From: an uncultured Solirubrobacteraceae bacterium
Lineage (GTDB): Bacteria > Actinomycetota > Thermoleophilia > Solirubrobacterales > Solirubrobacteraceae
Assembly (NCBI GenBank): GCA_963782575.1
Contig: CAWAKI010000004.1
Location: 586,746-650,745, forward strand
DNA: 64,000 nt
Direction of reading: 5' to 3'
The translations under genes and the position numbers were made by a program. This document shows positions 1-64,000 of this stretch, in pieces (the first letter of the stretch is position 1; every line of letters begins with the position of its first letter). The notes under the pieces are model-generated. The model was not told the DNA's origin and ran no database searches. It saw only the letters and a program-made list of their open reading frames with translations.

Positions 1-127
1 TCCACAGCCCGGTGAAGCCCGCTCCGACGATCGCGACGTCGGCGTCGCGCGGCCCCGGCAGCGGCGCGCGCGGCGGCGGCGGGCCGCCGCGCGAGCGCCA
101 CCAGAAGCCGAGTTCGCCCGTCCGCAT
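1..127 (-). CDS. FAD-dependent oxidoreductase (DadA/PuuB-like), N-terminus only; runs off the window
   Basis: Manual translation from ATG at 127: MRTGELGFWWRSRGGPPPPRAPLPGPRDADVAIVGAGFTGLW, with the Rossmann GxGxxG motif. Confidence 0.8.
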   Translation of the reverse strand, partial: MRTGELGFWWRSRGGPPPPRAPLPGPRDADVAIVGAGFTGLW

Positions 128-232
128 TTTGCGAGCCTAGATGCTCGCGTCCGTGACGCTGTCGCGCGCCGCGGATCGGGGTTATCATCGGGCGGTCCGC
201 CGGCCATCGGGCGGGGAGCGAGGGAGGAAGCT

Positions 233-2050
233 ATGGAGGCCGCAGTATCAGGACCGGCAGCCGCACAGGGCGCCCCCCCGGCAGCGGGTGCAGCGACGAT
301 CGCGCAGGCGTTCCGCATCACCGCCGCCGAACGAGCCGCGGACATCGCGATCCGCACCAAGGACGACGCGTTCACGATCACCTGGGGTGAGCTGCGCGAC
401 CGGGCCGACTCGCTCGCCGCCGGGCTGCACGCCCTCGGCCTGCGCCGCGGCGACACGCTCGCGCTGATGATCGGCAACCGGCCCGAGTTCCACATCTGCG
501 ACATCGCGGGGATGATGGTCGGAGCCGCGCCGTTCTCGATCTACAGCACCTACACGGCCGAGCAGATCGCCTACCTGGTGGGCGACGCCGAAGCACACAT
601 CCTGATCTGCGAGCAGCAGTTCCTCGATCGCGTGCTCGAGGCGCGCGCCGGCCTGCCGGCGCTGGAGCACGTGATCGTGATCGACGGCGAGGCGCCCGGC
701 GGGACGCTCGCGCTCGCGGACGTCGAGGCCTCGGACGCCGAGTTCGACGTCGAGGCCTCGGTCGCGCAGATGCAGCCGACCGACGTGCTCACGCTGATCT
801 ACACCTCGGGCACGACCGGGCCGCCGAAGGGGGTGCAGCTCGTGCACCGCAACCTGATGGCCGCATGCGAGGGGCTCGAGGAGCTGATCGAATTCCCGCG
901 CGACGGGCGCGTGATCTCCTGGCTGCCCTCAGCGCACGTCGCAGAGCGCAACGCGCACCACTACCTCCCGATCGTCTACGGGCTGCAGATCACCTGCTGC
1001 GAGGATCCGCGCCAGGTGCTCTCCTACCTGCCCGAAGTGCGCCCGAGCTGGTTCTTCGCCGTGCCGCGCATCTGGGAGAAGCTGAAGGCGGGGCTCGAGA
1101 CGATGCTCGCGGGCCAGCCGGAGGAGCAGCGCTCGAAGGTCGAGGCCGCGCTCGAGGCCTCGCTGCGCAAGGTGCGCCTGGAACAGGCAGGCGAGGAGGT
1201 GCCCGCGGAGCTCGCCGAGGAGGTCGCGACGGCCGACGCAGAGATCTTCTCGGGGCTGCGCTCGATGCTCGGCCTCGACCAGGTCGAGGCGATCAACGTC
1301 GGCGCGGCGCCGACGCCGGTCGAGGTGCTCGAGTTCTTCCACGCGATCGGCCTGCCGCTCGCCGAGCTGTGGGGGATGAGCGAGACGTGCGGAGCGGGCA
1401 CAGTCAACCCGCCGGGCAGGATCAGGATCGGGACCGTCGGGCCGCCGGCTCCGGGCGTCGAGATCAAGCTCGACAGCGACGGCGAGGTGCTGATCCGCTC
1501 GGACGTGGTGATGAAGGGCTACCGCAACCTGCCCGAGAAGACAGCCGAGGCGTTCACCGAGGACGGCTTCCTTCGCACCGGCGACATCGGCGAGTTCGAC
1601 GAGGAGGGCTACCTCAAGATCGTCGACCGCAAGAAGGAGCTGATCATCAGCGCGGCCGGCAAGAACATGTCGCCGGCGAACATCGAGGCGACGCTCAAGT
1701 CCGCCTCGCCGCTGATCGGGCAGGCGTGCTGCATCGGCGACGCGCGCCACTTCAACAGCGCGCTGATCGTCCTCGACGCGGACTTCGCTCCCGCGTGGGC
1801 GGCCCAGCAGGGCATCGAGGACACCTCGCTCGAGGCGCTGGCCGAGGACGAGCGTGTCCGCTCCGCCGTCGAGAAGGCGCTCGAGGCGGCCAACAGCAAG
1901 CTCGCCAAAGTCGAACAGATAAAGAAGTTCACGATCGTGCGCGGCGACTGGCTGCCGGGCGGCGATGAGCTGACCCCGACGATGAAGCTGAAGCGCAAGC
2001 CGATCGCCGAGAAGTACACGCAGCAGATCGAGGGGATGTACGCGGAGTAG
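233..2050 (+). CDS. Long-chain fatty acid--CoA ligase (FadD11/FadD15-like)
   Basis: 605 aa; YTSGTTGPPKG AMP-binding motif, WGMSE, RTGDIG, ELTPTMKLKR; RBS GGAGG upstream. Confidence 0.93.
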   Translation: MEAAVSGPAAAQGAPPAAGAATIAQAFRITAAERAADIAIRTKDDAFTITWGELRDRADSLAAGLHALGLRRGDTLALMIGNRPEFHICDIAGMMVGAAPFSIYSTYTAEQIAYLVGDAEAHILICEQQFLDRVLEARAGLPALEHVIVIDGEAPGGTLALADVEASDAEFDVEASVAQMQPTDVLTLIYTSGTTGPPKGVQLVHRNLMAACEGLEELIEFPRDGRVISWLPSAHVAERNAHHYLPIVYGLQITCCEDPRQVLSYLPEVRPSWFFAVPRIWEKLKAGLETMLAGQPEEQRSKVEAALEASLRKVRLEQAGEEVPAELAEEVATADAEIFSGLRSMLGLDQVEAINVGAAPTPVEVLEFFHAIGLPLAELWGMSETCGAGTVNPPGRIRIGTVGPPAPGVEIKLDSDGEVLIRSDVVMKGYRNLPEKTAEAFTEDGFLRTGDIGEFDEEGYLKIVDRKKELIISAAGKNMSPANIEATLKSASPLIGQACCIGDARHFNSALIVLDADFAPAWAAQQGIEDTSLEALAEDERVRSAVEKALEAANSKLAKVEQIKKFTIVRGDWLPGGDELTPTMKLKRKPIAEKYTQQIEGMYAE

Positions 2051-2135
2051 CGCGGGCACTCCAGCTCTCACGCGCCGGGGACTGCTCCGAGCGGCGTGAG
2101 CGCCCGCCGAGTGGCGGGCCACGCCGCATCCCGGC

Positions 2136-2174
2136 AAGAAAAGGAGGGGCCCCGGCAGATGCCGGGGCCCCTCC
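2136..2174 (-). terminator. Intrinsic terminator
   Basis: 14-bp perfect stem GGAGGGGCCCCGGC/GCCGGGGCCCCTCC (2143-2174), 4-nt loop, followed by UUUUCUU on the minus strand. Confidence 0.8.
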
Positions 2175-2296
2175 GCTCACAACCGGCGCCTCCAGGGAGA
2201 GGTTTGCGCCTAGGGGTTCTCAGTGTCCTGCTGAGCCCTATTGGGGCGCGCCGGGCGCGTCTTAGGTCGCCGTTGGTGTGTGGCGTGCGACCACTG
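2136..2296 (-). ncRNA. Candidate structured small RNA (family unknown)
   Basis: ECF-type promoter (AAC-N16-CGTT) upstream, nested stems, ends in the intrinsic terminator. Confidence 0.45.
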
Positions 2297-2391
2297 ATAA
2301 GAACGCAACGCGCGGCGCGAGGTTGGAGAGCGACACGTTTCGGCTCCGCGGGCGGGCCCCGCTGCTCGAGGCCCGCCCGGCGGCCCGGCCA

Positions 2392-3264
2392 TCAGTGCTT
2401 TTTTTCGCGCGGCGGTTTGGCGTACCTCTCGGCGTAGGCGACTTCGGTCTGCTCGATCGAGCCGCTCATCACGGCGGCGTTGTGGCCGGCCGGCGAGGGC
2501 AGGCCGGAGTCGAGGTCGACGAGCGCGGTCACGATCGGCACCAGCAGTGGGTTCGTTCCGCACCCGCTGGCGCCTGGCACGGCGAACGAGTTGTCGACGA
2601 GCGTATTGCCCGAGATCACGAGGATTTTGCCTTTGCCCGCGCCTCCCTCGGTCCCCGGCACTCCGGTGACGGGTTTGTTCGGCCACGGCGGCGCGGTGGT
2701 GCCGTCGGTCAGATGCAGCGCGATCGGATGCGATTCGGAGCCGATCCAGCATTCTTCGCCGAGCAGCGGGTTGCTCAGTTTGATCTTGAGCGGCAACACG
2801 ATCGCGGTCCCTTTGCCGGACAGCAGGTTCACGCGGTCGAGCAGGATCGAGCTGGGCGCACCCGCGAGGTAGGCAGTCGCGCTGACTTCGCCCCCGAGGC
2901 CTTCGATGCCGATCAGCCCGCCGGGCACCGTGAGCGGCGTTTCGGAGATGGCCGGGCCGACGCGCGGCGCGATCAGCGGCAGTTCTTCGAAGATCAGCGT
3001 CGAGCCCAAGCCGCCCTGCAGCGTGATCGGGCTCGTGATCGGCACCTTCTTCGAGCCCATCTGGAATTCGCCCGAGGTCGTCTTGGCGACCGCGCACACC
3101 GCGGCCTTGGTCGTGGGGCAGTTGATGAAGGGCGCGAATTCTTCCTTCAGTTTCGACGCCAGCGCGGTGGCAGGCCCACCGGCGGCGCCAAGGCCCGCGA
3201 GCGCCCCGGCCAGCAGCACGGCGCGCAGCGGTCCGCGCCCGTGGGTGCGTTGCAGTCTCAGCAT
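2392..3264 (-). CDS. Secreted hypothetical protein
   Basis: Start MLRLQRTH at 3264 with AAGGAG RBS; hydrophobic signal peptide ending ATALA; several Cys; 290 aa. Confidence 0.75.
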   Translation of the reverse strand: MLRLQRTHGRGPLRAVLLAGALAGLGAAGGPATALASKLKEEFAPFINCPTTKAAVCAVAKTTSGEFQMGSKKVPITSPITLQGGLGSTLIFEELPLIAPRVGPAISETPLTVPGGLIGIEGLGGEVSATAYLAGAPSSILLDRVNLLSGKGTAIVLPLKIKLSNPLLGEECWIGSESHPIALHLTDGTTAPPWPNKPVTGVPGTEGGAGKGKILVISGNTLVDNSFAVPGASGCGTNPLLVPIVTALVDLDSGLPSPAGHNAAVMSGSIEQTEVAYAERYAKPPREKKH

Positions 3265-3653
3265 CTCTCGTCTCCTTCGCGTATCCGCCGTGCCCGAGCG
3301 GGCCGGCCCCCTGTCCCCCGGCGGCGATCGGCCGCGTGGCTCGCCGGCCGTGACCGCCCCGGAGCAGGATCCGCAGGATCCAGTGGCTACTCCTAACACT
3401 ATATGCTTCTGGTGTCAATCCCTTTGACAGCAACGAGCGTCGTGTCAGGCACTCGTGGCAAGAAGGGAGCCCCGGCCGCGCAGCCTCTCTCGTCAAGAAG
3501 CCGACAGGCGGCCGGGGCGCGCAGCAGCCGAGCACGACCGCCCAGTAGGGGGGTGGCGACCGCGACGCCGCTGCGGACCTTCACGATAGACGGGTGTGGG
3601 GTCGGCCGTGCTGTCGGAGCCGGGCCGGGCCACCCCGGCGGCGCCGTCGCCCA

Positions 3654-3726
3654 AGCCGGAGACAGGACTCGAACCTGCGACCCCCTGTTTACAAGACAGG
3701 CGCTCTACCAGCTGAGCTACTCCGGC
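3654..3726 (-). tRNA. tRNA-Thr(UGU), CCA not encoded
   Basis: GCCGGAGTAGCTCAGCTGGTAGAGCGCCTGTCTTGTAAACAGGGGGTCGCAGGTTCGAGTCCTGTCTCCGGCT folds as a cloverleaf; anticodon TGT, T-loop GTTCGAG. Confidence 0.97.
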
Positions 3727-3774
3727 GGATCGGCCGAGTGTAGTGCCGGGGCGATAGCCTGCCCTGCAGGCCGT

Positions 3775-4101
3775 ATGAGCGATGCGTTCAACATCCGCGA
3801 GGAGGGGCGCGCCGGACGGCACCGCTTGGTGCTGGAGGGCGAACTCGACCTGGCGGCCGCGCAGGAGCTCGAGACGGCGATGGTTCGCGTATGCGGGCAG
3901 GGGAGCCGCCAGGTGGACCTCGACCTGCGCGGCGTGACGTTCATGGACTCGATGGGGTTGCGCTCGCTGCTGGCCGCGAAAGAGACCTGCGCCAAGAGCG
4001 GCGCCGAGTTCGCGGTCGTGCCGAATCCCCGCCTGCAGCGGATCTTCGAGGTCACCGGCATGCTCGACGTGCTGCCCTGGCGCGACGACGAGCAGGCCTA
4101 G
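3775..4101 (+). CDS. STAS-domain anti-sigma factor antagonist
   Basis: LEGELDLAAA, LDLRGVTFMDSMGL (phospho-Ser motif), RIFEVTGM; ATG at 3775. Confidence 0.9.
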   Translation: MSDAFNIREEGRAGRHRLVLEGELDLAAAQELETAMVRVCGQGSRQVDLDLRGVTFMDSMGLRSLLAAKETCAKSGAEFAVVPNPRLQRIFEVTGMLDVLPWRDDEQA

Positions 4102-4151
4102 GGCGCCTCCGAGGGCGCGCGCGCCCTCACTCCGTCGGGATGCCCGTTGGC

Positions 4152-4194
4152 GTCAGACCGTTGAGGCTTCGCACAAACGGGTAAACGGTCTGAC
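4152..4194 (+). promoter_or_regulatory. Putative SigB/SigF-type promoter enclosed by an 11-bp inverted repeat
   Basis: GTTG-N15-GGGTAA inside GTCAGACCGTT...AACGGTCTGAC. Confidence 0.45.
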
Positions 4195-4226
4195 ACGCGC
4201 TCCCCCGGCATGCGCGCGATCCCCCG

Positions 4227-4985
4227 ATGAGCCCCTCAGTCCCGACAGCGTCCCATGAGCTCTGCCGCGTCCTCGCCGAGGATCCCGGCCTCGGCGAGGC
4301 GATCCCGCCCGAGCTGCGCGATCGCGCGATCGCGGAGTGCGTCGCCCGCGTGGTGCCCATCCCGACCGGGCGCTGGCGCGACGCGCCGGGCTTCGCCGGC
4401 CGGGGCGGCCTCGGCCTGCTGGTGCTCGGCGGGCTGCTCGTGCGCCGCGTCGGGGTGCAGGGCCGCTACGGCGCCGAGCTGCTCGGCGAGGGCGACGTGC
4501 TGCGCCCGTGGGAGGGCGAGGAGGAAACGCCGACGCTGCCCGTCACGAGCGGCTGGCGAGTGCTCGAGAACGCGCGCCTGGCGCTGCTCGACGATTCGTT
4601 CACCGTGCACCTGGCCCAGTACCCGCAGCTCGCGGTGCCGCTCGTCGGCCGAGCCGTCGGGCGCTCGCGCAGCATGGCCGTGAACATGGCGATCGTCCAC
4701 CAGGCGCGCGTGGACGTGCGCCTGCACATGCTGTTCTGGCACCTGGCCGCACGCTGGGGAAGAGTCGGCAGCGGCGGGGTCACGGTGCCGCTGCGCCTGA
4801 CGCATGCGGTGCTCGCCGAACTCGCGGCCGCTCGCCGCCCCACCGTGACGAGCGCCCTGACGTCGCTCGGGCGCCGGGGGCTCGTGCGCTCGACCCCGTC
4901 GGGCTGGGTGCTCACGGGCGAGCCGCCGGGCCGGCTGCAGGAGCTCGCGGACCTCGCCGCAGGCTCCTCCCAACCGCGCGTGTGA
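4227..4985 (+). CDS. Crp/Fnr family transcriptional regulator
   Basis: ELLGEGD cNMP-binding-like region; C-terminal HTH LTHAVLAELAAARRPTVTSAL. Confidence 0.88.
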   Translation: MSPSVPTASHELCRVLAEDPGLGEAIPPELRDRAIAECVARVVPIPTGRWRDAPGFAGRGGLGLLVLGGLLVRRVGVQGRYGAELLGEGDVLRPWEGEEETPTLPVTSGWRVLENARLALLDDSFTVHLAQYPQLAVPLVGRAVGRSRSMAVNMAIVHQARVDVRLHMLFWHLAARWGRVGSGGVTVPLRLTHAVLAELAAARRPTVTSALTSLGRRGLVRSTPSGWVLTGEPPGRLQELADLAAGSSQPRV

Positions 4986-5035
4986 GGCCGCCGCAGGCGA
5001 TGTAACGGCCTCGTCGGCGCCGGTGTACCTAAGGC

Positions 5036-5833
5036 GTGTCCGCGGACGCCACCCAGAACCGGCAGCCCCCTGTCGCAGCCGCCCCGCTCGCGCCGGAGCG
5101 AGAAGAGGCACGCGTCGACCTCGGGACCTTCCGCGAGCGCTCGCTGCAGCGCGGCGTGAACCCGGTGGTCTACTGGGTGCTGCGCGCGCTGCTGCTGCCG
5201 TTCTTCCTCGTCTACTTCCGCCTGCAGCGCGTCGGCCGCGAGCACCTGCCGCGCAGCGGCCCGCTGCTGCTGGCCTCCAACCACCGCAGCTTCCTCGACC
5301 CGTTCGTGATCGGCACGCTCGTGCGGCGCCCCGTCTACTACATGGCCAAGCGCGAGCTGTTCGAAAAGCGCTGGCAGGCCTGGATCCTCAACGCGCTCGG
5401 CGCCTTCCCCGTCGACCGCGGCGCGGGCGACGGCGACGCGATGGCGACGGCGCGGGAGATCCTCGAACGCGGCGACTGCGTGGTCGTGTTCCCGGAGGGG
5501 ACACGCGTGCGGCGCGGCCCGCTCGGGGACCCGCGGCGCGGCGTCGGGCGGCTGGCGCTCGAGACCGGCGCGCCGGTGGCGCCGATCGCGGTGATGGGGA
5601 CCGACCAGGTGCGCCGCGGGTGGCGGATCCGCCCGCGCAAGGTGTGCCTGCGTGTCGGGCGGCCGATGCACTACCCGACCGTCGAGCGCTGCTCGCCGGC
5701 GCTCGCGGGGGCCGTGACGGAGCGGATCTGGGCGTGCGTGAGCCTGCAGTGGGAGTGGCTCGGGGGCGAGCAGCCGGCGCGCGGCGCGCCCGAGCCGCAG
5801 ATCGATCGCGGCGAGGTCGTCCGCGCCGCCTAG
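5036..5833 (+). CDS. plsC: 1-acyl-sn-glycerol-3-phosphate acyltransferase
   Basis: NHRSFLD, FPVDRG, FPEGTR motifs. Confidence 0.88.
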   Translation: MSADATQNRQPPVAAAPLAPEREEARVDLGTFRERSLQRGVNPVVYWVLRALLLPFFLVYFRLQRVGREHLPRSGPLLLASNHRSFLDPFVIGTLVRRPVYYMAKRELFEKRWQAWILNALGAFPVDRGAGDGDAMATAREILERGDCVVVFPEGTRVRRGPLGDPRRGVGRLALETGAPVAPIAVMGTDQVRRGWRIRPRKVCLRVGRPMHYPTVERCSPALAGAVTERIWACVSLQWEWLGGEQPARGAPEPQIDRGEVVRAA

Positions 5834-5868
5834 CCGCTGCGCGTGGCCCGGGGGATAGGGTGCGATGA

Positions 5869-6441
5869 GTGGCCGACGAGGCAAAAGGCAAGCCGAAGGC
5901 GCAGCTCGACGCCGAGTTCTCAGACCTCTACCGGGCGCACCTGCGCGACGTCTACAGCTACGCGTACTACCGGGTGGGCAACCATCACGACGCCGAGGAC
6001 CTGACCGAGCAGACGTTCCTGCAGGCCTACCGCCACTTCGAGCGCGCGCAGCGCGAATCGAATGGGCGCCCACTGCGGCCCTGGCTGATCCGCATCGCGC
6101 ACAACCTGGCGGCGAACCTGTATCGGGATCGCGCGCGCAAGCCCGCATCGCCGATCGACGAGACGACCACGATCACGGCGCCGCACACGACCGAGCAGCT
6201 GGTCGAGGGGCGCGACGAGCTGAGCCGGGTGCTCGAGGGCGTCGGGCAGCTGCCGGACGACCGCCGCGAGGCGTTGATCATGCGTTTCGCGCTCGGCATG
6301 GACAACCGCGAGATCGCGCGTGCGCTCGGACGCTCGGACGGCGCCACCAAGGTCTTGATCCACAGGGCGATCAGGCAGCTCGAGGAGATCGTCGGCGAAC
6401 GGGCGGGCATCGCCGCCGGAGAGGGTGGCGGCGATGAGTGA
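5869..6441 (+). CDS. ECF-family RNA polymerase sigma factor
   Basis: DAEDLTEQTF region 2, WLIRIAHN, region 4 EIARALGRSDGATKVLIHRA. Confidence 0.92.
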   Translation: MADEAKGKPKAQLDAEFSDLYRAHLRDVYSYAYYRVGNHHDAEDLTEQTFLQAYRHFERAQRESNGRPLRPWLIRIAHNLAANLYRDRARKPASPIDETTTITAPHTTEQLVEGRDELSRVLEGVGQLPDDRREALIMRFALGMDNREIARALGRSDGATKVLIHRAIRQLEEIVGERAGIAAGEGGGDE

Positions 6442-6784
6442 AACGGCGTCCAACCTCGAGAGCCTGCTGCGCGAAGCGCTCGTCCCGATCGAGCCGCCCG
6501 CCGAACTGGCGCTGCGGCTCGAGTCGGCCCTGACGAGCATCACCGAGATGGCCGCCGACGAGCTCGAGGCCTGGGAGCTCTCGGCGATGCGCGACCCGCG
6601 CAACTGGGCGCGTCCGGCGGCGGCGCTCGTCGTCGGCGGCGCAGCGGCGACGGGCCTGGTCGCGCTGCGCGCGCGCCGCCGCGCATCGGCCGCGCCCCCC
6701 GGCCTCGCGGGCCTGCGCCGCACCGCCGAGCGGGCTGCGCGCGACCTCGAGCGCGAGACTCGCAAGCTGCTCGGCGACCGCTAG
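6434..6784 (+). CDS. Small single-TM protein overlapping the ECF gene (possible anti-sigma factor)
   Basis: ATG overlaps the end of the sigma gene; hydrophobic AAALVVGGAAATGLVAL followed by RARRR. Confidence 0.7.
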   Translation: MSETASNLESLLREALVPIEPPAELALRLESALTSITEMAADELEAWELSAMRDPRNWARPAAALVVGGAAATGLVALRARRRASAAPPGLAGLRRTAERAARDLERETRKLLGDR

Positions 6785-6903
6785 CGCGCCGCCGTATCGC
6801 CCCCCGCGGGGGTGCCCGCCGGCGGGCAGGGACCGCACGGCCATGCTCCCGCGGGCGAGAGGCGCCGATCATCGCGACCCGACCATCTAGGCTCTTCTCC
6901 CCG

Positions 6904-7726
6904 ATGGCCACCTGCTACCGGCATCCCTCGCGCGAGACCGGCGTCTCGTGTTCGAACTGCGGCCGCCCGATCTGCCCGGACTGCATGACGACGCACCCCG
7001 GTCGGCATGCGCTGCCCGGAGTGCGCGCGCCAGAAGACCCGCGTGCACAAACTCCGTGAAGGCACGCGCATCCCGCGCGTGACCTACGGGCTGATCATCG
7101 CCAACGTGATCGTGTTCCTCACCGAGCAGGGCCAGTTCACGCTGTTCGGCACCGAAATCCACGGCAAGGTGATCGAAGAAGGGATCCTCTACCGCTACGC
7201 GATCCACTACGAACACGAGTACTGGCGCCTGATCACCTCGGGCTTCCTGCACGAGAACCTGCTGCACATCGGGTTCAACATGTACCTGCTGTACCTGCTC
7301 GGGATGATGCTCGAGCCGGCGATCGGCTCGCTGAGGTTCGCGGCGATCTACTTCACCGCGCTGCTGGCCGGCTCGTTCGGCGCGCTGCTCGCAACCGCCT
7401 CGCCGACGCTCGGCGCATCGGGTGCGATCTTCGGGCTGATGGGGGCGGCGGTCGTCGAGCTGCGCTCGCGGCGCATGAGCGTGATGGAGTCGGGCATCGG
7501 CGGCCTGATCCTGATCAACCTCGTGCTGAGCTTCACATGGGCGAACATCTCGGTAGGGGCGCACATCGGCGGCCTGATCGGCGGCGCGCTGGCGGCGCTT
7601 GCGATCCGCACAGCCGACCAGCGCGGAGCCGGCACGCTCGGGCTGATCGCGTGCGTGCTGTTGAGCGCGCTCGCGGTGGCGGGCTCGATCGCGGTCTCGG
7701 GCGCGACCGGGTCAGGGTTCGCCTAG
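6904..7726 (+). CDS. Rhomboid intramembrane serine protease with N-terminal B-box zinc finger (one frameshift near 6995)
   Basis: MATCYRHPSRETGVSCSNCGRPICPDC joined to MRCPEC; WRLITSGFLH, GASGAIFG, AHIGG. Confidence 0.9.
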
Positions 7727-7800
7727 CGGGCCGCTCGCGCGGCGCGGGCTGTGAGGCCCGCGAGCGCCCCGGCCTGGGCGCGCCAGAGGAGCGCCGCCGC

Positions 7801-8704
7801 CTAGCCGGCGCCGGCCGTGTCGAGCTCGAGCGCACGTGCTGCGGGCGCGGGCACGAGCTCCGGGTGAAGGACGTGCGCGAGCAGCTCGAGGCCGTCGACG
7901 AGCCGCGGCCCGGGACGCGAGAAGTACGCCGACGCGTCGACGGCGACGATCCGCCGCGCGCCCGCCGCGCGCAGCTCGGTCTCGTGCGCGAGCGCCTCGA
8001 GGCGGGCGCGGTCGGCGTCATATCCGCACGGGATCGCCAGCGCGAGCTCCGGCTGGACGGCGGCGAGCTCGTCCCAGGAGGCCTCGCGCGAGGCCTCGCC
8101 CGGCAAGCCGAGCACGTCTTCGCCGCCGGCCAGCTCGATCAGCTGCGGCGTCCAGTGTCCGGCGACGAACAGCGGGTCGAACCACTCGAGCGCCGCCACG
8201 CGCGGGCGCTCGGCGCCGCGCACGGCCAGGCGCACGCGGTCGATTCGCCCGGCGGTTCGCGCCACCAGCTCGACCCCCTCGCGCCGCCGTCCGGTGGCCT
8301 CGGCGAGCGTGCGCACGTCGCCGAGCGTCTCGCCCAGCGTCTTCGGGTCGAGCGCGATCACGCGCGGTTTGGTGGGCAGCTCCTCGGCGAGCTGCGCGAC
8401 GTCCTCGTAGGAGACGGCGCACACCGGGCAGAGCGCCTGCGTGACGATCAGGTCGGGCTCGAGTTCGCTCAGCAGCTCGTCGTCGAGCTCGTAGATCGAT
8501 TCGCCGGCGAGGGTCCGCTCGCGCACGGCCGCATCGATCGCGCCCGCGTCGAGACCGGCTCCGAGCGCGTCGCGGGTGAGGTGCGGGCAGCTCCAGCGCG
8601 GCGGGCGGGTAATCGCACTCGTGCGTGACGCCGACGACGTGCTCTCCGAGACCGAGCGCGAACAGCAGCTCGGTGGCGTGGGGGACGAGGCTCACGATCC
8701 GCAC
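7801..8704 (-). CDS. Cobalamin/Fe-siderophore-binding protein (BtuF-like), frameshifted
   Basis: VRIVSLVPHATELLFALG..GVTHECDYP; PDLIVTQALC.VCAV; YFSRPGPRLVDG. Confidence 0.85.
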
Positions 8705-8755
8705 CTCCTGACTGTACGCGATCGCGCGGTAGAGCGTAACCTCGCAGGGGATCGC

Positions 8756-9037
8756 GTGCGCTGACCGACGCCGAGATCGAGCAGCGCCTCGCCGAGGCCG
8801 GCGAACTGGCGGCCGCGAGGGCCTGCGATCGTGCGCGATCTGGAAGCTCGCCGACTTCGCCGCCGCGATCGCCTTCGTCGAACCGCGTAGCGGAGGTCGC
8901 CGAGGCCGCCGACCATCACCCCGACATCCTCGTGCACTGGCTGGAACAGGGTTCGCCTGACGCTCTCGACGCACTCCGAGGGCGGGCTCACCGACGCCGA
9001 CTTCGCGCTCGCCGGCCGGATCGACGGCCTCGCCTGA
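8756..9037 (+). CDS. phhB: Pterin-4-alpha-carbinolamine dehydratase (frameshifted; start approximate)
   Basis: Pieced translation DFAAAIAFV..VAEVAEAADHHPDILVH..NRVRLTLSTHSEGGLTDADFALA. Confidence 0.85.
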
Positions 9038-9255
9038 GCCGCTCCCTTCCGCCAGTGGGGCTTGCTACGGTTGAACGGCGTCGAGCAGCGCGATGAACGA
9101 CGAAGAAGAACTTCCTCGAAGTAGCGTGGCCCCGCCGCGCCGCCCGCTGAACGCCGGGGCCGCTGGCGAGGGTCCGATCGGCTGCCGCGCCCGCCGGGCG
9201 CGTGAGCGTGCGATCAGGCAGTGCTCGAGCCGCGGCCGATGGGCGCGGCGCGCGC

Positions 9256-10598
9256 GTGAACGGCCTCAAGCTCATCATCGCGGCCGCTGCTGGTCGCCGT
9301 GAACGCGTTCTTCGTGATCGCCGAGTACGCGCTCGTGCGCTCGCGCCGCGCGCGGCTGGAGATGATGCGCGACGAGGGCAGCAAGGGGCGCGGCGCTGGC
9401 GCTCGTCGCAGCTCGGCGCACGTCAACGAGTACATCTCCGCGGTGCAGATCGGCGTGACGATGACCTCGATCGGCGATCGGCGCGCTGGCCGAGCCTGCG
9501 CTCGCGGCGATCCTGCAAGAGCGCGCTCGGCAACACGCTCAGCCACGGCGTCGCGGTCGCGATCGTCGGCGATCGTCGCGTTCGTCGTCGATCGCCTCCG
9601 TCGCAGCTGATCGGCGGCGAGATGGTGCCGAAGTTCTACGCGATCGACCGCGCCGAGTCGGTCGCCCGGCGCGTGGCGCGGCCCGCTGCAGGGCTTCAGC
9701 GTCGCTGTTCCACCCGTTCGATCGTCGCGCTGACGGCCGTCTCCGACCGCATCCTGCGGCTGTTGGGCGTGGACATGGACGATCGAGCGCCGCGGCGGCT
9801 CCACGCGACGAGCTGAAGCTCCTGATCGCCGAGTCCTACGCGGGCGGGCAGATCGACCCGGGCGAGGCGGGGATGCTGACGCGGCGTCTTTCACCTGCAC
9901 GAACAGGAGGCGCGCCAGGTGATGACGCCGATCCCCGCGGTCGTCACGGTCGACGTCTCCCAGGACGTCGAGAGCGGCGCTGAAGCTGTGCGTCTCCAGC
10001 GGCCACACGCGCCTGGTGGTCACCGAGGACGACGACCGCGACCGCGTGCGCGGGCTCGTGCACGTCGAGCACGCTCGCCGGCCAGCTGATGCAGCGAGGG
10101 CCCGCACGCCCCGATCGAGCCGATCGTGCACGACGCGCTGATCGTGCCCGAGACCAAGCCGCTGGACGACCTGCTCGCCGACCTGCAGCGCCAGCGCACC
10201 TCGATGGCGGTCGTCGTCGACGAGTACGGGCGCGTGGTCGGGGTCGTGACCGTCGAGGACATCATCGAGGAGGTCGTCGGGGAGATCGCCGACGAGACCG
10301 ATCCGGCCGCCGGCGAGATCCGCCGGCTGGCAAACGGCGACTGGTTCGTGCGCGGCCACGTCGCGGTCACCGACCTGGCCGACTACGGCCTCGAGCTGCC
10401 GGTCGACAGCGACGCGTACAACTCCGTCGGCGGCTTCGTGTTCGCCGAGCTCGGGCGACTGCCCCGCCGCGGCGACACGGTCAGCGCCGACGGCTTCTCG
10501 ATCCGCGTGGAGTCGGTGCGCGACAACCGCATCGAGGCGGTGCGCATCCGCGAACGGCGGCTCGCGCCGCCCCGGCCGAACGCGACACCGACGCCTAG
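9256..10598 (+). CDS. HlyC/CorC hemolysin-family CNNM/CBS protein (multiple frameshifts; end approximate)
   Basis: [48 protein letters not shown], CorC_HlyC C-terminal domain. Confidence 0.88.
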
Positions 10599-10674
10599 CC
10601 CGCCCCGGCGCGCGGCGCGGTCCGTTCGCGCTGCGGCTGCGGCCCGCCCCGGGGCCTGCGAGGCAACCGGCCCG

Positions 10675-10760
10675 TTAAACACGTCCGGCCCGCGGGGGGA
10701 GCGGACCGGATCGTGCGCACTGGGAGGAGGCGGGTGTGCGATGCGACGTTAATGTCGCAT
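10675..10760 (-). ncRNA. Candidate 6C-like sRNA with C-rich loops
   Basis: Three hairpins; loops ACCCGCCUCCUCCCA and UCCCCCC; a G-U pair supports the minus strand; GATACT -10-like element upstream. Confidence 0.55.
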
Positions 10761-10844
10761 GACCAAGTATCTCCACGTGGATGAACGGCACCTAAAACTC
10801 ATCTGAGGATCGATAAATCTTCGGCGCGAGCGTGCGCCGGGCCC

Positions 10845-11661
10845 TCAGCGCGGGGAGTACGTGCAAGCCGCGGCCGCTCTTGCGCCCGAGCGCGCCTTCG
10901 GCGACCAGCTCACGCGACGCGTGCGGGCACGGGCTCGCCGATCGTCTCGCCGATCGCCGCTGACACGTCGAGGCCGACGAGGTCGAGCAGCGCGAGCGGG
11001 CCCATCGGGTGCCCGGCGCCGAGCTTCATGCAGGTGTCGACGTCGCGTCGGGTCCATGCCGGTCTCTTCCACCAGCCGCACCGCGCTGAAGAGGTATGGG
11101 AACAGCAGGCGGTTGACGACGAAGCCGGGCACGTCGGGCACCTCGACGGGCGTCTTCTCGAACGTCTCGCACAGCGCCAGCGCGCGCGCGCGCGTCGTCC
11201 GCGCTGGCCTCGCGCGGGAAGATCAGCTCGACGAGCTTCATCTTCGTGACAGGGTTGAACACGTGCAGCCCGACGAAGCGGTCCGGGCGCCCGCTCGCCT
11301 GCGCCAGCCGCTGCGACCGACAGCGAGGAGGTGGTGCTCGCGAGGATCGCGTCGGGCCGAGGATGCCGTTGAGCTCGCCGAGCAGCGCGCGCCTTCACGT
11401 CGTGGTCCTCGACGACCGCCTCCACCACGAACGTCGCCTGCGGCGAGCTCGCGCGGGTCGGTCACGACCTGGACGTGCTCGGGGTCGACATCCGTCGACC
11501 TCGCGCCCAGGCGCGCGAGCGTCTTCTCGACGCGTCGCGCGCGCGCGGTCGGCCGACGTCTCCGAGCGCGCCAGCAGCAGCACCGGCCCGTGGTGGGCCG
11601 CCGTGGCCGCCAGGCCGCAGGCGATCGCGCCGCTGCCGGCTACCGCAAGGCGTTCGCTCAC
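10845..11661 (-). CDS. 3-hydroxyacyl-CoA dehydrogenase family protein (frameshifted)
   Basis: [57 protein letters not shown]. Confidence 0.9.
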
Positions 11662-11879
11662 GCTGCTCCTTTGCCGTCCAGGTTCGCCGGATGGCCCGCC
11701 TGCACTGGCTGACGTGACCAGTCAATCGCAGGGCAGGCGGTAGAGTACGCGGCTGCAGGGTCCGGGCACCTGCTCGGCGCGCCTTGCCGAGCCGGCATCC
11801 TCGGAGACGCCGCTCGTCGCTGCGCGCCAGGCCAACCCGATCGCGCCCGGCGGCAATACGACCGTAGGAGGACTCCAGA

Positions 11880-13063
<1,184 letters not shown>

Positions 13064-13177
13064 GCGAGCGCGCGGGCGCCCGCGCGCGCCGATTTTGATA
13101 GGCCGGCCCCGGAGGCCGGCCCCTGTGGGTTCGCGTGGTGCGCCTCGGGCGCGCCGCGCGAGCTGCCCGGGCGTCTG

Positions 13178-14751
13178 TCAGCCCGAGGCCGGGCCTTTGC
13201 CGGTCCAGCTGACCGCGACCGGCGCGAGCGCCAGCAGCGCGCTCCACGTGGCCGGCGTGGCGACGCCGTTCGGTGGCGAGCCCGTGCGCGGTCTGGAACT
13301 GCTCGAGGTCGGTGGTGGTCTGCGAGCCGAAGACGCCGGTGGTTTCCTGGCTCGGGACGGCGGTCGCGAGGTGCTCCTGGAGCCAGAGCACCTGGTCGCC
13401 GCTGGCGACCCTGCGCGAGTTCGGGCCATTCGCTGTTCGGCAGTCACGCTGGTGAGCGGCGCGAGCGCTTCGGCGAGGCCCTTCCAGCCGGCCGAGCCCG
13501 TTTCCTGCCAGTCCCAGAAGGACAGCCCTTGGCGCCGTAGTCGACCGCCTCCTCGCGGAAGCGGACCAGTTCGGAGGCGCCGCGTTTTCATAGGTCTGCC
13601 CGAGCGGGAAGATCGCGCGCCCGTAGATGCGGTTGGCGATGTAGGTGTTCGCGTAGACCGTGTCGATCGACTGCCCGATCGCCTTCCAGTACATCTGCGG
13701 CGCGTTGAACTGCGCGCCGCCGGGCCCGAGGAACACGGAGTAGGGGAACGACTCGTGGTAGGTGACGTAGGGGAAGGACGCGAGCGCCAGCGGGTAGCTC
13801 GGGCCGATCTTCGCGCGCAGGTCGGCGAGGTAGGTCTGGGCCGCCGCGTAGTGGCCTTCGTACTCGGCCTCGGCGTCGATCACGAGGCAGTCGGCGCCGT
13901 CGGCGACGGCCTGTGCGCCGAGCGCCGCCTCGCCGCCCGGGTTGCTCCCGTAGACGTACTGCCACGCGCAGACCTTGATGCCGGCGGCGTGCAGGGTCGG
14001 CGACGAGTTCGGGTGAGAACTGGCCCCAGTAGTTGCTCGAGCCGTCCGAGCTCTTCACGAACACGGTGCTGATCCCGGCCGCGTGTGCGCGCGCGACGAT
14101 CGCCGGCAGCGAGCCTTTTTCGGAGGCGCTCACGTACCAGATCCACATGCCCTGGCCTTCCAGCGCGCCGCCCGAGGCCGGGGCGGCGGGTGCGGGTGCC
14201 GGCGCTTTCACCGGCGGGTGCAGGGCGTGGTTGTAGAGGTAGATCGGTCCGTAGGAGCTCGTGTAGCGGCCGTTGCCCAGCAGCACCATCACGTGGCCCG
14301 AGTGCGCGGCCGCGGGCACGGTCGCGAGCAGGCCGCCCGAGCCGCTGCGCAGCCGCGCGGCGGGCGAGCTGGTCGTCACGCGGGCGCCGGGGGCCCTCGG
14401 GAAGCCGAGCGCCATGCCCGCCTGCAACCCGACGCCCTTGACCAGCAGCGTGCCGTGGATCGAGACCTGATGGGGGTTCGTGCTGCAGCGCGCGGCGGGG
14501 GTGCAGCTGACACTCGTGATCCGCACGCTCGTCACGTGCGCGCCGCTGCCGGCCGGCGCCTTGGTGGCCGGCGTCGAGCCGCCCGAGCGCGACCCCGAGG
14601 GCACGTTCGAGCTGCCGGTGGCGGGTGTCCCGCCCGCGCCGGCGGCCGGCGCGGCGCCGGGCAGGCACAGGCCGACCAGCACGGCCAGCGCCATCAGCGC
14701 TGCCGCGAGGATGATGGCTCGGTTTGCGATGCCTCTGCTCGCCGAGGTCAC
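13178..14751 (-). CDS. Secreted cell-wall hydrolase-like protein: GH25-like TIM barrel plus peptidoglycan-binding domain (frameshifted)
   Basis: Signal peptide; GMWIWYV, VFVKSSDG, VIDAEAEYE (DxE); C-terminal GDQVLWLQEHL..TGVFG..T..LEQFQTAHGL..GV....TWSALL. Confidence 0.75.
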
Positions 14752-14874
14752 GAGCACCCTTTCGTGCCGAGGTGATTCGCGGGTTCGCGGGGACGCGCTG
14801 CTGCGGGCCCCGCGCTCGAGCCGAAGTTACCGGCTCTTGGGCACCAAACGCTCAGTCGGCAGGGAAGTTGCGCC

Positions 14875-15927
14875 CTAGCCCCAGCGGAAGCCGCCGGCGG
14901 CCGGCTGCGGGTCGAGGGGGCTGCACGGCAGCCCGGGAGCGGGCGTGGGCAGGTTGAAGCCCCCGGGCGCGACGTCGTTCGGGGCGTCGGCGTGGAACAG
15001 CGAGGCGAGGTACTGGTTCTGCCCGCGGCCGACCCCGAGCTCGAACTGCCCGCCGCCGTAGTTGCCGATCCCGCGCTCCTCGCAGTAGTCGTAGGCGTCG
15101 AGGAGGTTGCGCAGGCCGCCGAGCCGCGAGGGCTTGATGTTGACCATGCGCGGCGGATAGGGCAGGCCCTCGATGTCCTCGATCGAGTGGATCGGTCGCG
15201 TCCCAGGAGAAGCGCTCGCGGTGCGCGGCGAGCACCTCCTCGGTCTCCTCGGTCAGCGCCGGGTCCTCGATCCAGGCCTCCGGGAAGGCTTCGACGACGC
15301 GGCGGTAGAGCACCGGATCGGGCGGCTGATCGACGATCGAGCCGACGTAGTAGCCCTTGAAGTCGACTGACTCGACCGCGCCCGTCGCCACCAGGTCCCC
15401 GATCAGCGCCTCGTCCCAGGAGCTCGTCGGGTCGAGCTTGAAGCGCAGCCCTGGGCAGATCTCCAGGCGCCGCTCGAGCGGCTCCATGCTCGGCGGCTCG
15501 CCGAGGCGGAGCGAGACCACGAACCGCACCGGCGCCGGCGTTCGCTCGAGCGCAGCGTGCAGGCTCAGGCCGGCCTGGCGCAGCGCGAGATCGAGCGCCG
15601 CCGACTCATACGCCCACACGCGATAGCGACGCGAGACCTCACGCTGGGGGGCCTCCGGGAACAGGTCGAGGCCGGCCAAGAGCTCGCTGAAGCTCGCCGA
15701 GCGTGGAGCTGCCCGCGAGCGGCAGCGGCGGTCCGGCGCGCCTGCAGGATCTCCTGGTCGACGCCGTCGTAGGTCACGTCCTCTCCGAGCCCCTCCTGCC
15801 CGCCGCCGCGAAGCCGGATCACGGTCGAGAGGCGCTCGAAGTCGCTCGAGACCGACTCGGAGAGGCCCTCGAGCGCGTAGTCCTCGATCCGCAGCGGCAG
15901 CGAGGCGAGCCGCTCCCAGGTGCTCAC
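14875..15927 (-). CDS. Enolase-superfamily (mandelate racemase/MenC-like fold) protein, frameshifted
   Basis: GLGEDV, ESAALDLAL, FKLDP, VDFKG, IEDP, SWDA, VNIKPSR. Confidence 0.75.
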
Positions 15928-16167
15928 GCGCCGGCCTCGCGCTCGAGTCGCGCGACGAGCTCGTCGAGCCGCAGCTCCTCGAGCGCGCCGCCGACCTCGG
16001 CGAGCTCGGCCGCGCACTGCTCGATCAGGCGCTTGCCCTCGCCGACGAGCGCGAGCGTCTCCTGCAGGCTCGCCTCGCCGGAGTCCAGGCGGCGGATGAT
16101 CTCCTCGACGCGCGCGCGCGGCCTGCTCGTATGAGAGCCGCTGCGCCTGCTCGCCGGTGTCGCTCAC
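15924..16167 (-). CDS. xseB: Exodeoxyribonuclease VII small subunit (frameshifted)
   Basis: LSYEQA..RVEEIIRRLDSGEASLQETLALVGEGKRLIEQC; overlaps the xseA stop. Confidence 0.88.
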
Positions 16168-17556
16168 GGCTCGCGCGCCTCCACGGGCAGCTCGCCGTCG
16201 GCGAAGCGCAGCACGAGCTCGCCGGCGGCCCGCGCGGCGGCCGCGCTCGGCAGCGGCTCGCCCGAGCGGGTGCGCGCGAGCGCGTAGCCGCGCTCGAGCG
16301 TGCGCTGCGGATCGTGCCCGCCCAGCGCGAGCGCGAGGCGTTCGAGCTCGCGCGGGCGCCGCTCGCGGCACTCGCGCACGGTCGACTCCGACTTGCGCGC
16401 GAGCACCAGCGCGCGGCGGGCGCTCACGCGCCGCTCCTCGAGCACCCGCCGGCGCGCACCGGCGCGGATCTCGCGGAGGTGCTGGTGCAGGCGCGCATGC
16501 TGGCGCGCGAGTTGCGCCGTGGGCGCGCGCGAGAGCAGTGCCAGGCGCCGCGCGCGCTCCAGCACCACGCGGCGCGCGTGGTCGCGCAGCCGCTGCGCCT
16601 CGCGCGCATGCAGCGAGCGGGCGGAGAGCGCGCGCCGCGAGTGCTCGGCCAGGCGCTCGCCACACGAGCACAGCTCCGCGCGGGCGCGGCGGCAGTCGAC
16701 CGCGACCGCCGCCTCGGCGGCGTGCGTCGGGGTCGAGCAGCTGACGGCCGCGACGTCGTCGAGCAGCGTGCGGTCGGTGTGGTGCCCGACCGAGGCGATC
16801 ACCGGCACCGACAGCAGCGCGACCGTCCTGCACAGCGTCTCGTCGCAGAAGCACAGCAGGTCGGCGAGTGACCCCCCGCCGCGGGCGACGATCACGACCT
16901 CCACGCCGGGCGCCGCCGCGAGGTCCCCGAGCGCGCGCGTGATCGCGGGCGCGGCGTGGCGGTCCTGCACCGGCGCGAACGCCCACACCAGCCGTCCGGC
17001 CCAGCCGCGCCGCTGCAGCGCCGCGAGCAGGTCATCGCGCGCCTTGCCGCTCTCGCCGGTGACGACCCCGATGCTCGCCGGCAGCGCCGGGCGCGCGAGC
17101 AGCTTCTGGCGCTCGAGCAGCCCCTCGGCGTCGAGCTGCTTGCGCAGGCGGTCGATCTGCGCGAGCAGGTCGCCCTCGCCCGCGACGCGCAGGTCGGTGA
17201 CGTTGAACGAGAACGAGGGCGAGGCGCTCGCGCTGCCGGGGTAGTAGTCGCAGCCGCCCGCGACCACGACCTGCATCCCCTCGGCGGGCGCCTGGACGCC
17301 GGAGGCGAGCATCCGCTCCCAGTCGTTCAGCCACGCCGCGCACGGGATCGCGCCGGAGGCGTCGCGCAGCTCGAAGTACACCCGCGTGCGCGCCACGCGC
17401 AGGTTCACGAGCTCCCCGATCAGCTGCACGTGCGCGAACGCGCGCAGCCGCTCGCGCAGCTTCGCGGCGTAGCGAGCCGACGGGGAACGGGCCCGGCAGC
17501 GAGCTGTCCGGAATCCCGCGGATCGGCGCGGCGTCGGTGCCCGGATTCAGGGACAT
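16164..17556 (-). CDS. xseA: Exodeoxyribonuclease VII large subunit (frameshift near 17475)
   Basis: YFELRD, IGVVTG, ARGGGSLADL, SVGHHTD, TPTHAA, LERGYAL. Confidence 0.92.
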
Positions 17557-17625
17557 CTCGCGCCAGCATAGGCGCTAGCATCGACGGCGATGCCGAGCGG
17601 TGACCCACGTCCCCGGGTCTGAGCG

Positions 17626-18207
17626 ATGTCCAAGCGCAACGCTGGCAGGCGCGGGCGCGCGCGCAAGCGCCGCCCGGCCGCCGCGACGGCCGCGCAGGCG
17701 ACGGTCGCGCCGGCGACCGAGCCCGCCGAGGTCGGGCGTCCCGCACAGGAGCGCCGCCGCGGAGCGCGCCGTCCGCCGGCCGAGCGCGTCGCGCACCGCG
17801 ACCCGGGCGGAGTCGGCGAGCGCCCGCAGGCCCCGTGGCACCCGTGGCCGCTCTCCGAGCTCCTGATCTTCGTCGGGGCGATCGGCACGATCGTCGGCTT
17901 CGCCTCGACCGACCGCACGCTGCTGTGGGCCTCGATCGGCGCGGTCGTGCTCGGCACGCTCGAGTTCACGATCCGCGAGCACCTGAGCGGCTACCGCTCG
18001 CACGCGGCGCTGCTGGCCGCGTTCCCGACCGCGCTGCTGCACGGCGGCATCGCGCTCGGCCTGTACGCGCTCGGCGCGCGCGGCGAGGCGCTCGTGCTGG
18101 TGCCGGTGCTCGTCGACGTGCCGGTCTTCTGGCTGCTGTTCCGCTACCTGCGTGCGCGCTTCGAGGACGCCCGCCGCGAGCGCGTGTTCGCGCTCGGGCA
18201 GCGCTGA
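17626..18207 (+). CDS. Hypothetical membrane protein (about 4 TM helices)
   Basis: Intact 193-aa ORF with four hydrophobic segments. Confidence 0.7.
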   Translation: MSKRNAGRRGRARKRRPAAATAAQATVAPATEPAEVGRPAQERRRGARRPPAERVAHRDPGGVGERPQAPWHPWPLSELLIFVGAIGTIVGFASTDRTLLWASIGAVVLGTLEFTIREHLSGYRSHAALLAAFPTALLHGGIALGLYALGARGEALVLVPVLVDVPVFWLLFRYLRARFEDARRERVFALGQR

Positions 18208-18216
18208 GCGCCCTCG

Positions 18217-18504
18217 CTAGTCGCGCGGCATCGAGAAGCGCAGCGACGGCAGCGGGCGCTCGCCCTCGGCGACGGCCCCGCCGCGGTCCTCACCGCTGAT
18301 CGCGAGCCGCTCCAGGCGCGCGATCTCGCGCTCGCCTTCGATCCGTGCCGGGTGCCCGGGCTCGACCCCGGCGATCAGGGCCGCGATGCGGTTTCGCAGC
18401 TGCAGCGCGAAGTGCGGTGTCGAGGCGCCCATCAGCTGGCGCACGTCCTCGACCGTGACCTCGCGGTCGGCCGGCAGGCGGCGGGGGTCCTCGGCTTGGC
18501 TCAC
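18217..18504 (-). CDS. Hypothetical protein
   Basis: GTG start VSQAEDPRR..QLMGASTPHFALQLRNRI; follows the CWB2 gene on the same strand. Confidence 0.65.
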   Translation of the reverse strand: MSQAEDPRRLPADREVTVEDVRQLMGASTPHFALQLRNRIAALIAGVEPGHPARIEGEREIARLERLAISGEDRGGAVAEGERPLPSLRFSMPRD

Positions 18505-18523
18505 GTGCTGGAAGTCCTGTTCG

Positions 18524-19756
18524 CTATTCGGCGGTCCCACCCGTCGCTTCTTCGGCGCCGCCCTGTTTGCGCGGGGCGATCTCCAGCAGCGAGTCGAGTT
18601 CGGATTGCGTGACCAGCGAGATCGCATGTTCGTCGCCGATCAGCCAGCCGTGATTGTAGACGCCGCGTACAGGGCGGAATTCGGGCGCGCTCGAGTAGGC
18701 GGGCTGGATGTCGCTCAGGTAGGAGGCGAGCTCGGGCGGGACAGCATCGGCCGTTTCGAGCAGCAGCAGCGGCGCGTAGTCGCCGGTCGCGGACAGCAGC
18801 GCGGCGGCCGGCGCGTCGAGCGGGCGCGACGCGTTCGCGAAGGCGAGCCCGTGCCCGGGTTCTTTGACGCCCCACCCGAACGTCCCGTCGGTGAAGCGGG
18901 CCACCGAGATCGCACCCGCGGCCGGGGTGGGGCTTTCGCCGGCGGCGGCTTCGGGGATCCGCGTGACCGTCCCGAGCCGCGCCAGCGCGCCGAGCGCAGC
19001 GGGCGTCAGGCCGGAGGAGCCGATCACGTAGATCGCGGGGTGGTGCATCGAGGTGAGCGCGGCGCTCGTCGCCGCGGGCAGGCCGCTCTGGGTGGCGAAC
19101 AGGATCGGCGCGCCGCTCTGCGCGGACAGGCCGGCGGCGGGCATCTGCAGCGCCGGCGCGCCGCCTGAGGCGAGCACGATCGCCTGGCGCGGCCGCGCCC
19201 CGGCGGCACGTGCGAGGAGGCTCTCGATCGCCGCCGCGGCGGCCGCCGGTTCGCCGGCGGGAACGGCGCTCACGCGGTAGCCACCGGGGACGGAGGCGTG
19301 CGTGCCGACCTCGATCACCTGCGCGCCGCCGATCGCCGCGGCGCCCGTCGGGCGCATCGCTTCGAGCGCCTGGCTCGAGACCTGCGGCAGCGAGCCGCCT
19401 TCGGCGAACAGGATCGGCGCGTTCAGCGGCGCCGCGGCGAGGCCCGATGCTGCGAGCGCGGCGGGCCAGTTGCCCTCGTCGACGACCACGACGGCCTGCG
19501 GGCGCGTGGCCGAGGTCTGCCCGGGGTAGACGACGCGCGCGACCGCGGCGGCGTCGTCGGTGGGGCCGGCGCCGCCGATGCGGCTCGTGTTGCGCGTCGT
19601 GACGCTGACGGCGCCCTCGGTCGCGACCGGCGCGACGCTGCGCACCGGGCCACCCGTCTCGGTGGGCTGCCCCGCGGTCTTGCCGCACCCGGCGAGCAGC
19701 GCGGCGGCGCCGATCGCGAGCAGCGGGCGGGTGGCGCGTGCGAGGCGGCGGCGCAT
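18524..19756 (-). CDS. Lipoprotein with cell wall-binding repeat 2 (CWB2)-like repeats
   Basis: Lipobox LLAGC; RIGGAG..DDAAAVA, AALAASGLAA...APILF, APILFAT...LPAAT, APLLLL. Confidence 0.8.
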   Translation of the reverse strand: MRRRLARATRPLLAIGAAALLAGCGKTAGQPTETGGPVRSVAPVATEGAVSVTTRNTSRIGGAGPTDDAAAVARVVYPGQTSATRPQAVVVVDEGNWPAALAASGLAAAPLNAPILFAEGGSLPQVSSQALEAMRPTGAAAIGGAQVIEVGTHASVPGGYRVSAVPAGEPAAAAAAIESLLARAAGARPRQAIVLASGGAPALQMPAAGLSAQSGAPILFATQSGLPAATSAALTSMHHPAIYVIGSSGLTPAALGALARLGTVTRIPEAAAGESPTPAAGAISVARFTDGTFGWGVKEPGHGLAFANASRPLDAPAAALLSATGDYAPLLLLETADAVPPELASYLSDIQPAYSSAPEFRPVRGVYNHGWLIGDEHAISLVTQSELDSLLEIAPRKQGGAEEATGGTAE

Positions 19757-19870
19757 CGGCCCCGGACACTAGATGATCGCTTCCAGGAAACGCGGCATTT
19801 GCAGGGACCGGATTGGGCGGTCGCTGTCAAGGACTGCAAGCGTCTTCCCGCTCTGCTAGCGTGCCGCACC

Positions 19871-20000
19871 GGAAATAGCCGAGTTCCCGGCAAGAGGCCG
19901 GGGACCGGGGGACCCGAGTTGTTGGGGCGAATCCCGCGTGGACCGCGGTGAAGCGCAGACTCTTTCAGCGCTAGCCCGTCAGCTAACCCCGGAGGCCGAC
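19871..20000 (+). promoter_or_regulatory. Cyclic di-AMP (ydaO/yuaA) riboswitch
   Basis: GCCGAG..CC, GGGGGACCC, TTGGGGCGAATC, GCCCGTCAGCTAACCCCGGAGGC match the consensus; lies upstream of a cell-wall hydrolase. Confidence 0.9.
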
Positions 20001-20016
20001 GAAAGAGGTTGTTGTC

Positions 20017-20817
20017 TTGCGGTTCCGTTTCAGCGGCGCAGTTCTTTGCATTCTGTCGTTCGCCATCGCGCTCGCGCCGAGCGCTCAGGCCGCCGGTACC
20101 GGCGGCGTCACGGCGGGCGAAGCCAACTCCCCCAGCCCCGCCGCCAAGCCGAAGCTCCACCTGTTCCCGGTCACGGCGCACACGCCGAGCCTGGCCTACC
20201 ACGGCCCCATCTACGTGAAGACGGCCAGCGGCGAAGTCCAGCCCTACCAGCCCGGCTCCTCGGGCCAGACGACGACGGGCAGCGCGGCGAGCCTCACGGG
20301 CGGCGCCTCGCCCGCCTCGCAGAGCTCCCCGAGCGTGCCGCCGCTGAACCCCGCCTCGCTGAGCGGCCCAGCGCAGCGTCCCGAGCTGCTCGTGCCGGGC
20401 ACCACCGCCCGCTACGTCGACGGCCTGGCGGCGGCCCCGATGGGCGCCCCGGCGGCCATCCAGGAGATCGTCTGGGCCGGCAACGAGCTGATCGGGCTGC
20501 CCTACATCTACGGCGGGGGCCACGGCTCGTGGATCGACAGCGGCTACGACTGCTCAGGCACCGTCTCCTTCGCGCTGCACGGCGCGAGCCTGCTGCACAG
20601 CCCCGAGGACTCCTCGGAATTCGAAGGCTACGGCTCGCACGGGATCGGGCGCTGGGTCACGATCTTCGCGAACCCCGGACACGCCTACATGACGGTCGCC
20701 GGGCTGCGGCTCGACACCAGCGCCGCCGATGACCCGTCCAACCAGCAGGGGCCGCGCTGGCGCCCGCTGCGGCCGGCCAACAGCGGCTTCACCGTGAGGC
20801 ACCCGCTCGGACTCTGA
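20017..20817 (+). CDS. Secreted NlpC/P60-family peptidoglycan hydrolase
   Basis: Signal peptide; PYIYGGGH..GYDCSG, GHAYM (catalytic Cys/His); TTG start. Confidence 0.85.
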   Translation: MRFRFSGAVLCILSFAIALAPSAQAAGTGGVTAGEANSPSPAAKPKLHLFPVTAHTPSLAYHGPIYVKTASGEVQPYQPGSSGQTTTGSAASLTGGASPASQSSPSVPPLNPASLSGPAQRPELLVPGTTARYVDGLAAAPMGAPAAIQEIVWAGNELIGLPYIYGGGHGSWIDSGYDCSGTVSFALHGASLLHSPEDSSEFEGYGSHGIGRWVTIFANPGHAYMTVAGLRLDTSAADDPSNQQGPRWRPLRPANSGFTVRHPLGL

Positions 20818-20924
20818 GAGCCCTGCTGCCCGATGGCGGGCAGCAGGCGCTCCTCAGCTAGGCTTGGAGACTGTTGGTCGGCCCTGCGGCCGAGCACCCA
20901 GCGGCAACCGCATAGGAGGATCAG

Positions 20925-21713
20925 ATGGCCGGCCTGACCGGGCGCATGTCTACCGTCGTGAAGGCGAAGGTCTCGAAGCTGCTCGACCGGGCCGAAGATC
21001 CCGCCGAGACGCTCGACTACAGCTACCAGAAGCAGGTCGAACAGCTCCAGAACGTCAAGAAGGGGATCGCCGACGTCGTCACCGCCAAGAAGCGCCTGCA
21101 GATGCAGGAGAGCACGCAGCAGCAGAACCTCGTCAAGCTCGACACGCAGGCGCGCCAGGCGCTCGCGCAGGGCAACGAGGAGCTCGCGCGCGCGGCGCTC
21201 GAGCGCAAGAACATCGCCCAGACCGAGCTGCAGTCGCTCGACACGCAGGTCTCAGAACTCGAAGCCCAGCAGCAGAAGCTGACCGACTCCGAGCAGAAAC
21301 TGCGCGCCAAGATCGAAGCCTTCCGCACCAAGAAGGAGGTCATCAAGGCGCAGTACTCGGCCGCCGAGGCCCAGGTGCGGATCTCCGAGGCCGCGACCGG
21401 CGTCGGCGAGCAGATGGCCGACGTCGGCCTCGCGATGCAGCGCGCGGTCGACAAGACCGAAAACATGCGCGCGCGCGCCGACGCCGTGCAGGAGCTCGAA
21501 GCCGCCGGGACCTTCGACGACATCACCCAGCTCGGCTCCGGCGAAGACGACATCGACCGCCAGCTCAAGCAGCTCTCGAGCCAGGGTGCGGTCGACGACG
21601 AGCTGTCGAAGATGAAGGCCGAACTCGGCCAGGGCCAAGGCGAGGGTGCCGCGGCGCAGATCTCATCGGGTTCCGGCGAGGGCGCGCCGGCCGGCGAGAG
21701 CGGCCAGGCATGA
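20925..21713 (+). CDS. pspA: PspA/IM30 family protein
   Basis: LLDRAEDP, coiled coil, ELARAALERK, KAQYSAAEAQ, ARADAVQEL. Confidence 0.92.
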   Translation: MAGLTGRMSTVVKAKVSKLLDRAEDPAETLDYSYQKQVEQLQNVKKGIADVVTAKKRLQMQESTQQQNLVKLDTQARQALAQGNEELARAALERKNIAQTELQSLDTQVSELEAQQQKLTDSEQKLRAKIEAFRTKKEVIKAQYSAAEAQVRISEAATGVGEQMADVGLAMQRAVDKTENMRARADAVQELEAAGTFDDITQLGSGEDDIDRQLKQLSSQGAVDDELSKMKAELGQGQGEGAAAQISSGSGEGAPAGESGQA

Positions 21714-21987
21714 TCGTGCGCATATCCGGCGAGGGTCAGTTCGACCTCGCCGACAGCGATGCCGGCCGTCTCAACGAGCTCGAGCAGGACGTCGTCGCCG
21801 CGGTCGAAGCCGGCGACGAGGCTGCCTTCACGGCTCGCTCGCGACGCTGCTCGATCACGTGCGCAGCGCCGGCACGGCGGTGCTCAACGAGGAGCTCGAG
21901 CCCTCGCAGGTGATCCTGCCGCCGGCCGACACGAGCCTCGCGGAGGCGTCGCGCGAATTCAGCGGCGAGGGGCTGATCCCGGACTGA
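21710..21987 (+). CDS. PspA-associated protein PspAA (one frameshift)
   Basis: MIVRISGEGQFDL...LNELE...PSQVILPPADTSL.E....FSGEGLIPD; ATGA overlap with pspA. Confidence 0.82.
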
Positions 21988-22011
21988 CGCCCCGCCCGCG
22001 AGGCGGATCGG

Positions 22012-22600
22012 CTAGATCGGGATCCCCCACAGCGGGAACCAGCGCTCGATTTCAGGCTCGAGCGGCAGTTCCTCGCCGAGCTGGGCCTTCAGCTGCAGCT
22101 CGCGCTCGGTCGAGCGCTCCTGCTCAGTCCCGTTCTGCGGCACGAAGGGATACCAGTACCCGCGCTTGTAGTTGTAGATGAAGTAGACCGGCTGGCCCTT
22201 GGCGTCGGCGAACGCGAACACCGCGCACAGCAGCCGCTCGCCGTGGCCGGCCATCTCGATCGAGCTGGAGACGGCGTTGATCCCGACGGCGAGGTCTTCG
22301 ACGCTCGGGGCGCCCGCCTTGTTCTGGAGCACCATCCAGCGGTAGCCGTAACTGTCGTCCTCGGTCCTGACCGTCGTGCCGCTCTCGCCGCCGGTTGCCG
22401 AGACGACCTCTTCGGTTTCCTTGAGCGCCGTTTCGAAGTCGCTCGTCGCCAGCGCCTGGAAGACGATCGCGGCCTTGCCCGTCGGCTCGATCCCATGGCT
22501 CGCCTGCAGCGTCACGTAGGCGGTCGTGATCGCGAACAGCCGGTCGGGCGCCGGGGCCCTTGACCGCGTGGCGGCCCGTGAGGATGTCGCGCAGGCCCAC
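22012..22600 (-). CDS. PspA-associated protein PspAB (one frameshift)
   Basis: MGLRDILTGR..PDRLFAITTA...DSYGYRW...LLCAVF...YFIYNYKRGYWYPFVP...RWFPLWGIPI. Confidence 0.8.
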
Positions 22601-22603
22601 GGC

Positions 22604-23508
22604 TCAGGCGGTGTCCCTGCAGCTGGGCCTCGAGCCGCTCCAGCGCTGCCAGGCGCTGCTCGAGCGGCGGGTGGTCGGAGAAGAGGTTCATCATCGAGTT
22701 CTTCGCCTTCGCCGGGACGATGAAGAACGCGCTCATCCCTTCGACGGTGCGCAGGTCCCGGCGCGGTGTCCGTTCGATCGAGCCGCTGATCTTGATCAGC
22801 GCCGAGGCGAGCGCGCTCGGGCGCCCGGTCAGCACCGCCGAGCCGCGGTCGGCGGCGAACTCGCGGTAGCGCGAGAGCGCGCGCAGCAGCAGGAACGAGA
22901 TCGCGTAGACGACGGCAGAGACGAGGATCACGATCATGATGTCCTCCTCCTCTTCGCTGTGAGCGGCCGTAGCCGCCGCCGAAGAAGAAGGCGAACTGCA
23001 GGATCAGCGAGGCCAGCGTCGCGAAGAAGCTCGCGAGCGTCATCACCATCACGTCGCGGTTGATCACGTGCGTGAGCTCGTGCGCCATCACGCCTTCGAG
23101 CTCGGCCGGCTCGAGCATCTCGAGGATCCCGCGCGTCGCGCAGACGGTCGTCGACTTCTGCGAGCGGCCCATCGCGAACGCGTTGGGCATCTGGGTCTCC
23201 ATCACGCAGACGCGCGGCTTGGGGATGTCGGCCTGCACACACAGGTGGTCGACGATCTCGTGCAGCTGCGGCTCCTGCGCCGGCGTCACCTCTTTGACGC
23301 CCATCGTCGACAGCGCGATCTTGTCCGACGCGAAGAACTGCAACAGCAGCAGCACGACCGCGACCGCGACGATGATGCCGGCGCCTGCGCCGACCGCGAA
23401 CAGCGCGCCGACGAAGGCGACGTAGACCAGCCCCAGCAGGAACATCGTCAGCACCATGCGGGCCTGCAGGCCGCCGTCTTTTCCGAACGAAGCGCTTCTC
23501 GTTGCCAT
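22604..23508 (-). CDS. htpX: Zinc metalloprotease HtpX (M48), frameshifted
   Basis: PNAFAMG, AHELTHVINRD, LSRYREFAAD, FSDHPP. Confidence 0.9.
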
Positions 23509-23583
23509 CACGTGGATTGTGGCAGACAACGATTCCGGTGCCCTAAAGTGGAGCGCGGACCCGATGCCCCGCGAGACCGCCCC

Positions 23584-24358
23584 ATGCAGCCCGAAGTCGA
23601 CATCCTGGGGATCTCCATCAAGACCTTCGGGGTCATGCTTCGCGCTCGGCTTCCTGGCCTGCGGCGCGGTCGTCGCGCGGCGGCTGACGCGAGCTCGGCA
23701 AGCCCGTCGAGTGGGCGTACGAGATCACCTTCGCGGCGCTGCTCGGCGGCGTGATCGGCGCGCGCGCCTACTACCTCATCCAGAACTACTCGACAGGTCA
23801 CGGGCAGCCTGACGAGCAACATCTTCTCGGGCTCGGGCCTCGTCTGGTACGGCGGCGCGATCGGCGGCGCGATCGCCGTGATCGGCTGGATGCACTGGCG
23901 CAAAGTGCTCGAACTGCAGATGCTCGACATGTGCGCGACGGCGCTCGCGCTCGGCTACGCGATCGGGCGCATCGGCTGCCAGGTCTCCGGCGACGGCGAC
24001 TACGGGACGGTCTCCAAACTGCCGACCTCGATGGGCTATCCGCACGGGACGGTCCCGACGCCGCCCGGCGTGACTGTGCAGCCGACGCCGATCTACGAGA
24101 CGAGTTGATGGCCTCCTCGCGTGGTTCCTGTGGAGGCTTCGCGACCGCGTGCGACCGGGCGTGATCTTCGCGCCGTACCTGATCGTCAGCGGGTTCGAGC
24201 GCTTCCTGGTGGAGTTCATCCGCCGCAACCACGAGGTCGCCGCCGGGCTGACGGCGCCGCAGATCGAGAGCATCGCGCTGTGCATCATCGGCGCGGTGTG
24301 GCTCGGCCTGATCTTGCGCCGCGAGGGCACCGCCGCGCTGCGCCCGCCGACGGCCTGA
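23584..24358 (+). CDS. lgt: Prolipoprotein diacylglyceryl transferase (frameshifted)
   Basis: IGARAYY, GLVWYGG, IGRIGC...DYG, QPTPIYE, RFLVEFIR. Confidence 0.88.
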
Positions 24359-24387
24359 GCGCGACCGTACGGCGATAATCCCCGCCC

Positions 24388-25721
24388 ATGGCGACCGCGG
24401 TCAAGCTATCTCCGTGCGTGTTCCCGATCGACAGCCGCGTCAACGAGCGCGGCGCGCTCGAGATCGGCGGCTGCGACACGATCGAGCTCGCGCGCGAGTT
24501 CGGCACGCCCGCCTACGTCGTCGCCGAGCAGGACCTGCGGGCCCGCGCGCGCGCGTTCGTGAGCGCGGCGCGCGGGCTGCACCCGGACACGCGCGATCGT
24601 CTTCGCCTCCAAGGCGTTCCCCTGCACCGCCGTGATGGCGCTGTTCGCGGCCGAGGGGCTGTGGTGCGACGTCGCATCCGAGCGGCGAGCTCTACATCGC
24701 GCTCGCGCCGGCGTGCCCGCCGAGCGGATCGTCGATGCACGGCAACGCCAAGTCCGAGGCCGAGCTGCGCATGGCGCTGCGCCACCGCGTCGGGCTGATC
24801 GTCGATCGACAACTCGACGAGATCGAGCGGCTGCGCGCGCATCGCGGAGCTCGCGCCCGGCGACCGCGAGCAGCAGATGCTCGTGCGCGTCACGCCCGAG
24901 TGTCGCGGCGGACACGCACGAGAAGATCTCAACGGGCCAGGCCGACTCGAAGTTCGGACTGCTCGCGAGCGGGCGCGCGCCGAGGCGCTCGAGCGGGTCG
25001 CGGCCACCCCGGGCCTCGAGCGCGTCGGAATCCACGCCCACATCGGCTCCCAGCTGTTGGAGCTCGCGCCCTTCGGACGCGCCGCGGGCGCGCTCGCCGA
25101 GCTCGTGCAGGAGCACGGAGGCGCCGACCTCACGGTCTCGGACCTCGGCGGCGGCCTCGGCGTGCGCTACTCGGCCGAGCAGCCGCGCGCCGCCGTCGAT
25201 CGAGGAGTACGTCGGCGCCTCGTCGAGGCGCACGGCGCGGGGATCGGATTCCCGTCCACGGGCGGCTGCTGCTCGAGCCCGGGCGGGCCTGACCGCGAAC
25301 GCTGCCGTGACGCTCTACACCGTCGAGAGCGTCAAGGGAACGTCTCGACGCTGGGTCGCCGTCGACGGCGGCATGTCGGACAACCTGCGCCCGATGCTCT
25401 ACGGCGCGCGCTACGAAGCGCACGTCGCGAACCGCCTCGGGGGCACGACCGCGTGCGTGCTGGCCGGCAAGCACTGCGAGTCCGGCGACGTGATTGTCCG
25501 CGAGGCGCGCTGGCTCGACGCGCCGCGCCGGGCGACGTGGTCGTGACGCCCGCGACGGGCGCCTACGGCCACTCGCTGGCCAACAACTACAACGGTGTGC
25601 CCGCGCCCGCCGGTCGATCTTCTGCTCCGGCGGCGACGCGCGGATCGTCGTGCGACGCGAGAACCTCGAGGAGCTGACGGCGCGCGATGTGCCGGGCGCG
25701 GGACGGCGAACGGGCCGCTGA
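24388..25721 (+). CDS. lysA: Diaminopimelate decarboxylase (many frameshifts; end approximate)
   Basis: FGTPAYV, ASKAF, HGNAKS, HAHIGSQ, DLGGGLG, LEPGR, VDGGMSDN, GKHCESGD, TGAYG..LANNYN. Confidence 0.92.
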
Positions 25722-26956
25722 GACGGCGAAGCCTCACTTCGCGTCGCGCTGCTCGGCCACGGCAACGTCGGGGCGGCGTTCGCCGGGCCTGCTCGAGGAG
25801 CGCGCCGACGCGATCGAGCGCTCGACGGGCGCCGGCCCGTGCTCGCCGGCGTGCTGACCCGGTCGGCGCGGCGACTTCAGGAGATCCTCGGGCCTCGCGA
25901 CCTGATCGTCGAGCTGATCGGGGGGATCGAACCGGCGCGCGAATACGTCCTGCTGCGCTCGCTGTCGGCGGGCGCCACGTCGTGACCGCCAACAAGCAGC
26001 TGCTCTCCCAGCACGGCGAGGAGCTGTTCGCGGCCGCGCAGGCGGCCGGCGTGCAGCTGCGCTTCGAGGCCGCCGTGGCCGGTGTCGTGCCCGTGATCCG
26101 GGTGATCGAGGAGTCGCTCGCGGCGGCGCACGATCGAGCGCGTGCACGGCATCGTCAACGGCACGACCAACTTCATCCTCTCCGAGATGGCGCGCGGCCT
26201 CGCGCTACGCCGAGGCGCTCGTCGAGGCCCAGCAGCAAGGGCTTCGCCGAGGCCGACCCGACGCGACGACGTCAGCGGCCGCGACGCCGCGGCGAAGATG
26301 GCGATCCTCGCGCGCCTGGCGTTCGGCGCGCCGGTGCACCTCGACGAGGTCCGCTACGAGGGGATCGAGCACCTGCAGAGCGACGACCTCGAGTACGCGC
26401 GCGAGTTCGGCCTCGGGCTGAAGCTGATCGGCACCGCCGAGCGGATCGCCGGACGGGCTGTCGGTGCGCGTGCACCCGGCCTTCCTCTACGCGGCCATCC
26501 GCTCGCTCCGGGGTAGCGGCTCCTTCAACGCGGTGACGGTCGAGTCGCAGACGATCACCGAGATCACGATGTCGGGTCCCGGCGCGGGGGGCGCGCAGAC
26601 CGCCAGCGCCGTGCTCGGCGACGTCGTCAGCGCGATGACCGGGGCGCGCGGCCGCCGGCGCCCGCCGCTGCGAGCTGCCGCTGGTCGACGACGTCGCGAG
26701 CGCGTTCTACCTGCACATGGAGGTCGCCGACCGGCCCGGCGTGCTCGCGGCACATCACGCCGGTGCTCGGCGAGCACGGCGTGTCGATCAAGTCGGTGGT
26801 CCAGCGCGGCATGGGCGAAAGCGCGCGGCTCGTGATGGTCACCCACCCGGTGCTCGAGTCGCGCCTGGCGCGACGGCCGTCGAGCAGCTCGCCGCGTTCG
26901 ACTTCGTGCGCTCGCCGCCCCGCACGATCCGCGTGATCGAAGAGGAGTTCGTATGA
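25720..26956 (+). CDS. hom: Homoserine dehydrogenase with ACT domain (frameshifted; start approximate)
   Basis: LLGHGNVG, VVTANK, FEAAVAG, GIVNGTTNFIL, GPGAGG..TASAV, DRPGVLA. Confidence 0.92.
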
Positions 26957-28038
26957 GGAGTTACACCCCCGTACCGCTGCCGCGCATCGAGGGCAGCGCC
27001 CCGCCGCTCCCACGTGCCGCTGATCGAGCGCTAGCTCGACCGGCTGCCGTTCGAGGCCGGCGACAAGCTCGTGACGCTGCAGGAGGGCTCGACGCCGCTG
27101 GTGCGGGCGCCGCGTGCTCTCCGAGCTGGTCGGCGCCGAGGTGTACCTGAAGCTCGAGGGCGGCGAACCCGACGGGCTCCTTCAAGGACCGCGGCATGAC
27201 CTGCGCGGTGTCCGCCGCGGTCGCGCAACGGCGCCAAGGCGGTGATCTGCGCCTCGACGGGAAACACCGCCGCCAGCGCCGCCGCCTACGCCGCGCGGGC
27301 GGGGATCACCTGCGCCGTGATCGTGCCCGAGGGCAAGATCGCGCATCGGCAAGCTGGCGCAGACGCTGATGCACGGCGCGCGCGTGATCTCGCTGCAGGG
27401 CAACTTCGACCAGGCGCTGAAGCTCGTGCGCGAGCTCACCGCGACGCACCCGATCGTGCTCGTCAACTCGGTCAACGAGTTCCGCCTGGAAGGGCAGAAG
27501 ACGGCCGCCTTCGAGCTCGCACGAGGACCTCGGCGGCGAGCTCGAGCCGCTCTGCATCCCGGTCGGGAACGCCGGCAACATCACCTCCTACTGGCGCGGC
27601 TTCAAGGAGATCGGGGCGGCGCCGCGGCTGTTCGGCTTCCAGGCCGAGGGCGCCGCGCCGCTGGTCGCTCGGCCACCCGGTCGAGCACCCCGAAACGGTC
27701 GCCAGCGCGATCCGCATCGGCAACCCGGTGCGCTGGGAGGACGCGATGAACGCCGATGACCGAGTCGCGCGGCGCGATCCGCGCCGTCAGCGACGCCGAG
27801 ATCCTCGACCGCCTACCGCCTGCTCGCGTCGCGCGAAGGCGTGTTCTGCGAGCCGGCGTCGGCGGCGGCGGTCGCCGGCCTGATGAAGTACGGCGCCGAC
27901 GGCGCAGCAGATCGTCTGCGTGCTCACCGGCCGTGGCCTGAAGGACCCCGAGACCGCGATCGCGAACAACGACGGCCGCGTGATCCAGTGCGCGGCGAGC
28001 TCGGCGCGATCGAGGAGGCGGTGCTCGGTGAGCCGTAG
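26953..28038 (+). CDS. thrC: Threonine synthase (frameshifted; start may be GTG 27014)
   Basis: [53 protein letters not shown]. Confidence 0.93.
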
Positions 28039-28885
28039 GCGTGGGTCGTGCGGGTCCCGGCGTCCTCCGCCAACCTCGGGCCCGGGCTTCGACTGCATGG
28101 CGGCGGCGATCGCGCTGGCGCTCGAGCTCGAGGTGCGAGGAGACGGGGCGCTTCGCCGTCGACAGCGAGCTGGCGGTCCCGCCGGGCGCGAGAACCTGTG
28201 CGTGCGCGCCTTCGAGCGCTGCACCCCGCCGACGGCTTCACGCTTCACGATCCGCTCGCAGATCCCGCTCTCGGGCGGGCTCGGCTCGAGCGCCGCGGCG
28301 ATCGTCGCGGGGCTCGCGGCCGCCGACACCTGTTCGAGCTCGACGCCGACCTGCTCGGCGCTCGCGACCGAGCTCGAGGGTCACCCGACAACGTCGCCGC
28401 CGCGCTGCACGGCGGCTTCGTGATCTGCGCCGACGGCGCGCGCGACGCGCTTCGAGCCGCCGACCGGGCTCGAGGCGCTCGCGGTCGTGCCCGCAGCGAG
28501 GCGGTGCGCACGCGCGCCGCCCGCGCCGCGCTGCCCGCGCAGGTGCCGCTCGCCGACGCCGTCTTCAACGTCGCGCACGGGGCGCTGCTGACGCTCGGGC
28601 TCGCGCGCGGGGACTGGGAGCTGCTCGCGCGCGGGCTGCGGACCGCCTGCACCAGCGCAGCGCGCGCACCTCTTCCCGCGCTCCTTCGAGCTGGCCGCGG
28701 CGGCGCGCGCGAGCTCGGCGCGCTCGGGGCGACGATCTCCGGCGCCGGCCCGACGGTGCTCGTCTGGTGCTTCTACGAGCAGACCGGCGCGGTCGCGCGC
28801 GGCGCTCGCGGCGCGAGTCGAGGGCTGGGCGAGCGTGCTGCGCGCCCCGTTCGAGGCGCAGGGCGCCTACGTCGAGGAGCTCTGA
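28028..28885 (+). CDS. thrB: Homoserine kinase (frameshifted)
   Basis: VPASSANLGPGFD, IPLSGGLGSSAAA, EGHPDNV, ISGAGPT. Confidence 0.92.
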
Positions 28886-29660
28886 GCGAGCGCCCGCGAC
28901 GCGCGCGCGCGGCGCCGTCGAGACCGCCGAGCCGGTCCAGCAGCTCGCCGGCGAGCGCCAGGTAGTCGGCGCCGAGGTCGGGCCGGTGGTCGAGGATCGA
29001 GCGCGCCCGCTCGGCCGATTCGGCGTACGCGATCGAGGAGCGGATCACGGTGTCGAAGACCTGGTCGCCGAAGCGCTCCTGCAGCGAGACGAGCGCCTCG
29101 CGCGAATGGACCGTGCGCATGTCGGCGAGGTTCAGCAGGATCCCGAGCAGCCGCAGCTCCGGGTTCAGGCTCTCGCGCGCGAGCTCGACGACCTCCATCG
29201 CCTGCTCGACGCCCTGCAGCGCGAAGTACTGCGCCTCGGCGGTGATCAGGGCATGGTCGGCCGCGACCAGGCGCGTTGACCGTGAGCAGCCCGAGCGACG
29301 GCGGGCAGTCGATCAGGATCACGTCGTAGTCGTCCCGCACCCTGGCGAGCGCGCGGCGCAGCGTCAGCTCGCGCCCGATCTTGCCGCCGAGCATCAGCTC
29401 GGCCTCGGCGAGGCTGAGGTTGGCCGGGACGATGTCCTCGTGGATCGCCTCGTCGACGGTCGAGCGCCCGGCGAGCACGTCGGCGATCGTCGGCTCGACG
29501 TCGGTGGGCAGGTCGAAGTAGTCGGAGAGGTTGCCCTGCGGGTCGAGGTCGACCGCCAGGGTGCGCAGCCGCTGCGCCGCAGGACGTCGGTGAGCGTGCG
29601 GACGGCGGTCGTCTTGCCGGTGCCGCCCTTCTGCGAGAGGACGGCGATCGTCTGCGCCAT
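28867..29660 (-). CDS. ParA/Soj family ATPase (frameshifted; end approximate)
   Basis: QKGGTGKTT, DLDPQGN, IDCPPSLG, EAQYFALQG. Confidence 0.9.
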
Positions 29661-29720
29661 CGAGCGCGATACTACGCGCCGCGGCCCGGCGGCGGCTCCG
29701 CGGCGCTGCGGCGGCCCGGC

Positions 29721-30337
29721 TCAGCCGACGGTCGAGGTGCCGCCCGGCGCCTGCTCGTGCCCGACGGCCGTCCTCGGGCGCGATCGCGCACGAAGCTCAG
29801 CCGGTAGCGCCCGACGATGATCTCGTCGCCGTCCTGCAGGGTCCTGCCCGTCGACCCGCGCGCCGTTCACGAACACGCCGTTGAGGCTGCGGTCGTCGAG
29901 CAGCCGCACGCCGTCGGGGTGGCGCACGATCAGCGCGTGGCGCCGCGAGACCGTCGGGTCGTCGAAGCGGACGTCGGCGGCCAGGCTGCGGCCGATCCGC
30001 GTCCACTCGCGCGTCAGCGCGACCGTGCGCAGCTCGCCGCCCTCCTCGAAGAGAGGTACTCGCCGGGCTGCTCGAGCCGGCCCCGCGCCTCCTTCACGCG
30101 CTGCGCCGCGGTCGGCCGGGGCGGGCTGGACGAGCGGCGCCTCGGGTCGGCTGGTCCTCGTCGGTGGGGTGCAGCCGCCGGTGCCGAACAGCGAGGCGCG
30201 CACGAACTCCTCGCCGCCGCAGCGACGGGCAGTCGGTCAGCATCGTCCGATGCCGTCGAGCGTCAGGGCGTAGTCGCAGCGCCGGCAGCGGAAGGAGCCG
30301 GCTCCCACGAAGGTGCCCGCAGCTCAAGTGACTCCAT
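29721..30337 (-). CDS. FHA-domain protein with N-terminal zinc ribbon (frameshifted)
   Basis: N-terminal FRCRRC...DCP.CGG; FHA motifs IGRS, DPTVSRRHA, DDRSLNGVFVNG. Confidence 0.85.
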
Positions 30338-30599
30338 GCGACTGCTCCCTCTCTGTAGTGGCGCTGCCAAGGGGGCGCTCCCTCGCCGGGGGAAACTCGT
30401 AGCGATCATCATAAGTCGTCCCTCCCGGGCGATGGTTCCAAAGAGCCGAATCTCGTGCTCGCCAGTGGTTTTGTGCAGGTCGCCGGCGCGCGCTCCGGCG
30501 CAGCCCCTCTCGCGTTTGTCGCCATACCCGACACTGCGCCGGCGCGAAACGGGCCGCACGGCGTGCAGGAGCGCCGCGCCTCGCGGCGAATCACGATGC

Positions 30600-30874
30600 G
30601 TGGCGAGCGTCCAGCGCGACATCGAAGAGCTCGAGCGAAACCTGCTGATGCGCAGCGTCGACGCGCTGGCGGACGACCGCAGCCTGTGCGTCGACTGCGG
30701 GCGCACGCCGCTGACCGGCGAGCACGTGCACCTCTACGAGCGCCGGCCCGGCGCGAACCCGGACATGGTCTGCGAGCTGTGCCGCAGCTGCGCCGCGAGG
30801 CACCGATCGCGAGCGAGCTCGTGCGCCACGCCGAGCACGGCCAGACCGTGCGCCTCACCGTCCGCGCGGCCTGA
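30600..30874 (+). CDS. Small zinc-finger hypothetical protein (frameshifted)
   Basis: CVDCGRTPLTGE...VCELCR. Confidence 0.65.
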
Positions 30875-30935
30875 GCGCCGCGGGCGGCGCGACGCCGTGG
30901 CGCGGAAACACGCGGCGACTAGACTTCGCCCCGCC

Positions 30936-31449
30936 GTGGACCCTCTGACCGTCTCGATCGTCGTCTCCGCTCCCCGCGAGCAGGTGTTCGACTACCTGCA
31001 GGACATCGCCAACCACCCGGAGTTCACCGACCACTACCTGGTCGACTGGCACCTGACGCGGATCGACTCCGTCGGCGTCGGCGCCGGTGCGCGCTTCCGC
31101 GTCAAGGCGCCGGTCAACCGCTTCAACTGGGCCGACGTCACTTTCGCCGAGGTCGAGCGCCCGCGCCGGATCGTCGAGGTCGGCCGCACCGGCAAGAACA
31201 ACCGCATCCGCACGATCGGCGTCTACGAGCTCGACCCGGCGGCCGGCGGCGCGACGCGGGTCAGCTTCACGCTGCAGACGGCTCCGGCGAAGCTCTCCGA
31301 CCGGCTGATGGAGGCCTTCGGGGCGCGCGGCTGGATGCGGCGCAAGAACCGGCGGGCGCTGCAGCCGGCTGCGCGCGATCCTCGAGGAGGGCTGCGCCCG
31401 ACGCCGCGCGCGGCAGCGGGGGCGGCGCGTCACCGTCGCCGGCGGGTAG
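30936..31449 (+). CDS. SRPBCC/polyketide cyclase family protein (frameshift near the C-terminus)
   Basis: VSIVVSAPREQVFDYLQDIANHPEF...GVGAGARF. Confidence 0.8.
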
Positions 31450-31461
31450 ACTGCCGCGCGC

Positions 31462-32062
31462 ATGAGACGGCCCGCTGCGCAAGCTGCCTGCTCGCCGCCT
31501 GGCCCTGCTGCGCCGCGCTCGCGCTCGGCGCGTGCGGGGACTCGCACACCAAGGTCACGACCGGCACCTACGCCGGCGAGTCGGGCCAGAACGCGCCCTA
31601 CCTGAACGTCGGGCCGCTGATCTACCAGGTTCAGCTCTCGCGCGAGCTGAACCCCGACAACAGCGAGGACGCCGGATACCTCGAGGGGCTGACGGCCGCG
31701 CAGCGCAAGCTGCGAACCGGGCCAGGAGTGGTTCGCGCGTCTTCATGCAGGTCTACAACAACTCCCAAGCACCGCACCTGGCGGCGCATCCGAAAGCGAT
31801 CACGATCACCGACACTCAGGCCAACGTGTACCGCCCGATCGTGCCCGACGCAAACCAACAGCTACGCCTACCGCGGCGGCTTCGTGCCGGGCAAAAGCCA
31901 GATCCCTGCGCTCGAGCACGACCGCTGCCTTCGGCCCCACGCAGGGCGCGCTGCTGCTCTACAAGATCAGGTCTTCTCGCTCGACAACCGCCCGCTCGAG
32001 GTCAAGTTCGTCGACCCGCTCGAACGCCTCCGCCGACCGCTTCGGCCGAGCTCGACGTCTAG
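31462..32062 (+). CDS. Hypothetical lipoprotein (frameshifted)
   Basis: Lipobox LALGAC; YQVQLSRELNP, LDNRPLE. Confidence 0.7.
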
Positions 32063-33849
32063 CCACACCGCCTCGAGCCGCCTACGGCGCGTGTGCAGCG
32101 CCGCCTCGAGCACTTCGCGCGCCACCGGAGCCGCCGTCGCGCCGCCGGCGCCGTCTTTGACGAGCATCACGCACGACGGCGACGCGCGGGTGCACGGCCG
32201 GGGCGAAGGCCGCGAACCAGGCGTCGGTGTTGCTCGGCTTCGGATTCGCCGCCTGGCAGCCTGCGGCCGGCGGTTCGCCCTCTTCGGCTTCCTGCTGCGG
32301 CGGTTCTTCGGGAGCGGTGCGTGCAGGCGCGTCTTCAGTTCGGCGGTGCCGGTCTTGCCGGCGACCACCACGCCGGGATCGCCGCGGCAGTGCCGGTGCC
32401 CTCGCGCACCACCTCGATCATCAGGTGGCGCACCGTGAGCGCCACCTGCGGGCTGCGCGCGCGCGCGGCCGGGCGACGGGCGGCGGGGCAGGAAGCTCGG
32501 CGCGGGACGATGCCCGCCGTCGGCGATCGTCGCGGCCACGGTCGCCATCTGCAGCGGCGTCGCGAGCACCTGGCCCTGGCCGATCGCGGTCGAGCCGATG
32601 TCGAGTTCGCCCTGGATCTGCGACGGCCGGCGGCAGCGTGCTCTCGGCGGCGCCGGCGAGCGCCGGTTTCGTGGTTGAAGCCGAACGCTTCGGCCGTCGC
32701 GACCAGGCGCTTGGCGCCGAGCTTGACGCCGAGCGGCGAGAAGACCGAGTTGCACGAGACGGCGAACGCCAGTTCCAGCGAGCCGCCGCATTCCTCGCCG
32801 TTGGCGTTGTTCAGCTGCACGCCGTCGAGCGTCGCGTAGCGTGGCGTAGGGGAACACGCGTGCGCGGCGTGGCGAGGTGGGCTCCGAGACGCCGAGACGG
32901 TCACCATCTTGAACGTCGACCCGGCGGCTGCAGCCCGTCGAGCCCGATGCCGGCGACCGCAAGCACCTGGCCGGTCGACGGGCGAGCGCGACGATCCCGC
33001 CGAGCTGGCCGCCGAGGGCGCTCACCGCGCTGGTCTGCAGAGCCGGCGAGATCGTGGTGCGCAGCGGCGGCGCGGCCTGCGGCGCGACGGCGGCGAGCGC
33101 CGTCGGCCCGCCAGCAGCTCGCCGCCCGGCGTGCCGCGCAGCCGGTCGTCGAGGGCCAGCTCGAGCCCGCTCGTGCCGACCGCGCGCCCGGCGGGACGCC
33201 TTCGGCTTCCAGGGCCGCGCGGCGCGCCGCCGGCGCTTCGCCGACTGTCTCCGACCACCGCTCCGGCCAGCGACCCGAGCGGCGAGGTGCGACGGCGCCT
33301 GGCCTTCGGGCGGGCTTTCGGCGAGCACCGAGCCGTCGCGGGCCAGCAGCGTCGCGCGTCGCGGCAGCGTCGTGCGGCGCGTCAGCGTCTCGCCCGGGGA
33401 CGCCGGGGAAGGACAGCGAGCGCGACCACGACGACCGTGGGCTTTCGCCGCCTCCCGTCGTCGGCACCGTGAAGGTGAGCGACAGCGTCCCCCACAGGCG
33501 CGTGTGGACCCGCACCGGCACGGCCACGCGGCCGCCGCCCAGCGAGTAGGCGTGCCCGGCGAGCAGCACGCGCGTCGCGGTCGCCGTCGCAAGCGCTTCT
33601 CCGATGGGCGGCTCGCGAACGTAGTTGCCGTGAGTCGCACGGCTGCGACGCGGGGCTCGGCGATCGCCGTACATCGCGCCGTAGTCGGCGCTGCGCCCAG
33701 TCGGAGACGAACTGCCGGGCCAGCGCGACGGCCGGGGAGCCGCCCGCGTTCGAGCCGACGATCGCCCCGATAACGAACGCACGGCCGCCAGCGCCATCAC
33801 GGGGCGCGCGCGACGCAGACGCTGGTGGCTGACTCGGACAAAGAGCATG
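32059..33849 (-). CDS. Class B penicillin-binding transpeptidase (many frameshifts; start approximate)
   Basis: STFK (SxxK), SCN (SxN), AGKTGTAE, IGQGQVLATPLQMA, DAWF. Confidence 0.88.
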
Positions 33850-33862
33850 TAGAACATTGCAG

Positions 33863-35026
33863 GTGACCCAGTTGGACTGGCTCATTGTCGTGTTCGCGGC
33901 GGTCCTGGCCTTCTTCGGGTTCCGGCAGGGCTTCATCGTGGGCGCCCTGTCGCTGTGCGGCTTCCTGCTCGGCGCGTTCCTCGGCACGCGCGCGGCGCCG
34001 CTGCTGCTGCCCCCGGGGGCTGAGTCGCCCTACGCGCCGGCGTTCGGGCTCATCGGCGCGCTCGTCGGCGGCGCGATCCTCGCCAGCGGGCTCGAGTTCC
34101 TCGGCTTCCGCCTGCGGCGCACGCTCGTTCTGCCCGGGTTCTCGGTGCTCGACGGCGCGCTCGGGGCGCTGCTCGGAGCGGTGCTCGGCCTCGGGATCGT
34201 GTGGATCGCCGCCTCCGTCGCCGGCCAGACGCCGGGCGAGGCGCAGCTGCGCGGCGACATCCAGCGCTCGGCGATCCTGCGCGCGCTGAACCAGATCATG
34301 CCGCCGTCGGGCCCGATCCTCGACGCGCTAGCGCGCCTGGACCCGCTGCCATCGATCAGCGGACCGTCACCGGACGTCGGGGCCCCCGAGCCGGCCGTCG
34401 CGCGCCTGCCGGGCGTCAGGAGCGCATCGCACAGCGTCGTGCGCGTGATCGGCACCGCCTGCGGGCTCGCGGTCGAGGGCTCGGGCTGGGTCGCCGCGCC
34501 CGGCATCGTGGTCACGAACGCGCACGTGGTCGCCGGCGAGCAGGACACGACGGTTCAGGTCGAAGGGCGCGGCGAAGGCCTGGCGGCCGAGCCGGTCGCC
34601 TTCGACCCGACCGACGACGTCTCCGTGCTGCTCGTGCACGGCCTCGGGCTCCCGCCGCTGTCGATGGCGGGGGCGCAGGAGAGCGGCACGCCGGGGGCGA
34701 TCCTCGGCTACCCGGAGAACGGTCCGTTCGACGTCCAGCCGGGGCGCATCGGGCGCACGCAGTCCGTGCTGACGCAGAACGCGTACGGGCAGGGGCCGGT
34801 GTCGCGCCTGTTGACGCCGCTGCGCGGCCTCGTGCGGCCCGGCAACTCGGGCGGGCCGATGGTCGACGGGGCCGGCCACGTGCTGACGACCGTGTTCGCC
34901 GCGACCGTCGGCGGCTCGAGCCATGGCGGCTACGGCGTCGCCGACCAGACCGTCTCGAGCGTGGTCGCACACGCCGCCGGCGGGCGCGGCGGCGCCGTCG
35001 GGACCGGGCAGTGCACGAGCGGCTGA
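33863..35026 (+). CDS. MarP-family membrane serine protease (CvpA-like TM region plus trypsin domain)
   Basis: GFRQGF N-terminal TMs; TNAHVV, DDV, GNSGGP catalytic triad. Confidence 0.9.
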   Translation: MTQLDWLIVVFAAVLAFFGFRQGFIVGALSLCGFLLGAFLGTRAAPLLLPPGAESPYAPAFGLIGALVGGAILASGLEFLGFRLRRTLVLPGFSVLDGALGALLGAVLGLGIVWIAASVAGQTPGEAQLRGDIQRSAILRALNQIMPPSGPILDALARLDPLPSISGPSPDVGAPEPAVARLPGVRSASHSVVRVIGTACGLAVEGSGWVAAPGIVVTNAHVVAGEQDTTVQVEGRGEGLAAEPVAFDPTDDVSVLLVHGLGLPPLSMAGAQESGTPGAILGYPENGPFDVQPGRIGRTQSVLTQNAYGQGPVSRLLTPLRGLVRPGNSGGPMVDGAGHVLTTVFAATVGGSSHGGYGVADQTVSSVVAHAAGGRGGAVGTGQCTSG

Positions 35027-35075
35027 GAGCGCCGCGAACGCGATCGCCTCGCCCGCGGCCGCTACGCTGACCGCC

Positions 35076-37352
35076 ATGTCGAAGACCCTCCTCGTCGCCG
35101 AGAAGCCCTCCGTCGGCCAGGATCTCGCGCGCGCGCTGCCGGGACCGTTCAAGAAGCAGGAGGGCTTTCTGGAGGGCCCCGAGCACGTGATCACGTGGGC
35201 GGTCGGGCACCTCGTGCAGCTCGCCGAGCCCGAAGCGTATGACCCCAAGTACAAGAGCTGGCGCATGGCCGACCTGCCGATCGTGCCGGATCGCTTCAAG
35301 CTCGTGGTCCGCGACGAGCGTTCGCGCAAGCAGATGTCGGTGGTCACCAAGCAGCTGGGGCGCGAGGACGTCGAGGAGGTCGTCAACGCCTGCGACGCGG
35401 GCCGCGAGGGCGAGCTGATCTTCGCCTACCTGTACGAGAAGGCGAAGGCCAAGAAGCCGGTGCGCCGGCTGTGGCTGAACTCGATGACGAGCGCCGCCAT
35501 GAAGCAGGCGCTGGCGTCGCTGGCGCCCGGCGAGGAGTACGAGCTGCTCGAGCAGGCCGCGCGCTCGCGCTCGGAGGCGGACTGGATCGTCGGCATGAAC
35601 GCGACCCGCGCTGCGACGATCCGGCTGCGCAGCTCCTTCGACGGGGCGGTCTCGCTCGGGCGCGTGCAGACGCCGACGCTCGCGATCGTCGCGCGCCGCG
35701 AGGAGGAGATCAAAGCGTTCAAACCCGAGCCGTACTGGCTCGTCGACGCCGGCTTCCGCGGCGACCCGCTACCCGACGGGGGAGGTGAGCGCAGCTACGT
35801 CGGCCACTACCAGGCGCCCGCCGGCAGTCCCGGCTCGACCAAGGGGCCGCGCCTCGGCACCGAGGCCGAGGCGCAGGCGATCGTGGCGGCCTGCGAGGGC
35901 CAGCCCGGCACGATCACCAAGCTGGAGAAGAAAGAGCAGCGCGAGAAGGCGCCGATGCTCTACGACCTCACGACGCTGCAGCGGGAGGCCAACAACCGTT
36001 ACGGGTTCTCGGCGAAACGGACGCTGGCGGCGGCCCAGCGGCTCTACGAGGAGCACAAGGCGCTCACGTATCCGCGCACCAACTCGCGCTACCTCACAAC
36101 CGACATGGTCGAGGAGATCAAGCCGATCGCCGAGCTCGTCGGCGGGCAGGCCGAGTACCGCAAGGGCGCCGAGTACGTGACCGGGCTCGACGTGCTGCCG
36201 CTCGCCCGTGTGGTCAACGACGAGAAGGTCACCGACCACCACGCGATCATCCCGACCCGCTCGGAGCACCCGGTCGAGAAGATGAGCTCCGACGACCGGC
36301 GCATCTACGACATGGCCGTGCGCCGCTTCCTGGCCGCCTTCCATCCCGAGGCGGTGTTCGAGAACACGCGTGTCGAGACGACCGTCGGGGATGGGAGCCC
36401 CGCCCACCCCGAGCATGTGTTCCGCACGCGCGGCAAGCTGCTGCTCGTCCCGGGCTGGCGCGGCGTCTACGACGAGATCGCCTCCGACTCGCGCGCCGAG
36501 GGCGAGGAGGAGGAGAGCGCCGACCAGCAGCTGCCGCGGCTGATCGACGGCGAGCAGGTCCGCACCGTCTCGATCGAGAGCCAGCGCAAGGAGACCAAAC
36601 CGCCGCGCCGCTACAGCGACGCTTCGCTGCTCGGCGCGATGGAGACCGCCGGCAAGCTCGTCGACGACGACGAGCTGCGGGAGGCGATGAAGGACTCGGG
36701 GATCGGCACGCCCGCCACGCGCGCGGCGATCATCGAGCGGCTGATCACGGTCGGCTACCTCGAGCGCGACGGACGCGCGCTGGTGGCGACCGAGAAGGGG
36801 CTCAACGTGATCCGGCTGCTCGGCACGCACGCGCTCACCTCGCCGGGGCTGACCGGCGACTGGGAGCAGCGGCTCGGCAAGATCGAGCGCGGCGAGGACT
36901 CGCGCGAGAAGTTCATGGGCGACATCGCGGGCTTCGCGGCCGAGACGGTCAAGGAGCTCGACGAGACGCTCAAAGACGTGCGCATCCCACGCGCCCGGCT
37001 CGGGCCGTGCCCGGTCTGCGGGCACGAGATCGTCGAGAACCGCAAGGGCTACTCGTGCTGGTCGCGCGACGATCCAGGCTGCGGCTTCGTGATCTGGAAG
37101 TCGAAAGCCGGCAAGCAGCTGCCGGTCGCCGTCGCGCGCGAGCTGATCCGCACCGGCTACACAGCCCAGGCGGTGACCGGCTTCCGCGGGCGCAGCGGGC
37201 GCAGCTTCCGCGCGCGCCTGGCGCTCCAGCAGAACGAGGAGGGCAGATGGCGCGTCGAGTTCGACGAGCCGTGGGCGCGCGAGGGGGCCAAGCCGCCCGA
37301 CGCGGAGGCCGAGGCGGTGCAGGACGCCGTGGCCGAGCCGAGCGCCGCCTGA
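35076..37352 (+). CDS. topB: DNA topoisomerase III (type IA)
   Basis: AEKPS, CDAGREGE, SLGRVQTPTL, LTYPRT (catalytic Tyr), GIGTPATRA; C-terminal zinc ribbon. Confidence 0.93.
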   Translation: MSKTLLVAEKPSVGQDLARALPGPFKKQEGFLEGPEHVITWAVGHLVQLAEPEAYDPKYKSWRMADLPIVPDRFKLVVRDERSRKQMSVVTKQLGREDVEEVVNACDAGREGELIFAYLYEKAKAKKPVRRLWLNSMTSAAMKQALASLAPGEEYELLEQAARSRSEADWIVGMNATRAATIRLRSSFDGAVSLGRVQTPTLAIVARREEEIKAFKPEPYWLVDAGFRGDPLPDGGGERSYVGHYQAPAGSPGSTKGPRLGTEAEAQAIVAACEGQPGTITKLEKKEQREKAPMLYDLTTLQREANNRYGFSAKRTLAAAQRLYEEHKALTYPRTNSRYLTTDMVEEIKPIAELVGGQAEYRKGAEYVTGLDVLPLARVVNDEKVTDHHAIIPTRSEHPVEKMSSDDRRIYDMAVRRFLAAFHPEAVFENTRVETTVGDGSPAHPEHVFRTRGKLLLVPGWRGVYDEIASDSRAEGEEEESADQQLPRLIDGEQVRTVSIESQRKETKPPRRYSDASLLGAMETAGKLVDDDELREAMKDSGIGTPATRAAIIERLITVGYLERDGRALVATEKGLNVIRLLGTHALTSPGLTGDWEQRLGKIERGEDSREKFMGDIAGFAAETVKELDETLKDVRIPRARLGPCPVCGHEIVENRKGYSCWSRDDPGCGFVIWKSKAGKQLPVAVARELIRTGYTAQAVTGFRGRSGRSFRARLALQQNEEGRWRVEFDEPWAREGAKPPDAEAEAVQDAVAEPSAA

Positions 37353-37395
37353 GCGGGCACTGCGCCCGTCGGGGGCGTGCGCCACGATGATCTGA

Positions 37396-40302
37396 GTGAG
37401 CATCACGCTCGTAACGGGGCCCGCGAACTCGGGCAAGGCACAGGTGGTGATGGACGCCGTCCGCCGCCACCTCGCCCACGGAGCCGAGCCGCTCCTCATC
37501 GTGCCGACGCGTACCGATGTCGAGTACTACCTGCGCGAGCTGGCGGGCACCGAGGCGGCCGTCGGCGTGCGGGTGTCGGTCTTCTCCGACCTGGTCGAGG
37601 AGATGGTGCGACGCGCGGGCATCCGCGAGCCCGTGCTGGGCGAGCTGGCGAGGGACCGCCTGATCGGCGCGCTCGCCCCGCCGGGGGAGGCTCGGCGGCC
37701 CGGCTTCCGGCGCGCGCTGGGAGAGCTGCTGGCCGAGCTGCAGGTCAAGCGGATCGCGCCGCAACGCCTGGCCGCGGCGCTGGATGCCGGCCTCGGCGAC
37801 GGCCGCGCGGCGCTCGGATTCGACCTGGCCGCGGCCTACGCCGACTACCGCCGCCGTCTGGAGCGCCTCGGCCGTCTGGATGAGCAGCAGCGGGCGATGC
37901 GCGCGCTCGACACGCTACGCGGGCAGCCCTCGCTGTGGGGCTCGACGCCCGTCCTGTTCTACGGCTTCGACGACCTCACGCCCCTGCAACTCGATGCAAT
38001 CGAGACGCTCGGGCGGCTCGTGGGCGCCGAGGTGACGGTGTCGCTGCCCTACGAGCCGGGGCGCGTCGCGTTCGCCGGGCGGGCCGGGACGTTCCAGACG
38101 CTCGCGCCGCTCGCGTCCGAGCAGCGCCTAAAGGCGCGCCACGACCACTACGCGCCCGGCTCGCGCGCAGCACTCGCCCATCTCGAGCGCTCGCTGTTCG
38201 AGCCCGGGGCCGCCCGCGTCGACCCGGGCAGCGCCGTGGAGCTGCTGCAGGGCGGGGGAGAGCGCGCGGAGCTCGAGCTCGTCGCCGCCCGCGTCTGTGA
38301 GCTGATCGCCGGCGGCGTCGAGCCCGAGCAGATAGCGGTCGTGCTGCGCCGCCCGGCCCGCGCTGCGGCGCTCGTCTCCGAGGTCTTCGGCGCTGCCGGG
38401 ATCCCGTTCGCGATGCCGGTCAAGCGCCCGTTCGCGGACACCGCGGCCGGTCGCGCGCTGCTCGGGCTCCTGCGTTGCGTGCCTGTGCCGGATGGTGAGC
38501 CCCCGGGCACGCCTGCGGACCTGCTCGCCTGGCTGCGCGCGCCGGGCGTGCTCGAGCGACCGGGTCTCGCGGATGCGCTCGAGCTGGACGTGCGCCGGGG
38601 CGGCATGCGCGGCGCCGCCGAGGCGCGGGCGCGATTCGAGGAGCGCTGGTTCGCGCTCTCGGAGATCGATCGGCTCGCCGCCGCACAGGCGCGCGGGCCC
38701 GGCGCGCTCGCCGAGCGCGCGAGCCGGGAGCTGCTGCGGCTGTTCGCCGCGCCGCGCCGCGGCCGTGCGCCGGTGCTCGGCCCGCACGAGATGGACGAGG
38801 CGCGGGCACTCGCCGGTGGCCGCGCGGCGCTGGCCGAGCTGCGAGAGCTGGCACGCTTCGCGCGCGATGCGGCGCCTGCGACGGCGGCCGAGCTGGCGGC
38901 GGTTCTCGCCGAGCTCGAGGTCAACAGCGGCGAGCTTCCAGGTCCGGGGCGCGTGGCGGTGCTCGAACCGCTGGCGCTGCGCGCGCGGCGCGTGCGGGCC
39001 CTGTTCATCACCGGGCTGCAGGAGGGCGACTTCCCGATGCGCGCGCGGCCGCAGCCGCTGCTCGGCGAGCGCGAGCGCGCGCGGGTGGCGCAGGCCTCGG
39101 GGCTCGTGCTCGGCGAGGCCGAGGAGGTCTTGGCGGCCGAGCGGTATCTCTTCTACGCCGTCCTCTCGCGCCCCGAGGAGCTGCTCGCGCTCAGCTGGCA
39201 CGAGAGCGACGACGACGCGGCTCCGCTGTCGCGCTCGTTGTTCGTCGAGGACGTATGCGACCTGTTCGACGGGCGCCTGTCCGAGCAGCGCGCCCGGCGC
39301 GCGCTCGGAGCGCTCGACGGGGCTGCCCGCGGCCGGCACGCGCAGGCCGCCGTGCCGGCGGATGCGCCGCTGCTCGACGAGCGCGTGCTCGCACGCCTAC
39401 GCGACCGCGCCTGGTCGGGGACCTCGTTCGAGAAATGGATCGGCTGCCCGGTGGCGTGGTTCGTCGAGCGGCTGCTCTCCCCGGAGCGCTTCGAGGCCGA
39501 GCCGGAGCCCCTCGTGCGGGGCGGGCTCGCCCACCTCGTGCTGAAGGAGACGCTCGGGGGGCTGCGCCACGAGACCGGCAGCGCGCGGATCACCTCCGCG
39601 AGTCTCGGTCGCGCTCGCACCCTGATGCACGCCTCGCTGGACGGCGCGCTCGAGGATCCGGAGCTGCGTCTGTCGGTGAGCCCGGAGCGGGCCGCGGCGA
39701 TCGTGCGCAGCCTGCGGGCCGACCTCGAGCGCTACCTCGAGCACTCCGCGGGCCTCGAGAGCACGCTCGAGCCGCGCGAGCTCGAGCTGGGCTTCGGGTT
39801 CGACGATCCGGACGCCGAGGACCACGGCGAGCCGAGCGAGCTGCCCGCCTTCGAGCTCGGCGGCGGGGTGCGCATGCGAGGCCGGATCGACCGCATCGAC
39901 GTCGGTCCGGGTGGCGAGGCTGTGATCGTCGACTACAAGGCGAAAAGCGCGACGGCGGGCGAGAAGTGGCTGCGGGAGCGCAGCCTCCAGGTCGCGCTCT
40001 ACATGCAGGCGGCCGAACAGCTGCTCGGCCTGCAGGTCGTGGGCGGCGTGTACCAGCCGCTCTCGGGAAAGGACCTCCGCGCGCGGGGTGTGCTGTTGGA
40101 CGATCACGAGGCGGCGGAGGACTGCGTGAGGACCGACCGGTTGGACGCGGAGGCGCTCGCGGAACTGCTGGGCGACGTGGTCGACGCCGCCCGGGCCGCC
40201 GCCGCAGAGGCGAGCCGCGGCGAGTTGCAGGCGCGACCCGACACCTGTGCCTGGGGCGGACGCGGCTGCCAGTACCCGACCATCTGCCGCTGCGAGCGCT
40301 GA
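37396..40302 (+). CDS. addB: AddB/RexB-like helicase-nuclease subunit
   Basis: GPANSGK; PD-(D/E)xK RGRIDRID..IVDYK, LQVALY; Cys staple (IGCP...C-x6-C-x5-C). Confidence 0.85.
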   Translation: MSITLVTGPANSGKAQVVMDAVRRHLAHGAEPLLIVPTRTDVEYYLRELAGTEAAVGVRVSVFSDLVEEMVRRAGIREPVLGELARDRLIGALAPPGEARRPGFRRALGELLAELQVKRIAPQRLAAALDAGLGDGRAALGFDLAAAYADYRRRLERLGRLDEQQRAMRALDTLRGQPSLWGSTPVLFYGFDDLTPLQLDAIETLGRLVGAEVTVSLPYEPGRVAFAGRAGTFQTLAPLASEQRLKARHDHYAPGSRAALAHLERSLFEPGAARVDPGSAVELLQGGGERAELELVAARVCELIAGGVEPEQIAVVLRRPARAAALVSEVFGAAGIPFAMPVKRPFADTAAGRALLGLLRCVPVPDGEPPGTPADLLAWLRAPGVLERPGLADALELDVRRGGMRGAAEARARFEERWFALSEIDRLAAAQARGPGALAERASRELLRLFAAPRRGRAPVLGPHEMDEARALAGGRAALAELRELARFARDAAPATAAELAAVLAELEVNSGELPGPGRVAVLEPLALRARRVRALFITGLQEGDFPMRARPQPLLGERERARVAQASGLVLGEAEEVLAAERYLFYAVLSRPEELLALSWHESDDDAAPLSRSLFVEDVCDLFDGRLSEQRARRALGALDGAARGRHAQAAVPADAPLLDERVLARLRDRAWSGTSFEKWIGCPVAWFVERLLSPERFEAEPEPLVRGGLAHLVLKETLGGLRHETGSARITSASLGRARTLMHASLDGALEDPELRLSVSPERAAAIVRSLRADLERYLEHSAGLESTLEPRELELGFGFDDPDAEDHGEPSELPAFELGGGVRMRGRIDRIDVGPGGEAVIVDYKAKSATAGEKWLRERSLQVALYMQAAEQLLGLQVVGGVYQPLSGKDLRARGVLLDDHEAAEDCVRTDRLDAEALAELLGDVVDAARAAAAEASRGELQARPDTCAWGGRGCQYPTICRCER

Positions 40303-40309
40303 GAGCGGC

Positions 40310-43300
40310 ATGGAGCGCCGCCCGATCCCTTCTCTCGCGATGGAGCAGCTGAGCATCGACATCGACGCGCTGCTCGGCGTCAGTCCGCGGGCGGGCGCCG
40401 CCGGGCCGGCGCTGACGGACGAGCAGCGCGAGGCGGTGGGCGTGCGCGACAGGCCGATCCTGCTCTCCGCCGCCGCAGGGAGCGGCAAGACCTCGGTCTT
40501 GGTCGAGCGCTTCGTCGAGGCGGTCTGCGCCGATGGCGTCCCGCCGACCGCCGTGCTCGCGATCACGTTCACCGAGCGCGCGGCCGGCGAGCTGGGCTCG
40601 CGTGTGCGCGAGCGCCTCCTCGGCCTCGGCGAGCGGGAGGCGGCGCGGGACACGGAGGCCGCCTTCATCGGGACCTTCCACGGCTTCTGCGCGCGCCTGC
40701 TGCGCGCTCACCCGCTGCCGGCGGGCCTGGACCCCGACTTCGCGATCCTCGACGCCGCCCGCGCGGGATGGCTACGGCGCCGCGCCTACGAAGATGCTCT
40801 CGGCGGCTTCCTGGCCGCGGACCCGGCCGGGGTCGACCTCCTGGCGGCGTACGGGATCGACAGAGCCCGCAAGGTCGTCGAGGACCTCTACGGCGAGCTG
40901 CGCAGCCGCGGGCAGCGCCGGCCGCGGCTGCCGGTGCGGGCGGCGCCGCCCGGGGCCGAGCGCGACGAAGCCGACGCGCTCGCTGCCGTCGCGCTGTTCG
41001 ACCGCCTGCTCGATGAGTTCGGCGCCCGCTACGAGCACCTCAAGGCCGAGCGCCTGGCGGTGGACTTCGACGATCTCGAGCTGATCGCGGGAGAGCTGCT
41101 CGCGAGCAACGCGGCGGTGCGCGAGTCGTGGTCGGAGCGCTTCGAGCTCCTGATGGTCGATGAGTTCCAGGACACGAACGCCAGGCAACTGGCGATCCTC
41201 CGCGCGCTCGAACGGGAAAACCTGTTCACCGTCGGCGACGAGCTGCAGTCGATCTACGGCTTCCGCCACGCCGACGTGAGCCTGTTCCGCGAGCGGCGCG
41301 CGGAGCTGGCGGCCACGGGCGGGGCACTCGCGCTGAGGCGCAACTTCCGCAGCCGTGCCGGGGTGCTGGACGCGGTCAACGTCGTGTTCGCCGAGCGCTT
41401 CGAGGACTTCTCGAGCCTTCTCGCCGGGCGCCAGGACGCTCTTGCGCCGGTGCCGGGGCCGGCCGTCGAGGTCCTGCTCACCGACGCGACCGATGACTGG
41501 AAGGAGCATCCCGCCGCCGCGGCGATCGCCGCCGGCCTGCCCTACACCCGCACCTTCGCCCGCGCGGCCGAGGCGCGGCTGCTCGCCCAGCGCGTGCGCG
41601 AGCTCGTCGACGCCGGAGAGGCCCGGGCGGGCGACGTCACGGTGCTGTTGAGGGCCAGCGGCGACATCGAGACGTTCGAGCGCGCGCTCCAGCTCGAGGG
41701 GCTGCGGACGCTCGCCACCGTCGGCACCTTCTGGGAACGCCAGCAGATCACCGACCTGCACAGCTACCTGCGCGCGCTGGCCAACCCGCGCGACGAGGAG
41801 GCGCTCTACGGGGTGCTCGCCTCGCCGCTCGCCGGGCTCTCGCGCGACGGGCTGGCACTGCTCGCGATCGCCTCGGCCGGGAGGCCGGTGGGGGTCTGGG
41901 AGACGGCAAGCGCCCTCGCGAGCGAGCAGCCCGGGGAACTGGGCGAGGCCGACCGGGCACGCCTCGCGTGGTTCTGCGGGTGGTTCGAGCCCGAGCGCGC
42001 GGGCGCCGGCGGCCGCGGGATCTCCGAGCTGCTCGAGCGGGCGATCTCGAGCTCGGGGTACCTGCGGCACGTCCTCGCGCTCGACTGGCCCGAGCGGAGG
42101 CTCGCGAACGTCCACAAGCTGCTGCGCCTCGCGCACGCGTTCGAGACCTCCGAGGGGCGCGACCTGCGGGCGTTCGTCGACCACGTGGAGGAGCTCAAAC
42201 GGGCGGGCGGGACCGAGCCCGACGCCCCGGTCGAGGACGTCGAGCCCGACACGGTGCGCCTGATGACGATCCATGCGGCCAAGGGACTCGAGTTCCCGGT
42301 CGTCTGCGTGGCCGACCTGGGGCGCAAACGCCCGAGCCCCGACGACCGTCTGTTCGTCGACGGCGAGCGGGTCGGCCTGCGCCTGTGGCGCCCGGGGGAG
42401 GGCGAGGGGACGAAGGCGCTCGACTTCGAGGAGCTGCGCGCCGAGCGACGGGCCCGAGAGCGCCAGGAGGAGAGCCGCGTCTTCTATGTCGCGCTGACGC
42501 GCGCCCGCGAGCGCCTGCTGCTCAGCGGGACGGTCGACTTCCGCTCCTGGCCCAGCGAGAGCGACACCTCGCCCCCGATCACCTGGCTCGGCCCGGCGCT
42601 CTGCCCGCAGCTGCCCGAGCTGACGGCCGCAGGGAGCGGCTCGCACACCGTCTCGGTCGGGATGGGCACGCAGGCCCGGATCACCCTCAGCGATCCGGCC
42701 GGCTGGGGGATCGTCCTGCGCGAGCCGCCCGCTGCGGGCGGCTCGGCGGCGCCCGCGCAGGCCGGCGCTGCGGTGGATGGCGTCGTGGAGGCGGGCGGCG
42801 ATGGGGCGCAGGGCGCAAGCCGGCCCGGCCCCGCGGCTCCGGAGGCGGGGCTCCCGCAGACGCTCAGCTACACCTCGCTCAGCCTGCTCGAGCGGTGCGG
42901 CTACCGGTACTACCTCGAACGGGTGCTGCGGATGCCCGAGCAGGCTGCCGAGGGGGCCGCGGGGGGCGAGGGCCTGGAGGCGCGCGCCCGCGGCATCCTC
43001 GTCCACCGGTTGCTCGAGCAGCACGACTTCGCGGCTCCGGGAGGCCCGAACGAGGAGCTCGTCGCCGCGGCGGCGGGAGAGCTGGGGCTCGAGACGAGCG
43101 CGCGGGAGCGCGCCGAGCTGGCCGCGCTCCTCGGCGGTGCGCTGCGGGCCCCGATCGCGGCGCGTATCGCGGGCGCACGCCGCCTTCGCCGCGAGCATCC
43201 GTTCGCGTTCGGTCTCGGGGAGGGCGCGCCGCTCGTGACGGGGGTGTTCGACCTGCTGTGCGACGAGGCGGACGGCACGACCCTGCTCGTCGATTACAAG

Positions 43301-43660
43301 AGCGACAGGCTCGCGGGCGGCGCGACGATCGAGTCCCTGGTGCAGCGCGACTACGGCGTGCAGCGCCTGCTCTATGCGCTCGCGGTGCTGCGCGAGGGCG
43401 CGCTCGTAGTCGACGTCGTGCACTGGTTCCTGGAGAGGCCCGGCGGACCCGGGCTGGCACGCTTCACGCTCGCCGAGCGCCCGACGCTCGAGGAGCAGCT
43501 CGCGCGGCGGCTGGAAGCGCTGCGCCAGGCGCCGTTCGCGGTCAGCCCGAACCCCCACCGCGGCCTGTGCCTGACGTGCCCGGGCCGCGGAGGGCTGTGC
43601 TCGTGGGAGGAGGAGCAGACGCTGCGCGAGGATCCCGCCGAGGGTGCCGGAGGGCTGTAA
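40310..43660 (+). CDS. addA: AddA/UvrD-like ATP-dependent helicase-nuclease subunit (start may be 40339)
   Basis: AAGSGKT, TFTERAA, VDEFQD, QSIYGFR, MTIHAAKGLEF, YVALTRA; nuclease GVFD..VDYKS. Confidence 0.9.
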   Translation: MERRPIPSLAMEQLSIDIDALLGVSPRAGAAGPALTDEQREAVGVRDRPILLSAAAGSGKTSVLVERFVEAVCADGVPPTAVLAITFTERAAGELGSRVRERLLGLGEREAARDTEAAFIGTFHGFCARLLRAHPLPAGLDPDFAILDAARAGWLRRRAYEDALGGFLAADPAGVDLLAAYGIDRARKVVEDLYGELRSRGQRRPRLPVRAAPPGAERDEADALAAVALFDRLLDEFGARYEHLKAERLAVDFDDLELIAGELLASNAAVRESWSERFELLMVDEFQDTNARQLAILRALERENLFTVGDELQSIYGFRHADVSLFRERRAELAATGGALALRRNFRSRAGVLDAVNVVFAERFEDFSSLLAGRQDALAPVPGPAVEVLLTDATDDWKEHPAAAAIAAGLPYTRTFARAAEARLLAQRVRELVDAGEARAGDVTVLLRASGDIETFERALQLEGLRTLATVGTFWERQQITDLHSYLRALANPRDEEALYGVLASPLAGLSRDGLALLAIASAGRPVGVWETASALASEQPGELGEADRARLAWFCGWFEPERAGAGGRGISELLERAISSSGYLRHVLALDWPERRLANVHKLLRLAHAFETSEGRDLRAFVDHVEELKRAGGTEPDAPVEDVEPDTVRLMTIHAAKGLEFPVVCVADLGRKRPSPDDRLFVDGERVGLRLWRPGEGEGTKALDFEELRAERRARERQEESRVFYVALTRARERLLLSGTVDFRSWPSESDTSPPITWLGPALCPQLPELTAAGSGSHTVSVGMGTQARITLSDPAGWGIVLREPPAAGGSAAPAQAGAAVDGVVEAGGDGAQGASRPGPAAPEAGLPQTLSYTSLSLLERCGYRYYLERVLRMPEQAAEGAAGGEGLEARARGILVHRLLEQHDFAAPGGPNEELVAAAAGELGLETSARERAELAALLGGALRAPIAARIAGARRLRREHPFAFGLGEGAPLVTGVFDLLCDEADGTTLLVDYKSDRLAGGATIESLVQRDYGVQRLLYALAVLREGALVVDVVHWFLERPGGPGLARFTLAERPTLEEQLARRLEALRQAPFAVSPNPHRGLCLTCPGRGGLCSWEEEQTLREDPAEGAGGL

Positions 43661-43662
43661 AA

Positions 43663-43687
43663 GGCCTCCACAAGGGGCCATTTTTTT
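43663..43687 (+). terminator. Intrinsic terminator after addA
   Basis: GGCCTC-CACAA-GGGGCC hairpin followed by ATTTTTTT. Confidence 0.7.
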
Positions 43688-43817
43688 CGCGCCCGCGGAC
43701 CTATTTATGGCCGCCGCGCGCTGATACCCTTTTCGCTCCGCCTCAGGTGCCCGCCTGCCCGCAGTGCGCCCAACAGGGGTTGTGCCATACGGGAAAGCAC
43801 CCCAACGGAGCACTCCC

Positions 43818-46800
43818 ATGCCCATGTACAGCAAACAGCCTCCACAGGCCGTCGGTCTCTACGACCCCCGCTTCGAGCACGACGCGTGCGGCGTCGGCAT
43901 GGTCGCGCGGCTGGACAACCAGCCGACCCACGAGGTGATCGAGAAGGCGATCACCGCGCTCGAGAACCTGGAGCACCGCGGCGCCTCGGGCGCGGACCCG
44001 ACGACCGGCGACGGCGCCGGGATCCTGATGCAGATGCCCGACGAGCTGCTGCGCGCGGTGGTCGAGTTCGAGCTCCCGCCGCCCGGCCGCTACGGCGTGC
44101 TGATGTGCTTCCTGCCGACCGACGAGGCGGCGCGCCGGACGCTCGAAGAGCTGCTCGAGCGGACGGTCGAGCAGGAGGGCCAGCAGCTGCTCGGCTGGCG
44201 CGACGTGCCGGTCTGCGAGGAGCACACCGGGCGTGTTGCGGCCGAATGCCGCCCGGTGATCCGCCAGCTGTTCGTAGGCGCCGGCGAGGCGCAGGCATCG
44301 GACCAGGATGCATTCGAGCGCAAGCTGTACGTGATCCGGCGCACCTCGGAGCTGAACGCGCCCCTCCCCGGCCTGTACGTCGCCTCGAGCTCCTCGCGCA
44401 CCGTCAACTACAAGGGCATGCTGATCAGCTTCCAGCTGGCCGCCTTCTACTCCGACCTGCGAGACGACCGCTGCAAGAGCGCGCTCGCGCTCGTGCACTC
44501 GCGCTTCTCGACCAACACGTTCCCGAGCTGGGAGCTCGCCCACCCCTACCGGGTGATCTGCCACAACGGCGAGATCAACACCGTGATGGGCAACGTCAAC
44601 TGGATGCGCGCACGCGAGAGCGAGCTGCGCAGCGAGCTGTTCGGCGAGGACCTGCCGAAGATCCTGCCGGTCGTCTCGGCCGGCAACTCGGACTCGGCGA
44701 CGTTCGACAACGTGCTCGAGCTGCTGATGCTCGCGCGGGCGCTCACTGCCACACGCGGCGATGATGATGATCCCGGAGGCCTACCGGAACCGCGACGACC
44801 TGCCCGACTACCTGAAGGGCTTCTACGCGTTCCACTCGTGCCTGATGGAGCCCTGGGACGGGCCCGCGTCGGTCGCCTTCACCGACGGCCGCGTGGTCGG
44901 CGCCACGCTCGACCGCAACGGCTTGCGGCCCGGGCGCTGGGTCGAGACCACCGACGGCTACGTCGTGCTCGGCTCGGAGTCGGGCCTGCTCGACATCCCG
45001 CCCGAGCAGGTGCGCCAGGCTCGGGCGGCTGCAGCCCGGCAAGCTGTTCCTGGTCGACCTCGAGCGCGGGCGCATCGTCGAGGACGAGGAGGTCAAGCGC
45101 GAGGTCGCGACCGCCGAGCCCTACGGCGAGTGGTTCCAGCGCAACGCGGTGCCGTTCGCCTGTTGCCGCCCTCCAGCGAAGTCACGCTCTCAGATCAGCC
45201 GCTGCGCCTGCGCCAGCGAGCGTTCGGCTACAGCCAGGAGGACCTGCGGGTGCTGCTCGCACCGATGGCGATCGACGCGGCCGAGCCCGTCGGCTCGATG
45301 GGCAACGACATCTCGCTCGCCGTGCTCTCAGATCAGGCGCCGCCGCTCTTCTCCTACTTCAAGCAGCTGTTCGCGCAGGTCACAAACCCGCCGATCGACC
45401 CGATCCGCGAGGAGATCGTGATGAGCCTCGCGACCTCCCTCGGCAACGAGCGCAACCTGTTCGACGAGACGCCCGAGCACGCGCACAAGCTGCTGCTCGA
45501 CCAGCCGATCCTGCTCAATCGCGAGCTCGAGACGCTTCGTCACGTCGATCACGAGGTCTACACGGCGCGCACGATCGACACGACCTGGCTGGTCGCAGAA
45601 GGGGCCCGCCGGGATGGCCGAGGCGATCGAGCGCATCTGCCGCCAGGCGCACGAGGCGATCGACGAAGGCTGCAACATCCTGGTCCTCTCCGACCGGCTG
45701 CTCGGGCCGCGGCGCGTCCCGATCCCGTCGTTGCTCGCCCTCGCCGCCGTGCACCACCACCTCGTGCTCGAGGGCACGCGGCTGCGGGCCGGGATCATCG
45801 TCGAGTCCGGCGAGCCGCGCGAGGTGCACCACTTCGCGACGCTGATCGGCTACGGCGCCTAGCGCGATCAACCCCTACCTGCTGCTCGAGACGCTCGACG
45901 AGCTCGTGGTCGAAGGGCGGATCGTGCGCGCCGGCAAGGACGGCTCGCCAGCAGCGGATCGGCGCCGAGGAGGCGGCCCAGAACCTCGTCAAAGCGATCG
46001 GCAAAGGGCTGCTCAAGACGATCTCGAAGATGGGCATCTCGACGATCCAGTCCTACCGCGGCGCGCAGATCTTCGAGGCGGTCGGGCTCGAGCGCGAGCT
46101 GATCGACAAGTACTTCACCGGCACCGCCTCGCGGATCGGCGGCGTCGGTCTCGAGGTGCTGGCGACCGAGGCGCTCGAGCGCCACGCCCGAGCCTATCCC
46201 GCCCTCGCGCGCCCCGGTCGACCCGCTGCTGCCGGTCGGCGGCGTGTACGCATGGCGCCGCGACGGCGAGCACCACATGTGGAACCCCGAGACGATCGCG
46301 CTCGTGCAGCACGCCGTGCGCTCGGCCAACGGCGACGTCGCAGCCGCGCTCGGCGGCGACACGGGCGCGCTCGATGAGGTGCGCGAGAGCCCGGCGATGA
46401 GCCAAGTACCGCGAGTACGCGCGTGCCGTCAACGAGGACGCCGCGCGGCAGCGCGACGCTGCGCGGGCTGCTCGAGATCGGCACCGGCGCGGGCGGCACC
46501 GAGACCGAGGCGATCCCGCTCGAGGAGGTCGAGCCCGCGAGCGCGATCGTGCGGCGCTTCTGCACCGGCGCGATGAGCCTCGGGTCGATCTCGCGCGAGG
46601 CCCACGAGACGCTCGCGATCGCGATGAACCGCCTCGGCGGGCGCTCGAACACCGGCGAGGGCGGCGAGGACCCGGTGCGCTTCCAGCCCGACGCCAACGG
46701 CGACCGGCGCCGCTCGGCGATCAAGCAGGTCGCCTCGGGCCGCTTCGGCGTCACGATCCACTACCTGGTCAATGCCGATGAGCTGCAGATCAAGATGGCC

Positions 46801-48572
46801 CAGGGGGCGAAGCCCGGCGAGGGCGGCCAGCTGCCGGGCCACAAGGTCGACGAGTACATCGGCTCGATCCGCCACACGACGCCGGGCGTCGGGCTGATCT
46901 CGCCGCCGCCCGCACCACGACATCTACTCGATCGAGGACCTCAAGCAGCTGATCTACGACCTGCGCTGCGCCAACCCGCAGGCCCAGGTGTCGGTCAAGC
47001 TCGTCTCGGAGGTCGGCGTCGGCACGGTCGCTGCGGGCGTCTCCAAGGCCAATGCCGATCGAGTGCTGATCGCCGGCCACGACGGCGGGACCGGCGCCTC
47101 GCCGCTGTCCTCTATCCAGGCCGCCGGCGTGCCGTGGGAGATCGGCCTTGCCGAGACGCAGCAGACGCTGCTGCTCAACGACCTGCGCTCGCGGATCGTC
47201 GTGCAGACCGACGGGCAGCTGAAGACCGGCCGCGACGTCGTGATCGCCGCGATGCTCGGCGCCGACGAGATGGGCTTCTCGACCGCTCCGCTGATCGCGA
47301 CCGGCTGCATCATGATGCGCGCCTGCCACCTCAACACCTGCCCGGTCGGGATCGCCACGCAGGACCCCGAGCTGCGCCGGCGCTTCAAGGGCACGCCCGA
47401 GCACGTCGTCAACTTCTTCTTCTTCATCGCCGAGGAAGTGCGCGAGATCCTCGCCTCGCTCGGGCTGCGCACGCTCGACGAGGCGATCGGCCGTGTCGAC
47501 CTGCTCGGCGTCAGCCGCGCGATCGACCACTGGAAGGCGCGCGGCGTCGACCTGACCCACCTGCTGACGCACATCGAACTGCCCGCGGCGCCCCGCGTCA
47601 CCGCGTCGAACCGCCGCCGCAGGTGCTCGAGGACGCGCTCGACTGGGAGCTCGTGCGAGCGCGCCGAGCCGGCGATCGAGCGCGGCGAGCAGGTGTCGCG
47701 CTGACGCTGCCGATCCGCAACCGCAACCGCTGCGTCGGCGGCATCCTCTCGAGCCACATCGCCGCGCGCCACGGCGCGGAGGGGCTGCCGCAGGGCTCGG
47801 TCGACGTCGACTTCGAGGGCTCGGCCGGCCAGAGCTTCGGCGGCTGGCTGGCGCCCGGCGTCACCTTCACGCTCTACGGCGACGCGCAGGACTACACCGG
47901 CAAGGGGCTCTCCGGCGGGGTCGTCGCGATCCGCCCGCGCGAGGGCATGGGCGAGCACTTCGTCGCCGAGGAGAACGTGATCGTCGGCAACACCGTGCTC
48001 TACGGGGCGACCGCCGGCCGCGCGTTCTTCCGCGGGCTCGCCGGCGAGCGCTTCGCCGTGCGCAACTCGGGCGCCTGCGGCGGTCGTCGAGGGGGTCGGC
48101 GACCACGGCTGCGAGTACATGACCGGCGGGCGCGTGGTCGTGCTCGGGCCGACCGGGCGCAACTTCGCCGCCGGCATGAGCGGCGGCGTGGCCTACGTGC
48201 TCGACGAGCAGGGCGCGTTCCCGGCGCGCTGCAACATGGGCATGGTCGGCTTCGAAGAGCTCGTCGGCCGCCGACGAGATCGAGCTGCGCGCGCTGGTCG
48301 AAGAGCACCGTGCGCGCACCGGCTCGCCGGTCGCCGCGCGCGTGCTCGGCGAGTGGGAGCGACTGCTCGCGCCGGCGCGTTCGTGAAGGTGATGCCGCAC
48401 GACTACAAGCGCGTGCTGCGCGAACGGGCCGAGGAAGAGGCCGCCGCGCTCGCCCGCGAAGCGGCACGTTCCCGGCGGGCGCTCGCTGGAGGCGACGGAC
48501 CGGGAGACGCCGCTCCGCTCGCGTCCCGAACCCGCCAGCGGGGCGCCCACGGCCCGGGGGCCGGGTCGCCTG

Positions 48573-48573
<1 letters not shown>
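43818..48573 (+). CDS. gltB: Glutamate synthase large subunit (many frameshifts)
   Basis: [61 protein letters not shown] domain. Confidence 0.96.
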
Positions 48574-50138
<1,565 letters not shown>

Positions 50139-50142
<4 letters not shown>

Positions 50143-50924
50143 CGCCCGGCGCGCGCGCCGTCTGCGCGCGCTACATCCGCCGGCGCGTCCTGCGGCGTGC
50201 CGGCCAGCAGCGCCCGGCGCAGGATCATCTCCAGGGCCCCGCTCTCGCGCAGCGCTTTTGCGATGTGGTGACCGCCGCGGCCGAAGCGGTAGAGCCGCGT
50301 GCCGGGAACCCCGCCGATCCGTTCGGCGTGCAGCCGGTCCACGCGATATCCCTCGTCGAAGTACACCTCGTAGCGCGTGTGGCCGTTCGCCACGCGGGGC
50401 AGCGCCTCGCCCAGGTCGAGCCAGCGCTCCTCGAGCGCGTTCGCCGCGCGCAGCTCGCCGAGCCGGCGGTCCCAGTTGTGGTCGTTCATCTCGCCCAGCA
50501 CGTCGAGGTCGACGACCGTCTGCGGCGCGAAGCAGAGCGCGACGTCCGCGCGCAGCAGCGTCCCGAAGATGAGCGCCGCGTAGCCGCCCATCGAGTTCCC
50601 CGTCACGACCAGCCGCTCGACGTCGTGGCGCGCGATCAGCCGGCCCAGTGAGTCGCCGACGGCCTCGATCGAGCGCCCGTGGCCGATGATCCCGAGGTGG
50701 TACCAGGCCTGACGCGGGTCGCGCACGAACAGCCGTTTCACGGGCAGCCCGCCGGTCGCTCCGAAGAACTCGAACGGCGGCATCCCGACCTCCTGCGCGA
50801 GGCCGCCGAACGCCACCAGCAGCGTGCTCGAGTCGGCGCTCATGTCGAGGCTCAGCCCGCGTTTGAAGAGCCGGCGGGCGAGCCGCAGGCGCCGCGCGAT
50901 GCTCATGCCGCTCCTCTGCGCCAT
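50139..50924 (-). CDS. Alpha/beta hydrolase fold protein
   Basis: LVAFGG, GNSMGG nucleophile elbow, GGHHIA; ATG at 50924. Confidence 0.75.
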
Positions 50925-51011
50925 CGGCGCCAGAGTGTACGCGCCGCTGCTTGACGCGGCCAAGGGGACGGGTCGGCGTCTGCCGGGAGCCGCCAAGATA
51001 CATTTACCCCT

Positions 51012-52433
51012 GTGAGCGGATCGAGCAACGGGGCCGGCGCGCCCGCGGGCGGGCGGCCGGCGCCGGGCGAGCGTGCTCTGCCGCGCACCTGCCTGATCGG
51101 CGCGGGCTCCTCCGGGATCGCCGCCGCCAAGGCGCTGCACGAGCGCGGGATCCCGTTCGACTGCTTCGAGAAGTCCGACCGCGTCGGCGGCAACTGGGTG
51201 TTCGAAAACAAGAACGGGATGTCCGCCGCCTACCGCGACCTGTTCATCAACACCTCGCGGCCGCGCATGGAGTACTCGGACCTCCCGATGCCGTCCTGTT
51301 ACCCGGACTTCCCGCACCACTCCCAGATCGCCGCCTACTTCGAGCAGTACGTCGACCACTTCGGCTTCCGTGACCGGATCACCTTCGAGACCGCCGTGCA
51401 GCGCGCCGTCCGCGAGCCGGACGGCAGCTGGACCGTCGAGCTCGAGGGCGGCGAGCGGCGCAGCTACGAAGCGCTGCTCGTGGCCAACGGGCACCATTGG
51501 GACCCGCGCTGGCCGGAACCGGCCTTCCCGGGGAGCGACGGGTTCTCCGGCGTGCAGATGCACGCCCACTCCTACATCGACAACTCGAGCTTCGCCGGAA
51601 AGCGGGTGGTGGTGCTCGGGATGGGGAACTCCGCGATGGACATCGCCGTCGAGTCCTCCTACGTCGCCGAGCGCACCTACCTGGCCGCCCGCCAGGGCGT
51701 CTGGATCGTCCCGAAGTACGTGTTCGGCAAACCGGTCGACCAGATCCGTAACGACCCGCGGGTCCCGTTCAAGGTGCGCCAGCGGATGGTGCAGCGGATC
51801 ATCACCAGCTACTCGGGGCCGCCCGAGCGCTACGGGCTGCCGAAGCCGAACCACCGCTTCGGCGAGGCGCACCCGACCGTCTCGGGGCGGATCCTCGATC
51901 GCATCCAGCACGGCACGATCACGCCGAAGCCCAACATCGCCTCGCTCGGAGTGGACACCGTGCGCTTCGAGGACGGAACCGAGGTCGAGGCCGACGTGGT
52001 CGTCTACTGCACCGGGTACAAGATCACCTTCCCGTTCTTCGACGAGCACCTGATCTCGGCCCCCGACAACCGCATCGAGCTGTTCCGGCGCGTCTTTCAC
52101 GCGGAGCTCCCGAACGTCGTGTTCATCGGGCTGCTGCAGCCGCTCGGCGCGATCATGCCGCTCGCCGAGGCGCAGGGAGCCTGGGTCGGGGACTACCTGT
52201 GCGGCGACTACGCGCTGCCCGAGCAGGACGAGATGCGCGCCGACATCGCCGCCGACCAGGAGGCGATGCGCAGACGCTACGTCGCCTCCAAGCGGCACAC
52301 GATCCAGGTCGACTTCGACGACTACCTCCACGCCCTGGGCAAGGAGCGCCGCGCTGGAGCGGCCCGCGCCCGTGCCCGCGGCTACCTTCCCCCGGCGCTA
52401 TGCCGACCTTCTGCCGCCACAATCGCTTCATAG
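51012..52433 (+). CDS. Flavin-containing monooxygenase (FMO/class B)
   Basis: IGAGSSG, GGNW, FSGVQMHAHSY (FxGxxxHxxxY), GMGNSA, YCTGY. Confidence 0.92.
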   Translation: MSGSSNGAGAPAGGRPAPGERALPRTCLIGAGSSGIAAAKALHERGIPFDCFEKSDRVGGNWVFENKNGMSAAYRDLFINTSRPRMEYSDLPMPSCYPDFPHHSQIAAYFEQYVDHFGFRDRITFETAVQRAVREPDGSWTVELEGGERRSYEALLVANGHHWDPRWPEPAFPGSDGFSGVQMHAHSYIDNSSFAGKRVVVLGMGNSAMDIAVESSYVAERTYLAARQGVWIVPKYVFGKPVDQIRNDPRVPFKVRQRMVQRIITSYSGPPERYGLPKPNHRFGEAHPTVSGRILDRIQHGTITPKPNIASLGVDTVRFEDGTEVEADVVVYCTGYKITFPFFDEHLISAPDNRIELFRRVFHAELPNVVFIGLLQPLGAIMPLAEAQGAWVGDYLCGDYALPEQDEMRADIAADQEAMRRRYVASKRHTIQVDFDDYLHALGKERRAGAARARARGYLPPALCRPSAATIAS

Positions 52434-53440
52434 AGCGCTGCCCGATCTGCCGCAAGACGCTGCCCGGCGGCGAGCCGGCGGCCGGCGCTCAGAGCAGGCG
52501 CGCGAGCGGAGCGGGCGGGGTGCGCGGCACCGCTGAGGCACCGCGCCGCCCCCGCGCCGAAGGGGTTCGCGTCAGGCACGAGGGCCGCACGGCCGAGGAC
52601 GGCTACCGCAACGCCCTGGCGCCGGGCCTGCGCGCATCCGGCGACGCCGAGCGTCTGGCGCAGGAGATCTCGTTCGCCAGCGGGCGGCTCGCCGCGCTCG
52701 CGATGGAGCCGCCCGGGCTCTACGGGCAGGCGCGCGGGCTCGGCGCCAGCGATCTCGAGCGCGCCACCTGGATCTGCTTCCTGCTCGCCTACCTGTGCCC
52801 GACAGAGGATCCGGATCCGTTCGCCAGCGTGGCCGCCGTGCTCGAGGCGGCCCCGGGTCCGTTCCAGATCGGCAGCGAGCTCGATCTCGACGCGGTGGCC
52901 CTCGGCCCACGCACCTCGCACGAGCACGGGCGAGGCACAGCCACGCTGCGCGCGTATGCCGACTGGGTGCGCCGCGGCGGCCGCTCGGCCGCCGGTCCGG
53001 CGGCGGGCGCCGGGGGCGCACCTGGGGCGCAGGAGCAGGCGTTCACCGGCGATGCCGGCTGGAGCCCGCAGCGGCGCTTCGAGCGGCTGTTCGAGCGCCT
53101 CGCGCTGCCCGGGCTCTCGCGCGGCGCGCGCTTCGAGCTGCTGGTCGTGCTCGGCCGCCTCGGTCTCTACGAGCTGGGGCCGGACTCGCTGCATCTGTCA
53201 TCTACGCGCGGCAGCGAGGACTCGACCACGGCGGCCGCCAAGCGCGTGTTCGGAATCGGCGACCCGCTGCTGCTCGAGCGTCGCGCCGACGGCCTCGCCG
53301 TGGCGGCGGCCGTGCCGCGCGAGTCGCTCGACCTCGCGCTCTACAACTGGGACGCGCCCGTCCGCGCCGACATGGGCTTCTCGCCGGAGCTGCGCGACGA
53401 GGCCGCCGACGCGCGTCTGGCGGCTGCGCTCGGGCTCTGA
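52400..53440 (+). CDS. Hypothetical protein: N-terminal CxH..CxxC zinc finger plus aGPT-pyrophosphorylase clade 3-like domain
   Basis: MPTFCRHNRFIERCPIC; ERATWICFL, GTATLRAYADWV, FERLFERL..LSRGARFELLVVLGRLGL, LDLALYNW. Confidence 0.65.
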   Translation: MPTFCRHNRFIERCPICRKTLPGGEPAAGAQSRRASGAGGVRGTAEAPRRPRAEGVRVRHEGRTAEDGYRNALAPGLRASGDAERLAQEISFASGRLAALAMEPPGLYGQARGLGASDLERATWICFLLAYLCPTEDPDPFASVAAVLEAAPGPFQIGSELDLDAVALGPRTSHEHGRGTATLRAYADWVRRGGRSAAGPAAGAGGAPGAQEQAFTGDAGWSPQRRFERLFERLALPGLSRGARFELLVVLGRLGLYELGPDSLHLSSTRGSEDSTTAAAKRVFGIGDPLLLERRADGLAVAAAVPRESLDLALYNWDAPVRADMGFSPELRDEAADARLAAALGL

Positions 53441-53577
53441 GGCGCGAGCGCTCCGGGACCGGCGGCGGGCGAGGCCGGAGGCGGGCTCTGCGGTCGCGGC
53501 CCGGGAGGCCGGAGATGCCGTCCACACCGGCACCTACAGTGGCGGGCACAACGTTCCCCCGGACCCGGAGCCGAACG

Positions 53578-54033
53578 ATGCCACTCTGCTTCATACAGCC
53601 CCAGGACGCGATTCGAGTCATCGCCGGGTCGGTCGGGCGGGAGGCCCGCCGGCAGCTGGTCGGAGAGGTGGTACGCGCATGGGTGGACGACATCCCCGAC
53701 CAGGAACTGTCGGTCCACTACGCGAAGGCGGTCGCGGACCTCGACGACGACGACCTGCACCTGCTGGCCGCCTGGCACGCGTCGCTCGAGGTCGGCCAGC
53801 CGATCCCGAACACGGAGTTCCTCGTCGGCGTCTTCCCGAGCCTCGGCGAGAACCGGCGCGAGGCGCTCAAGATCGCCGCCGGGTTCCGCGGCGAGGAAGC
53901 CTTCCAGGCCGGCGTCTCCGAGGACCAGGCGCTCGACACGGTGCTGCCGCGGCTCTCGCACGAGCGGGCGACGCAGCTCGCGGAAGAGTGCATTCAGCTG
54001 TACATGTGGGACCGCCTCGGCTGCGACAACTAG
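53578..54033 (+). CDS. Hypothetical protein (151 aa, acidic, helical)
   Basis: Intact ORF with host-like codon use; GGAG RBS upstream. Confidence 0.7.
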   Translation: MPLCFIQPQDAIRVIAGSVGREARRQLVGEVVRAWVDDIPDQELSVHYAKAVADLDDDDLHLLAAWHASLEVGQPIPNTEFLVGVFPSLGENRREALKIAAGFRGEEAFQAGVSEDQALDTVLPRLSHERATQLAEECIQLYMWDRLGCDN

Positions 54034-54038
54034 CGGGC

Positions 54039-54212
54039 CGATGGACGGCGTCAGGCGGCGTCCTCGCCGGCTCGCGTGCATAGCACGCCACGCCGGCTGC
54101 GTCCTTGCCTGACTTGTCCCTCGGCCCGCCAGTCGCCGCTCGGACGATGGAGGGCGTCAGGCGGCGTCAGGCGGCGTCCTCGCCGGCTCGCGTGCCTAGC
54201 ACGCCACGCCGG
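54039..54212. repeat. Two copies of a ~58-bp REP-like palindromic element
   Basis: CGATGGA.GGCGTCAGGCGGCGTCCTCGCCGGCTCGCGTGC.TAGCACGCCACGCCGG at 54039-54096 and 54145-54212 (second copy has a short internal duplication). Confidence 0.8.
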
Positions 54213-54220
54213 GTCGGGGA

Positions 54221-54736
54221 CTACGCGTGGGGCTTGCGCTCCGTACAGCCGTTCGCGCGTTCCCTCAGGAGCTCCAGCCAGTGGATCAGCTGCTCGCCGC
54301 TCATCGGGGACAGCGAGCGCACTTCGGCTTCCAGGGATTCGAGCTGGGCGCGGTGGCGTTCGAGGTTCACGAGCGCGTTTGCGGCCCCTGCGGAGCCGGC
54401 CTGGTGGCGGCGGATCTGTGCCAGAGCGGCTTGCACCACCGCGCGGCTTTCGCGTGCGCTCGCGATCACGGCGAGGCGGGGGTCCCGGTGGTGTTCGAAC
54501 ACGTCGACCCCGATCGCGATCAGCCGCTGGCGGGCCCGTTCGCAGATGCCTTCGACCGAGTTAGCGGCGGTTGCGCCCGAGTGCGCCGAGGCGCCGCCGG
54601 CCAGCGTCGTGTCGCCGGGCTGGACCGCAGGCGCGTCGTTGTCGGAGCTCTTGCCCTGCCCGCAGGACGCCAGTGCCAGCGCGCAGATCGCGATGGCGCA
54701 GAGGGCCCGGCCTCGTCGCGCGAGCGCGTCGTGCAC
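54221..54736 (-). CDS. Hypothetical lipoprotein
   Basis: Lipobox LALASC after a hydrophobic stretch. Confidence 0.55.
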   Translation of the reverse strand: MHDALARRGRALCAIAICALALASCGQGKSSDNDAPAVQPGDTTLAGGASAHSGATAANSVEGICERARQRLIAIGVDVFEHHRDPRLAVIASARESRAVVQAALAQIRRHQAGSAGAANALVNLERHRAQLESLEAEVRSLSPMSGEQLIHWLELLRERANGCTERKPHA

Positions 54737-54788
54737 GCGCCCCAAGCTACCCGAGGGCGCGGATCGGCAAGCCGCTAGGCTGGCGGCC

Positions 54789-55466
54789 ATGTCCGAGGCG
54801 ATCGAGGCGTTCTCGGCGCACGCGCCGGACTACGACGCCAAGCGGCGCGCGATCGTGCCGTGCTTCGACGACTTCTACGGGACGGCGGTCGAGCTGCTCG
54901 GGCTGCGCGGCGGCCCGGTCGAGCGCGTGCTCGACCTCGGTGCGGGTACCGGGCTGTTGAGCGAGGCCGTGCTGGCGGCCCACCCGCAGGCGCGCGTCGT
55001 GTTGCTCGACGGCTCGGGCGAGATGCTCGCGCGGGCGGCGGCGCGCCTGCCGCGCGAGTCGGTCGAGATCGTCCGGGCTGACATGCGCGAGCCGCTGCCC
55101 GACGGCCCGTTCGACGCGGTCGTCTCATCGCTTGCGATCCACCACCTGGAGCCGCCCGAGCAGCGCGAGCTCTACCTGCGGATCCCCTCGCTGCTGCGCC
55201 CCGGCGGCGTGTTCGTGAACGCCGAGCACATCGCCGCACCGACCGAGTGGCTCGAGCGGGCTTGGCGGCGGATGTGGCGGGCGGCGGCGGGCGCCGCGGG
55301 CGCCGATGCTGCCGAGCTCGACGCCGCCGACGTGCGGATGGAGCTGAACCGTTGCGTGACGCTCGAGCAGCAGCTGCAGTGGCTCGGCGAGGCGGGCCTC
55401 GTCGATCACGACTGCTTCTTCAAACAGATGCACTTCGCGGTCCTCGGCGGCTGGCGCGCGGGCTAG
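54789..55466 (+). CDS. Class I SAM-dependent methyltransferase (CmoA/Tam-like)
   Basis: VLDLGAGTG, FDAVVSSLAIHHL, LRPGG. Confidence 0.88.
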   Translation: MSEAIEAFSAHAPDYDAKRRAIVPCFDDFYGTAVELLGLRGGPVERVLDLGAGTGLLSEAVLAAHPQARVVLLDGSGEMLARAAARLPRESVEIVRADMREPLPDGPFDAVVSSLAIHHLEPPEQRELYLRIPSLLRPGGVFVNAEHIAAPTEWLERAWRRMWRAAAGAAGADAAELDAADVRMELNRCVTLEQQLQWLGEAGLVDHDCFFKQMHFAVLGGWRAG

Positions 55467-55533
55467 CGCAGGACGCTCGGGGGTCCGGCGCGCGCGCTCG
55501 CGTCCTCGGGCGGGGGGCAGTTAGACTGTTCTC

Positions 55534-55848
55534 ATGTCTGAGGCGACGGCGGTGCCCACCGAGGAGGACGTGATGGACGCCCTCTCGAACGTGATCGATC
55601 CCGAGCTGGGGCTCGACTTCGTCGAGCTCGGGCTGATCTACACGGTCGAGGTCGCCGCGGGCAACGTGAAGGTCACTTACACGCTGACCACGCCGGGGTG
55701 CCCGATCGGCCCGCAGGTGGACGAACAGATCCAGGAGTTCGTCGGCGAACTCGACGGCGTCAGCGCGGTCGAATCGGAGATGGTGTTCACGCCGCCGTGG
55801 TCGCCCGAGATGATGAGCGAGGAAGCGAAGTTCGCACTCGGGTACTGA
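55534..55848 (+). CDS. SufT/PaaD-like (DUF59) Fe-S cluster assembly factor
   Basis: DPELGLDFVELGLI, TTPGCP, PPWSPEMMS. Confidence 0.9.
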   Translation: MSEATAVPTEEDVMDALSNVIDPELGLDFVELGLIYTVEVAAGNVKVTYTLTTPGCPIGPQVDEQIQEFVGELDGVSAVESEMVFTPPWSPEMMSEEAKFALGY

Positions 55849-55888
55849 GCGGGCGCGCCCCCGCGGCGCGGCTGGTGCTCGAGGCTCT

Positions 55889-57304
55889 CTAGGCCGGCGC
55901 GACCGCGGTCTCGCGCGCGAGCGCGACCAGCGTCGCGAGCTCGGACTCGATCCACTCGCCGATCAGCTCGAGGTCCGGGACAGCGTCGAAGTCGGCCAGC
56001 AGCCCGAAGTTCATCTGGCCGTTGTAGGACATGATCGCGATCGCGAGCGCGTGGTTTTCCGGCAGGAACGCGACCGGCACCGCCAGCACCATCTCGCGCC
56101 CGAGCACGTACAGCGGGAACTGCGGGCCCGGCACGTTCGTGACGATCAGGTTGAACAGCCGCGTGGAGAAGTTCAGCCGCGAGGCCTGCGCGAGGATCGT
56201 CGGCGGCGCGTAGTTCTGTGCCCCCGAGATCACCTCGGCACCGAGTGCCTGCTTCGACTCCTTCAGCCCGTCCATCGCGTGCGAGACGAAGCGCAGGCGG
56301 TGAAGCGGGTCGCCGATGTAGATCGGCAGCGGCCCGCGCATCACGACGATGCGGTTGCCGCCGGTGCCGTGTTCGTCCTCGGTGCGCACCGACACCGGCA
56401 CGAGCGCGCGCATCTCGACGCCCTCGGTGCGGCGTCCGCGCGAGAGCAGGAACGAACGCAGTGCGCCCGCGACGATCGCGAGCACGACGTCGTTCACGGT
56501 CCCACCGAACGCGTTCTTGACCGTCTTCAGGTCCTCGAGCCGGCTCGCCACCGCGACGAAGCGCCGGTGCGGGCCGATCGGCACATTCAACGGCGTGTGG
56601 GGCGCCGGGTTCAGCGCCGCCCATACGATCTCGCCGACCCCCTCGGCGGCCTCCCCGGCCTGCGCCAGCGCGCGCTCGGGGTGGGTCAGCGCTTCGGTCG
56701 CGCGCTCGAGGAGCGTGACGCCGGTGCGCACAGCGCCCGTGACACCGGCGGCCAGCAGCTGCGCGGTGCCGGGTTCGGGGTGCGGCTGCCAGGCTTTGCC
56801 GGAGTGGGGTATCTGCGGCGGTTCGGGCGACAGGTCGAACAGGACGGTCGCGAGGTCGACGCCCGCGATGCCGTCGATCAGCGAGTGGTGCGTCTTGGTG
56901 ATCAGCGCGAAGCGGTCACGCTCGAGGCCCTCGATCAGCCACATCTCCCACAGCGGCTTTGAGCGGTCGAGCTGCTGGGAGAAGATCCTCGCGGTCAGCT
57001 CCTGCAGCTGCTCCCAGCTGCCCGGGGCGGGCAGCGCCGTGTGGCGGACGTGGTACTCGAGGTTGAAGTTCGGGTCGTCGATCCAGACCGGGCGCCCGCT
57101 GTCGATCGCCGTGTGGGCCAGCTTGTGCCGGTAGCGCGGCACGAGGTGCAGGCGGCGGCGGATCTGTTCGAGGAACTCCTCCATCGTCGGCGGGGGGCCC
57201 TCGACGAGGGTCAGCCCGCCGATGTGCATGTGCGAGTTGGGTCCCTCCTGGTGCAGGAACGAGGCGTCGACTGGGGTCAGCCGGTCGAGGTGACGCTGCG
57301 GCAT
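55889..57304 (-). CDS. Wax ester synthase/diacylglycerol acyltransferase (WS/DGAT)
   Basis: HHSLIDG (HHxxxDG), LDRSKPLWE, TVNDV, TNVPGP; ATG at 57304. Confidence 0.93.
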   Translation of the reverse strand: MPQRHLDRLTPVDASFLHQEGPNSHMHIGGLTLVEGPPPTMEEFLEQIRRRLHLVPRYRHKLAHTAIDSGRPVWIDDPNFNLEYHVRHTALPAPGSWEQLQELTARIFSQQLDRSKPLWEMWLIEGLERDRFALITKTHHSLIDGIAGVDLATVLFDLSPEPPQIPHSGKAWQPHPEPGTAQLLAAGVTGAVRTGVTLLERATEALTHPERALAQAGEAAEGVGEIVWAALNPAPHTPLNVPIGPHRRFVAVASRLEDLKTVKNAFGGTVNDVVLAIVAGALRSFLLSRGRRTEGVEMRALVPVSVRTEDEHGTGGNRIVVMRGPLPIYIGDPLHRLRFVSHAMDGLKESKQALGAEVISGAQNYAPPTILAQASRLNFSTRLFNLIVTNVPGPQFPLYVLGREMVLAVPVAFLPENHALAIAIMSYNGQMNFGLLADFDAVPDLELIGEWIESELATLVALARETAVAPA

Positions 57305-57354
57305 CGCGCCTAGCGTATCGGGCCCGGCCGGTGGGGGCCAATACAATGAGGCGC

Positions 57355-58338
57355 GTGCCGAGCACCGTCGAGACCCTGATCCTGGCAGCTCCCCGCGGAT
57401 ACTGCGCGGGCGTCGACCGGGCCGTGCAGACCGTCGAACAGGCGCTGCGCATCCACGGTGAGCCCGTCTACGTGCGCAAGGAGATCGTCCACAACAAGCA
57501 CGTGGTCGAGGAGCTCTCAAAGCGCGGGGCCGTGTTCGTCGAGGAGGCGAGCGAAGTCCCGCAGGGCTCGGTGTGCGTCTTCTCCGCCCACGGCGTCTCG
57601 CCGGCGGTGCGCGCGAACGCGCAGGAGCGGCGCCTGCAGACGATCGACGCGACCTGCCCGCTGGTCACGAAGGTGCACCGCGAGGCGGTGCGGTTCGCCG
57701 ACGAGGGCTACACCGTCGTGCTCGTCGGGCACGCCGGCCACGAGGAGGTCGAAGGCACGATGGGCGAGGCGCCCGAGCGGATCGTGCTGGTCGAGGACGA
57801 GGCCGATGTCGACCGCCTCGAGATCGAGAACCCCGAGCGGATGGCCTACATCACCCAGACCACGCTCGCCGTCGACGAAACCGCTGCGATCCTCGCGCGC
57901 CTGCGCGAGCGCTTCCCGGCGATCGTCGGTCCGCGCACCGACGACATCTGCTACGCGACCACCAACCGGCAGGCGGCCGTCAAGCAGATCGCCTCCAAAT
58001 GCGACCTGCTGCTCGTGATCGGCTCGCGCAACTCGTCGAACTCCGTGCGCCTGGTCGAGGTCGCGCGCGACTGCGGGACCGAGGCGCACCTGATCGACAA
58101 CGCGGGCGAAGTCCGCGAGGAGTGGCTGGACGGCCCGCGCGTCGTCGGGATCTCCTCCGGCGCGAGCGCGCCCGAGAACCTCGTCGCCGAGCTGGTCGAG
58201 TTCTTCCGCGCCCGCGGCGTGACCGACATCTCCGAGTTCGACGTGATCACCGAGGACGTCCGCTTCATGCTGCCCAAGCAGATCCGCCTCGCCGTGGCGG
58301 AGTCAGCCCGGCCGCAGGGAGCGGTCGGGACCGCCTGA
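57355..58338 (+). CDS. ispH: 4-hydroxy-3-methylbut-2-enyl diphosphate reductase
   Basis: PRGYCAGV, EIVHN, SAHG, DATCPLV, TQTT, ICYATTNRQ, SSNS; probable leaderless GTG start. Confidence 0.96.
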   Translation: MPSTVETLILAAPRGYCAGVDRAVQTVEQALRIHGEPVYVRKEIVHNKHVVEELSKRGAVFVEEASEVPQGSVCVFSAHGVSPAVRANAQERRLQTIDATCPLVTKVHREAVRFADEGYTVVLVGHAGHEEVEGTMGEAPERIVLVEDEADVDRLEIENPERMAYITQTTLAVDETAAILARLRERFPAIVGPRTDDICYATTNRQAAVKQIASKCDLLLVIGSRNSSNSVRLVEVARDCGTEAHLIDNAGEVREEWLDGPRVVGISSGASAPENLVAELVEFFRARGVTDISEFDVITEDVRFMLPKQIRLAVAESARPQGAVGTA

Positions 58339-58399
58339 GGCCGCACGCGACAGGAGCGGCGGGCCCCGCGCTCCCGGCCGCTCGGCCCGCGCGAGCACG

Positions 58400-59521
58400 A
58401 TGCGCACGCTGATCCTCTCCGACCTGCATCTCGGGAGCAACTCCGAGATCGACCTGCTGCGCCGCCCCGAGCTGCGGGCGAGCCTGCTCGAGGCGCTCGA
58501 CGGCGTCGAGCGCCTCGTGCTGCTGGGCGACGTGCTCGAGCTGCGCCACGGCCCGATGCGCGAGGCGATGGCCGCCGCGCGGCCGTTCTTCGAGGAGCTC
58601 GGCCGCGCGCTGGAGGGCCGCGAGCTCGTGATCGCCGCGGGCAACCACGACCACGCGCTCGTCGAACCCTGGCTCGCGGCCCGCGGCGCCGAGGCGGCAC
58701 CCGCGCCGCTCGCGCCCGAGCAGCTGCTCGAGCCGGCGGTCGTCTCGCCCGGCATGGCGCGGATCGCCGCCTGGGCGCGCCCCGCGCGCGTGCGCGTGGC
58801 CTATCCCGGCCTGTGGGTGCGCGAGGATGTCTACGCGACCCACGGGCACTACCTCGACTGCCACCTGACGGTGCCGACGCTCGAGCGCCTGAGCGTGGCG
58901 ATGATGAGCCGCCTGCTGCGCCGCCCCGCGAGCGCCCTCGCGGGCGCCGACGACTACGAGGCGCTGGGCGCCCCGGTGTTCGCTTGGCGCGACGTCGTCG
59001 CGCGCGACGCGCGCACCGGCGCGGCGCTGAACGGGATGGCGACCGTGTCGGCCTGGCGGGCGCTGTCGGGCGTCGACGGCGACGGGCGCGCGCGTCTGCC
59101 GGAGCGCGTGCGCCGCCGCGCGCTCGCCGGGGCGTTCCCGCTCGCGGTCGGGGCGCTCAACCTCGCCGGGCTCGGCCCGCTGCGGGCCGACATCTCGCCC
59201 GTGGAGCTGCGGCGCGCGGGCCTCGAGGCGATGGGGGAGGTGGCGGCGCGGCTCGGCCTCGGCGACGCCTACGTGGTGTTCGGCCATACGCACCGCGCCG
59301 GCCCGTTCGCGGAGGATCTGCAGCAGGAGTGGGAGGGGCGCGCCGGCGCGCGGCTCGTCAACTGCGGCAGCTGGGTCTATGCGGCGGTCTTCCTGAGCCG
59401 CTCGGGTCCGGAGAACCCGTACTGGCCCGGCTCGGCGGTGCTCGTCGAGGAGGACGGCCCGCCGCGCGTGCTGCGCCTGCTCGGCGACCGCACGCGCGAG
59501 CAGCTCGCGCCGGTCGCCTAG
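58400..59521 (+). CDS. Calcineurin-like metallophosphoesterase
   Basis: SDLHLG, LGDV, GNHD, THGH, FGHTH, NCGSW. Confidence 0.88.
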   Translation: MRTLILSDLHLGSNSEIDLLRRPELRASLLEALDGVERLVLLGDVLELRHGPMREAMAAARPFFEELGRALEGRELVIAAGNHDHALVEPWLAARGAEAAPAPLAPEQLLEPAVVSPGMARIAAWARPARVRVAYPGLWVREDVYATHGHYLDCHLTVPTLERLSVAMMSRLLRRPASALAGADDYEALGAPVFAWRDVVARDARTGAALNGMATVSAWRALSGVDGDGRARLPERVRRRALAGAFPLAVGALNLAGLGPLRADISPVELRRAGLEAMGEVAARLGLGDAYVVFGHTHRAGPFAEDLQQEWEGRAGARLVNCGSWVYAAVFLSRSGPENPYWPGSAVLVEEDGPPRVLRLLGDRTREQLAPVA

Positions 59522-60813
59522 CCGTATTCGGAGGCGAAGGCCGCGAGCGCTTCGCCGGGTTGGGTGAGGCGCCCGCCCGACAGCTGCATCGCCCAGCCGC
59601 CGTCGTTGCGCGAGTAGACGAGCAGGTCTCGCAGCCAGCCCGCCGCGTGGTCGGGCCGCGCGGCCTGCAGTTCGGCGCTCAGCAGGCGTGCCGCCTCGGC
59701 GGCGCTGCCCGCGTCCTGCGGGCTCGAGCCGCACTGGCTGCTCGCCTTGTTGACGTCCGGGGCGCAGAAGCCGAGCTCGGAGACGCTGAGGTTGTTCTGC
59801 CCGGAGGTCATTTCGGACTGGACCTGAGGCAGCGAGCCGATCCCGGCGGCGGCCGTGTGCACATAGGGGTGCAGGTACCAGCCCTTGACCTCGGTCTGCA
59901 GCAAGGGCCTGGCCTTGTAGAGCGCGCCGACCCAGCCGCCGCCGGTCGCGCCCGCGTAGATCTGGGAGAGCGGCAGGCCGACGCGCGCCGCTTCGGGCTC
60001 GAGGCGCGCGAGGATCGCCGCGTACTGCGCCGGGGTTCCGTAGCCCCACGGCTCGTTGACGACCTCGAACAGGATGCCGGCGGCCGGGTAGCGCGCCTCG
60101 ATTTCGGCCGCCGAGTCGACGAACCCGGTCACGTATTCGCGGATCGCGGCTTCGCTCGTCGGCAGGCACCGGCTTTCCCAGCTGCAGTTGCTGTAGCCGC
60201 TGAACTCGATCGTGACGACGGGGATCATGCCCGCGTCGAGCGACGCCGTGAGCCCCCGTTCGCCGGCCGACAGCGGCTCGCCGGCGAGCCACTCGACCGG
60301 GCCGCTGCGGTCATAGACGACGTGGTGTTCGACGAATTCGTCGACCGGGCCGAGCCCGCGGGAGCTGTTCCCGTTCAGGCCGAGCCACGGCCCGTTCGGC
60401 GGCGGGTCGTAGGCGTAGCGTCCGGCGGGCACGCCGGCTGAGGTCTCACCGCGCGCGTTCGTGACCTGCACCTCAGCTTCGCCGCTGCCGGGGGGCGCCA
60501 CCGCGGTGAGCTCGCTTTCCGAGGACACCGCCACGTGGGGCGAGGGCCGCCCGCCGAAGGTGACCGAGCGAACCGGGCTCGATGCGAAGCCGGCGCCGCG
60601 CACGACCACGGTCGCGCCGCCCGCCTGCGGGCCGTTGTTGGCTTCGATGCGGGTCACGAGCGGCGCGGAGGCGCCGGTCGCGAGCTGCGGCACCGCGAGG
60701 CTCGCCGTCAGGCAGCATGCCGCCAGCAGCCCCATCCGCCGGAGAGCGTATTCGAGCGCTCGCGAGGCGCCCGCGCCCCGCCGAGGGGCGCCGCTTGTCG
60801 CGCGCGGTGACAT
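59518..60813 (-). CDS. Secreted IPT/TIG-domain protein with clan GH-A-like glycoside hydrolase domain
   Basis: GPQAGGATVVVRGAGF (IPT/TIG); VNEPWG acid/base, HPY, VSELGF nucleophile. Confidence 0.75.
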   Translation of the reverse strand: MSPRATSGAPRRGAGASRALEYALRRMGLLAACCLTASLAVPQLATGASAPLVTRIEANNGPQAGGATVVVRGAGFASSPVRSVTFGGRPSPHVAVSSESELTAVAPPGSGEAEVQVTNARGETSAGVPAGRYAYDPPPNGPWLGLNGNSSRGLGPVDEFVEHHVVYDRSGPVEWLAGEPLSAGERGLTASLDAGMIPVVTIEFSGYSNCSWESRCLPTSEAAIREYVTGFVDSAAEIEARYPAAGILFEVVNEPWGYGTPAQYAAILARLEPEAARVGLPLSQIYAGATGGGWVGALYKARPLLQTEVKGWYLHPYVHTAAAGIGSLPQVQSEMTSGQNNLSVSELGFCAPDVNKASSQCGSSPQDAGSAAEAARLLSAELQAARPDHAAGWLRDLLVYSRNDGGWAMQLSGGRLTQPGEALAAFASEYG

Positions 60814-60880
60814 CGCGGCCCCGAACCCTAGCCGCCGCCGTCTGCCGCGACGGCGCTGATCAGACGATTCTCACAGGCGC

Positions 60881-61642
60881 TCACGCGAGGCCCGGCGTGA
60901 AGCACGTCGCGTGGCACTCCACCCCCGCGCCGATCTCGAGCGCGAGCGTGCCCTCGGTGTGGCGCGGGTGCGAGACCAGCTCGTACGCGCCCGGGTGATC
61001 GACCGCCAGCTCCCCGCGCGCGCCGTCGGCCGCATCGAAGCGCACGGTGCCCGTCCCGCTCAGCACGAGCCACACGCCGCCGGCCGCGTATGGGCCGCCG
61101 TACGGGCCCTCGCACTCGGGCGAGGGCGGGGCCAGCAGCGCGCCGGGCGCGTCCTCGGGGCGCAGCGGCGCGAGCGGCTCGCGCGTCACGCCCAGCAGCT
61201 CCTGGATCGCGAGCTCGGTGCCCACGTAGTCGCCTTCGCCGTAGTGGTACTCGAACAGGCGTGCGCCGCCGTCGAACAGGTAGCGCGCCGGCCAGCCCTG
61301 GTTCTCGTACTCCTGCCAGAGCTCGAACTCGGCGTCGAGCAGGACCGGGTGGGAGATGCCGAGCCGCGCGACGGCCTCGCGCACGGCGCCCTCGTCGCGC
61401 GAGGGCGGAAAGCCGGGCGAATGCACTCCCACCACCCGCAGCCCCTCATCTCCGTAGCGCTCGTGCCACGCCTTCACGTAAGGCAGCGTTCGCAGCGAGT
61501 TCGGCCGGCAGAAGTCCCAGAACTCGACCAGCAGGGGCCGCCCGCGCTGCAGAACGCTCACCTGTCCGCCGCCCGGCGTGTTGACCCACGGCAGGTTGCG
61601 CGGGAACAGGGGGGCGGGGATGTCCTCTACGGGTGCTCGCAA
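60881..61642 (-). CDS. DipZ-like thioredoxin-fold protein
   Basis: LVEFWDF..NSLRTLPY, VVGVHSP, WPARYL, HYGEGDY, FTPG; TTG start inferred. Confidence 0.8.
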   Translation of the reverse strand: MRAPVEDIPAPLFPRNLPWVNTPGGGQVSVLQRGRPLLVEFWDFCRPNSLRTLPYVKAWHERYGDEGLRVVGVHSPGFPPSRDEGAVREAVARLGISHPVLLDAEFELWQEYENQGWPARYLFDGGARLFEYHYGEGDYVGTELAIQELLGVTREPLAPLRPEDAPGALLAPPSPECEGPYGGPYAAGGVWLVLSGTGTVRFDAADGARGELAVDHPGAYELVSHPRHTEGTLALEIGAGVECHATCFTPGLA

Positions 61643-61669
61643 TCGCGCTGCGCCTGTCAGGCAGTTCGT

Positions 61670-61739
61670 GGTCGGCACATGTGCCGACCCGGAGGATCGG
61701 CGCATGCGCCGATCCTGGGGCGGGCGCATGCGCCCGCCC
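61670..61739. repeat. Three tandem perfect palindromes centred on CATG
   Basis: 61670-61689 (20 bp), 61693-61716 (24 bp), 61718-61739 (22 bp). Confidence 0.9.
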
Positions 61740-61765
61740 GGCCCGCGTCAGCGGGCCCACGACTG

Positions 61766-63160
61766 TTAGCCGATCGAGCCCACCATCTCCAGCTGGATCA
61801 AACGGTTGAGCTCCACCGCGTACTCCATCGGCAGCTCCTTGGTCACCGGCTCGATGAAGCCGTTGACGATCATCGCCGCCGCCTCGTCCTCGGTGAAGCC
61901 GCGCGAGCCCATGTAGAACAGCTGGTCGTCGGAGATGCGACCGACGGTGGCCTCGTGCGCGACCGTGACATGCGGGTTCTGGATCTGGATGTCCGGCCAG
62001 GTGTCAGAGCGCGATTCGCCGTCCATCATCAGCCCGTCGCACTGCACGCGCGCTTTCGAGCCGGCCGAGTTCGAGCCCATCTTCACGAGCCCGCGGTAGC
62101 CCATGATCCCGCCGTCCTTGGAGATCGACTTGGCGAGGATGTTCGAGGTCGTGTTGGGCGCCAGGTGCACGACCTTCGCGCCGGTGTCCTTGTGCACGCC
62201 CTTGCCGGCCACACCCACGTTCAGGTGGTCGGCGCGCGCGCCCTCGCCCATCAGGAACGAGCCCGGGTAGAGCATCACGTACTTGGCGCCCATCGAGCCG
62301 CCGACCCACTCGACGGTGCCCTCTGCATCGACCACCGCGCGCTTGGTGTTCAGGTTGTAGACGTCCTTCGACCAGTTCTGCACGGTCGTGTAGCGGGCCT
62401 TCGCGCCCTCGTGCACGAAGATCTCGACGACCGCCGAGTGCATCGAGTTGACGCTGTAGGTCTGCGCCGTGCAGCCCTCGATGTAGTTCACCTCAGAGCC
62501 CTCGTCGGCGACGATCAGCGTGTGCTCGAAGGTGCCCTCGCCGGCGCCCTCCATGCGGAAGTACGCCTGCAGCGGGAGGTCCACCTTGACGCCCTTCGGC
62601 ACGTACAGGAACGAGCCGCCTGACCACACCGCGCCGTGCAGCGCCGAGAACTTGTTGTCCTGCGGCGGCACGCATTTGTTCATGAAGTATTTCTGGACCA
62701 GCTCCGGGTACTCGCGGATCGCCGTGTCCATCGAGCAGAACAGGATCCCGAGCTTCGCGTACTCCTCCTTGAGCCCCTCGTAGACGGGCTCCTGGCGCCA
62801 CACGCCGACGACGCCCGCCAGGTGCTCGCGCTCGGCCTGGGGTATGCCGAGGTCCTCGTAGGTTTTCTTCATCTCGTCCGGGACTTCGTCCCAGGAGTTG
62901 AAGCGGCCCGCGGTCGGGGGCGAGTAGAGGACCAGCTCGTCGAGCTCTAGGCCACTGAGATCCGGCCCCCAGTTCGGCATCGGCTTGCGTTCGAAGATCT
63001 CGAGCGACTTCAGCCGTTTCTCGGCCATCCAGTCGGGCTCGTCCTTGATCTTGGACAGCTCGCTGACGACCTCGCGCGAGATGCCCTTGCGGGCGACCAG
63101 CTGGCCCTGCTCGTCCTCGACGATCGGGCTCGGTTTTGCAATTCGGTCGACAGTTGCCAT
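61766..63160 (-). CDS. sufB: Fe-S cluster assembly protein SufB
   Basis: SKIKDEPDWM, LGIPQAER, WSGGSFLYVP, FEHTLI, YIEGCTA, VQNW, HEATVG, ELPMEYA. Confidence 0.95.
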   Translation of the reverse strand: MATVDRIAKPSPIVEDEQGQLVARKGISREVVSELSKIKDEPDWMAEKRLKSLEIFERKPMPNWGPDLSGLELDELVLYSPPTAGRFNSWDEVPDEMKKTYEDLGIPQAEREHLAGVVGVWRQEPVYEGLKEEYAKLGILFCSMDTAIREYPELVQKYFMNKCVPPQDNKFSALHGAVWSGGSFLYVPKGVKVDLPLQAYFRMEGAGEGTFEHTLIVADEGSEVNYIEGCTAQTYSVNSMHSAVVEIFVHEGAKARYTTVQNWSKDVYNLNTKRAVVDAEGTVEWVGGSMGAKYVMLYPGSFLMGEGARADHLNVGVAGKGVHKDTGAKVVHLAPNTTSNILAKSISKDGGIMGYRGLVKMGSNSAGSKARVQCDGLMMDGESRSDTWPDIQIQNPHVTVAHEATVGRISDDQLFYMGSRGFTEDEAAAMIVNGFIEPVTKELPMEYAVELNRLIQLEMVGSIG

Positions 63161-63185
63161 TTGGGGATCCTTGGTGGGGGTCGCG

Positions 63186-63213
63186 AATCCTGTGCTGTGA
63201 GGTAGGAATTGTA
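63186..63213 (-). promoter_or_regulatory. sufB -10 element (TACAAT) overlapped by an Rrf2-type operator-like dyad
   Basis: Minus strand TACAATTCCTACCTCACAGCACAGGATT; imperfect AATTCCT/AGGATT inverted repeat. Confidence 0.5.
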
Positions 63214-63245
63214 TCGCGGGGGCGGGCGGGGCTCCGTTCCGCGGC

Positions 63246-63352
63246 TGTCCGAGCGATGACCGGGCTCGCGTCCGGCGCCTCGCACGCGAGCGGGCACCGC
63301 CGCGCGCGAGTGTCCGGGCGATGACCGGCTCGCGTCCGGCGCCTCGCACGCG
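63246..63352. repeat. Pair of 42-43 bp direct repeats
   Basis: TGTCCG.GCGATGACCGG(G)CTCGCGTCCGGCGCCTCGCACGCG at 63246-63288 and 63311-63352. Confidence 0.85.
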
Positions 63353-63444
63353 CCCACGCACCGCAACTCCCCCCGCGCGCGGCTGTTATCCAGACATCCA
63401 AATACTCGAACGGCCCACGGACGGGCCGTGGAATGGGGGAAGAA

Positions 63445-64000
63445 ATGGCGGGTCCTCTCACCAGGGGCGCGGCGATGCGCGCTGCCCTTCTCGCGCTCGT
63501 CGCGATCTGCACGGTCCTCGCGGGCTTCCAGGCCTCGGGGATGGCGAGCGTCCAGTCGAGCAGGTCCGGTTGGTCGTGGGCGAACCCGACACCCCAGGGC
63601 AGGACGCTGCGCGCGATCGCGTTCTCATCAGGCGCCGGCTACGCGATCGGCGCCGGCGGCACCGCGCTGTCCACCAACGCGGCCGGCAGCTCGTGGACCG
63701 GCCTCGTGACCGGCACCTCGCGGGATCTCGAACGGCTCCAGGTCGTCAACCCGGCGACGCTCGTGATCGGCGGCGGCGAAGGGTGCGTGACACGCATCTC
63801 CGAAAACGCCGGCCAGACCTTCCGGCGCATCTTCGACGTCGCCGAATCGGGCTGCGCCGAACCGGTCGCCGCGTTCAGCTTCCTCTCGGCGAAGGTCGGC
63901 TGGCTGCTGCTGCGCAACGGGTCGGTCGAGCTGACCACCGACGGCGGCGAATCCTTCGCGCGCCGCACGGCGATCCCGGGGACGCCGGCCTCGAGCGGCG
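63445..64000 (+). CDS. Secreted YCF48/BNR-repeat beta-propeller protein, 5' part only
   Basis: Signal peptide; WSWANPTPQG, ISENAGQTF, TTDGGESF Asp-box repeats; open to the window end. Confidence 0.8.
   Translation, partial: MAGPLTRGAAMRAALLALVAICTVLAGFQASGMASVQSSRSGWSWANPTPQGRTLRAIAFSSGAGYAIGAGGTALSTNAAGSSWTGLVTGTSRDLERLQVVNPATLVIGGGEGCVTRISENAGQTFRRIFDVAESGCAEPVAAFSFLSAKVGWLLLRNGSVELTTDGGESFARRTAIPGTPASSG

Follow-up and report, generated by a model that had tools for sequence, protein, structure and literature searches.

The protein encoded by the gene studied here is a true, very divergent homologue of clade 3 of the aGPT-Pplase family with an HhH-glycosylase-like fold, and judged by its sequence features it is functionally not a canonical member of that clade. 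The gene is genuine: it belongs to the chromosome of soil Solirubrobacteraceae and is strongly conserved there. We put at about one in two the probability that the protein is a domesticated offshoot of clade 3 that would bind DNA and flip bases, having either a thiol-independent activity or the role of a reader.

Within the window (the whole 64-kb stretch of DNA that was analysed), positions 52400-53437 of the + strand translate into a 346-aa product with the N-terminal sequence MPTFCRHNRFIERCPIC (table 1), and the protein sequence and the six sequence blocks quoted in the earlier note are all present in this translation. The MPTFC motif is the common N-terminal start of all orthologues. The FMO open reading frame upstream ends at 52433, which agrees with the 34-nt overlap described previously if the ATG at 52400 is the start codon. 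More than 2500 homologues of the 346-aa protein were found, nearly all of them 330-360 aa long. At least 90% conservation was seen at 63 positions among 170 relatives, the zinc ligands included, and the AF2 model is confident (pLDDT 89.5), with a disordered linker at residues 30-46 and an all-helical region at residues 80-343; the focal gene is therefore real and under constraint.

Table 1. Features of the focal gene, its product and its neighbours, in window coordinates.
Feature	Position	Strand	Basis and remarks
Gene encoding P0001, 346 aa, with Zn knuckle and aGPT-Pplase3-like domain	52400..53440	+	ORF and translation; stop codon included
Zinc knuckle at the N-terminus (residues 1-19; ligands C5, H7, C14, C17)	52400..52456	+	ligand conservation
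Arg/Gly/Ala-rich basic disordered linker, residues 20-62	52457..52585	+	pLDDT and composition
Helical domain with HhH-glycosylase-like fold (residues 63-346), homologous to aGPT-Pplase3/ADDT	52586..53437	+	hhalign, VIA-align, BFVD
HhH-like hairpin LPGLSRGARFELLVVLGRLGL, residues 235-255, within the Pfam-matched part	53102..53164	+	conservation and alignment
Clade-specific invariant block AAKRVFGIGD, residues 279-288	53234..53263	+	conservation in 170 sequences
SLDLALYNW (residues 309-317), degenerate counterpart of the canonical active-site motif V-l-E-D-A-i-C-N-W	53324..53350	+	alignment
Flavin-containing monooxygenase (FMO), upstream	51012..52433	+	Pfam FMO-like, E 2e-86; context, not a conserved partner
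151-aa acidic helical protein (P0002), downstream	53578..54033	+	context; order-wide core gene
SAM-dependent methyltransferase (start uncertain)	about 54783-55466	+	Pfam Methyltransf_25, E 6e-20; context

Pfam PF18746 (aGPT-Pplase3) matched the focal protein with 28.1 bits (cut-off 25; E 1.7e-6), a match limited to residues 213-276 (positions 161-225 of the 279 in the profile), whereas a canonical protein scores 278 bits; in a six-frame search of the genome with the same profile the focal gene scored 25.6 bits. Comparison of a focal-family profile with a canonical clade-3 profile by hhalign gave a probability of 98.4% (E 5e-15) over 224 columns, covering residues 71-320, and 97.3% was obtained against a single canonical clade-3 protein. 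The consensus of the canonical clade, built from 23 proteins, consists of the blocks DEAxWLVFLFVHFG, GFGNHRKYESL, GTG..ESYV.WV, RFGR.ARFDYL, GARLLL and EDAxCNWQK; these are collinear with the focal family, and the family pattern given in the earlier note proved accurate. Canonical clade 3 (PF18746; for example Agromyces intestinalis FLP10_12020, P0393) is homologous to the focal protein over the whole helical domain, shares with it the LPG, DEAxW and Y..W motifs, the RFGR.ARF[DE].L hairpin and the terminal N-W of the active-site motif, and is, like the focal clade, mainly actinobacterial. The hairpin aligned with the canonical RFGR.ARFDYL..L.KL.L block in hhalign, and its residues G238, R241, R244, L248 and G252 are each at least 90% conserved. 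The AAKRVFGIGD block aligned with the canonical ATGPL.GARLL block; K281 is found in 158, R282 in 164 and D288 in 157 of the 170 relatives.

Structural comparisons were in keeping with this assignment. The closest solved fold to the focal domain in VIA-align was PaMx11 gp46 (8z2m_A; Z 9.4, rmsd 4.1 over 206 residues), the 5-PmdU glycinyltransferase of PDB 8z2m, and ranks 1-25 were occupied only by PaMx11 gp46, QNG1 or HhH-GPD-type glycosylases. The best match in BFVD was a mycobacteriophage amino acid:DNA transferase (E 6.9e-6), with concordant matches in the Atlas, and Pfam gave a weak ADDT (PF18724) match (E 0.012). Foldseek of the focal model against the PDB returned nothing at E below 1e-3, so the assignment of the fold rests on VIA-align, BFVD and the Atlas. 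There was also no match by phmmer to PDB sequences, by tblastn to 50 697 phage records (even at E 10), or in NCBIfam or PHROGs. The focal-family profile gave nothing in hhalign against the single sequence of PaMx11 gp46, against which the canonical clade-3 profile aligned just locally, over the Cys motif, and with low probability. Together, Pfam, hhalign, VIA-align, BFVD and the Atlas bear out the homology to clade 3 and the glycosylase-like fold claimed from the DNA sequence, with PF18746 above its cut-off and PaMx11 gp46, QNG1 and HhH glycosylases as the top folds; the relationship is genuine though very divergent.

The HhH-GPD glycosylases, which have the same two-lobed helical fold and HhH hairpin as the focal protein, matched at VIA-align ranks 4-25 (Z 8.8-5.0), and included MUTYH, NTHL1, Mag1, Tm1821 Ogg, MutY, AlkA, EndoIII, MagIII and others. 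No HhH-GPD Pfam match to the focal protein was listed at E up to 1. Unlike these glycosylases, the focal protein lacks a conserved catalytic Asp some 20 residues past the hairpin and has no Fe-S cluster loop. A G-P-D sequence does occur at residues 260-262, and the position of D262, which corresponds to the catalytic Asp of HhH-GPD enzymes, is Asp in only 116 of the 170 relatives (68%), Gly in 21 and A, N, Q, S, P or W in the others; a classical glycosylase mechanism is therefore not supported by these sequences. QNG1/DUF2419 (PDB 7u07, 7ugk) is as good a fold match as the phage transferase (Z 9.1-9.2), but its substrate is queuosine 5'-monophosphate, not DNA, and Pfam detected no sequence-level relationship between it and the focal protein. 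Language-model features placed HMUDK_hel (PF18723; for example PaMx11 gp50) in the same superfamily as the focal protein, with scores of 0.90-0.91. HMUDK_hel accompanies 5-hmdU DNA kinases, PaMx11 gp50 being a gene of its own beside the P-loop kinase gene gp49, whereas the focal protein has no kinase partner and gives no PF18723 match in Pfam.

The active-site motif sets the focal clade apart from canonical clade 3. The EDAxCNWQK motif and the GFGNHRKYESL loop are invariant in the canonical proteins, the Cys of the former and the loop itself being present in all 23; the focal clade has D-L-A-L-[A/F/Y]-N-W instead and no NHRKY loop, the corresponding region being a short LGPRxSH segment that is gapped where NHRKY would align. 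The alignment thus upholds the earlier reading that D-L-A-L-Y replaces E-D-A-x-C in this protein. Position 315, equivalent to the Cys, is Ala in 103 relatives, Phe in 14, Tyr in 9, Ser in 9 and Trp in 4, and Cys in none of the 170, among which the helical domain contains no conserved Cys at all. Position 311, four residues before the Cys equivalent and invariably Glu in the canonical set, where the acidic residue would serve as general acid or metal ligand, is Asp in 147 and Glu in 7 of the 170 focal-clade sequences, a conservative replacement; N316 and W317 are retained.

In the clade 2 enzymes (PF18724: PaMx11 gp46, M6 gp51 and ViI gp247), glycine or serine is transferred to 5-PmdU in DNA via a covalent intermediate between Cys and C6, and both a 5-HMUDK and a dUMP hydroxymethylase are required (PMC8989533, PMC11472151). 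Both M6 gp51 and ViI gp247 require the Cys and a proximal Glu (PMC8989533), and Cys247 of PaMx11 gp46 is the proposed C6 nucleophile (PMC11472151). The gp46 motif E-T-I-L-C-K-W (ETILCKW), with E243 and C247, corresponds to D-L-A-L-Y-N-W of the focal protein, our residue mapping to gp46 being confined to E243, C247 and W249. Compared with the clade 2 enzymes, to which it is approximately 12% identical, the focal protein has neither such a Cys nor the partners. HMUDK_HMUD1 (PF18748), HMUDK_hel (PF18723) and Tet_JBP (PF12851) had no match in this genome (71.7% complete), and PF18748 and PF18723 had none in five relatives that are 92-100% complete; the PF18723 search succeeded on PaMx11 as a positive control. 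ThyA-family (PF00303) genes were present in just two of the five relatives examined. With no 5-hmdU kinase or TET/JBP found and a ThyA-like gene in only two of five relatives, there is no evident source of a 5-hmU or 5-PmdU substrate. The absence of the expected partner genes, noted before for the 64-kb window, is thus extended by the genome-wide profile searches.

At the N-terminus, the protein carries a knuckle of the pattern C-x-H-x6-C-x2-C, followed by the basic disordered linker and then the helical domain; canonical clade 3 has neither the knuckle nor the basic tail. The four ligands are retained in 157-158 of 170 family members and the knuckle segment is the best-conserved part of the protein (mean 0.85), although it matches no Pfam family. 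The linker, by comparison, has low column conservation (0.51) and a pLDDT of 48-64, with eight Arg and no Asp. Residues 1-62 have a pI of 11.5, on which basis we propose that the N-terminus may act as a nucleic-acid tether; the helical domain is acidic (pI 5.1).

A single copy of the focal gene was found in 23 of the 24 genus genomes, and the family samples yielded it in 7/8 and 10/12; the sister families sampled gave none. The locus is syntenic, with gltBD near the focal gene and sufT-like (FeS_assembly_P), WS-DGAT and ispH genes on the other side. The gene behaves as a vertically inherited chromosomal gene at a housekeeping-type locus, a syntenic core gene, whereas canonical clade-3 genes are sporadic, often plasmid-borne, and lie beside ThyA-like and HTH-ImmA/IrrE genes. 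Within the genus, the focal protein is 49-64% identical compared with 75-94% for its neighbours, and this faster evolution is unusual for a central housekeeping enzyme. Homologues of the family number thousands in metagenomes, consistent with an abundant soil family; the sequencing runs listed for it were of soil-metagenome DNA, with small shares, and included no RNA run. Only a few genera carry an ECF sigma/ZAS fusion downstream.

The earlier note had also raised the idea that the focal gene, FMO, the 151-aa ORF and the methyltransferase form a small modification or defence module, and this suggestion did not survive a survey of the neighbourhood. The four genes lie on the same strand, the FMO gene runs 34 nt into the focal gene and the 151-aa ORF adjoins the focal gene in all 16 same-genus loci, but synteny within one genus is not independent evidence. 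FMO is upstream in 11 of the 16 loci and missing from the other five, where gltD is directly 5' of the focal gene; a methyltransferase counterpart is nearby in two, once at a different position, and missing from 14. The 151-aa ORF is found in 11/11 genomes of a sister family (f4) that lack the focal gene and stays near the sufT-like gene in sister families; within the family itself it can be 3.5-4.5 kb (G184, G311) or 32 kb (G346) from the focal gene, or on a separate contig (G197, G335, G517). It has no Pfam match, and its model (pLDDT 82) yielded generic helical-bundle matches only (best Z 7.4 over 60 residues). When the DNA 5' of this ORF in the sister family was scanned for an analogue, shadow ORFs dominated at 72% GC. 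An all-against-all neighbour search found no further conserved neighbours beyond gltB/D, FMO, the 151-aa ORF and the sufT-like gene. The operon-like module is largely refuted, and we regard it as highly improbable.

The proposal that the protein is domesticated and does not install hypermodifications by the known chemistry fits the loss of the Cys, the loss of partners and vertical chromosomal inheritance. Its ancestry would lie in the clade-3 aGPT-Pplase/amino-acid:DNA transferase family, from which it would have become a fixed single-copy core gene in Solirubrobacteraceae. It keeps the two-lobed HhH-glycosylase-like scaffold, with which the phage enzymes hold duplex DNA and turn a thymine-type base out into a pocket, together with the pocket-motif residues, the acidic D311 and the Asn-Trp pair N316 and W317; it has gained the zinc knuckle and the very basic disordered tail, while the Cys nucleophile, the NHRKY loop and all partners of the pathway are gone. 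The outcome would be a stand-alone nucleic-acid-binding, base-flipping protein in which the knuckle and the Arg-rich tail tether the protein to DNA while the helical domain probes a thymine- or uracil-type base in a pocket predicted to be lined by D67, Y69, E89, K281, R282, D288, D311 and W317, residues assigned by aligning the sequence with canonical clade 3 and by comparing motifs with PaMx11 gp46 rather than by superposition. The base may merely be read, or it may be processed by a thiol-independent reaction, most plausibly a hydrolytic, repair-like one, and the role would probably be housekeeping rather than the installation of hypermodified thymines. That the substrate would be DNA, as opposed to RNA or a nucleotide, we infer from the relatives only.

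Several other functions were weighed. It is unlikely, although conceivable, that the clade is an active enzyme with a new thiol-independent chemistry on a 5-substituted pyrimidine of the cell's own nucleic acid, for example a glycosylase for 5-hmU-type or hypermodified thymines, or an enzyme that installs or removes an as yet undiscovered base modification of the chromosome or of tRNA. Slightly less likely is a substrate consisting of RNA or a free nucleotide, with the protein acting as a QNG1-like hydrolase in salvage or handling 5-substituted uridines of tRNA. The fold of QNG1/DUF2419 matches as well as that of the phage transferase (Z 9.1-9.2 versus 9.4), and a zinc knuckle with an Arg-rich tail is equally suited to RNA. 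In tRNA, the base cmnm5U is the counterpart of N-alpha-glycinylthymidine in DNA, a parallel that would also fit such a substrate. However, in sequence the protein is homologous to the DNA-acting aGPT-Pplase/ADDT families and not to QNG1, and genes for RNA modification are absent among the neighbours. A link to queuine salvage in particular found no phyletic support, as TGT occurs equally in families that have the gene (f1, 12/12) and in those that lack it (f4, 11/11).

We think it quite unlikely that the protein is an anti-phage defence factor or sensor that recognizes hypermodified or 5-hmU-containing invading DNA and blocks or excises it. A copy of a phage enzyme with changed catalysis could plausibly serve as decoy or reader, the protein diverges faster than the neighbouring ones do, and aGPT-Pplase domains were flagged by DefensePredictor as candidate defence domains, as yet unvalidated (PMC13092281). 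Against this, the gene occurs as one copy in nearly all members of a single family and keeps its place at a housekeeping locus; no defence genes adjoin it, PADLOC gave no match for P0001 or P0002, and the protein has no effector domain and no conserved partner. Least convincing among these functions, and very unlikely in our view, is an amine/amino-acid:DNA transferase that still installs a hypermodified thymine in host DNA via another nucleophile or by direct displacement, a route judged possible in principle for amino acid:DNA transferases (PMC8989533). The family homology is solid by Pfam and hhalign and the active-site motif still has its acidic residue, Asn and Trp, but the essential Cys is absent from 170/170 relatives with no other Cys conserved, the NHRKY loop is gone, and neither a 5-hmdU DNA kinase nor TET/JBP was found in searches of the genome and near-complete relatives, with ThyA-like genes in two of five. 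Reading or thiol-independent processing of a flipped base by a domesticated clade-3 offshoot remains our preferred explanation.

To our knowledge, the characterized enzymes of the aGPT-Pplase superfamily belong to clade 2 only and are all from phages, and we found no experimental data on clade 3 in the accessible literature. The clade-invariant residues D67, Y69, K281, R282, D288, D311 and W317 provide a testable candidate pocket. If the protein does read or process modified pyrimidines, it would be a possible reagent for the detection of such bases and would widen the chemistry associated with the HhH fold. If it merely binds DNA, names such as ‘alpha-glutamyl/putrescinyl thymine pyrophosphorylase’ assigned by annotation pipelines would here be no evidence of hypermodified DNA. 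Should the clade instead be an active enzyme with new chemistry, Solirubrobacteraceae would represent a bacterial lineage that has fixed part of the machinery of phage thymine hypermodification as a vertically transmitted housekeeping function. A whole abundant soil family keeps one syntenic, strongly constrained copy of a scaffold derived from hypermodification, making the focal clade a clean natural case of exaptation of a DNA-hypermodification scaffold.

Translation confirmed an intact focal open reading frame (ORF), and every sequence block quoted for its product in the earlier note was found there; the 34-nt overlap of its start with the upstream flavin-containing monooxygenase (FMO) gene was also correct. 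A longer open frame from position 52199 was rejected as a spurious upstream extension; the orthologues all start at the common motif MPTFCRHNRF. G+C content in the window is approximately 72%, and names carried by close homologues place it in the Solirubrobacteraceae. Across 170 aligned relatives, no part of the protein is more conserved than the zinc knuckle. Residues 1-62 together have a pI of 11.5, and the overall model was predicted with pLDDT 89.5 and pTM 0.81. The same knuckle (STFCRHNRF..CPICSK) also opens a 237-aa protein from a sister-family genome (G026), where a basic linker and then an unrelated C-terminal domain without a Pfam match follow it; within the order, the knuckle-plus-tail unit thus has the look of a portable module. 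The nearby gltD gene is broken into different frames, indicating indel errors in the assembly; as the assembly also has 9 contigs at a completeness of 71.7%, long-read indel errors are a better explanation than a pseudogene. The focal ORF is unaffected, since it runs the full length of its orthologues.

Coordinates of the features discussed (L-numbers, loci compared; G-numbers, genomes)
Feature	Location	Strand	Description
Focal ORF	window 52400-53440	+	346 codons
Zn knuckle	residues 1-19		C5-x-H7-x6-C14-x2-C17; ligands kept in 157-158/170 relatives
Linker	residues 20-62		Arg/Gly/Ala-rich; low conservation, disordered in model
All-helical domain	residues 63-346		high-confidence model
151-aa ORF	window 53578-54033	+	product acidic, pI 4.5
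TACAGT, -10-like hexamer	window 53534-53539		~38 nt upstream of the 151-aa ORF's ATG
gltD	window 48573-50130		four pieces, three reading frames versus intact orthologue; breaks near 48985, 49230, 49720
262-aa ORF	window 50142-50927	-	between gltD and FMO gene; no Pfam match
237-aa knuckle protein	L038:1006-1716	-	sister-family genome G026
ECF sigma factor-ZAS anti-sigma zinc finger fusion	L069:9248-10543	+	Sigma70_r2, r4_2 and zf-HC2 in one polypeptide
Thymidylate-synthase-family match	G022:C1:1056259-1056801	-	same-genus relative; divergent, partial; 85.7 bits, profile positions 50-232
Canonical aGPT-Pplase3 locus	L037:58-3025		Agromyces intestinalis, G396

The proposal that the protein is an aGPT-Pplase homologue was borne out by several independent lines of evidence: Pfam, profile-profile alignment, fold comparison, viral models and the ESM Atlas. 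The Pfam aGPT-Pplase3 model scored 28.1 bits, just over the gathering score of 25, with the match confined to the HhH-like hairpin region, while the model for the phage amino acid:DNA transferases of clade 2 (ADDT) matched below threshold. A canonical clade 3 protein was found in another member of the phylum, Agromyces intestinalis (278 bits on PF18746), and carries exactly the aGPT-Pplase3 motifs given in the earlier note. A focal-family profile of 36 sequences aligned with this protein at 97.3% probability and with a 23-sequence canonical profile at 98.4% (E 5e-15, 224 columns, residues 71-320). Exhaustive structural comparison yielded PaMx11 gp46 (8z2m_A; Z 9.4, rmsd 4.1 over 206 residues), a 5-PmdU glycinyltransferase (PMC11472151), as the top match, followed by the queuine-salvage enzyme QNG1 (Z 9.1-9.2) and approximately 20 HhH DNA glycosylases (Z 8.8-5.0), with unrelated folds only from Z ~4. 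Foldseek comparison of the focal model with the PDB alone gave no significant match; against viral models, a mycobacteriophage amino acid:DNA transferase was best (E 6.9e-6), and ESM Atlas searches indicated the same families. The focal protein descends from the aGPT-Pplase/ADDT superfamily, which is also its closest working likeness.

Clade 2 enzymes require both a Cys and a nearby Glu (PMC8989533); the Cys attacks C6 of 5-PmdU, generating an exocyclic methylene that is then attacked by the amino acid (PMC8989533; PMC11472151). These residues lie in the motif E243-T-I-L-C247-K-W of PaMx11 gp46, and the canonical clade 3 counterpart, E-D-A-x-C-N-W-Q-K, is invariant in 23 sequences, whereas the aligned stretch of the focal clade reads D311-L-A-L-x315-N-W. 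Position 315 is never Cys among the 170 focal-clade sequences (Ala in 103, Phe in 14, Tyr in 9 and Ser in 9), and no conserved Cys was found elsewhere in their helical domain. The invariant canonical loop G-F-G-N-H-R-K-Y-E-S-L likewise lacks a counterpart in the profile alignment. Where classical glycosylases have an Asp following the hairpin, the window protein happens to read G-P-D, but just 116 of the 170 relatives have Asp there. Instead of these features, the clade carries near-invariant residues of its own, including D67, G68, Y69, D82, E89, R96, R225, R226, R229, E232, R233, K281, R282, D288 and R295, and a total of 63 positions are at least 90% conserved, a pattern that marks a constrained, neo-functionalised protein and not a decaying one.

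HMM searches of the six-frame genome (71.7% complete) found neither the P-loop nor the helical domain of the 5-hmdU DNA kinase, nor a TET/JBP dioxygenase. Because of this incompleteness, the kinase searches were rerun in five relatives that are 92-100% complete, again with no match to either kinase domain; as a positive control, the helical-domain model matches phage PaMx11. Thymidylate-synthase-family genes are present in only two of the five near-complete relatives. Taken together, these searches leave 5-hmU and 5-PmdU without an obvious source. The partial match in the same-genus relative G022 resembles the ThyA-like partner of canonical clade 3 genes. Cys, NHRKY loop and partner genes, three defining features of canonical membership, are all lacking for the focal protein.

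Canonical clade 3 genes behave differently from the focal gene, being scattered in Microbacteriaceae, Arthrobacter, Kribbella, one Solirubrobacteraceae MAG and proteobacterial plasmids, typically with a ThyA-like gene and an HTH-ImmA/IrrE gene as neighbours. In A. intestinalis, a ThyA-like gene (divergent, 79 bits) immediately precedes the canonical gene, which also adjoins a gene for an HTH plus IrrE/ImmA peptidase; a search of this genome for HMUDK_hel gave no match. ImmA/IrrE genes likewise flank the homologues on plasmids. The Agromyces locus is a compact, uncharacterised clade 3 system.

The focal gene is single-copy in 23 of 24 genus genomes sampled and was found in other genera of the family in 7/8 and 10/12 genomes (two different samples). 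Outside the family, the full-length profile found it nowhere in the order, class or phylum, the canonical Agromyces protein excepted, although the phylum search used a stricter first screen that may have missed weak matches. Its surroundings are conserved and of housekeeping type, in the order gltB-gltD, (FMO), focal gene, 151-aa ORF, a sufT-like FeS_assembly_P gene, WS/DGAT and ispH. The 262-aa ORF is probably a strain-specific insertion, since none of 27 related loci examined has a counterpart. In some genera, the ECF sigma/ZAS fusion separates the focal gene from the 151-aa ORF, with similar ORFs in L062, L065 and L067.

The earlier note had proposed that the focal gene, FMO, 151-aa ORF and a SAM methyltransferase form a modification or defence module. 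The 151-aa ORF does adjoin the focal gene in all 16 genus loci, but the FMO gene is upstream in 11 of them and a methyltransferase is nearby in only two. The 151-aa ORF is, moreover, a different kind of gene: it shares 62-94% identity across the whole order, occurs in 11/11 genomes of a sister family without the focal gene, and in sister families stays near the sufT-like gene. Within the family, its distance from the focal gene can be 32 kb or 3.5-4.5 kb, or the two are on separate contigs. Given the patchy FMO and methyltransferase and the independent distribution of the 151-aa ORF, the module is unsupported, and a four-gene unit is highly improbable; the adjacency is local synteny among kin. 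The 151-aa protein, with 55 invariant columns among 18 sequences, is far more conserved than its neighbours. It matched no family in Pfam, NCBIfam, PADLOC or PHROG, and is modelled as a helical bundle (pLDDT 82) for which a convincing fold match was not found.

The focal protein, then, is homologous to the aGPT-Pplases and shares their fold, has lost the nucleophile and the partners, has gained a Zn knuckle and a basic tail, and is vertically inherited under strong constraint. A surviving transferase with another chemistry is very unlikely. A defence sensor of modified phage DNA is unlikely. An RNA- or nucleotide-directed enzyme resembling QNG1 is also unlikely; the single prediction of this reading that could be tested, phyletic linkage to TGT, did not hold.

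We favour, at a probability of roughly 0.5 for the reading as a whole, a base-flipping nucleic-acid binder. The protein would still bind nucleic acid, tethered to it by the basic tail and knuckle. The helical domain would act as the base flipper, drawing a thymine/uracil-type base into a pocket that retains the acidic residue and Asn-Trp of the old active site, with clade-specific Lys, Arg and Asp added. The outcome may be base recognition only or thiol-independent, probably hydrolytic processing, in a housekeeping, repair-like role. The Pfam name is already attached in databases to some focal homologues. What is new here is the loss of Cys quantified in a set of 170 sequences, the linking of the family by profile-profile alignment and by solved structures, the refutation of the module, with the 151-aa ORF set apart as an order-wide gene, and the family-restricted, syntenic distribution of the focal gene.
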